Source: Methanobacteriota archaeon (GTDB lineage Archaea; Thermoplasmatota; Thermoplasmata; SG8-5; JAGLSY01). Taken from it: a DNA stretch of 64,000 nt. Position numbers and translations under genes: made by a program. Within the stretch, counting starts at the first letter, position 1, and each line of letters opens with the position of its first letter. The notes beneath the pieces are model-generated. The model was given only the letters and a program-made list of their open reading frames with translations. It was not told the DNA's origin and ran no database searches. Shown here one piece after another: positions 1-64,000 of the stretch. Where the stretch lies: contig JAEHCO010000002.1 of assembly GCA_020697715.1 (NCBI GenBank), positions 32,001 through 96,000 on the forward strand, in the 5' to 3' direction.

Positions 1-425
1 GGAAGATAAAGGACATGGGAGCCACAATGAGACTGGGTGCCAATCCCATAATATTGAAGAAGAATTCTAAGGCCCACGACCTCTACAAGAAATTGAAGAT
101 CTCGGAAAGGCACAGGCACAGGTATGAGGTGAACCATGAATATATCAAGGCTATCGAAAAGGCTGGCCTTAAATTTACAGGATCGTCTCCGGATGGCAGA
201 AGGATGGAAGTTGCAGAACTGAAGGGCCATCCATACTATCTGGCCACACAGTTCCACCCTGAATTCAAATCACGACCTGCAAACCCCTCAAAAACACATC
301 TGGGGCTTGTATTTGCCGCGGTGAAGTATTCGAAGTCAAAGTCAGATACCACAAGCAAGGCGAAAAAGAAGCCAGCTGCCAAGAAAGCGACCACGAAAAA
401 GAAGGCCAAGGCAAAGAAGAAATAA
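1..425 (+). CDS. pyrG: CTP synthase, C-terminal part (gene starts before the window), with Lys-rich tail
   Basis: GATMRLG, ERHRHRYEVN and QFHPEFKSRP glutaminase-domain motifs; frame open to the window edge. Confidence 0.97.
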   Translation, partial: KIKDMGATMRLGANPIILKKNSKAHDLYKKLKISERHRHRYEVNHEYIKAIEKAGLKFTGSSPDGRRMEVAELKGHPYYLATQFHPEFKSRPANPSKTHLGLVFAAVKYSKSKSDTTSKAKKKPAAKKATTKKKAKAKKK

Positions 426-443
426 CTGAATGTGAACAAAAGA

Positions 444-472
444 AACTCAGGCTCTTTAAATGAGCCTGAGTT
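444..472. terminator. Hairpin between convergent genes
   Basis: AACTCAGGCTC-N7-GAGCCTGAGTT followed by T-tracts. Confidence 0.65.
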
Positions 473-502
473 CTCCTTTTCATTTTACTATATTTATTCC
501 AT

Positions 503-1663
503 TCAATCCAATGCTTGCTTCAATCTATCAATGGCCTTGTTAATGGTATCCAGTGATTTCGCATAGGACAATCTGACATATCCTTCTCCACCAGGTCCGA
601 AGGCAGTTCCAGACAGCAAAGCTATACCCAATTCATCAAGTGCATAGTCCGCGAACTCGTCACTGGTCATGCCAGTTTCCGTGATATTGGGGAAAGCGTA
701 GAAAGCGCCCTGTGGATTCACGCATCTTATCTTGCTGATGCTGTTCAGACCTTGCACGATCGCATCCCGGCGCTTGGTGAACTCGGCCATCATCGTCGCT
801 ATGGAATCCTGAGGGCCATTAAGGGCAGCCACCCCGCCCATCTGGACAAAGCCATTGGTACAGGAATCAATGGTCTGGTGAAGCAATCCTATCTTGCGAG
901 CGACGTCTTTCGGAGCGACACAGAATCCCAGCCTCCAGCCGGTCATCGCATATGCCTTGGAGAAACCATCCAGTATGATCGTTCTCTCTTTGCACTCATC
1001 TCTCACAGATGGGCTGAAATGCTCCCGATCATACAGCATTTTACCATATATCTCATCTGATAGGAGGTAAATATCATGCTCCTCGGCTATATCGGCCACT
1101 TCCTCTATCTCGGATCTGGTCATCACGCCGCCAGTGGGGTTGGAGGGCGAGTTCATGAGTATCAATCTGGTATCTGGAGTTATCTGCGCCCTGATATCAT
1201 CTGGATTCATTCTGAACTCGTTCTCTTCATGTAATTGTACCCGTTGAGCATCGATATTGAAGTATTTTATAGCTGAATAATATGATAAGAACCCAGGATC
1301 CTGGACGATCATCTTTCCACCAGTTCCAACAAGCGTAGCCATGGCATAGTAGATAATTGGATTTGCACCACTGGTCACAACTATCTGATCCGTATCCGGC
1401 CTGTATCCCTTTGTCCTTTCGAACTCGTCGCATATAGCCTCCCTCAGCTCGATAATTCCAGCTGAGTTGACATAATGTGTGAAGCCATCGTCCAGGGCAT
1501 CCTTAGCGGCCTGGCCAATATGCGCGGGTGTGTCAAAATCCGGCTCCCCTATCTCAAAATGCAGGATGTCCTCACCCTGTTTTTCCAGTTCCTGCGCCCT
1601 GGCCAGTACATTGAATGCGGCCTGGCCTGTAAGTCTGTTCGCGTGGTCTGTGAATTCCTTCAT
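503..1663 (-). CDS. PLP-dependent class I/II (aspartate-type) aminotransferase
   Basis: IGEPDF, NSPSNPTG, SDEIY, DGFSKAYAMTGWRLG motifs. Confidence 0.95.
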   Translation of the reverse strand: MKEFTDHANRLTGQAAFNVLARAQELEKQGEDILHFEIGEPDFDTPAHIGQAAKDALDDGFTHYVNSAGIIELREAICDEFERTKGYRPDTDQIVVTSGANPIIYYAMATLVGTGGKMIVQDPGFLSYYSAIKYFNIDAQRVQLHEENEFRMNPDDIRAQITPDTRLILMNSPSNPTGGVMTRSEIEEVADIAEEHDIYLLSDEIYGKMLYDREHFSPSVRDECKERTIILDGFSKAYAMTGWRLGFCVAPKDVARKIGLLHQTIDSCTNGFVQMGGVAALNGPQDSIATMMAEFTKRRDAIVQGLNSISKIRCVNPQGAFYAFPNITETGMTSDEFADYALDELGIALLSGTAFGPGGEGYVRLSYAKSLDTINKAIDRLKQALD

Positions 1664-1727
1664 ACTTCCAACTCTCCTTTCACTATGTTAAGGCGATTGG
1701 ATATTCTATTCCTCTGCATAATATTTT

Positions 1728-2075
1728 CTAGGCCTTTGATGGGAACCAACATCGAAGCCCCTTCTTTGAGACATCGATACTGAATAATCCAATGCCGACG
1801 AATATCGGGATGTATAATAATGTGATCCAGGCAGCTGGCTCCACCATGTAGGGCCCGATCCCACCATATCCCCAAAATCTATTTGGAAGTTCTGTAGATC
1901 TCCATTCCATGCCATTCAGGATCATGTCCATCAGGGAATGATATCCATATCCTGCTTCTCTTCCATCAATTGCATCTGTATATGTGCAGGGATATACCGG
2001 AAGATAAAGGGCTGCCAGAGCCATACCTATCACTATTCCCAAAGCCACGATCTTGTTAGTTTTATCCACATCCAT
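1728..2075 (-). CDS. Small membrane protein, unknown function
   Basis: Two hydrophobic segments; GGTGTGA SD upstream. Confidence 0.65.
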   Translation of the reverse strand: MDVDKTNKIVALGIVIGMALAALYLPVYPCTYTDAIDGREAGYGYHSLMDMILNGMEWRSTELPNRFWGYGGIGPYMVEPAAWITLLYIPIFVGIGLFSIDVSKKGLRCWFPSKA

Positions 2076-2087
2076 TTGATCACACCA

Positions 2088-2180
2088 TTAGAATACATGG
2101 CCGAAGAAACGTGCAGAGAACTTTCTCCTCACCTTCTCGATCATATCCTTTTCCTTTTTCTTTCTCCAGGCATCTTTCAC
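2088..2180 (-). CDS. Putative 30-aa basic peptide MKDAWRKKKEKDMIEKVRRKFSARFFGHVF
   Basis: GGTGA-TAAT-GTG start with the 4-nt spacing seen for several other genes here; ends 12 nt before the next gene; below the ORF-track cutoff. Confidence 0.55.
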   Translation of the reverse strand: MKDAWRKKKEKDMIEKVRRKFSARFFGHVF

Positions 2181-2226
2181 ATTATCACCGATATAAAAAT
2201 ATGCCAGCAGGGGTTTAAAAGGACAT

Positions 2227-2276
2227 TGGTACACGATTTTGTGTAATATTTAAGTCGTTCGGTACAGTCTTTTGTA
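2227..2276 (-). promoter_or_regulatory. TATA box flanked by two GTAC-N5-TTTGT boxes (copy 1)
   Basis: 35/50 ungapped identity to 10138-10187. Confidence 0.6.
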
Positions 2277-2449
2277 TTTACTTAATGGATTATGGCAGAT
2301 ATATAGCATATATTTCTCCCACCTGGCTGCCACCCTCACCTTGAATTCTCATTGAATACACCCACCCTCGAATTATGATATGCGATGCCCCTATCGGTCT
2401 CCTCTTCTATGTGATAAAATATTTATCCTATTGCTTTCTCCTTGGTGTG

Positions 2450-3385
2450 ATGGCAGATGTCACAGGGGTAATCGGGGAGATCATCAAGTTCCAGAAGGAC
2501 GACGAAGTGGATCAATTCACTGTGAAGAAATTGAATTCCGCATATTACGAGCACAGGGCTATTCAACGGACACCACTGGCCGAGCTCCGATGGGTCGTCA
2601 ATGGCAATAAAAGACTTTCCCTGCTTGAATCCTTTCTCGAGTTCGAAGAACTTCGGACACTGGAGATACATTTCTTCAAGCCCAATATGAAGCAGAATTG
2701 GGATTACGATGTTCCCACCAAGAAGGTCGTGCTGCTCGGACATGGCCTTGGAGGCGTGGAGACCTTTCATTACGATTCCCTCAAACTGAATAAATGGGAT
2801 CTGAGCCAGGGCGTTAAAAGGTCCAAGGTGATGATCCGTGGTTTCATTTCCAATTTCTATTATCCAATGTCCATCAAGACCAAGCTCAAGGACGACCAGG
2901 ATGCTCTCAATCGAATTTTCATCCCCGAGCTTATGACCCTGGAGAATATCTGGCAGATCGTCAGGACCACGGGCGTCGTTCCCTTCACCCTACACCTTTG
3001 TCTTTACACCCAGACGGAGCGAATAACCTATTATCTCGATCTTGTGAACAATCAGCTTATCAAGGATTTCCGAAGTGGTGTTATATCGGTGAAGGAGAAG
3101 GCCAATAGAAGTTCCATGGACAATTATAACTTCGATAGAGTACTGGCATCCACAGATATGAAGGACAAGGTCAAGAAGGTCTTCATAGCCCTATACGATA
3201 TGAATCACGCCACTGCCTCTGATATATCTTTCAGTTTTGGAATGACGGACAATATGGCTCGAAATTGTCTTGAGGCATTGGTCACCAGGGGTTTTGCCAG
3301 CAAAGAAGGTGTTTCTCCTAGGGAAGTATACGAGATAAATTCCCTGGATCTGGAGGAAGCAGTTGCTAAAATGGATGAGAAGTGA
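2450..3385 (+). CDS. Uncharacterised protein with C-terminal winged-HTH (TrmB/MarR-like)
   Basis: KVFIALYDMNHATASDISFSFGMTDNMARNCLEALVTRGF pattern; start moved to the ATG after a GGTG SD. Confidence 0.7.
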   Translation: MADVTGVIGEIIKFQKDDEVDQFTVKKLNSAYYEHRAIQRTPLAELRWVVNGNKRLSLLESFLEFEELRTLEIHFFKPNMKQNWDYDVPTKKVVLLGHGLGGVETFHYDSLKLNKWDLSQGVKRSKVMIRGFISNFYYPMSIKTKLKDDQDALNRIFIPELMTLENIWQIVRTTGVVPFTLHLCLYTQTERITYYLDLVNNQLIKDFRSGVISVKEKANRSSMDNYNFDRVLASTDMKDKVKKVFIALYDMNHATASDISFSFGMTDNMARNCLEALVTRGFASKEGVSPREVYEINSLDLEEAVAKMDEK

Positions 3386-3477
3386 GACTTTTCTAAAGAT
3401 CTGGATACATATTTTGTTTAGATATCTCGGTATCTATCAGATGTCTATCGATCAATCGATCGACCCGATATGCTCTA

Positions 3478-3972
3478 TTATTTTCTATCTTTCTTATCGA
3501 TCAGTGGAGCATTCTTGAACTCTTCTGGCTCTGGTATCTCATCATGATCCTCTGGCTCTCTTCTGTGTCGGCCTGGTTTGAATGACATCTCGATGAACAC
3601 GAACACGCCAACGAACAGGATCGCTACAAGGACCAGGGGCCATTTTGAGCTATCGTCCTCAACCGGAATGACATTTAGATCTCCGGTCTCGATAACCTCT
3701 TCATCAACCTCGAGCTCCCAGGGAACTGTTCCTTCCTTAAGATTGCGTACGGAGGTCACCCAGGTTCCATCCTCTTCCTCCTCAAAAGCTTGAAAATGCT
3801 CCACACCATCTTCCCAAAAATAAATACCAACTGATACTGCATTTTCATGTGGCTGGAAGGTTATGATTATGGTCATGGGTTCCCCCACATGGATGACATT
3901 TGGTATGTCCACAACTGGCTCGCACATACCTCGATCTGCCATCAATGGAATAAAGGAGCAGATGATGATCAT
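3478..3972 (-). CDS. Hypothetical exported protein with C-terminal membrane anchor
   Basis: Hydrophobic N-terminus, beta-rich core, TM WPLVLVAILFVGVFVFIEM; follows mbf1; start uncertain. Confidence 0.6.
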   Translation of the reverse strand: MIIICSFIPLMADRGMCEPVVDIPNVIHVGEPMTIIITFQPHENAVSVGIYFWEDGVEHFQAFEEEEDGTWVTSVRNLKEGTVPWELEVDEEVIETGDLNVIPVEDDSSKWPLVLVAILFVGVFVFIEMSFKPGRHRREPEDHDEIPEPEEFKNAPLIDKKDRK

Positions 3973-3980
3973 CAGGATGC

Positions 3981-4472
3981 CTATTCGTATTTTATGAAAT
4001 CTCCGAGGGTCATACTTCGTTTGAAGGCCTCCTTCTCTGTTCCAACTTCCACTTCTTCAATGGAATCTTTAAGTGATATCCCAAGTGCTCTCTCGAGAGT
4101 GCTTACTAGTTTATCACTTGGTCTGATATCCTGATTCTCCACCTTGATTATGATGCTCTTCTTCTCATTGATCTTCTTTGCCAGTTCATCCTGGCTCATG
4201 CCCATTTGTCTTCTTTTATCTCTGACCCTGGCACCATAATCATCCGCGATGATCTTCTCCGAACCTTGATTGTAAATATCCCTGGATCCCATTCTTCGGC
4301 TTCTTTGCTGCAACCGATCTGCTATTGGAGTGGATATCACCCTTCCTGTATCGGTCTTCACCACGGTCTCTCCAACAGCGAATTTTTGACAGCCTTCACA
4401 GACGTTCAAGGGTGCTCCTTCAACCATCATAAGCTTTGTTCTGACCTCTTTACCACACATTTCACAGACCAT
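3981..4472 (-). CDS. mbf1: Multiprotein bridging factor 1 (Zn ribbon + HTH)
   Basis: CEMCG...VCEGC ribbon, GMSQDELAKKINEK HTH, C-terminal TLGDF; divergent from pan. Confidence 0.95.
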   Translation of the reverse strand: MVCEMCGKEVRTKLMMVEGAPLNVCEGCQKFAVGETVVKTDTGRVISTPIADRLQQRSRRMGSRDIYNQGSEKIIADDYGARVRDKRRQMGMSQDELAKKINEKKSIIIKVENQDIRPSDKLVSTLERALGISLKDSIEEVEVGTEKEAFKRSMTLGDFIKYE

Positions 4473-4581
4473 GAATATTTCCTCCAATCAGACATTTCAA
4501 CGGTAAACCATAAATAGGCCTAGGGGAATATATATTTAGCGATGGGATGCTGGACAGCATCTTCTGCATCGAGGTGCATAA

Positions 4582-5805
4582 ATGGATGACGAAAATGATG
4601 AGATAGAAGAATTCTCAGAAGCCCTTTCCAAGCGGATAGCCACACTTGAAGAGATGAATGAAAGGCTATTGGACGAAGCCAAGGAAAATGAGGGTGAAAA
4701 GCGATACATCCAGAATGAAATGGGACGGTTGCAGAAGGAGATACAGAGAATTAAATTCGAGCTGGACAGGATGAAGACCCCGCCCATGATAATCGGAACC
4801 ATCAAGGATGTTCTAACCGATGGCCGGGTGGTCGTGAAATCCAGTACTGGCCCAGATTTTATTGTAAATATCGCGGAATATATAACCTCCGAGAACGTGG
4901 TAGTTGGTTCCCGGGTTGCACTTAATAAACAAAGCCTCGCGGTAGTTGGTGTCCTACCTCAATCCATAGACCCCATAATAACAGGTGGGGAGGTCATCGA
5001 GAGGCCTGAGATAAGCTATGAAGATATAGGAGGTCTAGATGATCAGATCAGGGAGATCAGGGAGTCCATTGAGGACCCTCTTTTGAAACCCGCTCTTTAT
5101 GCCAAGGTGGGCATCGAGCCTCCCAATGGTGTTCTGCTTGTTGGACCGCCAGGAACGGGTAAGACCTTGCTTGCCAAAGCAGCGGCTCATGAGACAAATG
5201 CGACTTTCATCAAGTTTGTAGGATCTGAACTTGTCCAGAAGTATATTGGAGAAGGTGCTAGATTGGTAAGAGAGCTCTTTGAGATGGCAAGGGAAAAGGC
5301 TCCTGCCATCGTGTTCATCGATGAGTTGGATTCTGTTGGAGCCAAAAGATTGGAGGTCGCAACCTCCGGTGATAGAGAAGTGCAGAGAACCCTGATGCAA
5401 TTACTGTCGGAACTGGACGGCTTCGATTCCCTGGAAAATGTCAAGATCATAGGCGCGACAAATAGGCCGGATATCCTGGACGACGCATTGCTGAGACCTG
5501 GAAGATTTGACAGGATAATCGAGATATCACCACCCACCTTCCAGGGCAGGATGGAAATATTCCAGATCCACACTCGAAAGATGAGCCTTGCTAAAGGCAA
5601 GGAAGCTGTTATTTATGAGGAACTTGCTTCAAAATCAGCTGGAGCAAGTGGAGCCGAGATAAAGGCCATCTGTACCGAGGCCGGTATATTCGCTATCCGC
5701 AGTAATAGATCCCGAGTGAGGATGTCGGATTTCCTGCAGGCCATAGACAAGGTTGTTACCGAGGACGAGAATCATAGTGAGGAAACGCAGAAGATGTTCG
5801 CGTAA
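4582..5805 (+). CDS. pan: Proteasome-activating nucleotidase
   Basis: Coiled coil, OB domain, GPPGTGKT, IVFIDELD, GDREVQRT, RPGRFDR, C-terminal MFA HbYX-like tail. Confidence 0.97.
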   Translation: MDDENDEIEEFSEALSKRIATLEEMNERLLDEAKENEGEKRYIQNEMGRLQKEIQRIKFELDRMKTPPMIIGTIKDVLTDGRVVVKSSTGPDFIVNIAEYITSENVVVGSRVALNKQSLAVVGVLPQSIDPIITGGEVIERPEISYEDIGGLDDQIREIRESIEDPLLKPALYAKVGIEPPNGVLLVGPPGTGKTLLAKAAAHETNATFIKFVGSELVQKYIGEGARLVRELFEMAREKAPAIVFIDELDSVGAKRLEVATSGDREVQRTLMQLLSELDGFDSLENVKIIGATNRPDILDDALLRPGRFDRIIEISPPTFQGRMEIFQIHTRKMSLAKGKEAVIYEELASKSAGASGAEIKAICTEAGIFAIRSNRSRVRMSDFLQAIDKVVTEDENHSEETQKMFA

Positions 5806-5867
5806 GCCTTTTCTTTCATTTCTCGCTGTGCTGGCTCATTCTCCAAAGAAAAGTATTACAGTGCAAA

Positions 5868-6030
5868 AGAAACTCGAATGAGCCTGCTCGCTCGAAAATC
5901 TTATGATCCATTGCTGCATGATAGCATTATACAGTATTGTGAGAAAAACTCGCCGTAAGCTCAGCTTGGCTGAGATTCAACCTGCTCGCTCGGCGATACT
6001 TATGCTCTATTGATGCGTGATAGCCTTTAG
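5868..6030 (+). repeat. Two tandem degenerate copies of a dispersed palindromic repeat
   Basis: AAACTCG...CCTGCTCGCTCG...CTTATG..C.ATTG.TGC.TGATAGC twice (CCTGCTCGCTCG at 5883 and 5981); related copies at 33122, 51146, 52165. Confidence 0.7.
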
Positions 6031-6065
6031 GAATGGTCAAAAAAAGAAAATTTACCCTGGGTATT

Positions 6066-6587
6066 TCAGACCAGGGCATTTGGACCACATTCTCTTATGA
6101 TATCATCAAGCGCGATCTCCAATTCGATCTCATCCAGAAGATTGATCTCCACCTCTGGCTCATCACATTCCGAGTACACCTTCCATTCCATTGCATAATA
6201 GAAGCAATTGAAAAGCGTGACAGCCAGTATCAGTATCATATACTTTTCAAGGTGCAGCGAGAATTCATAAGGCCCCCAATCCTGGGTCATCACCATGCTT
6301 CCTCCAAGGAAAGCCAGGATCCACAGTAGTGCTGTGAATACATAGACGAGGTTCAATGCTAGTCTCCTTACATCTCCCATTGGATAGCGGATGCTTAGCT
6401 GGGATATGATCACCATGACCACGGCAAAGGGAATTATGGCCCAGATGATCTGCGTGTACCTTTCCTCCGATAGCTCGGGATAGCTCTCCATAATCATGTA
6501 AATGGCCATGACCGGCATTATCAGGTAGAATATCACCGCGAATACGGCCTTGACAGAAATTCTTCTTCCAGTGTCCTCAGGCAACAT
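6066..6587 (-). CDS. Four-TM membrane protein, unknown function
   Basis: Four hydrophobic segments and an acidic tail; overlaps the upstream ORF end. Confidence 0.75.
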   Translation of the reverse strand: MLPEDTGRRISVKAVFAVIFYLIMPVMAIYMIMESYPELSEERYTQIIWAIIPFAVVMVIISQLSIRYPMGDVRRLALNLVYVFTALLWILAFLGGSMVMTQDWGPYEFSLHLEKYMILILAVTLFNCFYYAMEWKVYSECDEPEVEINLLDEIELEIALDDIIRECGPNALV

Positions 6588-7434
6588 AGTGGAAGTTCAC
6601 CTCCTTGAGATCGACGGATATCATCGCATCATACAATTCGATGCCCAATATGAAGGATAATCCAATATCCCCAGTTTCTCCGATGGGCCCAGATAAGAAA
6701 CACGCGATCTCCAATGAGCTATTGTCGATGTTCAGAACATCTAATATGAATTCGGTTCCGTTCCCGAATCCCAATTCGATCTCATCGCTATATCCAAGCA
6801 TGTCCATGAATACTGGTTCAAGTGAATCGATCCCCTGATCAACTCCACTCTCAGCTATATCCAGTAGAACTCCCAGATTGGACATGATATTATCCTCGTC
6901 CACTGCATCTTTCAAGGGTGCGGACCACGGGTATTCTATTACCTCATCCACGGTCATGTGCACTAGACCAAGCATGTAATCCGCGTCTATATCGACATAA
7001 AGACTTACCGTGTCATCCATTGTGAGGAATTCGAACCAGCCTGCCAGTCCAAATGTATCCACTGGCAGTTCCACTATTATGTCAAATGTTCTCTCGCCTC
7101 CACGTATTATTGCCAGATCTTCCTTATTGAATTCTATCAATCTAACGCCTTGCGAGTTCTCCAACCATGCCCTGACTCCCAGGTTGTCGATATCATAAGC
7201 TCCCTTGTTACTGACACTGAAATTGCTCATAAATAAAAGCTTCTGGCCAACCGGGTCTATGGCCCAGTTAAAGCTCTCTTCATCCGGTATCTCAAATTCT
7301 ATCCCATGCATTGTCACTGTTATCAAATTCAGGAAGGTCATTGTCGCCACTAGACAACTCAATGTTATCGCGACCATCCTTACGTATGCTAATTCTTTTT
7401 TTCCTATTTTCCTAATCTTTTCGAGTTCATTCAC
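6577..7434 (-). CDS. Membrane-anchored protein with LEA_2/WHy-like beta domain
   Basis: N-terminal TM followed by FSVSNKGAYDIDNL; GGAGG SD, GTG start. Confidence 0.7.
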   Translation of the reverse strand: MNELEKIRKIGKKELAYVRMVAITLSCLVATMTFLNLITVTMHGIEFEIPDEESFNWAIDPVGQKLLFMSNFSVSNKGAYDIDNLGVRAWLENSQGVRLIEFNKEDLAIIRGGERTFDIIVELPVDTFGLAGWFEFLTMDDTVSLYVDIDADYMLGLVHMTVDEVIEYPWSAPLKDAVDEDNIMSNLGVLLDIAESGVDQGIDSLEPVFMDMLGYSDEIELGFGNGTEFILDVLNIDNSSLEIACFLSGPIGETGDIGLSFILGIELYDAMISVDLKEVNFHYVA

Positions 7435-7674
7435 CTCCTATTTTAGATGATGAATGACCTTTCTAGAACTGAGACTGAAGTATTCGATCTTTCTATACCA
7501 GATCTATCGCCAGAACCTATCTTCTAAACTATTCTGGCCCCATATATTTAATCTGAATCATATTTGATCACTACCTCGGCTCACTAGCCGATATTGCATT
7601 GATGTAAGTTTTTTTTTTGAAGACAAAGCTGAAGCTTCATCTTCAAAATCCCACATTCGAATGCAATGAATTAT

Positions 7675-7712
7675 TGATTATCCCCAAGCTTTAGTCTTGG
7701 GGAGTTCTCAAC
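7675..7712 (+). mobile_element. IS200/IS605-type end-like hairpin remnant
   Basis: TCCCCAAG-CTTTAGT-CTTGGGGA-GTTCTCAA resembles tnpB-element right ends (CCCC..TTTAG..GGGGAG..TCAA); no transposase nearby. Confidence 0.45.
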
Positions 7713-7817
7713 TCTAAGCAATATGTGACATCCACGACACATATTGACTCTTTGGCCCCACGCCCTTTTTTTGGTCATTCATTGTCTATATGTTACTATG
7801 GTAAGTCCTTGTATATA

Positions 7818-9941
7818 TTACTTGTGTTCTTTGCCCCTCCTTTTTTTATCTTTCAGACCTCTGAATTTCGCGAACATGACAGCCCCTACAATGAATGTAG
7901 TGACTATGAGCAGGACTCCTGGGAATGGCATGGATAGTCCAAGATCTTCCGAATTTTCCACATTATAGTCGTCTGATGTTGAATTTCCAACTCCATCATC
8001 ATCTATATCTACTCCACCATTGGATGGGTATGTGCCGCTCACTGGTGTCGAAGGGTCTATCGCACTTGATGTTGTACTATTGGTGTCTGGAAGGGTCTGA
8101 GATGGGTCGGTATTAGCATCAGCATCAGTATCAATTGGTTGAGCTGTGGTTCCCCAGTCATATATTGTACCGTCTACTGGTATGTAACTGGTCTTGTATA
8201 ATTCATAGGTGGCGAGATCAAGACCTGCGGCTTCCAGAGCATCCTCCAGCTGATCACCAGAGATGAAGGATGTGTAGGGAGTGACAAAGTTGTAGCTCAC
8301 AGCTATTGAGATTATCTCATTAACGGTCTCATTGGTCTCACCCTCTACAGATATCTTATCCAGTAGATGATTGATCCTCGCATAGGCCCAGAATCTGGCC
8401 ACATAATCATTATCCGGGTCAGGATCTGAATGGAATGTTCTGGAATAGGTCATTGCCCCCAAGTCACTCATCGCGCTTATATCCGCTATAACCTCACTGT
8501 TACCCTTAGGGTAAATGCCAGAGACCACGATCTCCGAGCCCTGGAAGAGACTTTTTGTCTCTTTAGGATACCACATACTAGCATCTGGTGAGTATTCGAA
8601 ACTTATATTGCCGAGCATGGTCACGGATATCATGTCATAGAAATCGGTAATCTGGTCAGCTGCATCTGTCCCGAGATATATTTTCAATGCCTCTCCATCA
8701 TTCTCCAGTGAGATGGCCTCTAAAAGATCGAAATCAACATCATCTCCAAATCCAAGACAATATATCTGAGCCCCTATGCTATTTGAATTTATGATCTCCT
8801 GCCTTAGAATATCTGGATCCGTGCTGCCCTGACCATCGGTGAGCAGTACCAATATGGGATTGTCGCTCTCTGCCGATACCAGTTGATCCAAGCCGTCAAC
8901 CATTGCGTTTTTGATATTTGTCCCGCCTCCTGCACCGACACCATTTACGGTCGAGATCGCATCGGTCTTCTCTGTCGTATCTGCTGGAATAAGATCCGAT
9001 CCCAAAGGTTCACTAGTGACTGAATCGAATAGCACTATACCGAAAGAATCGCGAGTATCCAGGGCTGGCAAGATGGCGGAGAAAGCCTCTTTCACCTGTG
9101 CGATCTTATCACCAGTCATCGAACCGCTCTTATCTATACAGAAAGTGATCTGCTTGGGCATGGTATTGCCACCCACATCATCCAGTTCAGGAGAGAAGAT
9201 GTGCATGAAATAACCTGTATTATCGTCCTCGAAGAAGACCATATTCCCCTCATCCGAGGGATTGGCCACTTCATAGTTTATGATTATCATCTTCCCCAGA
9301 AATTCTGGGGCGTCGCTGGCCTTCACAAGAACCTTGCTGATGCTCTCTGTCTCGATAACAGGCTCTTGAAAACCAGATATTGTGACATTGCTGATCTCCT
9401 CCGTATAGTGGATCATGGCCTCAAATTCAAAGGTACCCTGGAAGGTTTCTGGATCAATGATCTGACTGTAATTGTAGAATCCTGTTTTTCGGGGTATGAT
9501 CTCCTCATATCTGAATACCACCTCTGCAGTCTCCCCTGCCTCGAGGTTGAAGCTATGTGTGTAAACAGAATTGCCACGGTACGTCATGTGACTGGCTGTT
9601 ACACCAATTGAGACCTGATAATCATAGGCGGCGGCAGCAATATCTTTCGGTACAACGATCGAATACATCACATCCTCTCCGATGGTCAGTGTAAGATTTG
9701 AAACAAGTGCTCTTTCCGAAATACTATAAGAAAAAGTATGTTCGGCCGCAATATCGCCATTGTTCACGAATCCCTGTGTCACCTCGGTAATGGCATATGA
9801 ATTATGTATTCTCACATCCACTTTGGTATATTCCATCTCTATATTACTGGTCTGATCGTCCTCCAATGCCATAACTGGCAGGACCAGCATCAATCCTAAT
9901 ACAAGCACACACATATTAATCAAAGCTCTTCCATCTGACAT
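7818..9941 (-). CDS. Surface protein with VIT and von Willebrand A domains and C-terminal anchor
   Basis: Signal peptide, VIT-like domain, MIDAS DKSGS, GGGTN, LTDG, FVTPYTS, T/D/S linker, PFPG-TM-basic tail. Confidence 0.9.
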   Translation of the reverse strand: MSDGRALINMCVLVLGLMLVLPVMALEDDQTSNIEMEYTKVDVRIHNSYAITEVTQGFVNNGDIAAEHTFSYSISERALVSNLTLTIGEDVMYSIVVPKDIAAAAYDYQVSIGVTASHMTYRGNSVYTHSFNLEAGETAEVVFRYEEIIPRKTGFYNYSQIIDPETFQGTFEFEAMIHYTEEISNVTISGFQEPVIETESISKVLVKASDAPEFLGKMIIINYEVANPSDEGNMVFFEDDNTGYFMHIFSPELDDVGGNTMPKQITFCIDKSGSMTGDKIAQVKEAFSAILPALDTRDSFGIVLFDSVTSEPLGSDLIPADTTEKTDAISTVNGVGAGGGTNIKNAMVDGLDQLVSAESDNPILVLLTDGQGSTDPDILRQEIINSNSIGAQIYCLGFGDDVDFDLLEAISLENDGEALKIYLGTDAADQITDFYDMISVTMLGNISFEYSPDASMWYPKETKSLFQGSEIVVSGIYPKGNSEVIADISAMSDLGAMTYSRTFHSDPDPDNDYVARFWAYARINHLLDKISVEGETNETVNEIISIAVSYNFVTPYTSFISGDQLEDALEAAGLDLATYELYKTSYIPVDGTIYDWGTTAQPIDTDADANTDPSQTLPDTNSTTSSAIDPSTPVSGTYPSNGGVDIDDDGVGNSTSDDYNVENSEDLGLSMPFPGVLLIVTTFIVGAVMFAKFRGLKDKKRRGKEHK

Positions 9942-10137
9942 ATTATCATATCCATATTTTGTACAATCCCCGGGAATTGTAATTGTATATTCATTCCGAG
10001 TTCATAAGTGGTTATTGGCAGGATCGTCCATTCGTTGACATGAACGTCAAAACGTTTTTTTTGAATTATCACTAAGCCCTTATTCCCCTATCATCGTACA
10101 TTAGAATTCAATTCAAGGCGAGCATATAAAAGCAGAC

Positions 10138-10187
10138 TTGTACAGTTTTTTGTCTAATATTTATACTCGTTGGTACGGCCCTTTGTA
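10138..10187 (-). promoter_or_regulatory. TATA box flanked by two GTAC-N5-TTTGT boxes (copy 2)
   Basis: 35/50 ungapped identity to 2227-2276. Confidence 0.6.
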
Positions 10188-10297
10188 AAAGGAAAGATCA
10201 ATGTTATTCTGTGAATATCATAGCTTCAAATCCTCACAATCTTCATATCAAAACTTGAGGATATTCAATAAATATAACTCCGGTATCTCGCATCCTG

Positions 10298-11245
10298 ATG
10301 AAACTTGCTCATTTGAGGATAGACAATCCCATTGTCCAGGCTCCCATGGCGGGTGTCACGGATGCTCCTTTCCGGACAATATCCAGAAGGTTCCATGATG
10401 GTCTGATCTTCACGGAGATGATCAGTGCCGAGGCTCTTTGCAGGAATAATGCTCGTACAATGGTATTCGCAAAGATGGAGAATGGTCATCATCCAATTGC
10501 TTTCCAGATAGTTGGAAGCAAGGTCGAAAGAATGGTCATCGCCGCAAGAATGGCAGAGAAGATGGGAGCAGATATCCTGGACATAAATGCCGCATGCCCG
10601 GAGAAGAATGTCATGCGTGGCGGTGCTGGTGGTGCTCTTCTGAAAGATCCTGATAAGCTGGCGGACATGGTGGGCCAGATATCCAGCAGCATAAACATTC
10701 CTGTTTCTGTCAAGCTCCGATTGGGTTATTACAGGAATGATTCACTCTTACTGGCCAGGAAATTGGAGGGCATTGGCGCGTCCTTTCTCACCTTCCACGG
10801 GCGTACTGTCGCACAGAAATTCAGTGGAGATAGTGATCGGGATGCTCTGAGAACTCTGGTCGAGGAGGTTGATATCCCTATCCTGGCCAATGGAGGCGGG
10901 CTTACCGAGCAGAAAGCAGTTGATCTGCTCCATCACACAGGGGCGGAAGGTGTGATGTTGGGTCGCGGCATACGCGGACGACCAGACCTTGTTGGCACAT
11001 CCTTTTCATTACTCAAGACCGGCCAGTATGAAAGAATGTCGAAAGACCTGCTCCTGAACACGATAATGGATCATGCAAGGTTGGAGAATGAATATTATGG
11101 GGTGGATCCTGGCATCAAGCGCATGCGCAAGCATGTTGTCTGGTATATGAAGGCCGCGGGACATCCGATTTCTCACAAGGAGGTATACCAGCTCAGGACA
11201 TTGGATGAGCTGGGTGCTTTACTGGCAATTGCTTTGGATCTATAA
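10298..11245 (+). CDS. dusB: tRNA-dihydrouridine synthase (DusB-like)
   Basis: APMAGVTD, TEMIS, DINAACP, KLRLG, HGRT motifs. Confidence 0.9.
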   Translation: MKLAHLRIDNPIVQAPMAGVTDAPFRTISRRFHDGLIFTEMISAEALCRNNARTMVFAKMENGHHPIAFQIVGSKVERMVIAARMAEKMGADILDINAACPEKNVMRGGAGGALLKDPDKLADMVGQISSSINIPVSVKLRLGYYRNDSLLLARKLEGIGASFLTFHGRTVAQKFSGDSDRDALRTLVEEVDIPILANGGGLTEQKAVDLLHHTGAEGVMLGRGIRGRPDLVGTSFSLLKTGQYERMSKDLLLNTIMDHARLENEYYGVDPGIKRMRKHVVWYMKAAGHPISHKEVYQLRTLDELGALLAIALDL

Positions 11246-11385
11246 TTGTGAGGGGTCACAGTGATCTTGTGATTTTACAGGTCAGTTGATTTATATATTT
11301 TCGTAGGAATATTGATATACTATCCAATCATTATCACCATGATCATGGTAAAAGGCCATGAACGTATAATGGGAAAGTGATTAAA

Positions 11386-12036
11386 ATGGGACATGGAAAT
11401 TATCAACAACAACCGCCACCACAACAGTATCAACAACCACCACCACAATACCAGCAACCACCAAACTATTCGAATCCTGAGGCTGACAGCATCATAAGCA
11501 TGGTCAATATCGCCAGTATCTTCGGTATAATCATCGCTATAGTCGCTGTGCTTGGAGGTATTTATTTTATCTGGGCATACTCAACATATGAGGCAGTGAC
11601 CAGTATCTATGGTGACTATGGAATAACCAATCTTGAGGATTCCGCTGTAAGAACTGGCTTCATGATATACGCTGTAGTCCTTTTCTTGATATTCCTCTTC
11701 GGAGTTCTGTTCTTCGTGAGCTGTAGGAAGATCGCTGAACTGGTTCGCCAGGGCAGATATCAAGAGGGAAAATCCAAGGCATTGGTCTGGACAATAATCG
11801 GTATAATATTCGCTGGTTTGATACCAGGTATACTTTTGCTTATAGCATACCTGAAATTCGATCCACTGATAAGGAACACACAACCGAATTACATGCCACC
11901 GCCACAGCCACAGTATCAACAGCCACCACCACAACAGCAATACCAGCAACAACCACCGCCGCAGCAGTACCAGCAGCCCCCGCCACCACAACAGCAACCA
12001 CCGCAGCAGGGCCAACAACAGCCACCACAATACTGA
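11386..12036 (+). CDS. Membrane protein with Q/P/Y-rich termini
   Basis: Several TM segments flanked by QQPPPQQY repeats. Confidence 0.85.
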   Translation: MGHGNYQQQPPPQQYQQPPPQYQQPPNYSNPEADSIISMVNIASIFGIIIAIVAVLGGIYFIWAYSTYEAVTSIYGDYGITNLEDSAVRTGFMIYAVVLFLIFLFGVLFFVSCRKIAELVRQGRYQEGKSKALVWTIIGIIFAGLIPGILLLIAYLKFDPLIRNTQPNYMPPPQPQYQQPPPQQQYQQQPPPQQYQQPPPPQQQPPQQGQQQPPQY

Positions 12037-12068
12037 TTTGTGACACGGTATGATACTACAAACCAAAA

Positions 12069-12100
12069 TGCAGAGGAGGGCGAAACTCCTCTGCAACTTT
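12069..12100 (+). terminator. Hairpin terminator
   Basis: TGCAGAGGAG-N7-CTCCTCTGCA then T-tract. Confidence 0.7.
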
Positions 12101-12194
12101 TAGATCTTTGATAGTTTTTTCTAGATATTCTTTGTTTTAAGTGGATAGATTGAAATATATGGACTTCAGTATAGGCTCAATATAGGTGATTAAA

Positions 12195-12848
12195 ATGGGA
12201 CAAGGAAATTATTACCAGCAACCGCCACCACAGCAGCCGCCGCAACAGCAGGCCCCGCCACAGCAGCAAGGATACTATCCTCCGCAGCATATTGGAAGGG
12301 CAATGGAGCACGCAGATATCATATACAGATTCGTTGCTTATTTGATCGATGGTATCATATTAGCGATACCGGCTTTCATATTGGCCGCCGTTCTTGGCTT
12401 AGGCGCGGGAGTAGTAGGTATCTATGCCAGTGCTGCCATATCCGCTGTATTGGGTTTGTTATACTTCACTTTCATGGAGGGTGGCCAAGGTAATGCCACT
12501 TTCGGAAAGAAGATAATGAAGCTCAAGGTCGTTGATGAACAGTACAGGCCTATAACCATGAATGCTGCTTTGATCAGGAACATCATGCGTATGCTATGGG
12601 GATTGACCTTTTACGTCATGCTGATCATAGACATAATAATGATTCTCACAAGGGACGACAAGCAGAGGCTCGGGGATACCATCGCTCATACTTACGTGGT
12701 CAAGGAACCAGTATTTGCCCAGCAGGGCTACATGCCACCGCCACCACAGCAGTACCAGCAGCAACCATATCAACAGCAGGCACCACCGCCACAGCAACCA
12801 CCGCAGCAAGAATATCAGGCACCACCACCGCCGCCACCACAATATTGA
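12195..12848 (+). CDS. RDD-family membrane protein with Q/P/Y-rich termini
   Basis: RFVAYLID, ATFGKKIMKLKVV, QRLGDTIAHTYVV. Confidence 0.92.
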   Translation: MGQGNYYQQPPPQQPPQQQAPPQQQGYYPPQHIGRAMEHADIIYRFVAYLIDGIILAIPAFILAAVLGLGAGVVGIYASAAISAVLGLLYFTFMEGGQGNATFGKKIMKLKVVDEQYRPITMNAALIRNIMRMLWGLTFYVMLIIDIIMILTRDDKQRLGDTIAHTYVVKEPVFAQQGYMPPPPQQYQQQPYQQQAPPPQQPPQQEYQAPPPPPPQY

Positions 12849-12886
12849 ACCAACATATTGCTGTGTGACCGTGGAATAAATGGAAT

Positions 12887-12923
12887 GCGGAGGGGATACA
12901 CACCTCTCCGCCCTCTTCTCTTT
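12887..12923 (+). terminator. Hairpin terminator
   Basis: GCGGAGGGG-N7-CCTCTCCGC then pyrimidine/T tract. Confidence 0.65.
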
Positions 12924-13039
12924 TGATGTTTTTATCTTATTACTCGAACTGATAACTTGTCATTCAATAGTGTTCGAAAAGTTATCGAAATAATATACAA
13001 ATTGAATCACTGAAAAATATACAAAATGGCTGGCATTAG

Positions 13040-13260
13040 TGCGTAAGTCGAGAACCCCCAGGTCTTCTGGCCTGGGATGAATCGATTCGTCAGTAACGTG
13101 ATATCGCCGTATGCTCATCATTATCATTCACCCGAACTCGAAGCTGAATAAAGCTTCGAGTGTTCGAGCATATGGCCTTTTTTTGTAAACATACAGACAT
13201 AAAGGAACTGGCATCATATAATTGGCGTAACGCCAGGTCATTTATGGCCTGGTAGTTTAA
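13040..13260 (+). mobile_element. Non-coding structured mini-element, IS200/IS605-end-like
   Basis: Related hairpins at both ends (CCCAGGTC-TTCT-GGCCTGGG at 13057; CCAGGTCA-TTTA-TGGCCTGG-TAGTT at 13233), a long internal stem, flanked by split TGGCTGGC/GCCAGCCA. Confidence 0.5.
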
Positions 13261-13290
13261 AATAGCCAGCCAGTTCATGTTTTACTTAGC

Positions 13291-13809
13291 TTATAAGGGT
13301 GCTTCGCCACTTATCACGTTCACCCTGCATGGGCTGCTGATCTTCAGACCGGCTTTCCACAGAGCGGTCTTCGCATCTTGGTAGTGGGCTTGGTTGACCT
13401 TGATCGTGATGATGGCCTGGCCTCTCTTGACCCTGGCGGCTGTACCCACGGGCTTTCCAAAGGCACCTCTCATGCCACTTGATATCCTATCTGCACCTGC
13501 TCCTGTTGCCATCTTGTTCTCCCTGATGACCTCATGAGGGTACACACGGATCTTTAAGAAATAACCCTGAGCACCTGTCTTCCTCTGGATGAACCTGTTG
13601 GCAGCAATACGAGCTGCTTCCAAAGAATTATGCCTGATCTGGCAGGAATCGTTCACAACGAGATGCATTTCTACTGCGAAATCCCCTTTCCTGTTTCCGG
13701 TCTCGAAATTGGTGATCCTCAAATGTGGAACTCCGCCCATATACTTACGTCTGGTATAGGACTGACCTTTGATCTGTCTGTACATCTTTGCTGGTTTTCT
13801 GCCTGCCAT
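13291..13809 (-). CDS. rpl10e: 50S ribosomal protein L10e (uL16)
   Basis: RKPAKMYR, QIRHNSLEAARI, GAGADRISSGMRGAFGKP; start reset to the ATG after GGAGG. Confidence 0.98.
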   Translation of the reverse strand: MAGRKPAKMYRQIKGQSYTRRKYMGGVPHLRITNFETGNRKGDFAVEMHLVVNDSCQIRHNSLEAARIAANRFIQRKTGAQGYFLKIRVYPHEVIRENKMATGAGADRISSGMRGAFGKPVGTAARVKRGQAIITIKVNQAHYQDAKTALWKAGLKISSPCRVNVISGEAPL

Positions 13810-13831
13810 ATCTTTTTCCTCCTTTAAAGTC

Positions 13832-13879
13832 GGAATTTTGAAAGCAATCACTTCGCTCTCGCTTTCAGTTTCACCTTCC
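13832..13879 (-). promoter_or_regulatory. 5' leader RNA hairpin motif shared with rlmE
   Basis: 31/36 nt identical to the rlmE leader, with a compensatory pair change. Confidence 0.65.
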
Positions 13880-14017
13880 TGGTGTTGCCAATTAGGTAAG
13901 CCGCATAATAACTTGCTTTATATAACGTTTACCATTGTTCAATTAAGCCTATATAAGCCAAAATCATTTAATACAATCGCCTTTATGCCCTGATACCTTC
14001 AATAGGAGATCTGTCAC

Positions 14018-14992
14018 ATGGCTGATGATAAGAAGAAGCAAACTGCTGATAAGAAAAAGACCGAGACCAAGAAGTCCAGTCCAAAAAAGACTGAAACTAA
14101 AAAGTCCACCGCCAAGCCAAAGGCGTCCGAGACCAAGAAATCTGAAACTAAAAAGACCGAGACCAAGAAATCCAGTCCAAAGAAGGGCGAGAAAGTTTCA
14201 AAGGGAGATATAATTACCTTTGATTTCGATGCCTGGGTAGTCGATCAGGATGGTACAGATGAATTGTTCGAGACCACAAGCGAGGAGCTTGCCAAATCCG
14301 AAGATATATTTGACGAGAAGGCAAAGTACCAGTCACTGACCACATTGGTCGGAGCAAACAGAGTGGTTGCAGGTCTGGACAAGTCCCTTGAAGGCGCGGA
14401 AGTTGGCAAGAAGACAACGGTCGAGATACCACCATCCGAGGGTGATGGAGCCTGGGATCCAAAGCTTGTTGAGATATTTCCAATGAGGGAATTTGCCAAA
14501 GAGGAATATCAACCATATCCTGGAATGGAGGTCACTGTGAAGAACAAGACCGGAAGGATAGTCACTGTCCAGTCTGGACGTGTGAGAGTTGACTTCAATG
14601 CACCTCTGGCCGGCAAGACCGTCCGCTATGAATATACCATATCCAAGAAGGCGAACAAGGCCGATGAAAAGGCCCTGGGAATCATCGCCATGGACTATGG
14701 AAATTCTGAGGATTTCAATATAACTGGAAAGGATGACCTTTTGGAGATCACACTGCCCGAGATATGCAAGTACGATCAGAACTGGTTCGTCATGAAGTAC
14801 AGGGTTGTTGGGGATCTCAGGGAACACACGGATTTCAAATCCATCAAGTTCATCGAGGAATATATCAAGAAAGAAGAGCCAAAGGAAGAGAAGAAGGCAG
14901 ACGACAAGAAGGCTGATGACAAGAAGGAAGACAAGCCAAAGTCCAAGCCAAAAGCAAAACCCAAGGCCAAAAAGGATGAGAAGAAGGAATAA
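14018..14992 (+). CDS. slyD: Long-type FKBP peptidyl-prolyl isomerase (SlyD-like) with Lys-rich termini
   Basis: VVAGLD, GRVRVDFNAPLAGK and the archaeal C-terminal domain. Confidence 0.93.
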   Translation: MADDKKKQTADKKKTETKKSSPKKTETKKSTAKPKASETKKSETKKTETKKSSPKKGEKVSKGDIITFDFDAWVVDQDGTDELFETTSEELAKSEDIFDEKAKYQSLTTLVGANRVVAGLDKSLEGAEVGKKTTVEIPPSEGDGAWDPKLVEIFPMREFAKEEYQPYPGMEVTVKNKTGRIVTVQSGRVRVDFNAPLAGKTVRYEYTISKKANKADEKALGIIAMDYGNSEDFNITGKDDLLEITLPEICKYDQNWFVMKYRVVGDLREHTDFKSIKFIEEYIKKEEPKEEKKADDKKADDKKEDKPKSKPKAKPKAKKDEKKE

Positions 14993-15018
14993 TCCTTATC
15001 TCGCCATTCTTTCAGATT

Positions 15019-15048
15019 AAACTGCCAGGTATCTTTCCCTGGCAGTTT
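15019..15048. terminator. Hairpin between convergent genes
   Basis: AAACTGCCAGG-N8-CCTGGCAGTTT. Confidence 0.7.
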
Positions 15049-15060
15049 CAATTTTCATAT

Positions 15061-16146
15061 TTATTTTTTAACAGTGAGCACGCCGATCAGGAACACGGAT
15101 GACATTGCCAGTAGTCCTCCGATACCAAGGAATGGAATGAGTATTAAGCTCATTCCCAGTGTTATGACCCTTCCCGAATTTAGGCAAAATTCTCTCATCA
15201 GCATCGCGCTTCCCTTGTTCTTTCCATCTCCGGCCTGGGTCATTAAGAATATGGCGACCATCGGTATGAAGAAGTTGAGAATACCCATTCCAAGAAGAAA
15301 TACATTGATATCACTGGCCATGCCGGCTATTACCATGCCCGGCATCGCTCCCAGCGCGCCTATCTTTGCGAATACCAGGCGCTTCTGTTCGCGGTCGGAC
15401 ACACGGGCGATGAAGACTGCCGCCAGTGTTCCGATGAGGGCGAAGAAGGAGAACATGATCCCGGTCTTGAACTCCCCACCCGCGAAATGGTAAGTGAGCA
15501 AGGGACTGGCAAAGAAGAACACACCTTCCTGCATACCCTGGAAGAACAAGCCTTTCCACAGGCTCTCTTTCATGCTCCTTATTCTCATTCTCAGCTTGCC
15601 CCAGGGCAGATCCCTGTAGATGGTGATCACGATGGCATTGATAAGTAGGATCATCGTCGCTATCAGGAATACGACATAGAAATCCAGGCTCTCGATTATC
15701 GAGCCACCCAATACTGGCATAAGAACAGCGATCACCGGGTATATGAAGAAGGAAACACCGATCGTGAACCCTCTGTTCGCATCTTTCGATTGCTGAGCCA
15801 GTAGCACATTGAGCGGTATCCAGAAAAAGACTATTTGAAAACCATAGAATATGCCTGGAATTATTAGCAGGGCGTATCCATCCAGTATGAGAAATGAACC
15901 GTAGGAGATCGCCAAAAATAGATTGGATGCCATGATCGATCTTTTGGAGTGCATGCCCCCTCTGTTCGATAGTATGATCGTTAAAACGATCGTGGTAAGC
16001 ATCGCGACTATCAGATAGATCAATGATTCCTGATACGAAAAGCCCCGATTCACAAGATATATCAGGCTGAAGGAACCCGCGATGGCCATGGCGATGTTCA
16101 TCATGGCCTGGACAATGAGCAATTTCTTGGCACCAGAGCTTATCAT
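15061..16146 (-). CDS. MFS transporter
   Basis: About 12 TM helices; ARVSDREQKR loop motif. Confidence 0.85.
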   Translation of the reverse strand: MISSGAKKLLIVQAMMNIAMAIAGSFSLIYLVNRGFSYQESLIYLIVAMLTTIVLTIILSNRGGMHSKRSIMASNLFLAISYGSFLILDGYALLIIPGIFYGFQIVFFWIPLNVLLAQQSKDANRGFTIGVSFFIYPVIAVLMPVLGGSIIESLDFYVVFLIATMILLINAIVITIYRDLPWGKLRMRIRSMKESLWKGLFFQGMQEGVFFFASPLLTYHFAGGEFKTGIMFSFFALIGTLAAVFIARVSDREQKRLVFAKIGALGAMPGMVIAGMASDINVFLLGMGILNFFIPMVAIFLMTQAGDGKNKGSAMLMREFCLNSGRVITLGMSLILIPFLGIGGLLAMSSVFLIGVLTVKK

Positions 16147-16151
16147 GGAGC

Positions 16152-16679
16152 CTATCCGATCTTCTTCAATCCATCAGGATATCTTTTGGTCGCCAGATCT
16201 GTGTAAATGCCTTTGAATTCCGTCCATTGTTTTCGATATTCTTCGGATGTCTGGGACACCACCTTCGCTGGCACCCCCACGGCAATGGCACCGTCCGGTA
16301 TTTCCGATTTGTTCTTCACAACAGCCCCTTCGCCTATCGCGGCCCATTCTCCGACATTGGAGTAATCGGAGACTATCGCGCCCATACCGACGACCACCCA
16401 ATCGCCAACAGTGGCATTGTGGATTATCGCGCCATGACCCAATGTGACATTACTACCTATCGTGCAGATATCTCCGGGTCTAGCGTGGATGGTACAGTTG
16501 TCCTCAACTGCGGTATTATCGCCAATTTTTATAGTCCCATAATCTCCCCGAAGAACAGCTCCAGCTCCTATGTAACATCCATCTCCGATCTCAACATCGC
16601 CGATGATCACGGCCTCATCGAAAATATAAGCACCCTTTCCTATCTTTGGCACTTTTCCTTCAAATTCGTATATTGTCAT
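16152..16679 (-). CDS. Gamma-carbonic anhydrase family hexapeptide-repeat protein
   Basis: IGDVEIG, LRGD, TLGHGAIIH, GVPAK. Confidence 0.93.
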   Translation of the reverse strand: MTIYEFEGKVPKIGKGAYIFDEAVIIGDVEIGDGCYIGAGAVLRGDYGTIKIGDNTAVEDNCTIHARPGDICTIGSNVTLGHGAIIHNATVGDWVVVGMGAIVSDYSNVGEWAAIGEGAVVKNKSEIPDGAIAVGVPAKVVSQTSEEYRKQWTEFKGIYTDLATKRYPDGLKKIG

Positions 16680-16726
16680 ATCATTACCTCTGATCGAATT
16701 GCAATTGTTCGCCAGGATCCGGTTGT

Positions 16727-17749
16727 TCAATATCGGGTATATTCCAGACCAAGAGGCGGGCATATTACCCCGGCTCCCTCTACCACGGTCCCGACCACTT
16801 GCGCATCACAATCTGGCTTCAGGCTTTTTATGATATCATCTGCCTGGTCTGGAGATGCGATGATAGTGTAACCCATTCCCATATTGAAGGTCTGGTACAT
16901 CTCTTCAATGCTTATATTGCCCAGTTCGGCCAACAGATCGAATATCGGATTTGGCTTAATGGGGTCGGATATCTCGAATCCCACACCTTCTTTCAGGCGT
17001 ATGTAATTCCTTAATCCGCCGCCGGTGATGTTCGCCATCCCATGTATGTCGAATTCCTTGATGATCCTCATGATCTCACGAACATACATCTTCGTGGGCT
17101 CGAGTAATTCAAGACCGATACTTTGCTCCAGTCTTTCGAAATTCTCATCATAGGGTATCTGATTAACTTCCAGCACCTTTCTGGCAAGTGTCAATCCATT
17201 GCAATGCACACCTGTACTTTTCATGCCTATTATGACATCGCCTACGACGATGTCCTGTCCTGTGATTATCTCATCTCTTTTGACCCATCCAAGGCATGTG
17301 CCTCCAAAGTCGAAGGAATTCACCAGCTCGGGAACCACAGCGATCTCACCTCCAACTATGGATAGGTTCGCTTGCTTTGCTCCTGTTTCCAATCCAATAC
17401 CTAATTGGCGGCTTATCTCCTCTTCTGGCACGTCGATGGAAATGAAATCAACAAAAGATAGCGGCTCCGCGCCAAGGCAGATCATGTCATTGGCACTCAT
17501 GGCGATACAATCTATTCCCAGCGTGTCCCATTTTTGGCATTCATTGGCAACCAATAGCTTTGTTCCAACAGTGTCCGTCGATAGTGCAAGGGCATAGGGC
17601 CCGAATTCCACCAGGCCGGCATATCCGCCAGGCAATTTGATCTTCTTTCCAAATCCTTCTCTGTCATAGCCAAGGGTTTTGACCAGTGCTTCTATCGCAT
17701 CTGATTTCTTGTCTATGTCCACTCCGGCATCTGAGTAGGTGAGTTTCAT
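16727..17749 (-). CDS. purM: AIR synthase
   Basis: TYSDAGVDI, TDTVGTK, GGEIA, ITGGG, TFNMGMG. Confidence 0.96.
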   Translation of the reverse strand: MKLTYSDAGVDIDKKSDAIEALVKTLGYDREGFGKKIKLPGGYAGLVEFGPYALALSTDTVGTKLLVANECQKWDTLGIDCIAMSANDMICLGAEPLSFVDFISIDVPEEEISRQLGIGLETGAKQANLSIVGGEIAVVPELVNSFDFGGTCLGWVKRDEIITGQDIVVGDVIIGMKSTGVHCNGLTLARKVLEVNQIPYDENFERLEQSIGLELLEPTKMYVREIMRIIKEFDIHGMANITGGGLRNYIRLKEGVGFEISDPIKPNPIFDLLAELGNISIEEMYQTFNMGMGYTIIASPDQADDIIKSLKPDCDAQVVGTVVEGAGVICPPLGLEYTRY

Positions 17750-17884
17750 ATTATCAGACCCCTGATTACACTAACCGATAAATATATTTGTTTGTAGCCG
17801 TATGAGGATTTTAATTCATTTACTAAGTAAATGCGATATGATAGATCCTAAATTTCTTTGATATTTTATGAAAAATAATAGGAG

Positions 17885-17907
17885 CTAACACAGGTTTCCT
17901 GTGTTAG
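17885..17907. promoter_or_regulatory. Perfect 10-bp inverted repeat upstream of a TATA box
   Basis: CTAACACAGG-TTT-CCTGTGTTAG about 20 bp 5' of ATTATATATAAG. Confidence 0.5.
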
Positions 17908-18031
17908 AAATGTATTTTTTGCCAAGTAATTATATATAAGTTATTTATACAACTTACATATTGACGCATTTAGCATTGTTAATATTATGCTAATATTGCA
18001 ATTTGGGGATGGGACTCTATATCAGAGGTGA

Positions 18032-21000
18032 TTGGGGGAAATGGGAAGCAAAAAAGATGTAATCAATCAATTAACACAGGTTCCTGGCATTGGTCGAGCG
18101 AGAGCTCGGGTCATGTACGATAATGGGATCATGAGCCTGGACGATCTTAGATCCTTCACTGCTTCCGAACTTTCATCCAAGATCTCAAGTATTCCTATAG
18201 ATGCCGCAGAGGAAATTGTGAAATATATCAATGATCTTTTTTCAGATGAGCTGGATGAATTGGGTGAATTATCTGAAGCTGAAGAGGATTTCATATTCAG
18301 TGATACGGAAATAACTTCGATAGATGAAAACGCGATATCCGATCTTGAAGAAGATGTACTTGATGACATTCTTGGAGAGTTCATGGGGGATGATCTCGTT
18401 GAAGATACTGGCATTGACATAAGTGATGACCTGATCGACTCTCTTGATGAGATGATATTTGATGAGAGCGAGGAAAAACCAGACCATCCAATTGGACATG
18501 AAGATATCGATGATGTGATCCTGTCAGAGGAGACCGTGGTCTTCGATCTTGACGGTGATGATATAACCCTCATATTGGAAGAACTGGATGACATTACTGA
18601 TGAAGGTTTAGATGACCAATCGATAAGTGATGTGGATCTTGATCTTGAATCTGATGATAAACCTGATGATGCCCCAATAAGCGAAGGCGATCCAGATATT
18701 CTTCCTGTCAGTGATGATGCCGAGTCTGATGAGGATTATTACGGGGTCGATATCAGTGATGATCTAATGGGTGATCTTGATGATCTGATGGGCGACACAT
18801 CTTCGTCAGAACCCGATCGGGAGTCCGAAGATGTGACAGATGTCCCAGATGAAGAATTCTCAAGTCTCTCTCCTGTAGACGACATTGAAGAAGATGAACT
18901 GACCTCCATTCTGGATGACCTTGATGAATTCCAACTGGATGATGGTGATATCGGAGATGATGAACTATCATTCTCACTTGGCATGGATATCAGCGAGGAT
19001 CTGATAGATGCACTTGATGAGATGATCGAGCCATCTTCAACTGATGAACAAGTTGAAGAGATCGACCCTGCCCCCTCCTCCCCAGATGATGACATATATT
19101 TGATGAAGCCAACCATCTTGGATGAAGAAAGTGATGAGCTGGTAGACCTGCTTGATGACCTGTCTTTAGATTCCCTTGATGAGGATGCACTTGAAGATCA
19201 GGAAGTTCCGATAGATCATATCGTGGAGGCTGATCTTGCAGATGAAGAATTACTGGATATCAGTGATGAGATCTTCAGTGATCTTGATGACCTGTTGAGT
19301 GGTGATGCTCTTGACGATGACGACGATGATGATGACTGGGATCTCGGAACTATTGGAGGGGATTCTGATCCAGGGTTCGATATTACGGAAGATGAAGATA
19401 CCATAGAGGATCTTGAATTGAGTTCCAGTGTGGACGATACTCTTGAAGACGATTTCCAGATATCCGCACCTATTATCACCCATGTGGATGATATTGAAGA
19501 TCTCGATGATGATCTCGCCAAAGACCTTGAAGATCTAAGTGAAGAACTGACCGCGTTCTCAGATCAAGAAGAAGAGCCCAATATCTGCGAACAATGCGGC
19601 GAGACCATTTATGATGATGTGTCCAAATGCCCCTCTTGCCATGATAAGGTCAAAGAAGAGAAAGGCCTGATCAATAGAGGCTTTGTACACGGGGCGATGA
19701 GTGGCCGTGGTCGTGTAACTGGCCTGGTGAATGGCATTGACAAGGTGGAAGGCCGTATCAATGGTATGATCAATGGTACTGGCAAGATCAATGGTATGAT
19801 CAATGGTGTCGGTAGCATCAGTGGAAAGGTCAATGGTCTGGAAGATGGAAAGGCCAGGATAACTGGCAAGATCAATGGAGTAAGAGAATTCGATGGATAT
19901 GTGAACGGCCTTACAAATGGAAAAGGCCGTGTCAATGGCATGGTCAATGGAATGATCAATGGCATGGTCAATGGTCGTGTCAATGGTCTTACAAATGGTA
20001 GGAGGACTGGCCGCGTCAATGGTATGGTCAATGGACAGGGTCGTGTTTACACCACATTCCAGCCAACCATGCCCGAGGTCGGCGTCCCTTCAATAGGTTA
20101 TCCACGAGAGGTCAAGCGAAGGCAATTGCTCAAGAAACTCGTTCTTATGGCATCTGTGATAATGTTGATCTCCACTCTACTGGGGGTGACGTACGACCCT
20201 GCAGGAACCCAGGATGTATTAGATATCCAAATAGATGGAGATTTCGCAGACTGGGATGATTATCAGATAATGACATTCGAAGCAGAGGAAGCGGATTTCA
20301 ATCCCAATGTGGACATTGTCCGATGTGGTGCCGAGGATAATGGAGAAATGTACCTGGCACTGTATCTCGGGGTCAGTGGAAACATGATGGGTGGTGAACC
20401 TGTAGCTTCAAGTGCCCTTCAGGACACGTTCTACATATTCATTGACAGCGACAATAGCGATTCAACAGGCTATAAGATATCTGGCATGGGGGCTGATCAT
20501 ATGCTCATGGTCTCTGGATGGAGTGGAAGAGTATTGTCTTCGGTCCTTCATGACTATGTGCCCCTGAATGATGACCAGTCTCTGGATGATGGTCTGAATT
20601 GGAATTATTTCAGACCCGGCCCTACCATTTATTCTGGTGTGAATGCTGATGAACTGGAAGTGCAGATCGGCTGGGAGCTCTTTGGACTTTATGAACCAGC
20701 TCCTGTGGATATACTGATAACCTCACGCAGTTGGGATGGGTACGAGGACAGTGTGGATCATATAATGAGCATAGAAAAGAGCGCTCTGAAGCTCACCCAG
20801 CAGGGTACAGCACCCGTGACAATAGTGTCCTCAAGCCAACATTTCCTTCAATTGGATGCAATGTCCTTCGGAGGAGACTCCCATACAATAGAGAGCATGA
20901 CGGTGGAACTCGAAGGTACTATGCCTTTGGGAGATGTTCAGAGATGCTTCATTGCCGATGGGAACGGCAATGTCCTATTCGAGACCACGGACATCCAGAA

Positions 21001-23122
21001 TGGAAGGGCAACTATCTCGATGAACCATCAGGTGACAGGAGTCCAAACACTCTATGTAGGAGCGGATATTAGCCTATCCGCCCATCCGGGCAGCACATTG
21101 AGATTGAGACTCGATGATGCTTCCAGTATCCCCGTGAACAGTGGGACCATGACATTGGACACAGACCCTTCAGTATTCTCATATTCCTATATCTGGGTAT
21201 CACCATCCCAGATAACAATGGATGGTGGTTTTTCAGACTGGCATGATGTAGGTGCTGATGCGAATGACGATGCAAGCACAAATGGAAATAATGACATCGA
21301 TGTCAGGAACTTCGCCGCGGCCTATGATGGTAGCCAGCTCGCGGTGTTCATCGATGTGGATGGCCAAATGCTTGGAGGCGAGACCATACCTCATATGAAC
21401 TATGCCCTTGCCAATGTCCCTGACCCCGGGAGCCCGCCAGTTGCTATCATCGTGGACTCGGATCGTGATGGTATACCCGATAGGAATGAATCTGGCTATG
21501 AATTTGATTTTGATAATGACGGTGTCCAAGATTCCTTGGATGATGATGATGATAATGACGGATTAACCGACTATAACAATGGCGGAACAGATGTATGGCT
21601 GAACAATACCATAACCAAGGCATCGGTATATATTGGTCCTCAAGAGGGCACTCTACCAAGGACAACTGGTGATGATGTCACGGAGATATTCATCGATTCG
21701 GATAATGATACAGGTACGGGAATGTCCATTGGTGGTATTGGAGCGGACTGGCTGATGCAAATATCTGGTAAGAACTGCCTTATCACCAATAATTCATTAT
21801 ATGTCTGGATGGAAGCTGCCAATAGGTGGTCCTATTCCCCATCCGACCTTGGTAGCGCGTATATAGATTCAACAAATATGGAATTGTCCATGGATCTTAA
21901 CACGTCCGCTGATATCAGATTGTATTTCAGAACATCGGATTGGTCAGATGGGCACGATACTCCAGATACATATTTTGATACTACAACGCAGAGCATACTT
22001 GGTACGAGAGGAGGCCCTGAATCACCTATTACCTTCGCGACCTGGGATATAGACACTATAGATGGTACCGCATCAGGAGATAATGTTGGTGAATACTGCT
22101 CAGTCGTTCTGGATTCCAGTGGATACCCGCACATCAGCTACTATAACTATACCTCAATGTCCAATGGCGACCTCAAATACGCAAAATGGACAGGAAGTGC
22201 CTGGACCATAGAGACAGTGGACAGCATGAACGATGTCGGCACGTACACTTCCATAGCACTTGATGGAAGTGGCAACCCTCACATTAGCTACTACAATGTG
22301 TCCAGTGGTGATCTGAAACATGCGAAAAGGATCAGCGGATCATGGACCAATGAGACGGTCGATGGGTCAGCTGGTGACAATGTAGGCACTTTCTCCTCGA
22401 TCGGCATTGACAGCAGTGGCAATATCCACATCAGCTATTACAACCAATCTGGTGGTGATCTGAAATATGCCAAGTATTCTGGTAGCAGCTGGAGCATCCA
22501 GACCCTTGATAAGATGAGCAATGTGGGAAAATACACATCACTTGAATTGGATGGAAGTGGCTATCCTCACATCAGCTATTATAATGTGACTGGCCAGGAT
22601 CTCATGTATGCCAAATACAGTGGAAGTGCCTGGAGCAATGAAACTGTGGATTCAGGAACTGAAATGGGCATGTTCTCTTCACTGGCCCTAGATTCCAATG
22701 GTTATGCTCACATAAGCTACATCGGGGATGTCTCATTGAAATATGCCAAGTGGACTGGCAGTAGCTGGAGCATTGCCACCGTGGACAGCGCCTCTATCTG
22801 GCCCCTATATTCGAGCATAGCCCTGGATTCTGATGAATATCCTCATATCGCCTATTCAGACACTGCGATGATGAATTTGAAATATGCTGTGTGGGATGGA
22901 AGCTCATGGAGTACGGAGAACGTAGAATCTGCAATGACGATGACAGAATCGATATTCATTGTCATCGACTCCAGTGACAGCCCAGTAATATATTATGTGG
23001 ATGAATCCGGAGGCTATCTCAAAGAGGCTGAGATATTGAATGCTCCGGAATTCCATTCGATAATACCCATTCTGGTCATGTTATGTGTTCCATTGATACT
23101 GAGAAAAAAGAATATCATTTGA
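18032..23122 (+). CDS. 1696-aa multidomain transmembrane/surface protein
   Basis: HhH (VPGIG), acidic region, CxxC-x10-CxxC, NG repeats, TM, two IDG.F.DW-like domains, DxDxDG repeats, propeller repeats, PEF-TM-RKK tail; start may be ATG 18041. Confidence 0.9.
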   Translation: MGEMGSKKDVINQLTQVPGIGRARARVMYDNGIMSLDDLRSFTASELSSKISSIPIDAAEEIVKYINDLFSDELDELGELSEAEEDFIFSDTEITSIDENAISDLEEDVLDDILGEFMGDDLVEDTGIDISDDLIDSLDEMIFDESEEKPDHPIGHEDIDDVILSEETVVFDLDGDDITLILEELDDITDEGLDDQSISDVDLDLESDDKPDDAPISEGDPDILPVSDDAESDEDYYGVDISDDLMGDLDDLMGDTSSSEPDRESEDVTDVPDEEFSSLSPVDDIEEDELTSILDDLDEFQLDDGDIGDDELSFSLGMDISEDLIDALDEMIEPSSTDEQVEEIDPAPSSPDDDIYLMKPTILDEESDELVDLLDDLSLDSLDEDALEDQEVPIDHIVEADLADEELLDISDEIFSDLDDLLSGDALDDDDDDDDWDLGTIGGDSDPGFDITEDEDTIEDLELSSSVDDTLEDDFQISAPIITHVDDIEDLDDDLAKDLEDLSEELTAFSDQEEEPNICEQCGETIYDDVSKCPSCHDKVKEEKGLINRGFVHGAMSGRGRVTGLVNGIDKVEGRINGMINGTGKINGMINGVGSISGKVNGLEDGKARITGKINGVREFDGYVNGLTNGKGRVNGMVNGMINGMVNGRVNGLTNGRRTGRVNGMVNGQGRVYTTFQPTMPEVGVPSIGYPREVKRRQLLKKLVLMASVIMLISTLLGVTYDPAGTQDVLDIQIDGDFADWDDYQIMTFEAEEADFNPNVDIVRCGAEDNGEMYLALYLGVSGNMMGGEPVASSALQDTFYIFIDSDNSDSTGYKISGMGADHMLMVSGWSGRVLSSVLHDYVPLNDDQSLDDGLNWNYFRPGPTIYSGVNADELEVQIGWELFGLYEPAPVDILITSRSWDGYEDSVDHIMSIEKSALKLTQQGTAPVTIVSSSQHFLQLDAMSFGGDSHTIESMTVELEGTMPLGDVQRCFIADGNGNVLFETTDIQNGRATISMNHQVTGVQTLYVGADISLSAHPGSTLRLRLDDASSIPVNSGTMTLDTDPSVFSYSYIWVSPSQITMDGGFSDWHDVGADANDDASTNGNNDIDVRNFAAAYDGSQLAVFIDVDGQMLGGETIPHMNYALANVPDPGSPPVAIIVDSDRDGIPDRNESGYEFDFDNDGVQDSLDDDDDNDGLTDYNNGGTDVWLNNTITKASVYIGPQEGTLPRTTGDDVTEIFIDSDNDTGTGMSIGGIGADWLMQISGKNCLITNNSLYVWMEAANRWSYSPSDLGSAYIDSTNMELSMDLNTSADIRLYFRTSDWSDGHDTPDTYFDTTTQSILGTRGGPESPITFATWDIDTIDGTASGDNVGEYCSVVLDSSGYPHISYYNYTSMSNGDLKYAKWTGSAWTIETVDSMNDVGTYTSIALDGSGNPHISYYNVSSGDLKHAKRISGSWTNETVDGSAGDNVGTFSSIGIDSSGNIHISYYNQSGGDLKYAKYSGSSWSIQTLDKMSNVGKYTSLELDGSGYPHISYYNVTGQDLMYAKYSGSAWSNETVDSGTEMGMFSSLALDSNGYAHISYIGDVSLKYAKWTGSSWSIATVDSASIWPLYSSIALDSDEYPHIAYSDTAMMNLKYAVWDGSSWSTENVESAMTMTESIFIVIDSSDSPVIYYVDESGGYLKEAEILNAPEFHSIIPILVMLCVPLILRKKNII

Positions 23123-23220
23123 ACGCATTTGAATGATTAATTATAATGATTTAATAGTATCAATTATTTATTATTCTATTTTATTATTCTATTATATATG
23201 GATAATATCTATTCTTTATA

Positions 23221-23260
23221 ATATAGTATAATATAGTATAATATAGCATAATATAGCATA
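23221..23260. repeat. 10-bp tandem repeat (ATATAGYATA)x4
   Basis: Read directly from the sequence. Confidence 0.85.
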
Positions 23261-23321
23261 ATAAAGACATTATCATGAATATTAACAGAATCATATTTGT
23301 ATCATATTCATATACTGTAGC

Positions 23322-23909
23322 ATGGACCTCACAAAAAAGAATGGTCACATAGCCAGAAGAGTATTCCACTTATTTGCTCCTTTTGTCTTTATTTATTATC
23401 TATTTCCCGAGGATTTCTTTGGCTTTGGGAGGCAGAATATCCTCATCATTGTATTTGTTCTTATAATGATCCACGAGGCCAACCGTCTCAGGAGAAAAAA
23501 AGTATATTTCGGCATGAGGGAATATGAAGCAAACCAATTGTCTGCTTATGGATGGGCTTCCATAGGCGTCTTCATCGCCTTCATGTTCTTCCCATTGCTC
23601 TTTGTGATCCCCGCAATAACAGGTATTGGCTGGACCGATCCTCTTATTGGTGAGATGAAAAGACGGAATATGAAAGGCTACCCATATATTCCGCTACTTG
23701 TTTACTTCCTCATCACTTTCTTCAGCTTTCTGCTTTTCTCCGAGCCTCTTGGATATGATATGGCCGTATCTACGATGGCGCTTCTCGCCATCGTCGGAGC
23801 TATTGTGGCTATAGCTGTGGAGAAGCCCAGTGTGAAATATGTGGATGATGATTTTCTCATGATGGTGGTTCCATTGTTCGTCATATATTTCCTTTATCTG
23901 GTCATCTGA
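23322..23909 (+). CDS. Dolichol/phytol kinase-like membrane protein
   Basis: RRVFH, MREYE, DPLIG, VDDDFL with multiple TMs. Confidence 0.8.
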   Translation: MDLTKKNGHIARRVFHLFAPFVFIYYLFPEDFFGFGRQNILIIVFVLIMIHEANRLRRKKVYFGMREYEANQLSAYGWASIGVFIAFMFFPLLFVIPAITGIGWTDPLIGEMKRRNMKGYPYIPLLVYFLITFFSFLLFSEPLGYDMAVSTMALLAIVGAIVAIAVEKPSVKYVDDDFLMMVVPLFVIYFLYLVI

Positions 23910-24007
23910 GATATCATGATATTATAATGAGAGATATTGATCAATTTTGTGTGAAAATAGAGAAACCTTTATAGGACATAATCATATTATCTGTAATAGG
24001 TGAATAC

Positions 24008-24241
24008 ATGGCTGTAGGTTTTGTTCTAATATCCACGGCTCCAGCAAAGGAGCATGAAGTGTACAATGAACTAGTAAAGGTCAAAGAGATAGTCGAACTC
24101 CATCCTTTATTTGGAGAATACGATCTCATTGCCAAGATCCAAGCAGATGATTTCAATGTGCTTGGCCAGGTTGTTGTAGATAGGATAAGGAGCATCCCAG
24201 GAGTCATTGACACCAAGACATTAACCGGAATTAAATTCTGA
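24008..24241 (+). CDS. Lrp/AsnC ligand-binding (RAM) domain protein
   Basis: GEYDLIAKI...IRSIPGVIDTKT; no HTH. Confidence 0.92.
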   Translation: MAVGFVLISTAPAKEHEVYNELVKVKEIVELHPLFGEYDLIAKIQADDFNVLGQVVVDRIRSIPGVIDTKTLTGIKF

Positions 24242-24242
24242 G

Positions 24243-24575
24243 GTGAATGGGATGGATATCAATTTAGAGCAGTTCGCGACAGTATTCATGTTGACATTTG
24301 CATTGTTTCTTGCAGTTGCAGGTGTTTTCACGAGCTATTTTGGAAGTGGAAAGAGCAGGAAAATAGGCTTCGGACTTATGATCGGCGGTCTTGTACTTGG
24401 AATTCTATGGGTTATTTTGACATCATGGAATCCGATAATTGAGGGTGCGCCCATGGTCGATATTGGAATGAGCCTCCAGGACTTGATAACACAGTCTATT
24501 CTTGTGATCGCTGCAGCGGCCATCGGTGCCCTGGCAGCTGTTGGAATATTCTTACTTTCCATCATGAAATCCTAG
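24243..24575 (+). CDS. Small three-TM membrane protein
   Basis: GVFTSYFGSGKSRKIG loop; start may be a few codons downstream. Confidence 0.8.
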   Translation: MNGMDINLEQFATVFMLTFALFLAVAGVFTSYFGSGKSRKIGFGLMIGGLVLGILWVILTSWNPIIEGAPMVDIGMSLQDLITQSILVIAAAAIGALAAVGIFLLSIMKS

Positions 24576-24769
24576 TTGAGCTGGATGTTCCAGTTGCCGG
24601 GATTTATTTGATATTTGTAGAAGCATAGCTTAAGATATAGCTCTGCTTTTATCATTTCAATTTCTATCAACTCCTATCAATTAAATAAGTGCATTTTCTT
24701 CATATTGCTCATATTGTTCAGATAATTCAAACCCAACATTTATCATATTCCTATCATTTCACCCTCTCA

Positions 24770-25240
24770 ATGACAGTAGATGTTATGATAATAATGGGCA
24801 GCAAGAGTGACGAGCCAGTGGGTAAGAAGGCCACTGCCGTCCTGAAGGATCTGGGTATTCCCCATAAACTCACTGTGGCTTCAGCCCACAGAACACCGAA
24901 ATTGGTGGCAGACCTTGTGGAGAACACAGAAGCGAAGGTCTTCATAACCATCGCGGGATTGGCGGCCGCATTGCCAGGTGCTGTGGCGGCTCATACTATT
25001 AAGCCGGTCATCGGAGTGCCTGTAAGTGGCAAGGTGAACCTCGATTCCATATTAGCTATAGTACAAATGCCTCCAGGAATTCCTGTTGGCGGAGTTGGAC
25101 TTGACCGCGGGGACAATGCGGCTTTACTGGCTGCGGAGATACTCGCATTATCCGATCCTGAATTGGCGCAAAAGCTGAAGGACCACCGTACCGCGCAAGA
25201 GAAGAAAGTAAGGTCCGATGCACAATCATACGAGGAGTAG
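24770..25240 (+). CDS. purE: N5-CAIR mutase
   Basis: IMGSKSD, SAHRTP, AGLAAALPG, QMPPGIPV. Confidence 0.97.
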   Translation: MTVDVMIIMGSKSDEPVGKKATAVLKDLGIPHKLTVASAHRTPKLVADLVENTEAKVFITIAGLAAALPGAVAAHTIKPVIGVPVSGKVNLDSILAIVQMPPGIPVGGVGLDRGDNAALLAAEILALSDPELAQKLKDHRTAQEKKVRSDAQSYEE

Positions 25241-26194
25241 ATGTATATGTTCGACCCGGAGAAGTTCGTCAATGAATCAATAGAAAAGCTGAAGGCCGAG
25301 ATCGATGGCACTGCCATTATCGCCTGCTCTGGTGGTGTGGACAGCACCGTGGCCGCGGTACTTGTTGCGCGGGCCATTGGTGATCGATTATATGGTGTGC
25401 ATGTTGACACTGGCTACATGAGGAAGAATGAATCCAAAGAAGTCGCTGAACTTCTGCGCAACATGGGAGTCAACCTTCAAGTGGACGAAGCAGCCGAGGA
25501 ATTTTCCAAAGAATTGAAGGGCGCTGTCGAGCCAGAGGCCAAAAGGAAGGCTATTGGTCACACTTTCATTCGCATATTTGATAGATATGCGAAGGACATC
25601 GAAGCCAAATACTTGGTACAGGGAACCATCGCACCGGACTGGATAGAGAGCGGCGGCGACCTTCGGGATGTTATAAAATCCCATCACAATGTCGGCGCAT
25701 TGCCGGATGATATGGACCTGAAGCTCGTGGAGCCGCTCAGGGATCTTTACAAGGACGAGGTAAGAAAGCTGGGGCGATACCTCGGCATATCGATAGCGGA
25801 GAAACAGCCATTCCCAGGACCTGGTCTCGCGATAAGGATAATCGGTGAGCCCACGCTTGAAAAGGCGGATATCGTCAGGGAAGCGTGCTTTATCGTGGAG
25901 GAGGAACTCGAGTTGGCAGCAAGCGAGGGTAAGATGGAATTGCCATGGCAGTATTTTGCAGTTCTGACGCCTGTCCAGACAGTTGGAGTTCAGGGCGATG
26001 TTCGAGCCTATGGTTACACGGTTTGTGTCAGGGCGGTCCAATCAATAGACGGCATGACGGCCGCGTACTCCAAGATACCTCATGAGGTGCTGGAGAAGAT
26101 ATCCATCAGGATCACGAATTCAATGCCAGGCAAGATAAACCGCGTTGTTTATGATATTACGAACAAGCCACCTGGAACCATCGAGTGGGAATAG
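25241..26194 (+). CDS. guaAB: GMP synthase subunit B (ATP pyrophosphatase)
   Basis: SGGVDS, IKSHHNVG, PFPGPGL, KPPGTIEWE; no glutaminase domain. Confidence 0.96.
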   Translation: MYMFDPEKFVNESIEKLKAEIDGTAIIACSGGVDSTVAAVLVARAIGDRLYGVHVDTGYMRKNESKEVAELLRNMGVNLQVDEAAEEFSKELKGAVEPEAKRKAIGHTFIRIFDRYAKDIEAKYLVQGTIAPDWIESGGDLRDVIKSHHNVGALPDDMDLKLVEPLRDLYKDEVRKLGRYLGISIAEKQPFPGPGLAIRIIGEPTLEKADIVREACFIVEEELELAASEGKMELPWQYFAVLTPVQTVGVQGDVRAYGYTVCVRAVQSIDGMTAAYSKIPHEVLEKISIRITNSMPGKINRVVYDITNKPPGTIEWE

Positions 26195-26293
26195 ACAATA
26201 CCTATCCGACCTCCCAAAATTTAATTACGCGGTCTTCCATCCCATCCAGAGGGTGACCTTCAGAGGGTTCTCCTTCCTTGAGAGGATGAGCAT

Positions 26294-28078
26294 ATGGCAG
26301 TAAGTTATCAGAACAAGTATCTTTCAATTGATTTGACGAATGGCACAGTGGAAACAGGGGAGCCAGACCCCGCCGAGCTGGAGAAATTCCTCGGCGGTAA
26401 GGGACTTGGATTATCCCTACTCTGCAAGCTGGACGAGAGCAAGGACGCGCTCGATCCTGGCAATCCATTGATATTCCTAACTGGCCCGCTCACAGGCACG
26501 ACCATGACCACCTCAAACAGGTCATGTGTTGTCACCCGCTCTCCACTCACAGGTGGCTTTCTGGACTCTCATGCTGGTGGTAAATACGGGACTGCGATCA
26601 AGGGCGCTGGCTATGATTATATTATTATCAAAGGCAAGTCCGACAAACCTGTTTATATCCATGTGACACCCGAAGGCACAGAGATACTGGATGCCGATGG
26701 ATTGTGGGGGAAAGGATGCTTCGAGACAGAGGATATTATCAAGGAAAGCCATCCAAAGGCCGAGATAGCCAGCATAGGGCCAGCTGGCGAGAATCTTGTT
26801 CGCTTCGCCTGCATCAGTACTGACAAATCGCGCCAGTTCGGGCGCGGTGGCGCGGGGGCCGTCATGGGCTCGAAGAATCTTAAAGCACTTGTCATCGAGG
26901 GCAGGGAGCTGACAAATTATCACAATTCGGATAAGTTCAGGGAATTGTCAAAAGCCCTGACGAAAGACGTGCTGGCTCACCCCGGCAAGGTCAAGAGGCA
27001 TGACCTCGGCACCATGATGTGGGTGCGCATGGGGCATGAAGATGGGCGTTTCCTGCCAACACGCAATTTCCAGAAGGGGCAATTCGATGAATATGAAAAG
27101 ATCACATCCGAGGCCATGAAAAAAGAGCTCGGAGGGTGGAAGAACACTGGATGTTTCAATTGCGCCATCCAGTGCTCGAAGGTTGCCATATGGGATGGCT
27201 ATGAGTTCGAGGGGCCAGAATACGAGACAACGGCCTATCTTGGATCAGGTTGCGAGATTGGGGATGCCAAGGCGGTGGCGAAGGCCAATTACATGTGCGA
27301 TGATCTTGGACTGGATACGATCTCAGCAGGCGTGACTATCTCATTCGCAATGGAGGCCGCGGATAAAGGATTATTATCCGATGAGGACAATGCCAGCATC
27401 AAATTTGGAAGTATAGAAAGCCTGCATGAGACCCTACGGAAGATCGCATATCGGGAAGGCATTGGCGACATACTGGCCGAGGGCACACGCCTTGCCTCGA
27501 GGAAGATAGGTAAGGGCAGTGAGTATTTCGCCATCCAGATAGGCGGAATGGAACTGAGCGGTGTGAACCCATTGGGCAGTTATTCCATGGCACTGGCACT
27601 GGCGACATCCGATTTTGCAAGCCATACAAGATTATGGAGCTGCTCGGATGAGATGGCGGGCAATCTGGAACTGGATACACTGCCGAATTATATTGCGGCT
27701 GGCCAGGATGATGTCAATATTCGAAATTGCTTGATAGCCTGTGATTTCTTACCCTTCGGTCTAGATAGACTAGCTCCTCTGGTTGAGGAAGCCACTGGTT
27801 TCAATACCACGAAGGAAAGCCTGCTTGCTATTGGGGAGAGGGTGCACAATCTGGCCAGGGAATACAATATGAGAACTGGACGGACTCATGATGACGACAT
27901 CTTGCCAGGTAGATTTCATGAAGAGGAATCTATCGCGGGCTTGATGGAAGGACAAAGAATTCCGAGGGAACTCTTCGAAAGCCAGCTTCAAGATTATTAC
28001 AAGCTCAGGGGCTGGGATGAGAAAGGCAGGCCGACCAGGGAGACCTTGGAAAAGGTTCATCTTGGCTCGTATATCTGA
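26294..28078 (+). CDS. Aldehyde:ferredoxin oxidoreductase (W/Mo-pterin AOR family)
   Basis: GPLTG, SPLTG, GRGGAGAVMGSKNLKA, CFNCAIQC, EGPEYET, GLDTIS, YYKLRGWD. Confidence 0.95.
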   Translation: MAVSYQNKYLSIDLTNGTVETGEPDPAELEKFLGGKGLGLSLLCKLDESKDALDPGNPLIFLTGPLTGTTMTTSNRSCVVTRSPLTGGFLDSHAGGKYGTAIKGAGYDYIIIKGKSDKPVYIHVTPEGTEILDADGLWGKGCFETEDIIKESHPKAEIASIGPAGENLVRFACISTDKSRQFGRGGAGAVMGSKNLKALVIEGRELTNYHNSDKFRELSKALTKDVLAHPGKVKRHDLGTMMWVRMGHEDGRFLPTRNFQKGQFDEYEKITSEAMKKELGGWKNTGCFNCAIQCSKVAIWDGYEFEGPEYETTAYLGSGCEIGDAKAVAKANYMCDDLGLDTISAGVTISFAMEAADKGLLSDEDNASIKFGSIESLHETLRKIAYREGIGDILAEGTRLASRKIGKGSEYFAIQIGGMELSGVNPLGSYSMALALATSDFASHTRLWSCSDEMAGNLELDTLPNYIAAGQDDVNIRNCLIACDFLPFGLDRLAPLVEEATGFNTTKESLLAIGERVHNLAREYNMRTGRTHDDDILPGRFHEEESIAGLMEGQRIPRELFESQLQDYYKLRGWDEKGRPTRETLEKVHLGSYI

Positions 28079-28229
28079 GCTTGTTAGATATCCAGCACAG
28101 AGAATAATGCCTTTAGAGTTTGTGCATATCTCACAAAATATGAAAATGTAATTTTAATGTATGAATATTCGATATATTTATATATGAATAATACACAGCT
28201 TTATATACGCAATTGTCAATTCAGGCGCG

Positions 28230-28469
28230 ATGATGATCAGGGATGATTATTATGGACGGGAAAGTGACCATATTCTATTTGATATTGTAAAAGATCGTAT
28301 GCTTAGGTCCGATCTATCCCGTTCGGAGATACATCCTCGAATGGAAACAACCGAGATCGGCATGCTTTATCTGAAGTCTTTCTTGAACAATCTTGAAGAA
28401 AAGGGAATGGGAGACAAGGATTATTCTCTCGCATTGGCCAAGGCATTTTTATCATCTGTAGCCGCATAA
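28230..28469 (+). CDS. 79-aa hypothetical protein
   Basis: TATA-like TTTATATA about 25 bp upstream (leaderless); plausible composition. Confidence 0.5.
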   Translation: MMIRDDYYGRESDHILFDIVKDRMLRSDLSRSEIHPRMETTEIGMLYLKSFLNNLEEKGMGDKDYSLALAKAFLSSVAA

Positions 28470-28583
28470 GGACTATCTGGCCCTAAAGGTTATGGCTGTT
28501 ATTGTTCAAGACCATTATATTTAACAATAGTTCTTTAGTTAAAATTATATATCCTCCTGACTTCCCGCATCAAAGGTGATATC

Positions 28584-29630
28584 ATTACTCTCAAGATAGC
28601 GATAATTGGATGTGGCGTCGTAGGCCAGGGACTCATGAAGATACTTCGTGACAAGAAAGGATTTTTGACAGAAAAATATGGATTCGACGCAGAGGTCGTG
28701 GCCATATCGGACAAGTTCAAAGGCTCGATATTGGTCAAGGATGGAATTGACCTGGACGCCCTCATCAAGCACATGGAAAGCACCGGCAAGGTGGATGGAT
28801 TCGAGGCCACTGGAGCAATAACTGGCCTGGAGCCAATAGAGACCATCAGGCAGTCGGGAGCGGATATCATCGCGGAAGCATCTTTCACAGACATCAAAAC
28901 AGGCGAGCCAGCAACTTCCCATGTAAGAGAAGCATTGGGAAGTGGAAAGCATGTCGTGACGACGAACAAGGGTCCAGTCGCCTTGTTCGTAAGAGAGCTT
29001 GAGACATTGGCGAAACAGAACAATGTCCAGTTCAGATACGAGGGCGCGGTAATGTCCGGAACCCCGATCTTCAATCTTATCGAATTCTGCCTTGCTGGCA
29101 ATGACATAAAGGAAGTGAAAGGAATCCTCAATGGGACGACCAACTTCATCCTCACCAAGATGGAAGAGGATGATATGGCATATGAGGATGCACTGGCACT
29201 TGCTCAGAAGCTCGGATATGCAGAGGCTGATCCAACTGGCGATGTGGAAGGATATGATGCACTGGCCAAGGTCATGCAATTATCCAATATCGTTCTTGGT
29301 GGAAGTCTGACCGAGGGCGATATCGAGCGCGAGGGAATAACCGGAATAACATCCGATATGATCAAAGCCGCAGCTGCCGAGGGTATGAGATACAAGCTCA
29401 TTGGATCGACACGAAAAGAGGGCGATAAGATAATCGCCTACGTGAAACCAGTGAAGATGCCTCTCAGTGATCCACTGGCAGGAGTAGGCGGTGCGATAAA
29501 CGCCCTCACATTCAGTTGTGATCTATCTGGAGATGTCACCATCCAAGGGCCAGGAGCTGGTCAGATGGAGACTGGATTCGCATTGCTCATTGACATACTG
29601 GCCATCAACTCAGCTGTTAACTGTTGCTGA
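28584..29630 (+). CDS. hom: Homoserine dehydrogenase, apparent ATT start
   Basis: KIAIIGCGVVG Rossmann motif lies 5' of the first ATG; HVVTTNKGP, GILNGTTN, GYAEADP, GPGAG. Confidence 0.93.
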   Translation: MTLKIAIIGCGVVGQGLMKILRDKKGFLTEKYGFDAEVVAISDKFKGSILVKDGIDLDALIKHMESTGKVDGFEATGAITGLEPIETIRQSGADIIAEASFTDIKTGEPATSHVREALGSGKHVVTTNKGPVALFVRELETLAKQNNVQFRYEGAVMSGTPIFNLIEFCLAGNDIKEVKGILNGTTNFILTKMEEDDMAYEDALALAQKLGYAEADPTGDVEGYDALAKVMQLSNIVLGGSLTEGDIEREGITGITSDMIKAAAAEGMRYKLIGSTRKEGDKIIAYVKPVKMPLSDPLAGVGGAINALTFSCDLSGDVTIQGPGAGQMETGFALLIDILAINSAVNCC

Positions 29631-29758
29631 TCTTCGAGCACCAGGTATACCCCGTGTAAAATGAGAATCGTGCTTCGACCTCATATCTAATTAGAATTAC
29701 CTCAAATGAATTTAGGGTATAAGGTTATAAATATCAATAACTATCGTTAATTCGAGGA

Positions 29759-30742
29759 ATGTGGATGAAAATTCTGATAGTTGAAGATTATGAGCCATCT
29801 ATAGACAAGCTGGGAGCGATCTTGACCAAGGCAGGTCATAAAGTAATTTCTGCCAAGAATGGAAGTGATGGTCTCGATAAATACCGAAAGGACGTGTATG
29901 ATGTCGTGTTCATGGACTGGACACTCCCCGATATGGATGGAAACAGGCTTGCCAGTGATATGCGTGATACCGACACAATGAGACAGAGGAATTCCTATCT
30001 CATCATGACCACTGGTAGGAATAAAAAGCATGATATGTTGGAGGCCATGGAGGCTGGTATTGATGATTTCATGCTCAAGCCCTATGATAAGGCGGTTGTA
30101 ATATCCAGGTTGACCATTGCCAAGCAGATAATGGATGCCAGGGATGATAAGACAGCCGGAATCCCCGATATCATGGACATATTTGAGAAAGAACATGAGT
30201 TAGTCAGCAGGGTGACTGGCATAATGGAGATGACATTCAATATGCTGGATGAATCACGCCCCATTCCTGAAAAGCTTCTGACATGGTGCACATCCTCCGC
30301 TTTCCTCTTGGACTTCCAGGTCCATGAGAGGAAAGAGGATTTCTATATCGAAAGGTTCATCGAGAGAGCCAAGGAAGAACATGGCAAGACCTCGGAATTG
30401 TTTTCCAGATCGTCAATGGCACAGATAATGAAGGAACATGAGATAATCAAGAAGCTCCTCATAAACATGCAGAAGACCATTAAAGATAGGAATTCTGATG
30501 GGGAATTTGACATCCTGAAATTAAAGAAATTCATTGGCCAGTATGTGGAATTGATAAGATTACACAAGGCTCGTGAGGATGATATATTCTTTCCCTTCAC
30601 TATGAGATACCTAAATCCGGATGACATCAAGTATTTGGAAGATGAATTTCTGAAGATAGACGAGAAGGTGGGCATTGAAAAGATAGATGCCAGGATAAAG
30701 ACACTGGGTCATCTTGAGGACGTCCTCAAGATCGATGTTTGA
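29759..30742 (+). CDS. Response regulator receiver fused to a hemerythrin-like (HHE) domain
   Basis: ILIVED, FMDWTLP, LKP; EH, HERKE, EH, HKAREDDIFFP. Confidence 0.88.
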   Translation: MWMKILIVEDYEPSIDKLGAILTKAGHKVISAKNGSDGLDKYRKDVYDVVFMDWTLPDMDGNRLASDMRDTDTMRQRNSYLIMTTGRNKKHDMLEAMEAGIDDFMLKPYDKAVVISRLTIAKQIMDARDDKTAGIPDIMDIFEKEHELVSRVTGIMEMTFNMLDESRPIPEKLLTWCTSSAFLLDFQVHERKEDFYIERFIERAKEEHGKTSELFSRSSMAQIMKEHEIIKKLLINMQKTIKDRNSDGEFDILKLKKFIGQYVELIRLHKAREDDIFFPFTMRYLNPDDIKYLEDEFLKIDEKVGIEKIDARIKTLGHLEDVLKIDV

Positions 30743-30838
30743 GCCTATCCACGGTTTGAATATGCATTTATGCATCAATGCATTTATCAACCTCCACTTC
30801 CACTAATCGTTAAGTAAGATGGTGTATTTTCCAGTTCC

Positions 30839-31843
30839 ATGAAGGCCGACATCAATGGAAATATCGAGGATATCCGAGCAGTCTGGATGGAAGGAAAGAC
30901 CGTCCAGATGATAGAACAGCGTTTATTACCCCACAAGCTGGAGATATTCACTGCCAGGACCGTGGATGAAGTTTGTTATTCCATAAAGGACATGGTCACA
31001 CGTGGCGCACCAGCCATTGGTGTTACAGCGGCTTATGGAATGGCACTGGCTGTCCTCACAGGCGAGGATATTCAGGATGCGGCAAAAAGATTGAAGGCCA
31101 CACGACCCACGGCATACGACCTTTTCCATGCAGTGGATCTCATGTTGGACAAGTTGACAGATGGCGAGGAAGCCGTTTCAGCAGCCGAGGATTATGCGAA
31201 TCTCATAGTTGAAAAGTGCAGGCTCATTGGAGAATATGGCGAACCTCTCATACCAGATGGAGGGGTAGTTCTCACACATTGCAATGCTGGAGCACTGGCC
31301 ACCGTGGATCACGGAACCGCGCTCGCGCCTATGAGAGCCGCCCACAATAAAGGAAAGAAGATATTCGTATTCGCGGATGAAACGCGCCCCAGACTTCAGG
31401 GCGCGGCGCTGACATCCTGGGAACTGGTGCAGGAAGGCATTGACCATGCGATAATCGCGGATAATGCAGCAGGCCATTACATGCTGAGGAAAGAGATAGA
31501 CCTGTGCATAACAGGAGCGGACAGGATAACTGCCAATGGAGACTTTGCCAATAAGATCGGAACTTATGAAAAGGCGGTTGTGGCAAAGGAGAATGGAATA
31601 CCATTCTATGTCGCGGCTCCAGTCAGCACATTTGATTTCAGCCTGGCATCTGGTATGGACATTCCAATTGAAGAGCGGGATCAGGACGAAGTGCGAGTGG
31701 TCAATGGTGGGCTAATCTGCCACAAGGATGCCAAGGCCAGGAACCCTGCTTTCGATGTCACGCCAGCGAGATTTGTTGCTGGCTTCATAACCGAGATCGG
31801 TGTGCTGAAGCCGGATGAGATCGCTCGGTTGAAGCAGTCCTAA
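30839..31843 (+). CDS. mtnA: Methylthioribose-1-phosphate isomerase
   Basis: RGAPAIG, LTHCNAGALAT, DETRPRLQG, NKIGTY, NPAFDVTP. Confidence 0.9.
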   Translation: MKADINGNIEDIRAVWMEGKTVQMIEQRLLPHKLEIFTARTVDEVCYSIKDMVTRGAPAIGVTAAYGMALAVLTGEDIQDAAKRLKATRPTAYDLFHAVDLMLDKLTDGEEAVSAAEDYANLIVEKCRLIGEYGEPLIPDGGVVLTHCNAGALATVDHGTALAPMRAAHNKGKKIFVFADETRPRLQGAALTSWELVQEGIDHAIIADNAAGHYMLRKEIDLCITGADRITANGDFANKIGTYEKAVVAKENGIPFYVAAPVSTFDFSLASGMDIPIEERDQDEVRVVNGGLICHKDAKARNPAFDVTPARFVAGFITEIGVLKPDEIARLKQS

Positions 31844-31847
31844 TGCT

Positions 31848-32897
31848 TCAGAATTCAACTTGCATCAGTGCAAATGTATTTCCATCAGATGTCTCGATTG
31901 TGACACTCAATATTGTAACTGGGTCTATCGGCCTATCATTGGATGTTGGTACCTTGCTTATTTCATCGACGATATCCATTCCATCAACAACCATACCGAA
32001 GACCGGGTGTTTTGATGGTTCGGTCGTGTAATCCAGGTAAATGTTATCAACTGTATTGATGAAGAACTGGCTACCTCCTGTGTCCGGTCCTCGATTCGCC
32101 ATGGAGATGGTTCCCCTGACATTACTTAGCTCTGGATGGAACTCATCTGGTATCATCCAGCTTGTTTCAATTGTCGAAGTTCCAAGGCCATCATGATATT
32201 CCGCGGCATGTCCACCGGTTCCATCCTTATTGGTGAAATCTCCACCCTGGATCATGAAACTCTCGATCACTCTGTGGAAAGGTACATTCCTGTATTTGCC
32301 CTGGTTGGCCAGGTCTATGAAGTTCTTGGTCGTGATAGGTGCTCTGGTCGTATACAGTTCTATTTTGATGGTCCTAGTGCCATTGGTGACTGGAGGAGTG
32401 TCATCAATATCGTCGTCTCCGTCATCAGTTGTATCATCGGTGTCATCATCTGTGGTATCGTCTGAACTGTCATCGTCTCCGTCGTCACCATCATCATCGG
32501 AGTCCACTCTTCCGAGCTCATCTCCATCGATGGTGAGGGTGTCCCCATCCTCAGAAACAGAATATGGAAAATCATCTGATGTTCCATTATCCCATTGGAT
32601 CTGGAGCACATTGTCATCCAATATCTCCCATTCGAAATTTTGTTCAAAGTTATCCGTGGTGTCTGTGTCCTCTACGACTCCTGTACCATCATCATTGAAA
32701 ATGATCTGCACATCTTGGTTTGGGACTTCCCATGTTCCCACGATCTCATTCTGCTCATTTTGTGCCTGGATTATCATATACACGCCCAATCCGGCTATTA
32801 CGATAACTGCAATGACCAGAAGGACGATCATCGTCCCTATGCCCGATGTGTCTGAATTCAACCTTCTTGAATAATTATCCTTTGCTCTTGCTTTCAT
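31848..32897 (-). CDS. Membrane-anchored extracellular cyclophilin PPIase
   Basis: N-terminal TM, IVGTW beta domain, Asp-rich linker, FHRVI..FMIQGGD, MANRGPDTGGSQFFIN. Confidence 0.93.
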   Translation of the reverse strand: MKARAKDNYSRRLNSDTSGIGTMIVLLVIAVIVIAGLGVYMIIQAQNEQNEIVGTWEVPNQDVQIIFNDDGTGVVEDTDTTDNFEQNFEWEILDDNVLQIQWDNGTSDDFPYSVSEDGDTLTIDGDELGRVDSDDDGDDGDDDSSDDTTDDDTDDTTDDGDDDIDDTPPVTNGTRTIKIELYTTRAPITTKNFIDLANQGKYRNVPFHRVIESFMIQGGDFTNKDGTGGHAAEYHDGLGTSTIETSWMIPDEFHPELSNVRGTISMANRGPDTGGSQFFINTVDNIYLDYTTEPSKHPVFGMVVDGMDIVDEISKVPTSNDRPIDPVTILSVTIETSDGNTFALMQVEF

Positions 32898-33007
32898 AGA
32901 AATGCCCCGCTTTACTTCATTATTGACATTATATTTGTATCTTTGGGATTTGTTGACATGAAATATATGAATGAATTAGAAGTAAAAATAATAATAAGAA
33001 TGAGGTA

Positions 33008-33066
33008 GAGCCGGATAAGTTGTCAGGAAGTATGTAAATCAGTGATCCTCTAGCCTTTACCGGCTC
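33008..33066. other. Intergenic stem-loop, candidate sRNA or leader
   Basis: GAGCCGG/CCGGCTC outer stem and AGGA/TCCT inner stem. Confidence 0.35.
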
Positions 33067-33121
33067 CAGTATTATTATACGTGTCTTGTTCATATAATAC
33101 TTTTGGATGAAATATTCAATA

Positions 33122-33196
33122 ACGAGCGAGCAGGCTGAATCTCAGATAAGCTGAGATTTCAGAATCTCGGCAAAGCCGAGCTTCGGCGAGTTTTCC
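33122..33196 (-). repeat. Dispersed palindromic repeat copy
   Basis: Reverse complement reads AAAACTCGCCGAAGCTCGGCTTTGCCGAG...CTCAGCTTATCTGAGATTCAGCCTGCTCGCTCG. Confidence 0.75.
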
Positions 33197-33252
33197 TAAT
33201 CTATCTCTACCATACCTTTTTAAAACACAACAATATTCATCGCCCTGATATC

Positions 33253-34452
33253 ATGAAGCTGGTAACTACCTGGTTTGGCGTGTTCATCCTGGAAGATGAC
33301 AAGATAATCGAGAAGACCCTGTTCCCCAAGGACGCGGAGGAGATCGCCAAGAGGATGAAGACCATCCAGAAAAAGCGAATACTGGCTGAAGAAGAGGAAA
33401 TGGCCGGTGGCAAACAGGTCTTTGTCTTCGATGAAAGGCTTGCCATGATCGGCGAGATGTTATTTGATAATCCACCTTTTGTTTCTCCGGATGATCATGA
33501 TTTTCCAAGCCAGCTATTGAATCAAGCAATGATCATAGTCGGCAAGGACATGGTCAGGGCAAGTGGTTCTCCTGACCAGCAGATCCTCCAGGCCATAAGG
33601 GCGATGGATGACTTTGACAAGACCATTAATTTACTTTCAGAAAGACTGCATGAATGGCATGAGATCAATTTTCCAGAATTATCAAAACTGGTCTCTGAAA
33701 AGGACTATTTCAATTTGATAGCCGAACACGGCGACCGTGAAGGTATACTGGCCAATTCCAAGATCGAAATTCCGGATTCAATGGGCTCGGATATTGGGTC
33801 TGAGGATGCGGATGCCATGAAGATGATGGCCAGTAATATCCTGTCCGCGATGGAAGCCAGAGAGAGCCTTGAAAAATTCGTGCAGAAGCGCATGGAGGCC
33901 TTCGCACCAAATACTGCTCAGATAGCTGGCCCACTTATCGGAGCCAGGCTGATATCCCTTGCTGGGAGCATGGAAAAACTTGCCAAGATACCCACGAGCA
34001 CTGTCCAGATATTGGGAGCGGAGAAGGCGTTCTTCAAGCATGTGAAGGAGAAGGTCAATCCTCCAAAACACGGGATCATCTTCCAAAATCCTCTGGTCCA
34101 TCGCGCACCATACTGGCAGAGAGGGAATGTAGCTCGGGCATTGGCCAGCAAGATATCGATGGCCGCTAAAGTTGATTTCTTCGGAGATAATAAGAACATT
34201 GCCGATGAATTGCAGAAGGACCTGGATCGAAAGGTGGCGGAGATCAAGAAGAAATATCCTGATGCTCCAGCGAAGAAACATTCTCCAACACCAGATCACA
34301 GGGCTGGTCAGAGGCCAGGGCAAGGGGGTCGACCTGGTGGAAATAGGCAGGGCGGACGTGGTGGCCGGGACAACCGAGGCCATGGCGGCGATAGGCGAAA
34401 AGGAAAGTCTGGCCAGGGTCGAAAATATGATTCCAGGCGTGGGAAGCGCTAA
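33253..34452 (+). CDS. nop5: Nop5 (Nop56/58) box C/D RNP protein with RGG-rich tail
   Basis: FPEL, APN, GARLISLAG, TVQILGAEKA, PKHGIIF. Confidence 0.95.
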   Translation: MKLVTTWFGVFILEDDKIIEKTLFPKDAEEIAKRMKTIQKKRILAEEEEMAGGKQVFVFDERLAMIGEMLFDNPPFVSPDDHDFPSQLLNQAMIIVGKDMVRASGSPDQQILQAIRAMDDFDKTINLLSERLHEWHEINFPELSKLVSEKDYFNLIAEHGDREGILANSKIEIPDSMGSDIGSEDADAMKMMASNILSAMEARESLEKFVQKRMEAFAPNTAQIAGPLIGARLISLAGSMEKLAKIPTSTVQILGAEKAFFKHVKEKVNPPKHGIIFQNPLVHRAPYWQRGNVARALASKISMAAKVDFFGDNKNIADELQKDLDRKVAEIKKKYPDAPAKKHSPTPDHRAGQRPGQGGRPGGNRQGGRGGRDNRGHGGDRRKGKSGQGRKYDSRRGKR

Positions 34453-34535
34453 GCTTTAAGCTATTCTACTTAAAAAAGCTTAATTACTTCTATCTCCTTA
34501 TCCAGATAGAAATTTAGATAGATTCGGGTGATTTC

Positions 34536-35444
34536 ATGGGGGCATCAAAGAAAAACATGGAGCCAGGTGGAAGGAACAGTATTTTATTCAAACAGAGGTT
34601 GGATTATCCATCCAAGCCTGGGCAGATCACGTATTATCCTCCTGAAGCTTCGTATGATCTTAAAAATCAGGTGAAGAAGGATAAGACCACTGGAATAATA
34701 TTCTATGTCATTGGATTCATTGTCTCGATGATGGGATTGGCAGCCGCCCTTGAAAGTATCGATGATCTGCAGCTATATTCTATATTGATACCCGTATGTT
34801 TGATAATCGGTCTTATAGCCGCATTCTTCTATCTTTATTCTGATAATGTAGCCCTGGCAAAGCTCTCGCGCACCTTGCCCATCATTCTTATGGTGGCTCT
34901 CCTCCTACTTTATATTGGAGGATTGGTCAGTGGTGCTTTGGACATTGCTAGCGACTTGGATGAAGAAGATGCAGGAGTTATCTATGAAATGATCGAAGAA
35001 TACATTTATGTACGACTACTGGCACCTTCCTTCTTTTTCATAACTGCTGGTCTGGTGATCGCAAGATCCGGTGGCACACAGTTATGGGCCGCTACAAGAA
35101 TTGTACATCAATATATGCCTGCCACTATCATTCTGGAGACTCCTGGCAAATCCACGGTTCCTACACGTGCTGTGACCAATCCATGCCGATCATGTGGTCA
35201 ATCTCTATCTTATATAGAGGAATACGATAGATTCTACTGCTATTCCTGTGAGGACTATGCGCCTCTGGCAGAAGATCCCACACCTGTGTCAAAGCCTGTG
35301 GCGACACCAGCAGTGTCAAAACCAGAACCAAAATCATCAAAGCCTGTACCAAAGGTCCCTCGCTGCAAGATCTGTAAAGATGAGCTTGATTTCATAGAGG
35401 AATACGATAGATATTATTGCTATTCCTGTGAAAAATATGGCTAA
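34536..35444 (+). CDS. Four-TM membrane protein with two C-terminal Zn-ribbon repeats
   Basis: CxxC..L.(Y/F)IEEYDR(F/Y)YCYSCE twice. Confidence 0.85.
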   Translation: MGASKKNMEPGGRNSILFKQRLDYPSKPGQITYYPPEASYDLKNQVKKDKTTGIIFYVIGFIVSMMGLAAALESIDDLQLYSILIPVCLIIGLIAAFFYLYSDNVALAKLSRTLPIILMVALLLLYIGGLVSGALDIASDLDEEDAGVIYEMIEEYIYVRLLAPSFFFITAGLVIARSGGTQLWAATRIVHQYMPATIILETPGKSTVPTRAVTNPCRSCGQSLSYIEEYDRFYCYSCEDYAPLAEDPTPVSKPVATPAVSKPEPKSSKPVPKVPRCKICKDELDFIEEYDRYYCYSCEKYG

Positions 35445-35461
35445 GTTCCATATCAGCCTTC

Positions 35462-36472
35462 TCAACCAAATGGATCGATGATGATATTCAGGTCAGTACC
35501 ACAATTCTTACACTTGCCATTATCATGCACCAGTTTGATGACATGGTATCCAATTCTTTTGATGGCCACCTGCCCACAATCCGGACAGTAAGTGCTTTCC
35601 TCATCTCTCTGTGGCACATTCCCCATATACACGAACTTGACACCCGCATCCTTGGCTATCTTGTATGCCCTTTCAAGGGTCTTGATAGGTGTTCGTCTAA
35701 TGTCCAGTGCCTTGTAATCTGGATGAAATGCTGAAAAGTGAAGAGGCGTGTTATCTCCGAGCTCATCTACCACCCACTTTGTATATCGATCCAGTTCTTC
35801 CGGGCTGTCATTCCTTCCGGGGATGAGCAATGTGACCAGCTCGATATGGATGCCAAGCTCCTTGGCCTGCATACAGGTGTCCAGAACTGGCTGTAACCTG
35901 GCCTTGGAGTATTTCATGTAAAAATCCTCCGAGAAGGCCTTCACATCTATGTTCATCGCATCCAGGTGTGGGGACAATTCCCTCATAGCCTCTTCCGTGA
36001 TGTAGCCATTTGTCACATAGCTGGTTCCAAGGCCAGCCTGATGTGCCTGCTTGCACCCATCCAGCATGAACTCATACCATATTGTGGGCTCATTGTATGT
36101 CCATGAAACACTCTGGCAGTCGAATTTTTCTGCCAGAAGAGGAACATCCACCGGAGTGATCCGCTTAAGTCCCCTTTTGCTGAATTGCTGTGATATCGAG
36201 AAATTTTGGCAGAAGTCACATCTGAAATTACATCCAATACTGCCAAATGAAAATGCTCTGGTGCGGGGCATGAAGTGATTGAGTGGTTTTTTCTCTATAG
36301 GATCTGGGCCCATGGAGGATACCAGGCCGTAAGTGGATGCGATGAGCACGCCTTTCTTATTCTCTCTAACACCGCATATGCCAGCCTTTCCAACTGGTAT
36401 CTTGCATCTGTGAGAGCAAAGGCCACATTCTACCTTTCCGCCTTCCAATGGCTTCCACATTCTTGCCTCCAT
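35462..36472 (-). CDS. amrS: AmmeMemoRadiSam-system radical SAM enzyme
   Basis: CGLCSHRC, CGVREN, DPIEKKPL, GCNFRCDFCQN, YNEPTIW, TYCPDCG. Confidence 0.92.
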   Translation of the reverse strand: MEARMWKPLEGGKVECGLCSHRCKIPVGKAGICGVRENKKGVLIASTYGLVSSMGPDPIEKKPLNHFMPRTRAFSFGSIGCNFRCDFCQNFSISQQFSKRGLKRITPVDVPLLAEKFDCQSVSWTYNEPTIWYEFMLDGCKQAHQAGLGTSYVTNGYITEEAMRELSPHLDAMNIDVKAFSEDFYMKYSKARLQPVLDTCMQAKELGIHIELVTLLIPGRNDSPEELDRYTKWVVDELGDNTPLHFSAFHPDYKALDIRRTPIKTLERAYKIAKDAGVKFVYMGNVPQRDEESTYCPDCGQVAIKRIGYHVIKLVHDNGKCKNCGTDLNIIIDPFG

Positions 36473-36473
36473 C

Positions 36474-37409
36474 TCATCGCCCCCTGAAATGCTCATAGCC
36501 CTTGTCTTCCAGAGTGATATGCTGGCTACCTGATGATATATGCACGATATTATCATCCACCACTCTGCCGATGGGGGTCACTTTTGTCCCTGCCAGGCCT
36601 GTTGATGGAATGGATCCCAATTTATTGGGATCCGCGGTGAAAAGAAGTTCGAACTCCCCGCCCAGATGAAGGCATTTTTGTCTATCTTCATCTGATAGGC
36701 CGCCGATGAAGGGTATGCTTTCCATATCCAGTTCGAAGCCAATTTTTCCAGATCTCTTCAGGTGATGGACCGAAGTGCTCAGGCCATCCGATAGATCAAT
36801 GCAGGATGTGACTGCCCCGCTCTGTGCCAGCATCTGTCCTTCTCTGACCCTGGGCTGAACTCTGAGGAGGGATTCGATATCCAATTCGGCCTTGGTCTTG
36901 TACCATCCGAGTTGACTTCCCAATTCCCCTGTGAGGAATACGATGTCACCAGGCTTTGCCCCGCTTCGTTTCATGATGTCATTCTTTCCAACCAGTCCTA
37001 GTGCGGTCCCGGTTATACTGATAGTGTCATTTTCTTTGGTATCGCCGCCGAGAACCCTGGCTCCATGTGCCTTGCAGCAATCGTCGATACCTTTTGATAT
37101 ATCGTCGAGAAAGTCAATATCCATGTCCGATGGTAGCCCCAGCGCGAAGAGCATACCAAGGGGAAAACCACCCATGCTGGCAATATCACTGAGATTGATA
37201 GCGGTGACATACCATCCAATTAACCACCCGCGCGTGCCCTCTGGTATATGTGTTCTCTGATTGATCATATCCGTGGTGGCAAGCAGATACTCCTTGCCAA
37301 GATCCACCATCGCGCAGTCATCGCCGATGAGCATCTGGCCATCTGGATCGAATGTCTCCATTAATTTCAGGATAGCCTGCTTCTCCCCCATATCGCCAAG
37401 GATGGTCAT
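36474..37409 (-). CDS. thiL: Thiamine-monophosphate kinase
   Basis: GDDCA, NLSDIASMGG, GGDT, DLSDGL, GYEHF. Confidence 0.95.
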   Translation of the reverse strand: MTILGDMGEKQAILKLMETFDPDGQMLIGDDCAMVDLGKEYLLATTDMINQRTHIPEGTRGWLIGWYVTAINLSDIASMGGFPLGMLFALGLPSDMDIDFLDDISKGIDDCCKAHGARVLGGDTKENDTISITGTALGLVGKNDIMKRSGAKPGDIVFLTGELGSQLGWYKTKAELDIESLLRVQPRVREGQMLAQSGAVTSCIDLSDGLSTSVHHLKRSGKIGFELDMESIPFIGGLSDEDRQKCLHLGGEFELLFTADPNKLGSIPSTGLAGTKVTPIGRVVDDNIVHISSGSQHITLEDKGYEHFRGR

Positions 37410-37498
37410 TGACTGGATAATATGGATGGATGATAAATAATTTGTCAACCTGGCAAACATTTAAATAAAGACAATCTTATAATTGTGTTGGTGATAGT

Positions 37499-38602
37499 AT
37501 GGTCCAGGCGAGGAAGATCAGACCGAAGTTCTTTCGGAAGAGATCCCAGAAGCCCTTCGAGCTAAGGCAGGAAGAGACTGGGTCTCCTCCAGGTACATTA
37601 TTGCCTTCAAAATTCCCCCGAAAGGAAAAGGCCAAGATCACGATAATCGATTATTCACAAGATGAGTACAATGAATCCTCGACCTACGATGTGGAGGATT
37701 GTGCAAAATATAGGGATTCCAAATCTGTTACGTGGATAAATATAGACAGCGTGGATGATGTGGACACTCTCTCCAAACTCGGAGAATATTTTGATGTACA
37801 CCCGCTGGCACTGGAGGATATCCAGGATACGGATCAAAGGCCAAAACTTGAGGAATATGAAGATCTGTATCTCATAGTGACGAAATTGCTGAGATTCAGG
37901 GATATAATCGTCAGTGAACAGGTCAGCATGCTCCTTGGCAAAAAATATGTGATCACTATCCAGATGACGGAAGAGGATTGCTTCGACCCTATCAGAGATC
38001 GTCTAAGAAGCGGGACTGGTAGGATAAGATCAATGGGTCCAGATTATCTCGCATATTCCTTAATGGATGTACTAACAGATGAATATTACCCAATACTTCA
38101 GATATATGGAGATGAGCTTGAAAGGCTTGAGGACACTGTCTTCAAAGATCCTCGACCCCACATGCTTCAGAAGATCCAAAGAGGAAAAAGAGACCTCCTG
38201 CTTATTCGAAGGTCCATCTTGCCAAATCGTGAGGTCCTCGGTAAGCTGATGAGAGATGATGAAACTGGCCTGATAGCCGAGTCCACCAAAAGATATCTCA
38301 GAGACTGCCAGGACAATACCATCCAGATAAGTGATATCATCGAGACATATCGAGATATGAGCTCATCACTTCAAGACCTTTATTTATCCAGCATAAGCCA
38401 TAGGATGAACGAGGTCATGAAAGTCCTTACCATCATTGCCACGATATTCATACCACTTACTTTCATCACCGGACTTTATGGAATGAACTTCGATGCCATG
38501 CCGGAGCTTCACTGGGAATGGGGATATTATTTCTCATTGGCCGCCATGCTCCTGGTATCGCTATCCATGCTGTTATATTTCAAAAAGAAGAGATGGCTTT
38601 AA
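37499..38602 (+). CDS. corA: Mg2+/Co2+ transporter CorA
   Basis: HPLALEDI, QRPK, MNEVMKVLT, YGMNF, MPEL. Confidence 0.97.
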   Translation: MVQARKIRPKFFRKRSQKPFELRQEETGSPPGTLLPSKFPRKEKAKITIIDYSQDEYNESSTYDVEDCAKYRDSKSVTWINIDSVDDVDTLSKLGEYFDVHPLALEDIQDTDQRPKLEEYEDLYLIVTKLLRFRDIIVSEQVSMLLGKKYVITIQMTEEDCFDPIRDRLRSGTGRIRSMGPDYLAYSLMDVLTDEYYPILQIYGDELERLEDTVFKDPRPHMLQKIQRGKRDLLLIRRSILPNREVLGKLMRDDETGLIAESTKRYLRDCQDNTIQISDIIETYRDMSSSLQDLYLSSISHRMNEVMKVLTIIATIFIPLTFITGLYGMNFDAMPELHWEWGYYFSLAAMLLVSLSMLLYFKKKRWL

Positions 38603-38616
38603 GTTTAAAGTCCATA

Positions 38617-39069
38617 ATGCCTGCGCGAAATGGAGATATCATTGTGAATTCGGATCGATACACGAACTTGATCAGATACAATAGGCTCAAACTGCTTTTT
38701 TCAAGAGTGCTTTTTTTAACTGGAGCATTTCTTTTAGTATTAGATATATATTTCATATTTAATATAAAATATTGGGAATTAAATATATTATGGGCGAATT
38801 TCCTTCTTGGCTGTATGTTCGTCATTCTATCATTTTCCAGCAAGCTCAGGCGTATGTTCTTGTCATTCAGAAAAAAAGAGAATCCGTATATGAGAAAAGG
38901 AGAGTGCAAGGAATGTGGCACTTGCTGTCGCCTTCCTATTCCATGTCTTTTCTTCTATGGCGGACGCTGTCTGATCCATAAAAGAAGACCAAAGCAATGC
39001 AGGGAATTTCCTGATGGCCCAGGTCAGCTGGTCAGCCATAAATGTGGATATTATTTTGAGAAGAAATGA
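38617..39069 (+). CDS. Membrane protein with YkgJ-like CxxCxxCC cysteine cluster
   Basis: Two TMs, CKECGTCC, CLIH..RP..CREFP; start uncertain. Confidence 0.75.
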   Translation: MPARNGDIIVNSDRYTNLIRYNRLKLLFSRVLFLTGAFLLVLDIYFIFNIKYWELNILWANFLLGCMFVILSFSSKLRRMFLSFRKKENPYMRKGECKECGTCCRLPIPCLFFYGGRCLIHKRRPKQCREFPDGPGQLVSHKCGYYFEKK

Positions 39070-39133
39070 GATCAAACAGATCTTCTAATATTCCGCCCAA
39101 ATATTATTAAGCCAAACACCGATTGCCAATGCG

Positions 39134-40936
39134 ATGGTGATGATCCGGGTACTTGACAATGCCACTATTGACAAGATCGCAGCTGGTGAAGTTATAGAGA
39201 GGCCCGCCTCTGCTGTGAAGGAACTGGTAGAGAATTCTTTGGATGCTGGAGCCAGAGAGATCACCATTAAGATAATTGGTTCTGGCAAGAAGCTTATTCA
39301 GATAATCGATGATGGGCAGGGGATGATGCCCAGTGACGCGGAACTTGCATTTCAAAGGCATGCGACATCGAAATTGTCAAGCATCGAAGACCTTGACACT
39401 ATTTCCACCATGGGCTTCAGGGGAGAAGCTCTTTCCAGTATCGCATCTGTTTCCGAGGTGACCATATCCACCCGGCATGAGAGCCAGGAGGTTGGAACGT
39501 GTCTCACGTTCCAAGGTGGCAAGATCGTGGAAAAAGGAGAGCTGGGTATGGGCTCCGGGACCAATATCCAGATCAAAGACCTCTTTTCAAATGTTCCGGC
39601 CAGGTTGAAATTTCTTAAGGGCGACAGGGTGGAGATGTCGCATATTATACGAATTGTCACTGAAAGAGCACTGGCCAACCCCAATGTGTCCTTCACTTTA
39701 CTGAATGACGATGTGGAGGTCATCAATTGCAGGGCCAGCCAGCATCTTGAGGATAGATTCCTGGACATATTCGGAAGAAAAGCAGCAAAGGCCAGCGTGA
39801 AGATAGACGCTGGGCATACGGATATTTTAGTTCATGGCATCCTGGCCAAGCCCGAAATAAGCAAGCCATCCAGGGACGATCTGCACATATTTGTCAATCT
39901 GCGCCCGATCTCCAATCGCATGCTGGCTGCAGCTGTTGCTGATGGTTATGCCGGTATGCTGATGAAGAACCGGCATCCTGTAGGCGTGATATTCATCCAG
40001 ATCCCTGCGGACAAGGTGGATATCAATGTGCATCCTTCAAAAAAGGATGCAAAATTCTCGGATCCAAAACCGATAGCTAATCTTTTAAAAGAGGCTGTCG
40101 CGGAGGCTCTGGGTAACACCGACCTGATAAGAGAGGTCGGTGGTGATTTCCAGCGTACATTGGAGTCAAGAGCGTATGTGGGCCAGCCGCCAGCTCGGAG
40201 GATCGACAGAGATATGTCTGACTCTGCTGGTGTTCGGCCTGCCATATCACGTACTTCCACTCACTGGCCGCCCAAGCCCCGATCCACACCTTCACAGACT
40301 CATCTTTTCAAGGAGGATGCCGAAACCTGTGAAGATCATGAGGTTCCGGGATCCGGCCCCATGCCTTCGATGGTTCCGATCGGCCAGATAATAAACACTT
40401 ACATCCTGGCACAGAGCGGGAAGGATCTTCTCATCATCGACCAGCACGCGGCGCATGAGCGCGTGATGCTGGAAAGGCTTCGAAATGCGGATACAAAGAT
40501 AACCCAGCAGAAGCTCATCACCCCCATAACACTGGAACTCGGCCCCCGCGAAAGAGAATTGGTGGATCATTATCGCCCCATCCTGGAAGATGCGGGCTTC
40601 ACCATCGAGCCCTTTGGTCGAACTACCTATCTGGTCAGAGCCGTCCCGGTCTTCAGCGGAAGCCTGGAAGAGGCGGAGAATATCCTGGCCATGGTGCAGG
40701 AACTCGCAGAAATAGGAAAGGCCAGGTCAATAGAAACAAAACGCGATGAGATACTGCAACTCATCGCCTGCCACTCGTCCATTCGCGCCGGGGAGAAGCT
40801 GAGCATGGGTCGGATGAAACGACTCATAAGCGAAATGCATGAGCTGGACAATCCTTTTAATTGCGCTCATGGAAGGCCGACGATAATCAAGATGACCGAT
40901 AGAGATCTTGAGAAGATGTTCAAGCGAATTGTGTGA
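39134..40936 (+). CDS. mutL: DNA mismatch repair endonuclease MutL
   Basis: IAAGEVIERP, GFRGEAL, DINVHP, DQHAAHER, ACH, CAHGRP. Confidence 0.98.
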   Translation: MVMIRVLDNATIDKIAAGEVIERPASAVKELVENSLDAGAREITIKIIGSGKKLIQIIDDGQGMMPSDAELAFQRHATSKLSSIEDLDTISTMGFRGEALSSIASVSEVTISTRHESQEVGTCLTFQGGKIVEKGELGMGSGTNIQIKDLFSNVPARLKFLKGDRVEMSHIIRIVTERALANPNVSFTLLNDDVEVINCRASQHLEDRFLDIFGRKAAKASVKIDAGHTDILVHGILAKPEISKPSRDDLHIFVNLRPISNRMLAAAVADGYAGMLMKNRHPVGVIFIQIPADKVDINVHPSKKDAKFSDPKPIANLLKEAVAEALGNTDLIREVGGDFQRTLESRAYVGQPPARRIDRDMSDSAGVRPAISRTSTHWPPKPRSTPSQTHLFKEDAETCEDHEVPGSGPMPSMVPIGQIINTYILAQSGKDLLIIDQHAAHERVMLERLRNADTKITQQKLITPITLELGPRERELVDHYRPILEDAGFTIEPFGRTTYLVRAVPVFSGSLEEAENILAMVQELAEIGKARSIETKRDEILQLIACHSSIRAGEKLSMGRMKRLISEMHELDNPFNCAHGRPTIIKMTDRDLEKMFKRIV

Positions 40937-40983
40937 ACTATAACTGGAAATAGATCATATCTAGCTCATGGATGGCTATCTTT

Positions 40984-43782
40984 TTACCAATCAACCGTCC
41001 ATATAGTATCAATTTGAGTATACACCCAGTATCCTTCACCCGGCACCATTATGTAATTTGGCTCCACTACAATTTGATTGTAGGGTGCTGTGGTATTACA
41101 GACCTCCACGATGCTCACGCCAGTTCCCCAGAATGCATCGGCTACAGATACCCCATTGTTCAATGTCGGATAGCTCACAAGGTTCCATCCGGCATACAAT
41201 TGGATATCTGTCGATGGAGCTAGATTGCCATAGACCATCAGTTCCACATCTGGCTCTATGATATTTATCCAGAATCCCATCTTATGGTCTATGAAAAATA
41301 GATCATCCAATGTATCTGGCCTTAAGATAATATTACTCGCCCAATGGTTAGTATCAGCCGCATCATATGCCATCACCATGTCCCATTTACCATCAATGCT
41401 CTGAAGCACATAACTCAAGGACTGGCTCGATGGAGCCATAGGCAAGGATATGAGATTCCATCCTACTGAAAGAGGTATGATGAAACTATCGCCCGTGGAA
41501 TTATCGACCCCGAACTCCTCATATGAATGATTCACCGCGGTAGGAAAGTCTGTATCATATATCTCGACCCTGAGGTCCCAGCTGTCTAGATCATTCAGAG
41601 CCTGCATTGGATCATGTATGTCATTGGCCGCACCATTTACAAATTCCTGGCCGTCCGCGGCATATACCTCAGATCCAAATGTCACATTTATGTAAAGATA
41701 ATAATGATCCCAGGGTACTCCTTCAATATACCAGCTATCCAGCATGAAGCCTTCTGCTGACCCTAAAGGATAGGTCATCATTGCGTAGTCATTGCCCATG
41801 CCTACGCCTTCTGACCATTCGATCGAGAATTGTTTGGTCCATTTCTCTTCTCCCGCCCCTGGGTCAGGGAATGGTATGCCAATACCATCATCATACCAGC
41901 CAGTGATATTGACTACGGTATTGTCCATGCCATCAAAGATTTGATCCACGCCACCTATTGAATAATTCACTTCTGTTCGGAAGGTGTAAGTGTTACTGAC
42001 TGGCACCACGGTGTTCAGGGTCGAAGTATGTGTAGGGTCGGACTGCTCCCACATATCCACATCAAAGATATGTGGCATCTCCACTATCACGGAAAGCGTC
42101 GTGCTGGAATCCATGACCACAGATCCTCCATAAGTGCCCAGTGTGTAGGTTATAGTGGCTTCATACATACCTTCGACTGTAGCAGCAGGAACATCCACCC
42201 ACCAGGCAATATCTGTGGAGCTCCGCCCATTGTAGTCCGAGCCCCAGGGTCCCTCTGCAATGGTTCCGTTACCTGGTGCCGGGACCATCCAGTTAGCAAA
42301 TGACTGGCTGGTATTCCCCCACACACCAAGTGGTATATCGGCTCCAGGGAAAGCCGTGCCAGCGGCCCAAGATAAATTGATCTGGGTATTCGAATTATCT
42401 GCCAGTGGGCTCATAGAGGCCACATGCACATTGCTTGCCAAGATAGTACCAAAGCCACTGGTTCTCTGAAGGTCTGTAATTGACACATTCAGATAATAAT
42501 CTTGATTTGAAGATAAGGATACCTGGCTATTTGGCATGGCAAAGTTCTGAATCGACCCAGGGGGTGCGATAACCATTGGATCAAATGCGGCATTGATGTC
42601 CTTATTGGGTAAAATTCCGAACTCCTCGTAGGCATTGGCCTCTGTACTGGGCTGGTTTGCATCACATATTCTGATATTGAAATTCCAGGAATTTAGATCG
42701 TTAAATGAGGTCACAGCATTATTGATATCTGCAGATGCCCCATTGCCGAATCCATTACCGTCAGCAACACGGGTCTGAGGTCCAAATGTTATGTTCATAT
42801 ATACATAATAATGGTCTCCGGGACCTGGTTCCAGCCACCAACTGTCTATTTGAAATTCATCAGTGCCTGGGCTTCCGATCGGATTGATCAATCCAATAGT
42901 GTCTGCTCCCGGAACAATACCCTCAGACCATAATGCCGAGAAGGCTCTTGTCCTATCATGGTCATCGGTCACTGGCATAGAACTTGATTCAATACCTTCG
43001 TCATACCAGGCAGTTAGTAATATCCATACATCATCTTCTCCATCTGCATAGAATTGATCGACACCATCTACGGTGTAATTCACTTCAGCAAAGAAGGTGT
43101 AGGTGTTATCAGCTTCAACTTCCATGTTCAGAAGGGACGGGGCAGCTATGCCAAATGATTGGTCCCACATATCTATGTCGAAACATGAAATAGAAGATTC
43201 TGCAGCTATGCCAGGTATCTGAACATCGATATCGAAATTTCCACCATTTGGAGAGTGAAATATCTGATCAGCTGGCGCGTAAGTTCCATCTGCTTGAGGT
43301 ATTGCACCTTTGAAAGCACAATACCCGTTCGATGAGCCACCAGGCACATTAAAGGAGGCCCCATTCACCCAGATCTTGAAGTCCTTATCGAAGAATGCAT
43401 CATCATTTGAATCAACGGAGTATGAAAGCGACGCATATCCAAAATCAATGAAGGAATCATCGATGTTTGCCTCTTGCAAGCCCACTCCTGGTGAGAAACC
43501 TTCATCATAGTAACAATGCCATTCATCCTCTCCATCTTCCGGCCAGTATTTTCCGTCATAATCTACATCAACACATAATATTATCTCGAAGTTTGCACTT
43601 GTTTCTGTTGTCAACTGAGTAATACTATCTGTCTCCCAGAACCACATAGATAGAGATGAGACAACAGGAAAGCCATAAGAATTATCTTCAGGTACTGGTG
43701 ACCCGGCAATATAAAGAGTAGATGGCACGATCATACATATAAAAATTATCAAAGCCCCGATTATTCTGACCCTTTCCCACAT
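40984..43782 (-). CDS. 932-aa secreted protein with internal domain duplication
   Basis: Signal peptide; repeated FD(I/V)DMW..TYTF..EVNY..WYD..EEFG module; C-terminal GWNLIS/GWNLVS pair. Confidence 0.85.
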   Translation of the reverse strand: MWERVRIIGALIIFICMIVPSTLYIAGSPVPEDNSYGFPVVSSLSMWFWETDSITQLTTETSANFEIILCVDVDYDGKYWPEDGEDEWHCYYDEGFSPGVGLQEANIDDSFIDFGYASLSYSVDSNDDAFFDKDFKIWVNGASFNVPGGSSNGYCAFKGAIPQADGTYAPADQIFHSPNGGNFDIDVQIPGIAAESSISCFDIDMWDQSFGIAAPSLLNMEVEADNTYTFFAEVNYTVDGVDQFYADGEDDVWILLTAWYDEGIESSSMPVTDDHDRTRAFSALWSEGIVPGADTIGLINPIGSPGTDEFQIDSWWLEPGPGDHYYVYMNITFGPQTRVADGNGFGNGASADINNAVTSFNDLNSWNFNIRICDANQPSTEANAYEEFGILPNKDINAAFDPMVIAPPGSIQNFAMPNSQVSLSSNQDYYLNVSITDLQRTSGFGTILASNVHVASMSPLADNSNTQINLSWAAGTAFPGADIPLGVWGNTSQSFANWMVPAPGNGTIAEGPWGSDYNGRSSTDIAWWVDVPAATVEGMYEATITYTLGTYGGSVVMDSSTTLSVIVEMPHIFDVDMWEQSDPTHTSTLNTVVPVSNTYTFRTEVNYSIGGVDQIFDGMDNTVVNITGWYDDGIGIPFPDPGAGEEKWTKQFSIEWSEGVGMGNDYAMMTYPLGSAEGFMLDSWYIEGVPWDHYYLYINVTFGSEVYAADGQEFVNGAANDIHDPMQALNDLDSWDLRVEIYDTDFPTAVNHSYEEFGVDNSTGDSFIIPLSVGWNLISLPMAPSSQSLSYVLQSIDGKWDMVMAYDAADTNHWASNIILRPDTLDDLFFIDHKMGFWINIIEPDVELMVYGNLAPSTDIQLYAGWNLVSYPTLNNGVSVADAFWGTGVSIVEVCNTTAPYNQIVVEPNYIMVPGEGYWVYTQIDTIWTVDW

Positions 43783-43886
43783 ATTCTATGGTATTGATTA
43801 TAAAGTATAAAGATTTATTTAATATTAGATAAAATTAACGAAAGTTTTAATATCCACCGCATTATTTATCCGATTGGAAATGCCCA

Positions 43887-44561
43887 ATGCCTGACGACGA
43901 TGATACCGATAAACGGAGCCAGAACAATAATAATGACAAGCCTAAAGAAGATTTTTCAGATAAGCTTGAGCGCTGGGACATGTATTGCGAGATATCGGAC
44001 GTAGGGTCGATATCCAGACGTTATTTCGTGATGAATGCATTTGATGGTGCATTGACCATGCTTGGAGTTGTAATTGGTGCCAGCATGGCTCCCGAAGCCG
44101 TGGATCCGCTTTTCATAATATTAGCTGGTCTTTCCGGAGCCTTCGCCATGTGCATATCCGGAATAAGCGGCGCGTACATGACCGAGAGCGCGGAGCGTGA
44201 AAGAGAGCTTAAATCCCTGGAGCGAGCATTGCTTTGCAAGCTGGATGACACAGTGCATAAGGAAGCGTCGAAGTTCGCGACCATACTGACATCTCTTGTG
44301 GATGGCTTCAGCCCCGCACTGGCTGCCCTTATTGTGATCAGTCCATTCTTCTTGGTCAATGCAGGCTACATGACGATGGATATGGCCTTTCCAGTTTCCA
44401 TATCCCTGACCATGCTTGTGCTTCTTATCCTTGGATTGTACTTGGCAAAGATATCCGATCAGAGCCTGGCCAAATATGGATTGAGAATGTTGATAGTTGG
44501 TCTGGTGACCGCCCTGATGTGTGCCGTGGTGGCAATAGCCCTTGGTGCGCCGGCAGTTTAG
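43887..44561 (+). CDS. VIT1/CCC1-family metal transporter
   Basis: RRYFVMNAFDG, GISGAYMTESAER, about five TMs. Confidence 0.85.
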   Translation: MPDDDDTDKRSQNNNNDKPKEDFSDKLERWDMYCEISDVGSISRRYFVMNAFDGALTMLGVVIGASMAPEAVDPLFIILAGLSGAFAMCISGISGAYMTESAERERELKSLERALLCKLDDTVHKEASKFATILTSLVDGFSPALAALIVISPFFLVNAGYMTMDMAFPVSISLTMLVLLILGLYLAKISDQSLAKYGLRMLIVGLVTALMCAVVAIALGAPAV

Positions 44562-44773
44562 GGAAAGCGGATAAGGATTTATTGAAGTTTATTTAATAAA
44601 CATAATACGACTTAATTAGAATATCAGGATTAATTCATTTACCCTGTTTTAATTAGGCCAGGTAATTCAAAATAATGTTGGATGTGCACATATTAACATT
44701 CGTTAAACGCTGTTACATTGTTCGAAGATTGTACCAAACCGTATATAAACACCGGGTATCATATAGTTGATTA

Positions 44774-44829
44774 GAGGCTTTTATCTATTATTCTGCCCAC
44801 ATAATAGAGCCCCTTCGCGGGGTAGCCTC
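44774..44829 (+). promoter_or_regulatory. Structured 5' leader (three-way junction)
   Basis: GAGGCT/AGCCTC closing TCTATTAT/ATAATAGA and CCCC/GGGG hairpins, about 25 nt after TATATAAA. Confidence 0.5.
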
Positions 44830-44858
44830 CTCCATTCTCCCTTTATTAGAGGTTTTCT

Positions 44859-45905
44859 ATGAAGAAAATGGTAACATTCGGAATAGTAAGTGCCCTTGTT
44901 ATATCCAGCTTATTGCTTCTTTTTAGTTCTGGCATCATTGGCCAGGAAGAATATATGCCTCGTACGAACGATTATTCATATTATGAAGTGGCGGTGGATC
45001 CGCCTGATGGCCAGATATATTATCCGATCATCAATTATTCTGTTTCCAGAAATTCAGATTTCGTCTCTCTCTTCGATGAGATAGGCCTTGAGAATTTCGG
45101 TACTACTCCAGATTATCTGGAGAACTTCACCACATATTCGCACGATGACGAATATGGTTCCCTTGTCATCCACGAATCCCCGACCACGGCTATTGAATTC
45201 GATTCCGAGTCAGAGAACAGCCTGGAGTTCACCCTGTCCAGAGAAACTGGGGCACTGAAAAGTGGAAACTCGATAATAGTTGGGAATGAGGACGTGAGCG
45301 GCACCTTCATAATGCAAGGAGATGCGAGAGCCAATATCCTTGGAAGGACGATCACCTTCACCCTGGGAGATGGTGGCAGGGTGATATTCAGAGCCAGTCC
45401 AGATGGGGAAGCTGTCATAGGCGAGGCAATATCTGATGGAAAGATCGGCGGGGAGATATTCATATCCTCGGAAAATGGATATCTGCTGGAGGACATCGTG
45501 ACCTTCGAAGATCTCAAGATGCAGACTATCGCCGCAGACCCCGAGGTGGACCTTAAAGTATCCGGAGATCTGGATGCTGGCAGTGTTATTGTCATCCATG
45601 TCGACAAAGATATCCTTGGATTCGATTCAATAGAAGATATGGGTGTCCAGGTGGACGGTGAATATATCTCGCAAGGAAATGGCCTCAGCGAGACCCTTTA
45701 CGAAGGGGGAGATGGCCATGTTTACTTCATCACGGAAAATGAATATGGATACGATGTGGTGATATATCTTTCACATTTCTCAGATCACATGATAACAATA
45801 GGAAGTGCGGAGCAAAGCATTGGAATAGATGGATATGCAACCTTTTTATCGGCGCTTGCGATGGTGGGCATCGCCGCCGTGGCCTTGATCTACAACAGGG
45901 ATTGA
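44859..45905 (+). CDS. Acidic surface protein with signal peptide and C-terminal TM
   Basis: MKK-hydrophobic signal, beta-rich body, HFSDH motif, C-terminal TM. Confidence 0.8.
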   Translation: MKKMVTFGIVSALVISSLLLLFSSGIIGQEEYMPRTNDYSYYEVAVDPPDGQIYYPIINYSVSRNSDFVSLFDEIGLENFGTTPDYLENFTTYSHDDEYGSLVIHESPTTAIEFDSESENSLEFTLSRETGALKSGNSIIVGNEDVSGTFIMQGDARANILGRTITFTLGDGGRVIFRASPDGEAVIGEAISDGKIGGEIFISSENGYLLEDIVTFEDLKMQTIAADPEVDLKVSGDLDAGSVIVIHVDKDILGFDSIEDMGVQVDGEYISQGNGLSETLYEGGDGHVYFITENEYGYDVVIYLSHFSDHMITIGSAEQSIGIDGYATFLSALAMVGIAAVALIYNRD

Positions 45906-46520
45906 GGCATCCTCCAGATCCTTTTTATTGGGTCTGCCATGCTTGCAATACAGCCGTACTACGTCCCTAGCTAGAGCCATAGCTCCAGGTCTGAAGAGCA
46001 TGTGGGATGTTGTCTTTATTCTGTAAATATATAATTTGTACTTGCCGATCTCGATATCTCCATAGACTCTGAACTCATCATCCGGGTCGGTCATGAAGGC
46101 TTCTGCTTGGGTCGTGCGCCCGAGATTGATCGATACCTTTACAACAATTTCATTGAAGTATCTCGTCCAGATGGTGTCGATATCATCAACAATGGCTTTG
46201 TTCAGTCTCTTATTACCGACCTCGATGCTCATGACCTGGATGCAAGTGTCGCCGACCATGATCTCATCGCCCACCCTCAGCTCATGACCTGTTGGAAGCT
46301 CCACCCTGGTCCTTGTGGATTCTTCCAATTGGCTGATGATGGTCCTTATGGATATTAATTTTGGAATTTCCATCTCCATATCAAAGCCTTTCTCGCATTT
46401 TGAACATTTGAGAACTGCCTTTATTTTGTACTTGCCAGACATCCTGCTCTTGATAACTCTACAGATGGATTCCTCATTGCAGAAAGTGCATTTCGCGTAC
46501 AGGGATGATGGTATCTCCAT
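45846..46520 (-). CDS. HVO_0476-family zinc-finger protein
   Basis: CTFC..CSKC, LRVGDE, DIDTIW, F.V.G.I pattern. Confidence 0.8.
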   Translation of the reverse strand: MEIPSSLYAKCTFCNEESICRVIKSRMSGKYKIKAVLKCSKCEKGFDMEMEIPKLISIRTIISQLEESTRTRVELPTGHELRVGDEIMVGDTCIQVMSIEVGNKRLNKAIVDDIDTIWTRYFNEIVVKVSINLGRTTQAEAFMTDPDDEFRVYGDIEIGKYKLYIYRIKTTSHMLFRPGAMALARDVVRLYCKHGRPNKKDLEDASIPVVDQGHGGDAHHRKRR

Positions 46521-46558
46521 GTACCCGGTGATTCGCAAGGGGTTTAAAATGACTTCTA

Positions 46559-47200
46559 TCACTCAAGGCTTTTCAGTATCTCCTGAGCCGCGGCCTTCGG
46601 ATCCTCCGAATTGTAGATACTCCTTCCTACAATTATGAAATCCGCTCCTGCGTCGATAGTTGCCTTGGCAGATCCGCCCTGAGCCCCAACTCCCGGGCTC
46701 AGTATTAGAAGGTCTTCCACGATAACTCGTAACTGGCTGATCCTTTCTGGCCTGGTGGCTGGTGCTATTATGCCTGTAGCTCCAACATCGAAGGCTCGCC
46801 TTGCCAGAACGTCCGCCACTGGCTTTATGAACCATTTCGCGCCAGGATGGCTCATCTCGGCCACCACATAGACATCGATCCCATCAGCGGCTTTGATACA
46901 GGCTTCCATTGAATCCATGCCAACAAATGCATGGATTATAATTCCGCTGGCACCTGCCTTGACCGCCTGCTCGACTATCAGGCGGCTGGTATTGTCTATA
47001 TCAGCCACTTTGAAGTCGCAGATGACCGGGCCAAACTTGGAGAGCTCGGTCACAATGCCCAGGCCCTGGCTCAGTACAAGTGGGTAATTCACCTTGAAGG
47101 CATCGACCACTCCCTTCAAGTCTTCGGCAACTTGCAGGGCTTTTTCTCTATCCAGCATATCCATGGCGACTATCAGTCTTGTGCGAGGTGTCAGGGTCAT
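46559..47200 (-). CDS. pyrF: Orotidine-5'-phosphate decarboxylase
   Basis: DFKVADI, MSHPG, PATRPE, SPGVGAQGG, IVGRSI. Confidence 0.97.
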   Translation of the reverse strand: MTLTPRTRLIVAMDMLDREKALQVAEDLKGVVDAFKVNYPLVLSQGLGIVTELSKFGPVICDFKVADIDNTSRLIVEQAVKAGASGIIIHAFVGMDSMEACIKAADGIDVYVVAEMSHPGAKWFIKPVADVLARRAFDVGATGIIAPATRPERISQLRVIVEDLLILSPGVGAQGGSAKATIDAGADFIIVGRSIYNSEDPKAAAQEILKSLE

Positions 47201-47285
47201 GGCTGGGCATAATATGAGAGAGATATAAAGATTTACGGTTTACCTTGGTAACACTCAGGCAAAAAGTTTTTTATCCCGCCCTGTA

Positions 47286-48572
47286 TTGACCGCCTTGATG
47301 ACCATAATGGCAGAGGCTAAATCCGGTATCACCGATCTTATCAGGCAGGTGGCCGCGGACGAGAAGATGGACCCAGAGAAATTACGCAGGGCGGTAGCTG
47401 CTGGCCACATTGTGATTCCCAATAATCCCATACATTCTCCTATACCAAAAGGGATCGGAGAGGGTTGTAGTATCAAGGTGAATGTGAACCTTGGCACATC
47501 CGAGGATTGTATGGATGTGGAAGAAGAATTGGAGAAAGCTCGAGTCGCGATGAAGTTCGGAGCAGATGCCATCATGGATCTGAGCACTGGTGGAGATGTG
47601 GATGCGATCCGCGCCCGCATCATGAAGGAAGTCAATATTCCGATCGGAACGGTTCCGATTTACCAGGCGGGATTGGAGATGGCCAGGAAATGCTCTGTCG
47701 TGGATATGACAGAGGATATGATCTTCAATGGCATCGAGAAGCATGCGAAGGACGGCGTGGACTTCATGACCGTCCACACTGGCATAACCAAGGAAAGCAT
47801 AGGTCGATTGAAGAAATGCGGCCGACTTACTGACATAGTCAGCCGCGGTGGCTCCTTCCTGACAGCGTGGATACTGGCCAATGACATGGAGAATCCCCTT
47901 TACGAGAATTTCGATTACCTGTTGGAACTGGCTCAAAAATACGAGTTCACCCTCAGCCTGGGAGATGGGCTGAGGCCAGGCAGTATTGCCGATGCCACCG
48001 ACGGTCCTCAACTTCAGGAACTTATCATCCTGGGCGAATGCGTCCAGCGTGCCCGTGAGGCAAATGTACAGACCATGGTGGAAGGCCCTGGCCATGTTCC
48101 ACTCAATCAGATAGAAGCGAATATGATAATTGAGAAGACCATCTGCAAGAACGCGCCCTTCTATGTCCTGGGCCCGTTGGTCACGGATATCGCACCCGGA
48201 TATGACCACATTGTGGGAGCCATCGGTGGCGCACTGGCTGCCTATCATGGCGCGGATTTCCTGTGCTATGTGACCCCGGCTGAACATCTATGTCTTCCGG
48301 ATGTGGAGGATGTGAAGATTGGCACGATAACCAGCAAGATAGCGGCTCACGCGGCCGATGTGGCGAAAGGCCGCGGTATGGAGCGTGACAATGCAATATC
48401 TCAGGGCAGGAAGGATCTTGACTGGGATGTGATCTACAAGAATTCCATTGATCCAGAACATGCCCGCAAGAGGCGTGGAGACCGAGAGCCAGGGGAAGAG
48501 GATGTGTGCTCGATGTGTGGGGAATACTGCGCTATCAAGCTGATCAAAGAGCATATGGATAAGGAAGATTAG
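47286..48572 (+). CDS. thiC: Phosphomethylpyrimidine synthase
   Basis: KVNVNLGTS, MDLSTGG, GTVPIYQ, VSRGGS, EGPGH, CSMCGEYC; true start probably a few codons downstream. Confidence 0.93.
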   Translation: MTALMTIMAEAKSGITDLIRQVAADEKMDPEKLRRAVAAGHIVIPNNPIHSPIPKGIGEGCSIKVNVNLGTSEDCMDVEEELEKARVAMKFGADAIMDLSTGGDVDAIRARIMKEVNIPIGTVPIYQAGLEMARKCSVVDMTEDMIFNGIEKHAKDGVDFMTVHTGITKESIGRLKKCGRLTDIVSRGGSFLTAWILANDMENPLYENFDYLLELAQKYEFTLSLGDGLRPGSIADATDGPQLQELIILGECVQRAREANVQTMVEGPGHVPLNQIEANMIIEKTICKNAPFYVLGPLVTDIAPGYDHIVGAIGGALAAYHGADFLCYVTPAEHLCLPDVEDVKIGTITSKIAAHAADVAKGRGMERDNAISQGRKDLDWDVIYKNSIDPEHARKRRGDREPGEEDVCSMCGEYCAIKLIKEHMDKED

Positions 48573-48698
48573 TTATCTTCTGGCAGAATCATTCGGCAGT
48601 AATTATGCAGGCGTAATAATATTAATCTAATTATATTATTATTTGCATAAATATAACATATATTGCATAGAAATATCAAAAATGTATCAAAAATAAGA

Positions 48699-49730
48699 TC
48701 ATCCAGTGATGATCTTCTGATAATCGCCTTCCTTCATCATCTCTGTCCCATCGACTGTTATCGAGCATTTCAACATCAGCAGATCGATATGATGGTGGCA
48801 TGACCATGTGGCGCCTGTTTTCTCGTGATATGGATCTCCAAAGGCCACATGTATCGTTGGAAGTTTCTCATCCTGAAGGATATTGCCAACTATCTTCTCA
48901 AGGAATATATTGGTGCCTATGCCAAGCTCTCCAACCCTGGATGCGCATGGCTCGCTGTTAATGTATTTTGTGAAATCCTCAAGAAGCTCCTTGTTCTCAC
49001 ACTCGCAATAGGCGACATAGGATCCGCCATTCCTGGTCTCGACATCGATTATCAATGGGGTCTCGGAGAAATCAACGATCTCATTGTATTTCTCGCCAAG
49101 CCAGTCACCAACTGTACCATCGACCACGAGTCTACCCTCAAGGGTAAGTGGTGCTGTGAATACTTCACCGGATGGGAGATTGTCCCATTCTCCGGTCTTG
49201 GTGACCACGCCAGAGCATGGTATCCATTTCATTGAAGAATCCATCCTCGCGATAAAATCTGTGCCAGCTGGTGATGTGACACGTATCTCTTCCGCATCCT
49301 TCACCATCCTGTAGACATTCTCGGTGATCTTCTGGACAATATCATAATCAACACACATGCCAGATTCCATTATCTCATTGGAAACACCGACCATGTGTGC
49401 ATGTCGTGCTTTGGCCTTTATAAGTTTCAGGAAAGGTTCCCTGAGTGTTGCCAATTCCCCTTCACGGGCACCAGCAACGAAAAAAGTGACGGTTGCTTTC
49501 AATATGGCCTCTCTAAGCCCGTCCGGCATCTGTTTGAGAGGACGTCCTCCATAAGATGGTAGGTCAACATTGAAAAATCTGACATGGTTGGTTATCTCGA
49601 GAGATGCCTTTCTGAGCGCGATGCCGATGTCTTTACTATCTTCATCAGCAACTATGAGGACATAATCCTCTGGCTTTACGACCATGCACTTTTCGACAGC
49701 GATCTTCGCACCTTGCTCAATTGGAACCAT
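48699..49730 (-). CDS. M29-family aminopeptidase
   Basis: NLPSGEVFTAP, GELGIGTN, DEK, HVAFG, HID. Confidence 0.92.
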   Translation of the reverse strand: MVPIEQGAKIAVEKCMVVKPEDYVLIVADEDSKDIGIALRKASLEITNHVRFFNVDLPSYGGRPLKQMPDGLREAILKATVTFFVAGAREGELATLREPFLKLIKAKARHAHMVGVSNEIMESGMCVDYDIVQKITENVYRMVKDAEEIRVTSPAGTDFIARMDSSMKWIPCSGVVTKTGEWDNLPSGEVFTAPLTLEGRLVVDGTVGDWLGEKYNEIVDFSETPLIIDVETRNGGSYVAYCECENKELLEDFTKYINSEPCASRVGELGIGTNIFLEKIVGNILQDEKLPTIHVAFGDPYHEKTGATWSCHHHIDLLMLKCSITVDGTEMMKEGDYQKIITG

Positions 49731-49869
49731 CAGTCTTCCGTAAAATGGAACTAATATATAACACTTCCACCAAACAATTTTATAGTTACCAGGCATAAAT
49801 AATAATATTAACATTATTAAGGAATATGGGATAATTTTAAATCATTTTTCGAGATACGCTATCGTTAAT

Positions 49870-50241
49870 ATGCCTCCACTTGGAATAATGACCTATGGTT
49901 ATGATGAGAATACCGCACGAAATGTCCAGAGTATGCTGGAGGTCATGATGGGGTCCGATATAGTGGTCATCGGAGCATCAGATAAGGATGATGTGCTTGT
50001 TAGCCAGATATTGGAAAGTGGCCCGGATTCTTCCACTTTCGCAGACCATCAGAACAAGATGCTCATGCTACTTGGTTTCGATGATGATCAGGTCAAGGTA
50101 CTTTTGCAGAACTTCCCAAAGAAAGAGCGCCCGATATTTTGCGGACTGACAGAAGAGAACATCAAATGGGACATGAAATATTTGATGGAACATCTCCTCG
50201 AAGAAAAGAAATACTGGGAATCGAAGGGAAAGCGCAATTGA
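49870..50241 (+). CDS. DUF3783-like protein
   Basis: MLMLLGF...FCGLTEENIKW....L.EHL.EE pattern. Confidence 0.75.
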   Translation: MPPLGIMTYGYDENTARNVQSMLEVMMGSDIVVIGASDKDDVLVSQILESGPDSSTFADHQNKMLMLLGFDDDQVKVLLQNFPKKERPIFCGLTEENIKWDMKYLMEHLLEEKKYWESKGKRN

Positions 50242-50256
50242 TACATCATTCTAAAT

Positions 50257-51105
50257 CTATAGCTCGGAAGGCAATGTCTCATCAGGTTCCACAGGCGTAC
50301 CAGCCGCCTGTGTTTGCGGTTTTTCATCCTGCACTGGTGTTTGTGGCTGAGTGGGTTGTGGGGGTTGAGCTGGCTGAGGATATCCCTGCCTCTGATATGC
50401 AGTTGTTTGATAAACTGGCTGGAAACTCATTGGCTGAAGTTGTTGTGGTTGTCGCTTATCCTTCTTCTTGCGCTCACCATATATTGCGAGCACGACGATA
50501 CTGACCAATATAAGAAGTCCAATGCCTCCTACCAGGATCAATCCTCCTATGATATCTGTGAAAGGATCATCCGTCCATGAGGAGGAGTACTCGTATTCTA
50601 GTGCCATTTCTAATGACACAACACCTTCTGTATCTGCATCATTCGAGGTGATATTGCAATTGCGATTGTCTATTATTATGAATATCTCATCATCTGAGTA
50701 ATCGTAATAATAGTCTCCACCGCCTTCCTCGAACTCATAATGTATATTGGCCACAGCCACATCTTCCACTGATTCTGTTTTGTGTGAAATGGCTCTTGGC
50801 TCGGTCGCGTCATCTGATGATGAATAATCTCCATAATAGTATGTGGAATAAGGATAGGCATTATCCACCTGGGTGTAGGTCATGACATAGACATCTATAT
50901 TTCCACCAGAGGTGACCGTGATATTGACCCATATCTCGCTGTAGGTCCAGGCATCATATGGCCCCGATATGTAGAAGTTTCCTTCTCCTATGTGGATGAT
51001 ATCTGACTCAATATCCTGAGCTTTAGAATTATCAGTAATTATGAATGTCAATGAAGCAGTGATCAATATCGCAAGCACGATGCAACTGAAAGCCCTTCCC
51101 TTCAT
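50257..51105 (-). CDS. Single-pass membrane protein with Q/P-rich cytoplasmic tail
   Basis: Signal peptide, IDVYVM..IIIDN beta domain, TM, RKKK, QP-rich tail. Confidence 0.82.
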   Translation of the reverse strand: MKGRAFSCIVLAILITASLTFIITDNSKAQDIESDIIHIGEGNFYISGPYDAWTYSEIWVNITVTSGGNIDVYVMTYTQVDNAYPYSTYYYGDYSSSDDATEPRAISHKTESVEDVAVANIHYEFEEGGGDYYYDYSDDEIFIIIDNRNCNITSNDADTEGVVSLEMALEYEYSSSWTDDPFTDIIGGLILVGGIGLLILVSIVVLAIYGERKKKDKRQPQQLQPMSFQPVYQTTAYQRQGYPQPAQPPQPTQPQTPVQDEKPQTQAAGTPVEPDETLPSEL

Positions 51106-51145
51106 GGATGAATATCACATTATTGAGATATAAGACTTTGGAATA

Positions 51146-51220
51146 TGTGAGAAAACTCGCCTACGTCTTGTGTGCCACAAGGCTAGTTCGCAATCAATAG
51201 ATTGCTCACCTCACCTGCTC
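51146..51220 (+). repeat. Dispersed palindromic repeat, divergent copy
   Basis: TGTGAGAAAACTCGCC (compare 5938), two internal hairpins, CACCTGCTC. Confidence 0.55.
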
Positions 51221-51255
51221 TTAGTTCGGATCGTTATGCTTCTCGGCTCAATTGC

Positions 51256-52089
51256 TTAAAACTTCTTGGATATCTCGTCCAAAACCGATTCGAATATAGC
51301 TCTTCCATCTCCAAGCCCTGTAGGGAATGCTCTCGTCCAATCTGGATGCATCTCACGATCCATCACCCTCTCTGGATGTGGCATCATGCCAAACACATTA
51401 CCCTGTGGATTACAGATGCCAGCCACATTCTTTTCGGAGCCATTTGGATTCCAGGGATAACCAGCATAGATCCCGTCTGGATCGACATAGCTGAACACCA
51501 GCATGTCTTTCTCAGCCAGCTTCTTGTAAGCTATATCTACTTCCGCTGAAGGGAAAATGAGCTTTCCTTCAGCGTGAGCGGATGGGCACATGAGGACCTC
51601 ATCCTTCGGTATCTTGGATGTGAACATGCAGTTGCCTTTATTCTCGTGCTTGAGAAGTGTTGGTCGGCATTCGAACCTGGAGGAATCATTGGTGGTCAGG
51701 ACCGCCTTAGGAATATCCGACATGATCTCATCGAAGCCAGGCAGTAGACCAAGTTCGACCAATACCTGAAAACCATTGCATACTCCAAGAACAGCCTTTC
51801 CTTCATTCACAAAGGCTTTTAGATCATCCTTAAGGCCGGCTTTCATACGAGCCGCCCATATCGCGCCAGCGCGGACATAATCACCTGAGGAAAACCCACC
51901 GGGGATCATGAGTATCTGGTAATCGGCCAGACTTCTTTTTTCGGCATCCGTGACATCCTGGCCTAAAAGCTGTTTCAGGTGCACGATCTCGGGCTGTGCG
52001 CCCAGTCTCTTGAATGCCTGGTAAGACTCTTGCTCGCAATTGGTTCCCTCTATCCTGAGAACGCAGACCTTGATATCCTGGATGTTCAT
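51256..52089 (-). CDS. purQ: FGAM synthase subunit PurQ
   Basis: GTNCE, PGGFSSGDY, GVCNGFQ, AHAEG, MMPHPER. Confidence 0.97.
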   Translation of the reverse strand: MNIQDIKVCVLRIEGTNCEQESYQAFKRLGAQPEIVHLKQLLGQDVTDAEKRSLADYQILMIPGGFSSGDYVRAGAIWAARMKAGLKDDLKAFVNEGKAVLGVCNGFQVLVELGLLPGFDEIMSDIPKAVLTTNDSSRFECRPTLLKHENKGNCMFTSKIPKDEVLMCPSAHAEGKLIFPSAEVDIAYKKLAEKDMLVFSYVDPDGIYAGYPWNPNGSEKNVAGICNPQGNVFGMMPHPERVMDREMHPDWTRAFPTGLGDGRAIFESVLDEISKKF

Positions 52090-52164
52090 CTTTGATCCTC
52101 CTATGTCAATGGGCATAGTTCCATAGAATTTATGCTTTATGATTTAACAGAACTTAACAACATA

Positions 52165-52184
52165 CCGAGCGAGCAGGGTTGAAT
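52165..52184 (-). repeat. Partial dispersed repeat copy
   Basis: Reverse complement ATTCAACCCTGCTCGCTCGG versus ATTCAACCTGCTCGCTCGG at 5975. Confidence 0.6.
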
Positions 52185-52194
52185 ACTTTATGAT

Positions 52195-53760
52195 TTATTT
52201 TCGCCTTCTTGAAAATGTGATCAAAGTAAAAGCTATGATAGTGGCAACTAATATTGTCATTAATTCGAAGCCAGGGGCTTCTTCACTGCTTTCATCATCA
52301 TTATCACCTTCATCATCTGCCACATCATCGTCGTCATCATCGGCCGGGAAATCATCCGGATCTGTTGGGTCCGTATTTGCTTCAAATTCTTCAAGATTAT
52401 CAAAGGTGTCATTATCAAAATCATCACTGCCAGTCTGAGATGTATCATCGAAATACTCCTCTTCCCAGGCATCATCCATATCGTCATCGTCTACATCATC
52501 GAAATCATCAGTGGTATCATCAACGGTATCGTCTGTGGTATCATCCGTTGTGGATATTCGAACGACCATGGAGGTGTTGAAGAACCCTACGATTTGAGTA
52601 TCATCAGTCTCTGCCTTATAGTGCACATAGGCCATCATGGATACTTGGTTTTCTGATGGGGACTCAGAACATTCAATGGTAACTAATAGATGTGTCTCAA
52701 CATCCTCGGAAAAAGAGACATAGACTGGTCGTTCAAGAGTCTCCACATCGTTCTTGAATATTTTGATCAAGGTGAGATCAGTGGTGCTTACGGATAGGTG
52801 GCTGTCATTGGTTCCAGTTACATAAAGGTCAAGATCCACTTCATCATTGTGTTCTGCCATGACCATGCTCTTGTACTGAACTACAAGGCCATCCATTTGG
52901 AATATTTCAAAGTCTGGTCTTGCAACCTTTAGTATGATATTGAATGATGCCGTAGGCGACAGGATATATGCCGTGGTTTCAGGTGTCACCAGCATATTCG
53001 GCTCTCCAGTTATTATGCCCTTAATAGTGAATTCTCTCGGGCTCCAAGCCTGTGCCTGTAGGTCTATGTAATGCCTGCTCTGTTCACCCAAATGGCGTAT
53101 GCCAGTTGAGTTACTTGTTGAAAGCAAGTTATCATAGATATCATATGTGAACTCGAATTCCATTGGTATATTCCCTGTATTGGAAGTCGTGAAATATGAT
53201 GATCCACTGGAATCTGCTGGATCGTAAGTGCTCAAAGAAATCGATTGGTAAGGCTCAATATCGAAATAGAAAGACGGCCCGGAGAATGATATACCGGCCC
53301 GTGGCATTTCTACCAGAACGATGCTCGAATGCTCCTCGACCCCATTTGAGAATATCTCCAATGTCCAGCTCCCCTCGACAGCGGTCGCGTGAAGGCCTAT
53401 GTAGAATGAATAGAGGGAGCCCAATAGCGCGCAGTTGGTTGGGGAGATATAGTCTGAATACTCCAGATCCTCCCAGGTCGAGCCATCATAATGGAATTGG
53501 TAGAAGTTGGTCTCATTCTTCACGGTCGGCAGAGCACTGCCCTCATAGAGGAACACCGTAACATTATTTGATGTGCTGGGCAATGAGAAGTCAAGGTTAT
53601 GCCATATCCCTGCCACGATGATCGGATACCCACCTGAAAATCTTGGATCCTCACCTGCAAGTGATATCTCAAAATTGTCTATCGCTCCATGGGCTGGCTT
53701 GACTGGCAGTCCACCAATTATCATCATGGCCAGTATAATTACAATGATCGTCTTCCTCAT
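52195..53760 (-). CDS. PGF-CTERM surface protein
   Basis: Signal peptide, Asp-rich Ca-binding-like repeat (DDDDMDDAWE..D.D.D...NLEEF...TDP), APGF-TM-RRRK. Confidence 0.88.
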   Translation of the reverse strand: MRKTIIVIILAMMIIGGLPVKPAHGAIDNFEISLAGEDPRFSGGYPIIVAGIWHNLDFSLPSTSNNVTVFLYEGSALPTVKNETNFYQFHYDGSTWEDLEYSDYISPTNCALLGSLYSFYIGLHATAVEGSWTLEIFSNGVEEHSSIVLVEMPRAGISFSGPSFYFDIEPYQSISLSTYDPADSSGSSYFTTSNTGNIPMEFEFTYDIYDNLLSTSNSTGIRHLGEQSRHYIDLQAQAWSPREFTIKGIITGEPNMLVTPETTAYILSPTASFNIILKVARPDFEIFQMDGLVVQYKSMVMAEHNDEVDLDLYVTGTNDSHLSVSTTDLTLIKIFKNDVETLERPVYVSFSEDVETHLLVTIECSESPSENQVSMMAYVHYKAETDDTQIVGFFNTSMVVRISTTDDTTDDTVDDTTDDFDDVDDDDMDDAWEEEYFDDTSQTGSDDFDNDTFDNLEEFEANTDPTDPDDFPADDDDDDVADDEGDNDDESSEEAPGFELMTILVATIIAFTLITFSRRRK

Positions 53761-53826
53761 ATCTTCCACCTCAGATACCTTATACTATTTTGATTAATAT
53801 TACTTGAGGTCATATTCTGTTTGTAT

Positions 53827-53863
53827 AATATTGTCTGATATTGTCTAATATTATCTAATTGTC
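53827..53863. repeat. Degenerate 10-bp tandem repeat (RATATTRTCT)
   Basis: AATATTGTCT GATATTGTCT AATATTATCT AATTGTC. Confidence 0.65.
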
Positions 53864-53864
53864 A

Positions 53865-54620
53865 TTACTTATCTTCAGATCTAGATCCCGAATTATCCGC
53901 GGCTATCTGAAGGAAATTCTCCAGGTGGCTTGCCAGATATGCATTGTCCGTGAAGCCGCAGGTCTCCAGGTCTGGTGAGGCTATGAGCGCGCTATGGCTG
54001 TCAATTATGATGTCAGTGGCTATCAATCCATTCTTCCGTGTAACATTAACGCCGGGAAACACCTTCTGGCCATGAGGTGTGAGTATGGTGATCTCCACGC
54101 CTCGCTTCAGTGCGGATGCCACTTTTTTATCCAGTTTCTGCCTGAACTCCGACATGTTCGGGGTGGACATCATGAACGTTTCAGTGGCTTTATCCAGCAT
54201 CTCACTGATCCTGTCTACGACCTTTGCCTTTCCAGTTATTGTGTAAATGAGCTGGGGCATGCCCTGCTCTTTCAGGATCTCTCGTATGGACTCCAGCTTG
54301 CTAAAGGTGTCCTCGAGGCGGGTGATTATCTGCCCGCCTATCTTCCTCGGTTCTTCTGGCCGATATAATCGAGGTCTGCCTTCACCTGCATGGGCAAAGC
54401 CCTTATCTTCAAGAGTGTCGAGAACTTTATAAGCCGAAGTTCTCGGTATCTGTGCGGTTGTCGCGATGGTGTCCGCATCCGAAACTCCATGTGCGACCAA
54501 TGCGATATATGCTCGGGCTTCATAATCTGACAGACCCAGCAATGCCAGATCTGTAGATATCAGCCTGTACTCCTCCATGAGGGTTTCATTGCTCTGGCTT
54601 ATTATATCCACGATATCCAT
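53865..54620 (-). CDS. TrmB-family transcriptional regulator
   Basis: LGLSDYEARAYIAL, IPRTSAYKVL..LEDKG, GRPRLY plus effector domain. Confidence 0.93.
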   Translation of the reverse strand: MDIVDIISQSNETLMEEYRLISTDLALLGLSDYEARAYIALVAHGVSDADTIATTAQIPRTSAYKVLDTLEDKGFAHAGEGRPRLYRPEEPRKIGGQIITRLEDTFSKLESIREILKEQGMPQLIYTITGKAKVVDRISEMLDKATETFMMSTPNMSEFRQKLDKKVASALKRGVEITILTPHGQKVFPGVNVTRKNGLIATDIIIDSHSALIASPDLETCGFTDNAYLASHLENFLQIAADNSGSRSEDK

Positions 54621-54677
54621 AATATTACCTTTGTCGCAGTTATCGCTACAAAACACTTAAGTCTTTTCCTCATATAT

Positions 54678-56243
54678 ATGTTATTGATTCTTATGATTAT
54701 AAAAGAGAGTACTTTGAAGACAGGATTGCCTAAGAAGACACCCTCACTTTGTCCGGAATGCAAGAAGGTCATTACGGCAGATATCTTTGAGAGGGATGGG
54801 AAAGTTATGATATCCAAGACATGCGAGGAGCATGGTTTTTACGAGGATATCTATTGGTCAGATGTTGAGCTTTACAATAAGGCTCAAACCTGGGCCTATG
54901 ATGGTATCGGTGTGGAGAATCCCGCCTTACCAGTCAAGGATGGATGTCCCTTTGACTGCGGCCTTTGCCCCACGCATACCAGCCACACATCTCTGGCCAA
55001 TCTCGATCTTACAAATAGATGCAATTTGAAATGCCCGATATGTTTTGCGAACGCTAATGATGCGGGCTATGTCTATGAGCCGACCTTCGATGAGGTAGTT
55101 TCCATGATGGAGACCCTCAGAGCGGAGAAGCCAGTGCCTTGTAATGCCATTCAGTTCGCTGGTGGAGAGCCAACCATATACCCCCAGCTCTTCGAGGTCA
55201 TATCGAAGGCAAGGGACCTGGGTTTCGCCCAGATACAGATAGCCACCAATGGTCTGAAGATGGCAAGAGAGCCAGGCTTCACAAAGAAGATGCAGGATGC
55301 TGGCATGCATACGATCTATCTCCAATTCGATGGTCTTCGCGAGGAGAACTACATCGCTGCGAGGGGTGTGCCTCTTCTCAAGGACAAGCTGGCTGCCATA
55401 GAGAGCTGCAGGATCGGCGACGAGAACATGTCCATTGTTCTTGTTCCAACGATAATCAATGGAATTAACGATGATCAGGTTGGCGAGATCGTCAAGTTTG
55501 CCATCGAGAACCGTGATGTCGTTAGATCGGTCAATTTCCAACCAGTGGCTTTCACAGGTCGTATCGATCAGGATGAGAGGCTTGCAGGTAGATTCACACT
55601 TCCCGACCTGGTTGACAGGATGGGAGCACAGACTGGCATAACCAATAAGGACGATTGGTTTCCAGTTCCTGTTGTTACTCCAATATCTGAATTAATGTCC
55701 GTCCTGGCCGGAGAGCCAAAGGTAGCCTTCACTCCACATCCAAACTGTGGACTGGCCACTTATATCTTTATAGATAAGGAGGGTAACTCAACACCTATCA
55801 CCCGCTTTGTGGATGTCGAAGGTCTGATGAGGGAGATATATGATCTATCTCAGAAGAGCCAGGGAAAGAAGATGATGCTTCCTGTGAAGCTGAAGGCATT
55901 TGACATAATCAAGAAGCATTTCCATGTAGAGAAAGCACCAGAGGGACTCAATGTCACGAAGTTCCTCAAGCTATTGCAGGCGGCCATGTCAACAGATTCG
56001 AAAGAAACACTGGCTGACTTCGCCTGGGACATGATGATGATCGGTGGAATGCATTTCCAGGATGATTACAATTATGATATCGAAAGGGTGAAGAGATGTG
56101 TAATTCACTATGTCACACCAGATAATCTCATCATACCATTCTGCGCCTATAATGGCGGGCCAACCTACAGGACTGAAGTTGAAAAGAAACACTCCATACC
56201 AAACGACGAATGGAGGGCCAGACACGGCGGTGAAGGATTATGA
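54678..56243 (+). CDS. tes: Tetraether lipid synthase (Tes/GDGT-MAS, MJ0619 family radical SAM)
   Basis: SLCPEC..CEEHG metal site, GCPFDCGLC..H, TNRCNLKCPICF, RCVIHY..IPFC; start may be ATG 54693. Confidence 0.88.
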   Translation: MLLILMIIKESTLKTGLPKKTPSLCPECKKVITADIFERDGKVMISKTCEEHGFYEDIYWSDVELYNKAQTWAYDGIGVENPALPVKDGCPFDCGLCPTHTSHTSLANLDLTNRCNLKCPICFANANDAGYVYEPTFDEVVSMMETLRAEKPVPCNAIQFAGGEPTIYPQLFEVISKARDLGFAQIQIATNGLKMAREPGFTKKMQDAGMHTIYLQFDGLREENYIAARGVPLLKDKLAAIESCRIGDENMSIVLVPTIINGINDDQVGEIVKFAIENRDVVRSVNFQPVAFTGRIDQDERLAGRFTLPDLVDRMGAQTGITNKDDWFPVPVVTPISELMSVLAGEPKVAFTPHPNCGLATYIFIDKEGNSTPITRFVDVEGLMREIYDLSQKSQGKKMMLPVKLKAFDIIKKHFHVEKAPEGLNVTKFLKLLQAAMSTDSKETLADFAWDMMMIGGMHFQDDYNYDIERVKRCVIHYVTPDNLIIPFCAYNGGPTYRTEVEKKHSIPNDEWRARHGGEGL

Positions 56244-56410
56244 TCGTGGTAGATCCACGACTATGTCTGCATTGTGCGCAATGTGTTGGAACATGCCCTC
56301 ATATGGCACTCGAATTGAATGACATGCACATTGAAGTGAATGAGAACTGCAAGTCCTGCAAATGGTGTGTTATCTCTTGCCCTGTTGGCGCACTCACACT
56401 GGAGGCCTGA
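56240..56410 (+). CDS. 56-aa 2x[4Fe-4S] ferredoxin (absent from the ORF track)
   Basis: CLHCAQCVGTCP and CKSCKWCVISCP; ATGA overlap with the tes stop. Confidence 0.93.
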   Translation: MIVVDPRLCLHCAQCVGTCPHMALELNDMHIEVNENCKSCKWCVISCPVGALTLEA

Positions 56411-56412
56411 AT

Positions 56413-57606
56413 ATGGAAGCTGAATACGATGCGATAATTGTTGGAGCCGGCCCCGCTGGCTCCCACACAGCGAGGTTCGCGGCCGAGGGTGGAGCCAAGG
56501 TACTTATTATCGAAAAAAGGCAGGAAGTTGGCAGTCCGGTAAGGTGTGCTGAAGGAGCTGCAAGGCGGTCCCTTCAGGAAGCCGAGGTCATCATAAATCC
56601 AAAATGGGTGTCTGGTGAAATGGACGGAGCCATGATCATCGCCCCGAATGGGAATTACCTGGAAGTGGACGAATCCAATGCAGGTGATGAGGTCGGCTAT
56701 GTTATCGAAAGGGATCTTTTCGATCAGGACCTGGCAAAGGTCGCTGTGCAGAGAGGAGCGGAACTTGTTCTGAAATGCGCATGCACTGGCCTTTTGAAGG
56801 ATGAGAATGGAAAGATATGTGGTGTCAAGGTCAATCACATGGGCGAGGAGAAGGAAATAAGATCCAAGCTCGTCATAGGAGCGGACGGCCATGAGTCCCT
56901 TGTTGGACGATGGGCTGGCCTCTCCCCGAAGCTCGAAAAGAATGACATCATAAGTGGATTGCAATACCGCATGACGAACTTGGATATCAATCACAAGTTC
57001 GTTCAGTTCTTCCTGACAAAGGAATTCGCGCCAGGCGGATATATCTGGATATTCCCCAAAGACGAGACAACGGCCAATGTGGGAATTGGAATAATTCTAA
57101 GCGAGATCAAGCACAAAGGTCATTTGAAAGAATTACTGGATGGCTGGATCGCAGCCAATCCAAAGATCGCACAGGGCAAGATAATCGATATTGTCGCAGG
57201 TGGAATACCTGTTGGATTGCCACTGGATGCCAATGTCATGGACGGGCTCATGCTCGTGGGTGATGCGGGCAGACAGACCGACCCCATTACCGGTGGAGGT
57301 ATCGGTAATGGTTGCAAAGCTGGCCGCCAATGTGGATTGACCATCGCGGCAGCAGTGAAGGCCAATGATTTCAGTGCCGAGTTCCTTCAGATGTACGAGA
57401 AGGGATGGCGCGATCTGCTGGAAGAAAGGCTTTACCGCAACTGGATGGCGAAAGAGGCTTGTATCGCACTGGATGATGATGTGTTCAATAAGATCGTGAC
57501 CACATTGTCCGAGGTCGGCATCGATGAAGTGAATGTCTTTAATTTACTGAAAGTTATAAACGAAAAACATCCGGAACTTGTCGAGGCTTTCAGCGACCTG
57601 ATATAA
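56413..57606 (+). CDS. Digeranylgeranylglycerophospholipid reductase (GGR)
   Basis: VGAGPAG, RCAEG, RDLFD, PGGYIWIFPK, VGDA...DPITGGGI. Confidence 0.93.
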   Translation: MEAEYDAIIVGAGPAGSHTARFAAEGGAKVLIIEKRQEVGSPVRCAEGAARRSLQEAEVIINPKWVSGEMDGAMIIAPNGNYLEVDESNAGDEVGYVIERDLFDQDLAKVAVQRGAELVLKCACTGLLKDENGKICGVKVNHMGEEKEIRSKLVIGADGHESLVGRWAGLSPKLEKNDIISGLQYRMTNLDINHKFVQFFLTKEFAPGGYIWIFPKDETTANVGIGIILSEIKHKGHLKELLDGWIAANPKIAQGKIIDIVAGGIPVGLPLDANVMDGLMLVGDAGRQTDPITGGGIGNGCKAGRQCGLTIAAAVKANDFSAEFLQMYEKGWRDLLEERLYRNWMAKEACIALDDDVFNKIVTTLSEVGIDEVNVFNLLKVINEKHPELVEAFSDLI

Positions 57607-57632
57607 CTGAGCGAGAAAGCAGAACAAAAATA

Positions 57633-57677
57633 CCAGCCAGTAAAACAAAACCTGGCTGGCTACTTTTCATTTTCTTT
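57633..57677 (+). terminator. Hairpin terminator
   Basis: CCAGCCAG-N11-CTGGCTGG then T-tracts. Confidence 0.65.
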
Positions 57678-57713
57678 TATTATCTTGGGTTTTCCCAGGA
57701 TAGATTAATTAAG

Positions 57714-58346
57714 ATGATTAATGATATATTTATGGATGGAATGGGGAAGAAAATAATGAAAAATATAAGTTTGAAAGGAAGGAAAGAGAAGCTCAAGAGG
57801 ATGCTCAGCTTGCATCCTGCGGTATGTCCGAAGTGTAATCAAGGTGTACAGGTTGGCTTCGTGTGGGGTCCTTATCTCAAATGGGTATCCAAAAGTCACA
57901 AGAGACCACCAAAAGATCCTCTTTTTTGTCTTATGGATGAATTTTTGCCAGCGTATTTATGTGAGCACTGTGACCTGGTCTTTGGAATTAGCAGACCTTT
58001 AGAGAGGAAACAGATCAAAGTTACTGGCATGGAAGGAAAGCCATTGACTTTCTGCACCTACTGTGGAAATAATAAATTAGAAACCGGTCATATATACTCC
58101 CCTAGGTACATATCCTGGTCTAAAGATAGAGGCCTCCTCGCAGCTCGTGGTAAATTAGTCCATTTGGTAGCCGTCACGGGCTTCCATAATAGAAGGCTGT
58201 CTACCAGAAGATGTCGGAACTGTGGCATGTTTTATTCTAAATTCCACCCCAAGAAGGTTAACAGGTCAAACATAAAATGGCTGATTTTATTGCTGGCTAT
58301 TGTCGCTTACCTTTTATTGGGACTCATCTTTATTTTGATCAAATAG
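57714..58346 (+). CDS. Double Zn-ribbon protein (DUF6487-like) with C-terminal TM
   Basis: Two CxxC..G....W..CxxC modules; start uncertain. Confidence 0.65.
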   Translation: MINDIFMDGMGKKIMKNISLKGRKEKLKRMLSLHPAVCPKCNQGVQVGFVWGPYLKWVSKSHKRPPKDPLFCLMDEFLPAYLCEHCDLVFGISRPLERKQIKVTGMEGKPLTFCTYCGNNKLETGHIYSPRYISWSKDRGLLAARGKLVHLVAVTGFHNRRLSTRRCRNCGMFYSKFHPKKVNRSNIKWLILLLAIVAYLLLGLIFILIK

Positions 58347-58369
58347 AACTATTATAGAAAAAATAGAAA

Positions 58370-58399
58370 AATGAAAGTGCTCATCTGAGCACTTTCATT
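58370..58399. terminator. Perfect palindrome between convergent genes
   Basis: AATGAAAGTGCTCA-TC-TGAGCACTTTCATT. Confidence 0.7.
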
Positions 58400-58404
58400 C
58401 GACT

Positions 58405-59076
58405 TTATGGTCTTGGCTCCATGAAGCCCTCACCATTTCCGGGCATTCCTTGGCTATGGTCTCCCATTCCTGGGCCACCCATGCCGGGGCCACCGGGTCT
58501 ACGTCCCATGCCGCCGTCCATTCCTGGCCTTCCGCCTTTCATGTCGCCTGGCTCTCCGAAACCGGGACCTGGCTGTATGCCTTCTTTGTGTCCCATCAGT
58601 CTGGGAGGAAGCACGATGTCATATTCATCCAGTTTTTCCTTGACCAGTTCCCTAAGAGCCTGTATCTCGGTTACCTGGGTCTCGACCTCGCTTCGGATCT
58701 CGTCTCTTGAAAGACCTTCATCTCTAAGCTCGCGGATGGTCTCACGAACTTCTTTTTCCAGTTCGTGTATGGCGTCCATGTTCTCTTCAAGTTCAAGGAT
58801 CTCCTCATCCGTCATGCCGTATTCAACGAGGTTCTCTCTTATCTGTTCCCTTATCATATTGCGGGTCTCATTACGGATCTCGCCCATCTGATCTTGGGTT
58901 ATCAGGTAATTGGCATCCTCGTCAGCTACCTCGTCATAAATAGCATCGAACTCACTCATTGGTTCTTCCAATGCAGGATCTTGCACCATGGCATCATCCT
59001 GTGCCAGCACGACTCCGAAGGCCGCGATCATTATCACGGTAGCCACCAGGCCGGCTATTATCATATTTTTCTTCAT
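58405..59076 (-). CDS. Secreted helical protein with G/P/M-rich tail
   Basis: Signal peptide, E/R/I helical core, GGPGMG repeats. Confidence 0.85.
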   Translation of the reverse strand: MKKNMIIAGLVATVIMIAAFGVVLAQDDAMVQDPALEEPMSEFDAIYDEVADEDANYLITQDQMGEIRNETRNMIREQIRENLVEYGMTDEEILELEENMDAIHELEKEVRETIRELRDEGLSRDEIRSEVETQVTEIQALRELVKEKLDEYDIVLPPRLMGHKEGIQPGPGFGEPGDMKGGRPGMDGGMGRRPGGPGMGGPGMGDHSQGMPGNGEGFMEPRP

Positions 59077-59210
59077 ATTATCACCTTTTCCTGTTGATCC
59101 TGATCAACCAAGTTGACGTCCTATCAACATTATTGCTATTGACGAGATATATAAATATCAATTTTCCAGAATTGATACCTAAAGGATTCCAATTCTGACC
59201 CAAATTGTGC

Positions 59211-59714
59211 CTATTTCTGCGAGAGATATAGCAGGGTGAACAAAGCCACGAGGGCGAACATGTCCGGGATCATGGAGAAAAGACCGAAGCTGATGGGCTT
59301 GAGCCCCATCAGTCTTGGGATGATCGGGTTTGCGGTCAGGGCATATACAAAGAATGAAGCCATTACTACCATGAGCCCCAAGGTGAATTGGGACTTTGTC
59401 TGTTTATATATTTTATAATAAATAAAAATGAGCATCAGGGAAATGGTCATGTTGGCGAAGGTGATGGCGGTCTTTAGCTTCAAGTGTCTCTCCAAGAGTT
59501 CTGGATCATCACGTTCCTGGTCAAATCGGTAATCCTTTGGTCTATCCAGGGCTTCATCCTCTGGAGGTGGTAGCTTTATGTCTATAAGCATGCCTGCGAT
59601 TATAATGCTTAGGAGCGAGACTATTACCACTATCAATGCCAGTATCATGAAGTTCTTGTTCAGGCCCTTGCCTTCCCTGCTTTTAGGCTTTTCCTCAATA
59701 TTGTCATCGCTCAT
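59211..59714 (-). CDS. Four-TM membrane protein co-encoded with an ArsR-type regulator
   Basis: YYKIYKQTKSQFTLGL, ANP and PD motifs. Confidence 0.82.
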   Translation of the reverse strand: MSDDNIEEKPKSREGKGLNKNFMILALIVVIVSLLSIIIAGMLIDIKLPPPEDEALDRPKDYRFDQERDDPELLERHLKLKTAITFANMTISLMLIFIYYKIYKQTKSQFTLGLMVVMASFFVYALTANPIIPRLMGLKPISFGLFSMIPDMFALVALFTLLYLSQK

Positions 59715-59715
59715 G

Positions 59716-60036
59716 CTATCTCTCCTTATGTTCTTGCTTATTTAATTGATTTTTACCAATTTTCACCCAAATCTCCTCGAATATCTCATAATCCTCTTCA
59801 AGCAGTTCGGACACAAAATACATACGACCATATTTCTGGCCATGATATGTTATAAGATTGTTCTTCATGAGGACGTCCAGGTGATGCCTGATCGTTTTAT
59901 AATCTAGTTCCAGGCGCTCGGCCAGTTGATTGGCATTGGCTGGTTCGTCATTGAGTGAGTGGATTATCCGGGCTCTATTGACCCCGCCCTCACTACCTGC
60001 TATCAGCCACCATAGCAGCTGTTTTATCGCCCTCAT
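59716..60036 (-). CDS. ArsR-like winged-HTH regulator
   Basis: LLWWLIAGSEGG.NRARII, NANQLA..L.LDYKTIRHHLDVL, YG..YF. Confidence 0.92.
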   Translation of the reverse strand: MRAIKQLLWWLIAGSEGGVNRARIIHSLNDEPANANQLAERLELDYKTIRHHLDVLMKNNLITYHGQKYGRMYFVSELLEEDYEIFEEIWVKIGKNQLNKQEHKER

Positions 60037-60163
60037 TGAATTACCGTATCTCGTGGTTGGTATTTTAGATTTGGTGTCATTGCGATTATCATTATCATTA
60101 TAATTAACATGATTACGATCATTATAATTGATATAAATGGGTCATGAAAATATTTGATGATGC

Positions 60164-60844
60164 CTATTCTTCTGAGTCATCAGATATTTCATCTTCTTCT
60201 TCGACCAGATCTTCCTTGTCAAGTCCTTTGTACCCCAGTGCGATAATGTATATCTCCGAGCTGGAGCTTCTTGAGGCAATTGGAGAATGGCGTTTCGCCA
60301 TTCTAAATCTCGTTCTGATCTCCTTGTGGAAGAAATCATGTGTCATGTCTCCATCAAAGACCTTGACAACATAGCCACCACCGGGTCTGAGATATTCCTC
60401 TGCAAAGGATAATGACAGCTCTGCCAGGCCTACAGAAACTGCGTGATCCATGTGATAGTTACCGCTTATCTTCGGGGACATATCCGATATAACGACATTG
60501 ACCTTGATATTCTTCTCTCTTTCTTTCTCCAGTATCTCGTTTATGGCCCTCTTCACGCGTTCGGATTTGGCATTCCCCTTTATGAGATGGACACCTTTTA
60601 TCGGCTCTATTGGCTTCAGATCCACGCCTATGACAAGACCTTCCTCGCCGACAAGTTCCTTTGCCACCTGACACCATCCACCTGGATTGGCCCCCAGATC
60701 GATTATGATATCGCCTTCTTTAATTATGCGATATCTCTCGCACATCTGCTGGAGTTTGAAGGCCGCGCGGCTCCTGAAGTTCTGAGCCTTCGCCTTCTTG
60801 TAGAAGTGGTCCTTTCTTCTATTCGCCTGCCAGTTCTTTGCCAT
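60164..60844 (-). CDS. rlmE: 23S rRNA Um2552 2'-O-methyltransferase
   Basis: FRSRAAFKL, DLGANPGGW, SDMSP, KVF, SRSSSSEIY. Confidence 0.96.
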   Translation of the reverse strand: MAKNWQANRRKDHFYKKAKAQNFRSRAAFKLQQMCERYRIIKEGDIIIDLGANPGGWCQVAKELVGEEGLVIGVDLKPIEPIKGVHLIKGNAKSERVKRAINEILEKEREKNIKVNVVISDMSPKISGNYHMDHAVSVGLAELSLSFAEEYLRPGGGYVVKVFDGDMTHDFFHKEIRTRFRMAKRHSPIASRSSSSEIYIIALGYKGLDKEDLVEEEDEISDDSEE

Positions 60845-60867
60845 ATTCGATTCCTCCATTATATTCT

Positions 60868-60918
60868 GGAATCTTGAATGCAATCGCTTTGCTCTCGCAT
60901 TCAAAACTTCTCCATTCC
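60868..60918 (-). promoter_or_regulatory. 5' leader RNA hairpin motif shared with rpl10e
   Basis: 31/36 nt identical to the rpl10e leader. Confidence 0.65.
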
Positions 60919-60942
60919 GCATCTCTCACTTTGTTCTCGCAA

Positions 60943-61530
60943 TTAAACACCCAATTTGGTCTGCTTAGTATCTATCACTAGGTTACTGGCAGAGAACTTA
61001 TTGATTATAAAATGTAGTATCATCTCATTCAATTCATCATCATATGGTTTTACTGATCTGTAAGCGGGATCATTATATCTTGTTTTGATGCCGCGTTTGT
61101 TCAACACTTTCTTGATCTCGGTTCTTTCTTCACTGGAAATCTTCTTCACATTATTACCTAGATTTGGTCCGATGCCAGACCTTTCAAGTTCTTCCAGGAA
61201 TACTGGCCTTCTGAATAGCTTCTGGAAGCTGTAGACCATGAATGCTGCCTTATCATCATTTATCATATCAAGATCCGCACAGTAAGAACCAATGGTCTCG
61301 TAGATGTCCATGTCCGTTGTCGTGGGTGCGGAGTACACCTTTGAAGGTGGGATATCCTTGGCCTTGACAACATTCAGATCTTCCATCGCTCTTAGATATC
61401 CGGTTAAGATGAGGCGATGTATGTCATACCCTTCTTCTTTGAGAAGCCGGTGTAAGCTTGAAATGGATCTATCTTCATTTTTCAAAGAATCTAGTATTAT
61501 TTCTTTGAATGTTTTGTCTGGTATGAACAT
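60943..61530 (-). CDS. Uncharacterised protein with N-terminal winged-HTH
   Basis: SISSLHRLL..HRLILTGYLRAM..PPSKVY; C-terminal QTKL (PIP-box-like). Confidence 0.8.
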   Translation of the reverse strand: MFIPDKTFKEIILDSLKNEDRSISSLHRLLKEEGYDIHRLILTGYLRAMEDLNVVKAKDIPPSKVYSAPTTTDMDIYETIGSYCADLDMINDDKAAFMVYSFQKLFRRPVFLEELERSGIGPNLGNNVKKISSEERTEIKKVLNKRGIKTRYNDPAYRSVKPYDDELNEMILHFIINKFSASNLVIDTKQTKLGV

Positions 61531-61543
61531 CTGATAACCAACC

Positions 61544-61598
61544 TGGTAACAGATTTGGTAATAAATAAAACCTTCGGCCTTAAATCCTGTTACCAAAT
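61544..61598. promoter_or_regulatory. Repeated TGGTAA boxes in a divergent promoter
   Basis: TGGTAACAG (61544), TTTGGTAA (61554) and inverted CTGTTACCAAA (61587). Confidence 0.5.
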
Positions 61599-61781
61599 AT
61601 AGTTCAAAAATCTCTTTAAACCATAGATGATATGATAGGGTTCCACATCAGATGAAACAATGTGTATGGTGTATGCGTGGCACACGTATATCGTGTATAC
61701 CCAGTGTTTCGACAAACTGAGGAAGGCATGGAGGAGGCCTGATACAGCAAATGATGATGTATCAGGTAGAGGGTGTTCGTT

Positions 61782-63896
61782 ATGAAACCAGCACAGACCA
61801 AGGAAGGAAGTAGATCCCCAATGGGGATGGGAATTGGAGATCCTGAATCGACAGAATTATCTCTGTTCGTCAGGACATCGGATGAGGATATCAAGGGATG
61901 GGACAGAGCGAAGATCCATGATGCCCTCATTAAGGAAACAAGTATCAGTGAGGACGCGGCATCCATCGTGGCAAGAGAGGTTGAGAAGCTTATAATCAAC
62001 CTCGAATTGGATTATATCACAGCACCCTTGATAAGGGAGTTGACAAATGCCAAGCTAGTGGAATACGGCTTGGCCACGATAAGAAAACAACACACGAGAC
62101 TCGGAGTTCCGTTATATGATGCGAGACAGATAATCATAAACCCGAACAAAGAGAATGCCAATGTCCCACATGGTCCAGAGGCGACGAACCTCACCCTCGC
62201 GGAGAACATAAAGAAGGAATTCGCCCTGATCGAGATATTCGATCCGTCGATCGCAGATGCCCACATGAAGGGCGAGATACACCTTCATGATCTGGGAATG
62301 ATAGACAGGCCGTATTGTAGCGGCCAGTCCATCGAATATGTGAAGAAGTTCGGATTGAATCTACCCGGGGCGATGTCCATAGCGAAGCCAGCCAAACATC
62401 CCGACGTTCTGATAGAACATGTCGTGAAGTTCTCGGCCGCTTTGCAGGGGCATTTTGCCGGAGCGATCGGATGGGATGCCTTCAACCTCTTCCTAGCGCC
62501 TTACCTCGAGAATGTAGATGATGTGCAAATGAAACAGCTTGCCCAAATTTTGGTGTACGAGTTCGCACAGCAAGCTGTCGCAAGGGGCGGTCAGTCAATA
62601 TTCAGTGATCTGAACCTGTATTGGGAAGTTCCCAAGCACTTTGAGAATGTGGAGGCAATAGGCCCAGGAGGAGTTAACCTGGGACATTCCTATGCTGAAT
62701 ACCTTCCCGAAGCGCAGAGATTTGTCAATGCATTGTTCGATGTTTACCTGGAGGGAGATGCTCTGGGACGCCCCTTCTTTTTCCCCAAGCCCAATGTCCA
62801 CATGACCGAGAAGTTCTTCAATAGTGATGGGCATGAAGAATTCCTCAATAAGATATGCACTGTGGCTTCTGAGAAAGGGAACACGTATTTTGTATTTGAC
62901 AGGGGAGACACAGCGAAGATCAGCGAATGTTGCCGTCTTACATTCAAGCTCGAGCAGGGTGATCTGGATGACGCCAAGACACCCTGGAAGATGAGATACT
63001 CCGCCATTCAGAATGTTACTATCAATTTGCCAAGAATTGCCTATGAGGCGAATATGGATGATGATAGGCTGTTCGAACTGATAACAAATAGGATCGAACT
63101 GGTCGCCAGGGCGCACGTTGCTAAGAAAGACTTCATTGTCAAGCTTCTTGGACTTGGCAAGTACGGGCCGCTCTCATTATTAGCGATGGAATTGGATGGA
63201 GAACCATATTACAGAATGCACAGAGCGACATTCCTCGTTGGAATGCTGGGTCTTAATGAGATGGTGCAATTCCACACAGGAGACCAGATGCATGAGAACA
63301 AGGATGCTCTGATGTTCGGCCTTAAGATAATCGCTTACATGAACAAGGAAGCGCAAAGGATCGGGGAAAAGTACGGTATAAAGATGCCACTGGAACAGAC
63401 CCCGGCAGAGTCAACCGCTTACAGGATGGCACGCCTTGACATGAAGTATTATCCACTTCAGGCTCCCACGATCATCAGGGGGGACAAGAGCACTGGAGAG
63501 ATATACTACACGAATTCCACTTACATGAATGTGGGTATCGAGCAAAATCCGATCGACAAGGTGAAGAAAGAGGGTTTATTCCACCCTCTGATAGAAGCAG
63601 GGGCACTTACCCATGTGTGGCTTGGAGAATCCAAGCCCAACCCTGATAGTCTTGCCAATTTTGTGAAGAAGACGATGTGGAACACCCAGAATACGCAGAT
63701 AGCTTTCAGTCCAGAGTTCACATCTTGCCTGGACTGTGGAAGGACAATGAGAGGATTGTCAGAGGCATGTCCCAAATGCTCTTCATTGAATGTGGAGGGC
63801 ATAACCCGGGTGACAGGTTTCTTCTCCAAAGTGGGATCATGGAACAAGGGCAAGACAGGGGAGCTGAACGACAGGTTCAAAGTAGATATTCATTAG
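61782..63896 (+). CDS. nrdD: Class III anaerobic ribonucleoside-triphosphate reductase
   Basis: ATP cone, HLHDL..RPYC, SECCRL, TPAES, YYTNS, CxxC..CxxC, TRVTGF glycyl-radical loop. Confidence 0.96.
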   Translation: MKPAQTKEGSRSPMGMGIGDPESTELSLFVRTSDEDIKGWDRAKIHDALIKETSISEDAASIVAREVEKLIINLELDYITAPLIRELTNAKLVEYGLATIRKQHTRLGVPLYDARQIIINPNKENANVPHGPEATNLTLAENIKKEFALIEIFDPSIADAHMKGEIHLHDLGMIDRPYCSGQSIEYVKKFGLNLPGAMSIAKPAKHPDVLIEHVVKFSAALQGHFAGAIGWDAFNLFLAPYLENVDDVQMKQLAQILVYEFAQQAVARGGQSIFSDLNLYWEVPKHFENVEAIGPGGVNLGHSYAEYLPEAQRFVNALFDVYLEGDALGRPFFFPKPNVHMTEKFFNSDGHEEFLNKICTVASEKGNTYFVFDRGDTAKISECCRLTFKLEQGDLDDAKTPWKMRYSAIQNVTINLPRIAYEANMDDDRLFELITNRIELVARAHVAKKDFIVKLLGLGKYGPLSLLAMELDGEPYYRMHRATFLVGMLGLNEMVQFHTGDQMHENKDALMFGLKIIAYMNKEAQRIGEKYGIKMPLEQTPAESTAYRMARLDMKYYPLQAPTIIRGDKSTGEIYYTNSTYMNVGIEQNPIDKVKKEGLFHPLIEAGALTHVWLGESKPNPDSLANFVKKTMWNTQNTQIAFSPEFTSCLDCGRTMRGLSEACPKCSSLNVEGITRVTGFFSKVGSWNKGKTGELNDRFKVDIH

Positions 63897-64000
63897 ATAG
63901 TAGATCATACATCACACATCATGATTAACTCCCCCTTTTTTTTTGTATCTTTTTAAAGTAATTTAGAATGAAGTATGTTGATAGACAAAAAAGTGGGACG

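Follow-up and report, generated by a model that had tools for sequence, protein, structure and literature searches.

An uninterrupted open reading frame of 1696 codons lies at positions 18032-23122 of the window (the whole 64,000-nucleotide stretch of DNA that was analysed), running from a TTG codon to a stop at 23120-23122. It encodes a predicted membrane protein of ~1,690 residues in an uncultured Thermoplasmata archaeon. The likelier start is the ATG at 18041, which is preceded by a ribosome-binding-like site (GAGGTGAT); in the alignment, homologue P0002 begins MGSKKD, in keeping with this choice. Residue numbers are nonetheless counted from the TTG at 18032, and all features described below are on the forward strand. 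Sequence, motif, and profile checks located every feature listed in the original prediction within this ORF.

By sequence comparison, the protein is a member of a large, unnamed, lineage-restricted Thermoplasmatota family of hundreds of clusters, and not a one-off. A search with residues 545-1335 among 1.84 billion representatives returned 747 clusters at E<=1e-3. Within the best 150 of these 747, a helix occurs no more than 80 aa before an IDGxFxDW motif in 109, NG repeats are present in 90, a CxxC..CxxC arrangement in 82, a KaiC-like domain in 34, and HhH in 24. The family order of NG repeats, basic cluster, one helix, and IDGxFxDW ectodomain is present in this protein, and four paralogues in the same genome (two on contig C11, one each on C31 and C30) carry the modules in the same order. 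Literature searches on PEF-CTERM, archaeosortase, and KaiC topics found no paper describing the family or its architecture, consistent with the earlier statement that no characterised protein is built in this way.

A search of sequencing runs with the whole gene listed no DNA or RNA run, and the possibility of a chimera was therefore judged from homologues. Under this explanation, an assembly chimera or sequencing-error fusion would have wrongly joined a cytoplasmic HhH/acidic/Zn protein to a secreted one, whose signal peptide would now appear as the "internal" helix; KRRQLLKK and the following hydrophobic stretch, taken alone, do resemble a signal peptide. However, a three-way alignment with P0002 and P0003 recovers the same domain plan, and the identical in-frame join is found in P0002/L003, L004, P0003, L005, and the four paralogues on other contigs; L003 and L004 are syntenic orthologues with the same housekeeping neighbours as this gene. 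Additionally, the join of helix and IDGxFxDW is the family rule noted above, and nowhere is the protein better conserved than in the NG segment at the junction. These data make an artefactual fusion extremely improbable, and the architecture is genuine, fused, and conserved.

Predicted membrane topology and the cytoplasmic head

A basic cluster, KRRQLLKK (residues 695-702), is followed by a hydrophobic helix (703-721), together spanning positions 20114-20194; hydrophobicity, charge, and the AF2 model point to a signal anchor. No N-terminal Sec or Tat signal peptide was found, as no hydrophobic segment occurs ahead of residue 698 and the internal helix stands in its place. The expected N-in/C-out orientation, with ~700 cytoplasmic residues, fits the charge asymmetry across the helix (six K/R in 695-702 as compared with no K/R and six D/E in 721-740), the distribution of N-X-S/T sequons (11 in the outer part, one in the inner part), and the lectin-like folds of the outer part.

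At the N-terminus, residues 5-68 (18044-18235) are predicted from PF14520 and a profile search to form an (HhH)2 domain. The Pfam HHH_5 model (PF14520) scores just below its cut-off on this protein (25.8 bits vs. 27); scores are 33.5 in orthologue L004, 50.5 and 42.7 in paralogues, and 53.4 in L005. A seven-sequence HhH profile matched domain 5 of Hjm/Hel308 (E 4.8e-13), the eL32 N-extension (2e-12), PolX (6e-10), Rad51 (1.7e-7), and RadA (3.9e-7) among solved structures; the predicted RadA-N/HhH-like domain is thus retained as HhH, but RadA-N is not its best match. Hairpin 1 is canonical (PGIGRARAR), while hairpin 2 is degenerate (SSIPID), having lost G-h-G and being followed by acidic residues; both the loss and the acidity are common to all four orthologue-group proteins. 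The domain as a whole has a net charge of -1. The likeness to Hel308/Hjm domain 5, PolX, and the N-terminal (HhH)2 of Rad51/RadA lies in the profile matches and the canonical first hairpin; in contrast to these enzymes, no helicase, polymerase, or RecA core lies downstream (domain-model searches of this protein, P0001, found no RecA-type ATPase core after the HhH). The state of hairpin 2, without G-h-G and with acidic residues behind it, mildly disfavours classical two-hairpin DNA binding.

The acidic tract that follows (residues 69-505, 437 aa; 18236-19546) is 41% D/E, with 181 D+E against 5 K+R and a net charge of -176. A motif search identified the expected four full DIS(D/E)(D/E)L..LD(E/D)(M/L) repeats at residues 129, 240, 319, and 409 (nt 18416-18463, 18749-18796, 18986-19033, and 19256-19303), with invariant residues in all three aligned proteins, as well as two partial motifs at residues 187 and 450. 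Downstream lies a zinc ribbon of the form CxxC-x10-CxxC (19586-19639), whose ligands C519, C522, C533, and C536 are invariant among relatives; Pfam matches to it fall below threshold (DZR, 14.3 bits). A zinc-finger anti-sigma-like reading was dropped, there being no sigma-factor context in archaea and no family match.

Between the zinc ribbon and the basic cluster, the NG-repeat segment (about residues 544-675; 19661-20056) contains 17 NG and has a net charge of +13. In sequence comparisons, it is the most constrained part of the protein: identity is 95% to P0002 and 80% to P0003, as compared with 37-75% for the other shared domains, and its dN of 0.030 (dN/dS 0.04, pS 0.48) is at the level of the housekeeping neighbours, whereas other domains show dN of 0.15-0.34 and the rest of the protein evolves 6-11 times faster than those neighbours. 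Constraint equal to that of housekeeping proteins indicates that the NG segment is a functional element. An AF2 model of the Zn-NG-TM segment, made from four sequences only, has a mean pLDDT of 56.8; only residues 555-625 reach 77-87, and these are predicted to form an array of beta-hairpins with NG or DG at the turns. Because a VIA search with this model returned only generic matches (Z<=5.6; small meander sheets and barrels), no fold was assigned, and an ESM Atlas look-up of residues 506-725 gave no usable match.

The predicted exported domains and the C-terminal tail

Beyond the helix, residues 723-1335 were modelled with AF2 at a pLDDT of 87.3 and a pTM of 0.80. Foldseek with the whole 613-residue ectodomain model gave TM-scores of only 0.1-0.2 (sialidases, integrins, antibodies), and a domain-level VIA search was used in place of this result. 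Ectodomain 1 (residues 728-917; 20213-20782), which starts IDGDFADW, is predicted to adopt the CBM9 beta-sandwich fold: model residues 8-195 match CBM9 1i82 (Z 10.5, rmsd 3.6, 148 aligned), and similar matches are found to 4jpq (Z 10.5), 2ivf_C (Z 10.4), 1ulv (Z 10.2), and 7b04_C (Z 9.3). The family profile also matches 1i82 by sequence, weakly (E 0.0088). The fold is thereby shared with CBM9-2 of Thermotoga maritima Xyn10A (1i82) and with the DOMON-like 2ivf_C, 7b04_C, 1ulv, and 4jpq over 148-169 aligned residues; however, identity is <=16%, and the domain here is membrane-proximal in a receptor-like protein and not part of a glycoside hydrolase.

The original prediction placed two IDG.F.DW-like beta domains in this region. 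The motif does occur twice, at residues 734 and 1063, but an intervening Ig-like beta sandwich had been missed. This ectodomain 2 (residues 919-1057; 20786-21202), assigned from the AF2 model and structure search, matches the sialidase N-terminal domain 6mnj (VIA search; Z 11.7, rmsd 2.8, 127 aligned). It resembles cohesins as well as the carbohydrate-binding domain found at the N-terminus of sialidases from gut bacteria. In its AF2 model, ectodomain 3 (residues 1058-1325; 21203-22006) resembles a second CBM9/DOMON-like domain; its structural matches in the VIA search are generic (Z<=8). The predicted Ca-type repeats are found as three DxDxDG motifs (residues 1142, 1159, and 1172) in a loop insert of this domain (nt 21455-21571), which has no Pfam match and is loop-rich in the model, with dips in pLDDT.

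Seven repeats of ~47 residues (1331-1665; 22022-23026), in line with the about seven blades foreseen, were delimited by repeat search; they presumably form a seven-bladed beta propeller. Pfam DUF7253 scores 23.3 on this region against a cut-off of 25.1, and many of the 250 partial homologues carry PF15892 (BNR_4) or PF23911; a phmmer search of the propeller against solved structures found no match at E<=1. In the homologue search, the blade module turned up widely among surface proteins of bacteria and archaea.

The protein ends in APEF-HSIIPILVMLCVPLIL-RKKNII (23042-23119), with PEF at residues 1672-1674 followed by a hydrophobic stretch and RKK. All three elements of the predicted PEF-TM-RKK end are therefore present, but the "TM" reads as part of a PEF-CTERM-type tripartite sorting signal. 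TIGR03024 (PEF-CTERM) scores 14.4 bits (E 0.033) on the 50-residue tail, below its cut-off of 23; of the 152 family proteins, 95 end in a tripartite tail, and PEF is the motif in 80 of these 95. NCBIfam matches to FliH and Firmicu-CTERM were rejected as low-complexity and far under their cut-offs. Elsewhere in the genome, the best match of ORF L001:826-2070 is ArtC (TIGR03762), which at 64.8 bits stays below its cut-off of 100; the ORF also carries the generic exo/archaeosortase signature (55.8 vs. 23). An ArtA encoded separately reaches 120 (cut-off 75).

A PEF-CTERM-type signal is normally cleaved off and a lipid put in its place (PMC6098224), so the second anchor is probably a lipid; the protein can still be regarded as doubly anchored, as had been proposed, but then through one helix and not two. 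Like studied archaeosortase substrates, it combines a tripartite C-terminal signal (short motif, hydrophobic helix, basic tail) with a large glycosylatable ectodomain and an archaeosortase gene in the same genome. In contrast to them, its motif is PEF, scoring under the TIGR03024 cut-off, and the role of the N-terminal Sec/Tat peptide falls to an internal signal anchor that follows a cytoplasmic head of ~700 residues; the archaeosortase substrates known so far are exported by Sec or Tat, and the account in PMC6098224 describes none with a 700-residue cytoplasmic head. With an internal signal anchor instead of an N-terminal signal peptide, the mature protein would keep an attachment at each end.

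KaiC context and competing explanations

At the same position in the head, relatives carry KaiC or inactivated-KaiC domains, TPRs, and zinc-ribbon arrays, and L005 unites KaiC-HhH-Zn-NG-TM-ectodomain-PEF in one protein. A KaiC and a wHTH gene, or KaiC alone, lie directly upstream of three of the five paralogues in this genome, on the same strand and at a distance of 0.1-1 kb; in five other genomes, 4 of the 12 family genes sampled have a KaiC match no more than 6 kb away. Adjacency to KaiC thus amounts to 7 of 17 family genes in a hand-picked sample, with none of four in genome G150. Some of it is to be expected by chance, as each genome contains 14-31 KaiC matches (31 in 2.1 Mb in the present case). 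Domain-model searches found no KaiC domain in the protein studied here, and no KaiC or wHTH gene is present near the gene in the scanned part of the window (7818-34452); along the contig, ~50 kb separates the gene from the closest KaiC match. At another locus, the genome encodes an HhH-TPR-KaiC protein (L010; contig C11, 486799-488169), of which full-length orthologues (92% and 82%) exist in each of the two genomes with an orthologue of the present gene. Signalling across the envelope, one of the functions originally proposed, is therefore favoured by the family context of KaiC fusions and KaiC plus winged-helix neighbours, but such neighbours are lacking around this gene.

KaiC-like ATPases have been proposed as native archaeal signalling hubs, without known receptors, and two-component systems are described as patchy in archaea (PMC5847659, citing Makarova et al. 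2017 for the former); the "signal transduction hub" is credited to Makarova, Galperin and Koonin 2017 (mBio 8:e01959-17) in both PMC5847659 and PMC6393860. The family resembles these modules, as portrayed in the citing papers, in that members have KaiC or inactivated KaiC fused into the head or are encoded just behind KaiC and winged-helix genes, and in that the TPR, zinc-ribbon, and HhH modules of the head are typical adaptor domains. It differs in the lack of a KaiC domain or neighbour for this gene, and in a giant NG-TM-CBM9-like-PEF-CTERM part that is absent from the descriptions in those citing papers.

On balance, we consider it probable that the protein is a lipid- and helix-anchored surface lectin or adhesin-receptor, a type II (N-in) glycoprotein with a cytoplasmic head that serves as a docking scaffold. 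In the mechanism we infer, the helix at 703-721 and its basic cluster would act as an uncleaved signal anchor, exporting the ~950-residue C-terminal part, in which the two CBM9/DOMON-like sandwiches, the Ig-like sandwich, the Ca-type loops, and the seven-bladed propeller may bind a glycan or other surface ligand. The genome's ArtC-like archaeosortase would cut the PEF-CTERM tail and a lipid would replace it, leaving the ectodomain held by helix and lipid. The ~700 inner residues may provide docking sites through the (HhH)2 domain, the four conserved acidic amphipathic motifs, the zinc ribbon, and the constrained basic NG-repeat beta structure by the membrane, recruiting KaiC-family ATPase signalling components and so relaying surface binding inwards to the cytoplasm, or acting in the opposite direction. 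KaiC-family ATPases are the most likely recruits, since relatives hold KaiC, TPR, and zinc ribbons in this position and the genes often follow KaiC/winged-helix genes; the partner of this particular head would act in trans, one candidate being the HhH-TPR-KaiC protein. With an outer part that resembles sugar-binding proteins and an extensive docking region inside, the protein probably links surface contact to the cell interior.

A bolder version of this receptor reading, which we regard as rather unlikely, would make these proteins archaeal counterparts to integrin-like two-way adhesion receptors. The lectin/propeller ectodomain would be doubly pinned, by the helix and by an archaeosortase-added lipid, and the NG beta module, as a novel element for clustering or transmission next to the membrane, would transmit to a KaiC-recruiting head (here with the HhH-TPR-KaiC protein in trans, via the HhH or the four DISxDL..LDEM motifs). 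The comparison with integrin-type adhesion receptors is one of analogy only: each crosses the membrane once, carries a propeller, Ca-type loops, and Ig-like sandwiches on its outer side, and has a docking tail in the cytoplasm. However, there is no homology (Foldseek TM-scores of ~0.1 to integrin alpha chains), the N-in orientation is opposite, and the tail is far larger.

Alternatively, the protein may be a purely structural envelope or adhesin component, with the ectodomain embedded in the cell coat or sticking to polysaccharide, the head a partnerless disordered spacer or membrane stopper, and the KaiC neighbours of paralogues coincidental in a KaiC-crowded genome. The lectin-like and Ig-like folds, the PEF-CTERM-type tail, and a propeller of a kind common among surface proteins would fit this view, and evolution at 6-11 times the rate of neighbouring genes is typical of exposed proteins; the density of KaiC matches in this genome eases chance adjacency, and this gene itself has no KaiC neighbour. 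Such a role nonetheless seems rather unlikely given that purifying selection preserves the HhH, the zinc ligands, and the four acidic motifs, and the NG segment most of all; the fusion of KaiC into the head in 34 of the 150 best relatives and the same-strand KaiC and wHTH genes close upstream of three paralogues also argue against it. A role as a DNA-membrane tether, in which the (HhH)2 domain would hold chromosomal or incoming DNA at the membrane without sequence preference and the acidic tract would act as a DNA-mimicking autoinhibitor or spacer, appears distinctly improbable. The HhH profile matches the DNA-binding (HhH)2 of Hel308, PolX, UvrC, and Rad51/RadA, hairpin 1 is basic as well as canonical, and the strong negative charge of the tract would suit a DNA mimic; against this, hairpin 2 is degenerate and acidic throughout the orthologue group, the domain carries a slight net negative charge, the HhH of relatives adjoins signalling-type modules (KaiC, TPR, zinc ribbon) and not nucleic-acid enzymes, and no DNA-uptake or segregation genes occur near the gene.

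Implications for surface sensing in archaea

How archaea sense surface contacts is still poorly understood. The family described here, with its hundreds of clusters, several copies per genome, lectin-like outer domains, and KaiC-carrying or KaiC-neighbouring heads, provides candidate receptors. In the present member, the HhH, the NG segment, and the acidic motifs are all retained in a head that dispenses with KaiC in cis. Additionally, these data suggest that a protein can carry an archaeosortase-type tail while retaining an N-terminal membrane helix; confirmation of this would broaden the range of archaeosortase substrates.

Relatives of the giant protein

The giant gene occupies a single open frame at window positions 18032-23122 (+), 1696 codons counted from TTG, as are all residue numbers here. 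Translation probably starts at the ATG at 18041, since this codon is preceded by a GAGGTGAT motif and P0002, a homologous protein, begins MGSKKD in a three-way alignment. Archaeal housekeeping genes surround the gene (L10e, Nop56/58, FKBP26, purM-like, purE, guaA, and aldehyde:ferredoxin oxidoreductase); the upstream neighbor is divergent, and a 195-aa multi-pass membrane protein, a 77-aa small ORF, and a 110-aa membrane protein lie directly downstream. The small ORF (24008-24241, +; 97.7% and 96.6% identical at homologous loci L003 and L004, respectively) may represent a stand-alone Lrp/AsnC ligand-binding (RAM) domain. Elsewhere in the window, a 707-aa protein (7818-9941, -) joins VIT (64 bits) and VWA (59.7 bits) domains, a pair more familiar in eukaryotic inter-alpha-trypsin inhibitor and vault-associated proteins, and an ORF at 29759-30742 (+) fuses a response-regulator receiver domain to a C-terminal part that matches hemerythrin only weakly (22.3 bits, below cut-off).

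With the entire giant protein as query, a word-indexed search across 5.8 billion proteins identified 252 matches at E≤1e-3, two of which, P0002 (1454 aa, 60% identity) and P0003 (1538 aa, 51%), reflect the whole plan; the other 250 are confined to the propeller, ~20% of the query. The three-way alignment retains the HhH domain, acidic motifs, four cysteines, NG segment, helix, two beta domains, and PEF tail, and P0002 lacks the propeller. Among genome contigs, homologs were recovered at three loci: L003 (a Methanobacteriota MAG, encoding P0002), L004 (a Thermoplasmata MAG), and L005 (a Thermoplasmatota MAG). Synteny with the window is evident at L003 and L004. Seven neighbors at L003 (purM-like, MFS, hexapeptide transferase, the 195-aa membrane protein, the small ORF, purE, and guaA) are 92.5-97.7% identical, whereas the giant gene is just 60% identical. 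At 1309 aa, the L004 orthologue is likewise without the propeller, and its C-terminus is a PEF tail. Additionally, BLAST of single modules identified four paralogues sharing the module order within the same genome, at C11:211720-220479 (2919 aa), C31:47445-54368 (2307 aa), C11:61357-66675 (1772 aa), and C30:76761-79928 (1055 aa), the last having NG repeats only before the helix. The fused architecture originally predicted is thus shared by P0002, P0003, the syntenic orthologues, and these paralogues. By these comparisons the ORF is neither a chimera nor a singleton, and the chance that it is an artefact seems negligible.

An HMMER scan of all 1.84 billion cluster representatives with residues 545-1335 returned 747 matches at E≤1e-3 (522 at E≤1e-10; 189 at E≤1e-30). 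The best 150 of these 747 were typed with basic regular expressions and small HMMs derived from the sequences gathered here, so that counts are approximate: ~109 carry a hydrophobic helix no more than 80 residues ahead of the first IDGxFxDW, ~90 at least three NG pairs in the head (the part N-terminal to the helix), ~82 at least one CxxC..CxxC, ~34 a KaiC-like domain, and ~24 an HhH. Of 301 genomes sampled from the phylum, 33 (24 of 138 genera) contain the ectodomain profile, mostly in several copies each. Queried alone against longer proteins, the Zn-NG-helix segment matched 22 at E≤1e-5, those with names being Thermoplasmata MAGs; among their precomputed Pfam annotations are HhH, TPR, zinc-ribbon, and KaiC/DUF7504 domains, plus DUF11 and lamin-tail domains on the outer side.

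Membrane topology and ectodomain

Hydropathy identifies two hydrophobic segments only, at ~698-722 and 1668-1696. KRRQLLKK directly precedes the internal helix, while the 20 residues after it include six D/E and no K/R; N-X-S/T sequons number 11 in residues 723-1665 vs 1 in residues 1-697. Direct reading found no obvious small-x-small cleavage motif after the helix in the giant protein or its paralogues. The charge asymmetry, the sequon distribution, and the lack of such a motif together fit an uncleaved N-in signal anchor.

The two IDG.F.DW-like beta domains first proposed are recovered, with IDGxFxDW at 734 and 1063, as are the DxDxDG Ca-type repeats (1142, 1159, and 1172). An AF2 model of residues 723-1335, built on a 34-row family alignment, reached pLDDT 87.3 and pTM 0.80. 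Foldseek with the whole ectodomain model was uninformative; domain-level folds come from an all-against-representatives VIA search. Model residues 6-195 resemble CBM9 of T. maritima Xyn10A (1i82; Z 10.5, rmsd 3.6, 148 aligned, 16% identity), a Bacteroides putative carbohydrate-binding protein (4jpq, Z 10.5), the ethylbenzene dehydrogenase gamma subunit (2ivf_C, Z 10.4), and the glucodextranase C-domain (1ulv, Z 10.2); the family profile also weakly matches 1i82 by sequence (E 0.0088). Model residues 197-335 resemble a gut-microbial sialidase N-terminal domain (6mnj, Z 11.7, rmsd 2.8, 127 aligned; 8gn6, Z 9.9) and cohesins (Z ~7.5), and model residues 352-599 returned generic Ig-like matches only (Z≤8), with DOMON-type at Z ~7.

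A motif count places seven ~47-residue blades at residues 1331-1665. A sequence search of solved structures returned no match to this predicted propeller; homologs occur in many bacterial and archaeal surface proteins with PF15892 or PF23911. The seven-blade propeller (window 22022-23026) is common to the giant protein and P0003. In both syntenic orthologues (L003:8001-12374 and L004:547-4476), the third ectodomain runs nearly straight into the PEF tail. The difference amounts to a complete module having recently been gained or lost, the gene being otherwise collinear.

The C-terminus reads APEF, a hydrophobic stretch, and RKKNII, in agreement with the predicted PEF-TM-RKK tail, though TIGR03024 (PEF-CTERM) scores 14.4 bits vs a cut-off of 23. 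A tripartite tail occurs in 95 of 152 family proteins, with PEF in 80 of the 95. The genome contains two archaeosortase-family ORFs: an ArtA (120 bits vs a cut-off of 75) and an ArtC-like gene (best match ArtC, 64.8 vs 100; generic signature 55.8 vs 23). In the studied ArtA system (PMC6098224), a lipid is added once the tail helix has been cut off, and export of the substrates is by Sec or Tat. In contrast, the giant protein would combine an archaeosortase-type tail with a retained N-terminal anchor; if ArtA-type processing holds here, the mature protein would keep its N-terminal helix and gain a C-terminal lipid. The literature searched contained no archaeosortase-type tail on a protein keeping an N-terminal anchor.

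The head and its constrained NG segment

Pfam HHH_5 scores 25.8 bits on the giant protein (cut-off 27) and exceeds the cut-off in the L004 orthologue (33.5), two paralogues (50.5 and 42.7), and L005 (53.4). A seven-domain HhH profile matches solved (HhH)2 structures, namely Hjm/Hel308 domain 5 (E 4.8e-13), the archaeal eL32 N-terminal extension (2e-12), PolX (6e-10), UvrC, Rad51 (1.7e-7), and RadA (3.9e-7). The RadA-N/HhH-like domain originally predicted is therefore a real (HhH)2 domain, but RadA-N is just one relative among several. The first hairpin is canonical (PGIGRARAR); the second has lost G-h-G in the giant protein's orthologue group, with acidic residues following, and paralogues retain GIG. 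The domain's net charge is -1. A soluble 1042-aa ORF (G000:C11:841673-844801) has extended TPR arrays, a charged stretch resembling a coiled coil, and two zinc ribbons, and carries this type of HhH at its C-terminus. Within this genome, the HhH is a module that moves between proteins of the TPR/zinc-ribbon kind. The acidic tract (69-505) contains 181 D/E vs 5 K/R; the four DIS(D/E)(D/E) repeats expected there occur in full as DIS(D/E)(D/E)L..LD(E/D)(M/L) at 129, 240, 319, and 409, with two partial copies besides.

The NG repeats likewise stand, with 17 NG dipeptides within residues 545-675. This basic segment (544-675, net charge +13) is by far the best-conserved part of the protein, at 95% identity to P0002 and 80% to P0003, vs 75% and 44% for the HhH, 58% and 37% for the acidic tract, and 42-73% for the ectodomains. 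Against L003, Nei-Gojobori estimates for the segment (dN 0.030, pS 0.48, dN/dS 0.04) resemble housekeeping neighbors (dN 0.028-0.032, pS 0.28-0.62, dN/dS 0.02-0.09) rather than other domains of the gene (dN 0.15-0.34, pS 0.51-0.77, dN/dS 0.11-0.24), the ratios being rough because synonymous sites are close to saturation. These values point to strong protein-level constraint. Low complexity alone does not account for the conservation, and recent gene conversion is not indicated. Repeat number varies although the NG sequence on either side is almost invariant: the L004 orthologue (L004:1855-2577) carries an insertion of seven tandem LTNG units in this segment, and P0003 lacks 16 residues of it. 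AF2 modeling of the Zn-NG-helix segment from four sequences only gave a mean pLDDT of 56.8, with six antiparallel strands turning at NG or DG in residues 555-625 (pLDDT 77-87), low values at 629-691 (~30), and a helix at 692-716; structural search with this model returned no match above Z 5.6.

Association with KaiC and possible function

The 2.1-Mb genome contains 31 PF06745 matches, a very large KaiC expansion (related genomes, 14-24). Three paralogues have a KaiC gene 0.1-1 kb upstream on the same strand, with a winged-helix gene intervening in two of the three cases, and at L005 a KaiC domain (97.5 bits) directly precedes the HhH in one polypeptide. Five other genomes were chosen by hand, three from the same class and two from the same phylum, and three of the five consist of a single contig; of their 12 family genes, 4 have a KaiC match no more than 6 kb away (G096 1/2, G004 3/4, G150 0/4, G055 0/1, G131 0/1). 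With 3 of 5 in the window's genome, 7 of 17 family genes show adjacency vs ~5-17% by chance (a rough estimate from one KaiC match per ~70-260 kb), so the link is real, though not universal.

The domain scan found no KaiC domain in the giant protein, and no KaiC or winged-helix neighbor occurs within the scanned window 7818-34452; the closest KaiC match on the contig is ~50 kb away, and orthologues have the same neighborhood. The HhH profile matches 11 places in the genome, including a 558-aa ORF with a KaiC match directly followed by HhH and, at L010, an HhH-TPR-KaiC protein (KaiC 140 bits) with full-length orthologues in the genomes of L003 (92%) and L004 (82%). The giant protein of L005 includes both KaiC and HhH, and in that genome the best match spans the TPR-KaiC part only. 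This distribution in three genomes may hint at a link with the KaiC-less giant protein. The L010 gene (L010:6031-7401; G000:C11:486799-488169) adjoins a GNAT acetyltransferase and the PolD large subunit, with no giant gene beside it; its Walker A is GRAGSMKS.

The giant protein is fused, conserved, and fast-evolving. Before its single internal helix lie an (HhH)2 domain, acidic motifs, a zinc ribbon, and the highly constrained NG segment; after it lie lectin-like and Ig-like folds, Ca-type motifs, blade repeats, and a PEF-type tripartite tail. All domain types are known, and the literature searched held neither this combination nor an NG module, though supplements of the main KaiC paper may list such fusions. 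A purely structural role, as a coat or adhesin protein whose head is passive, seems rather unlikely. A DNA tether, as originally suggested, appears less probable again when set beside an (HhH)2 domain with an altered second hairpin and a slightly negative charge. The giant protein itself is a somewhat atypical family member, in that its HhH-only head has no KaiC in cis and it has gained a propeller compared with the closest orthologues. We somewhat favor a surface lectin or adhesin-receptor, the head of which would act as a docking scaffold tied to KaiC-type signaling.
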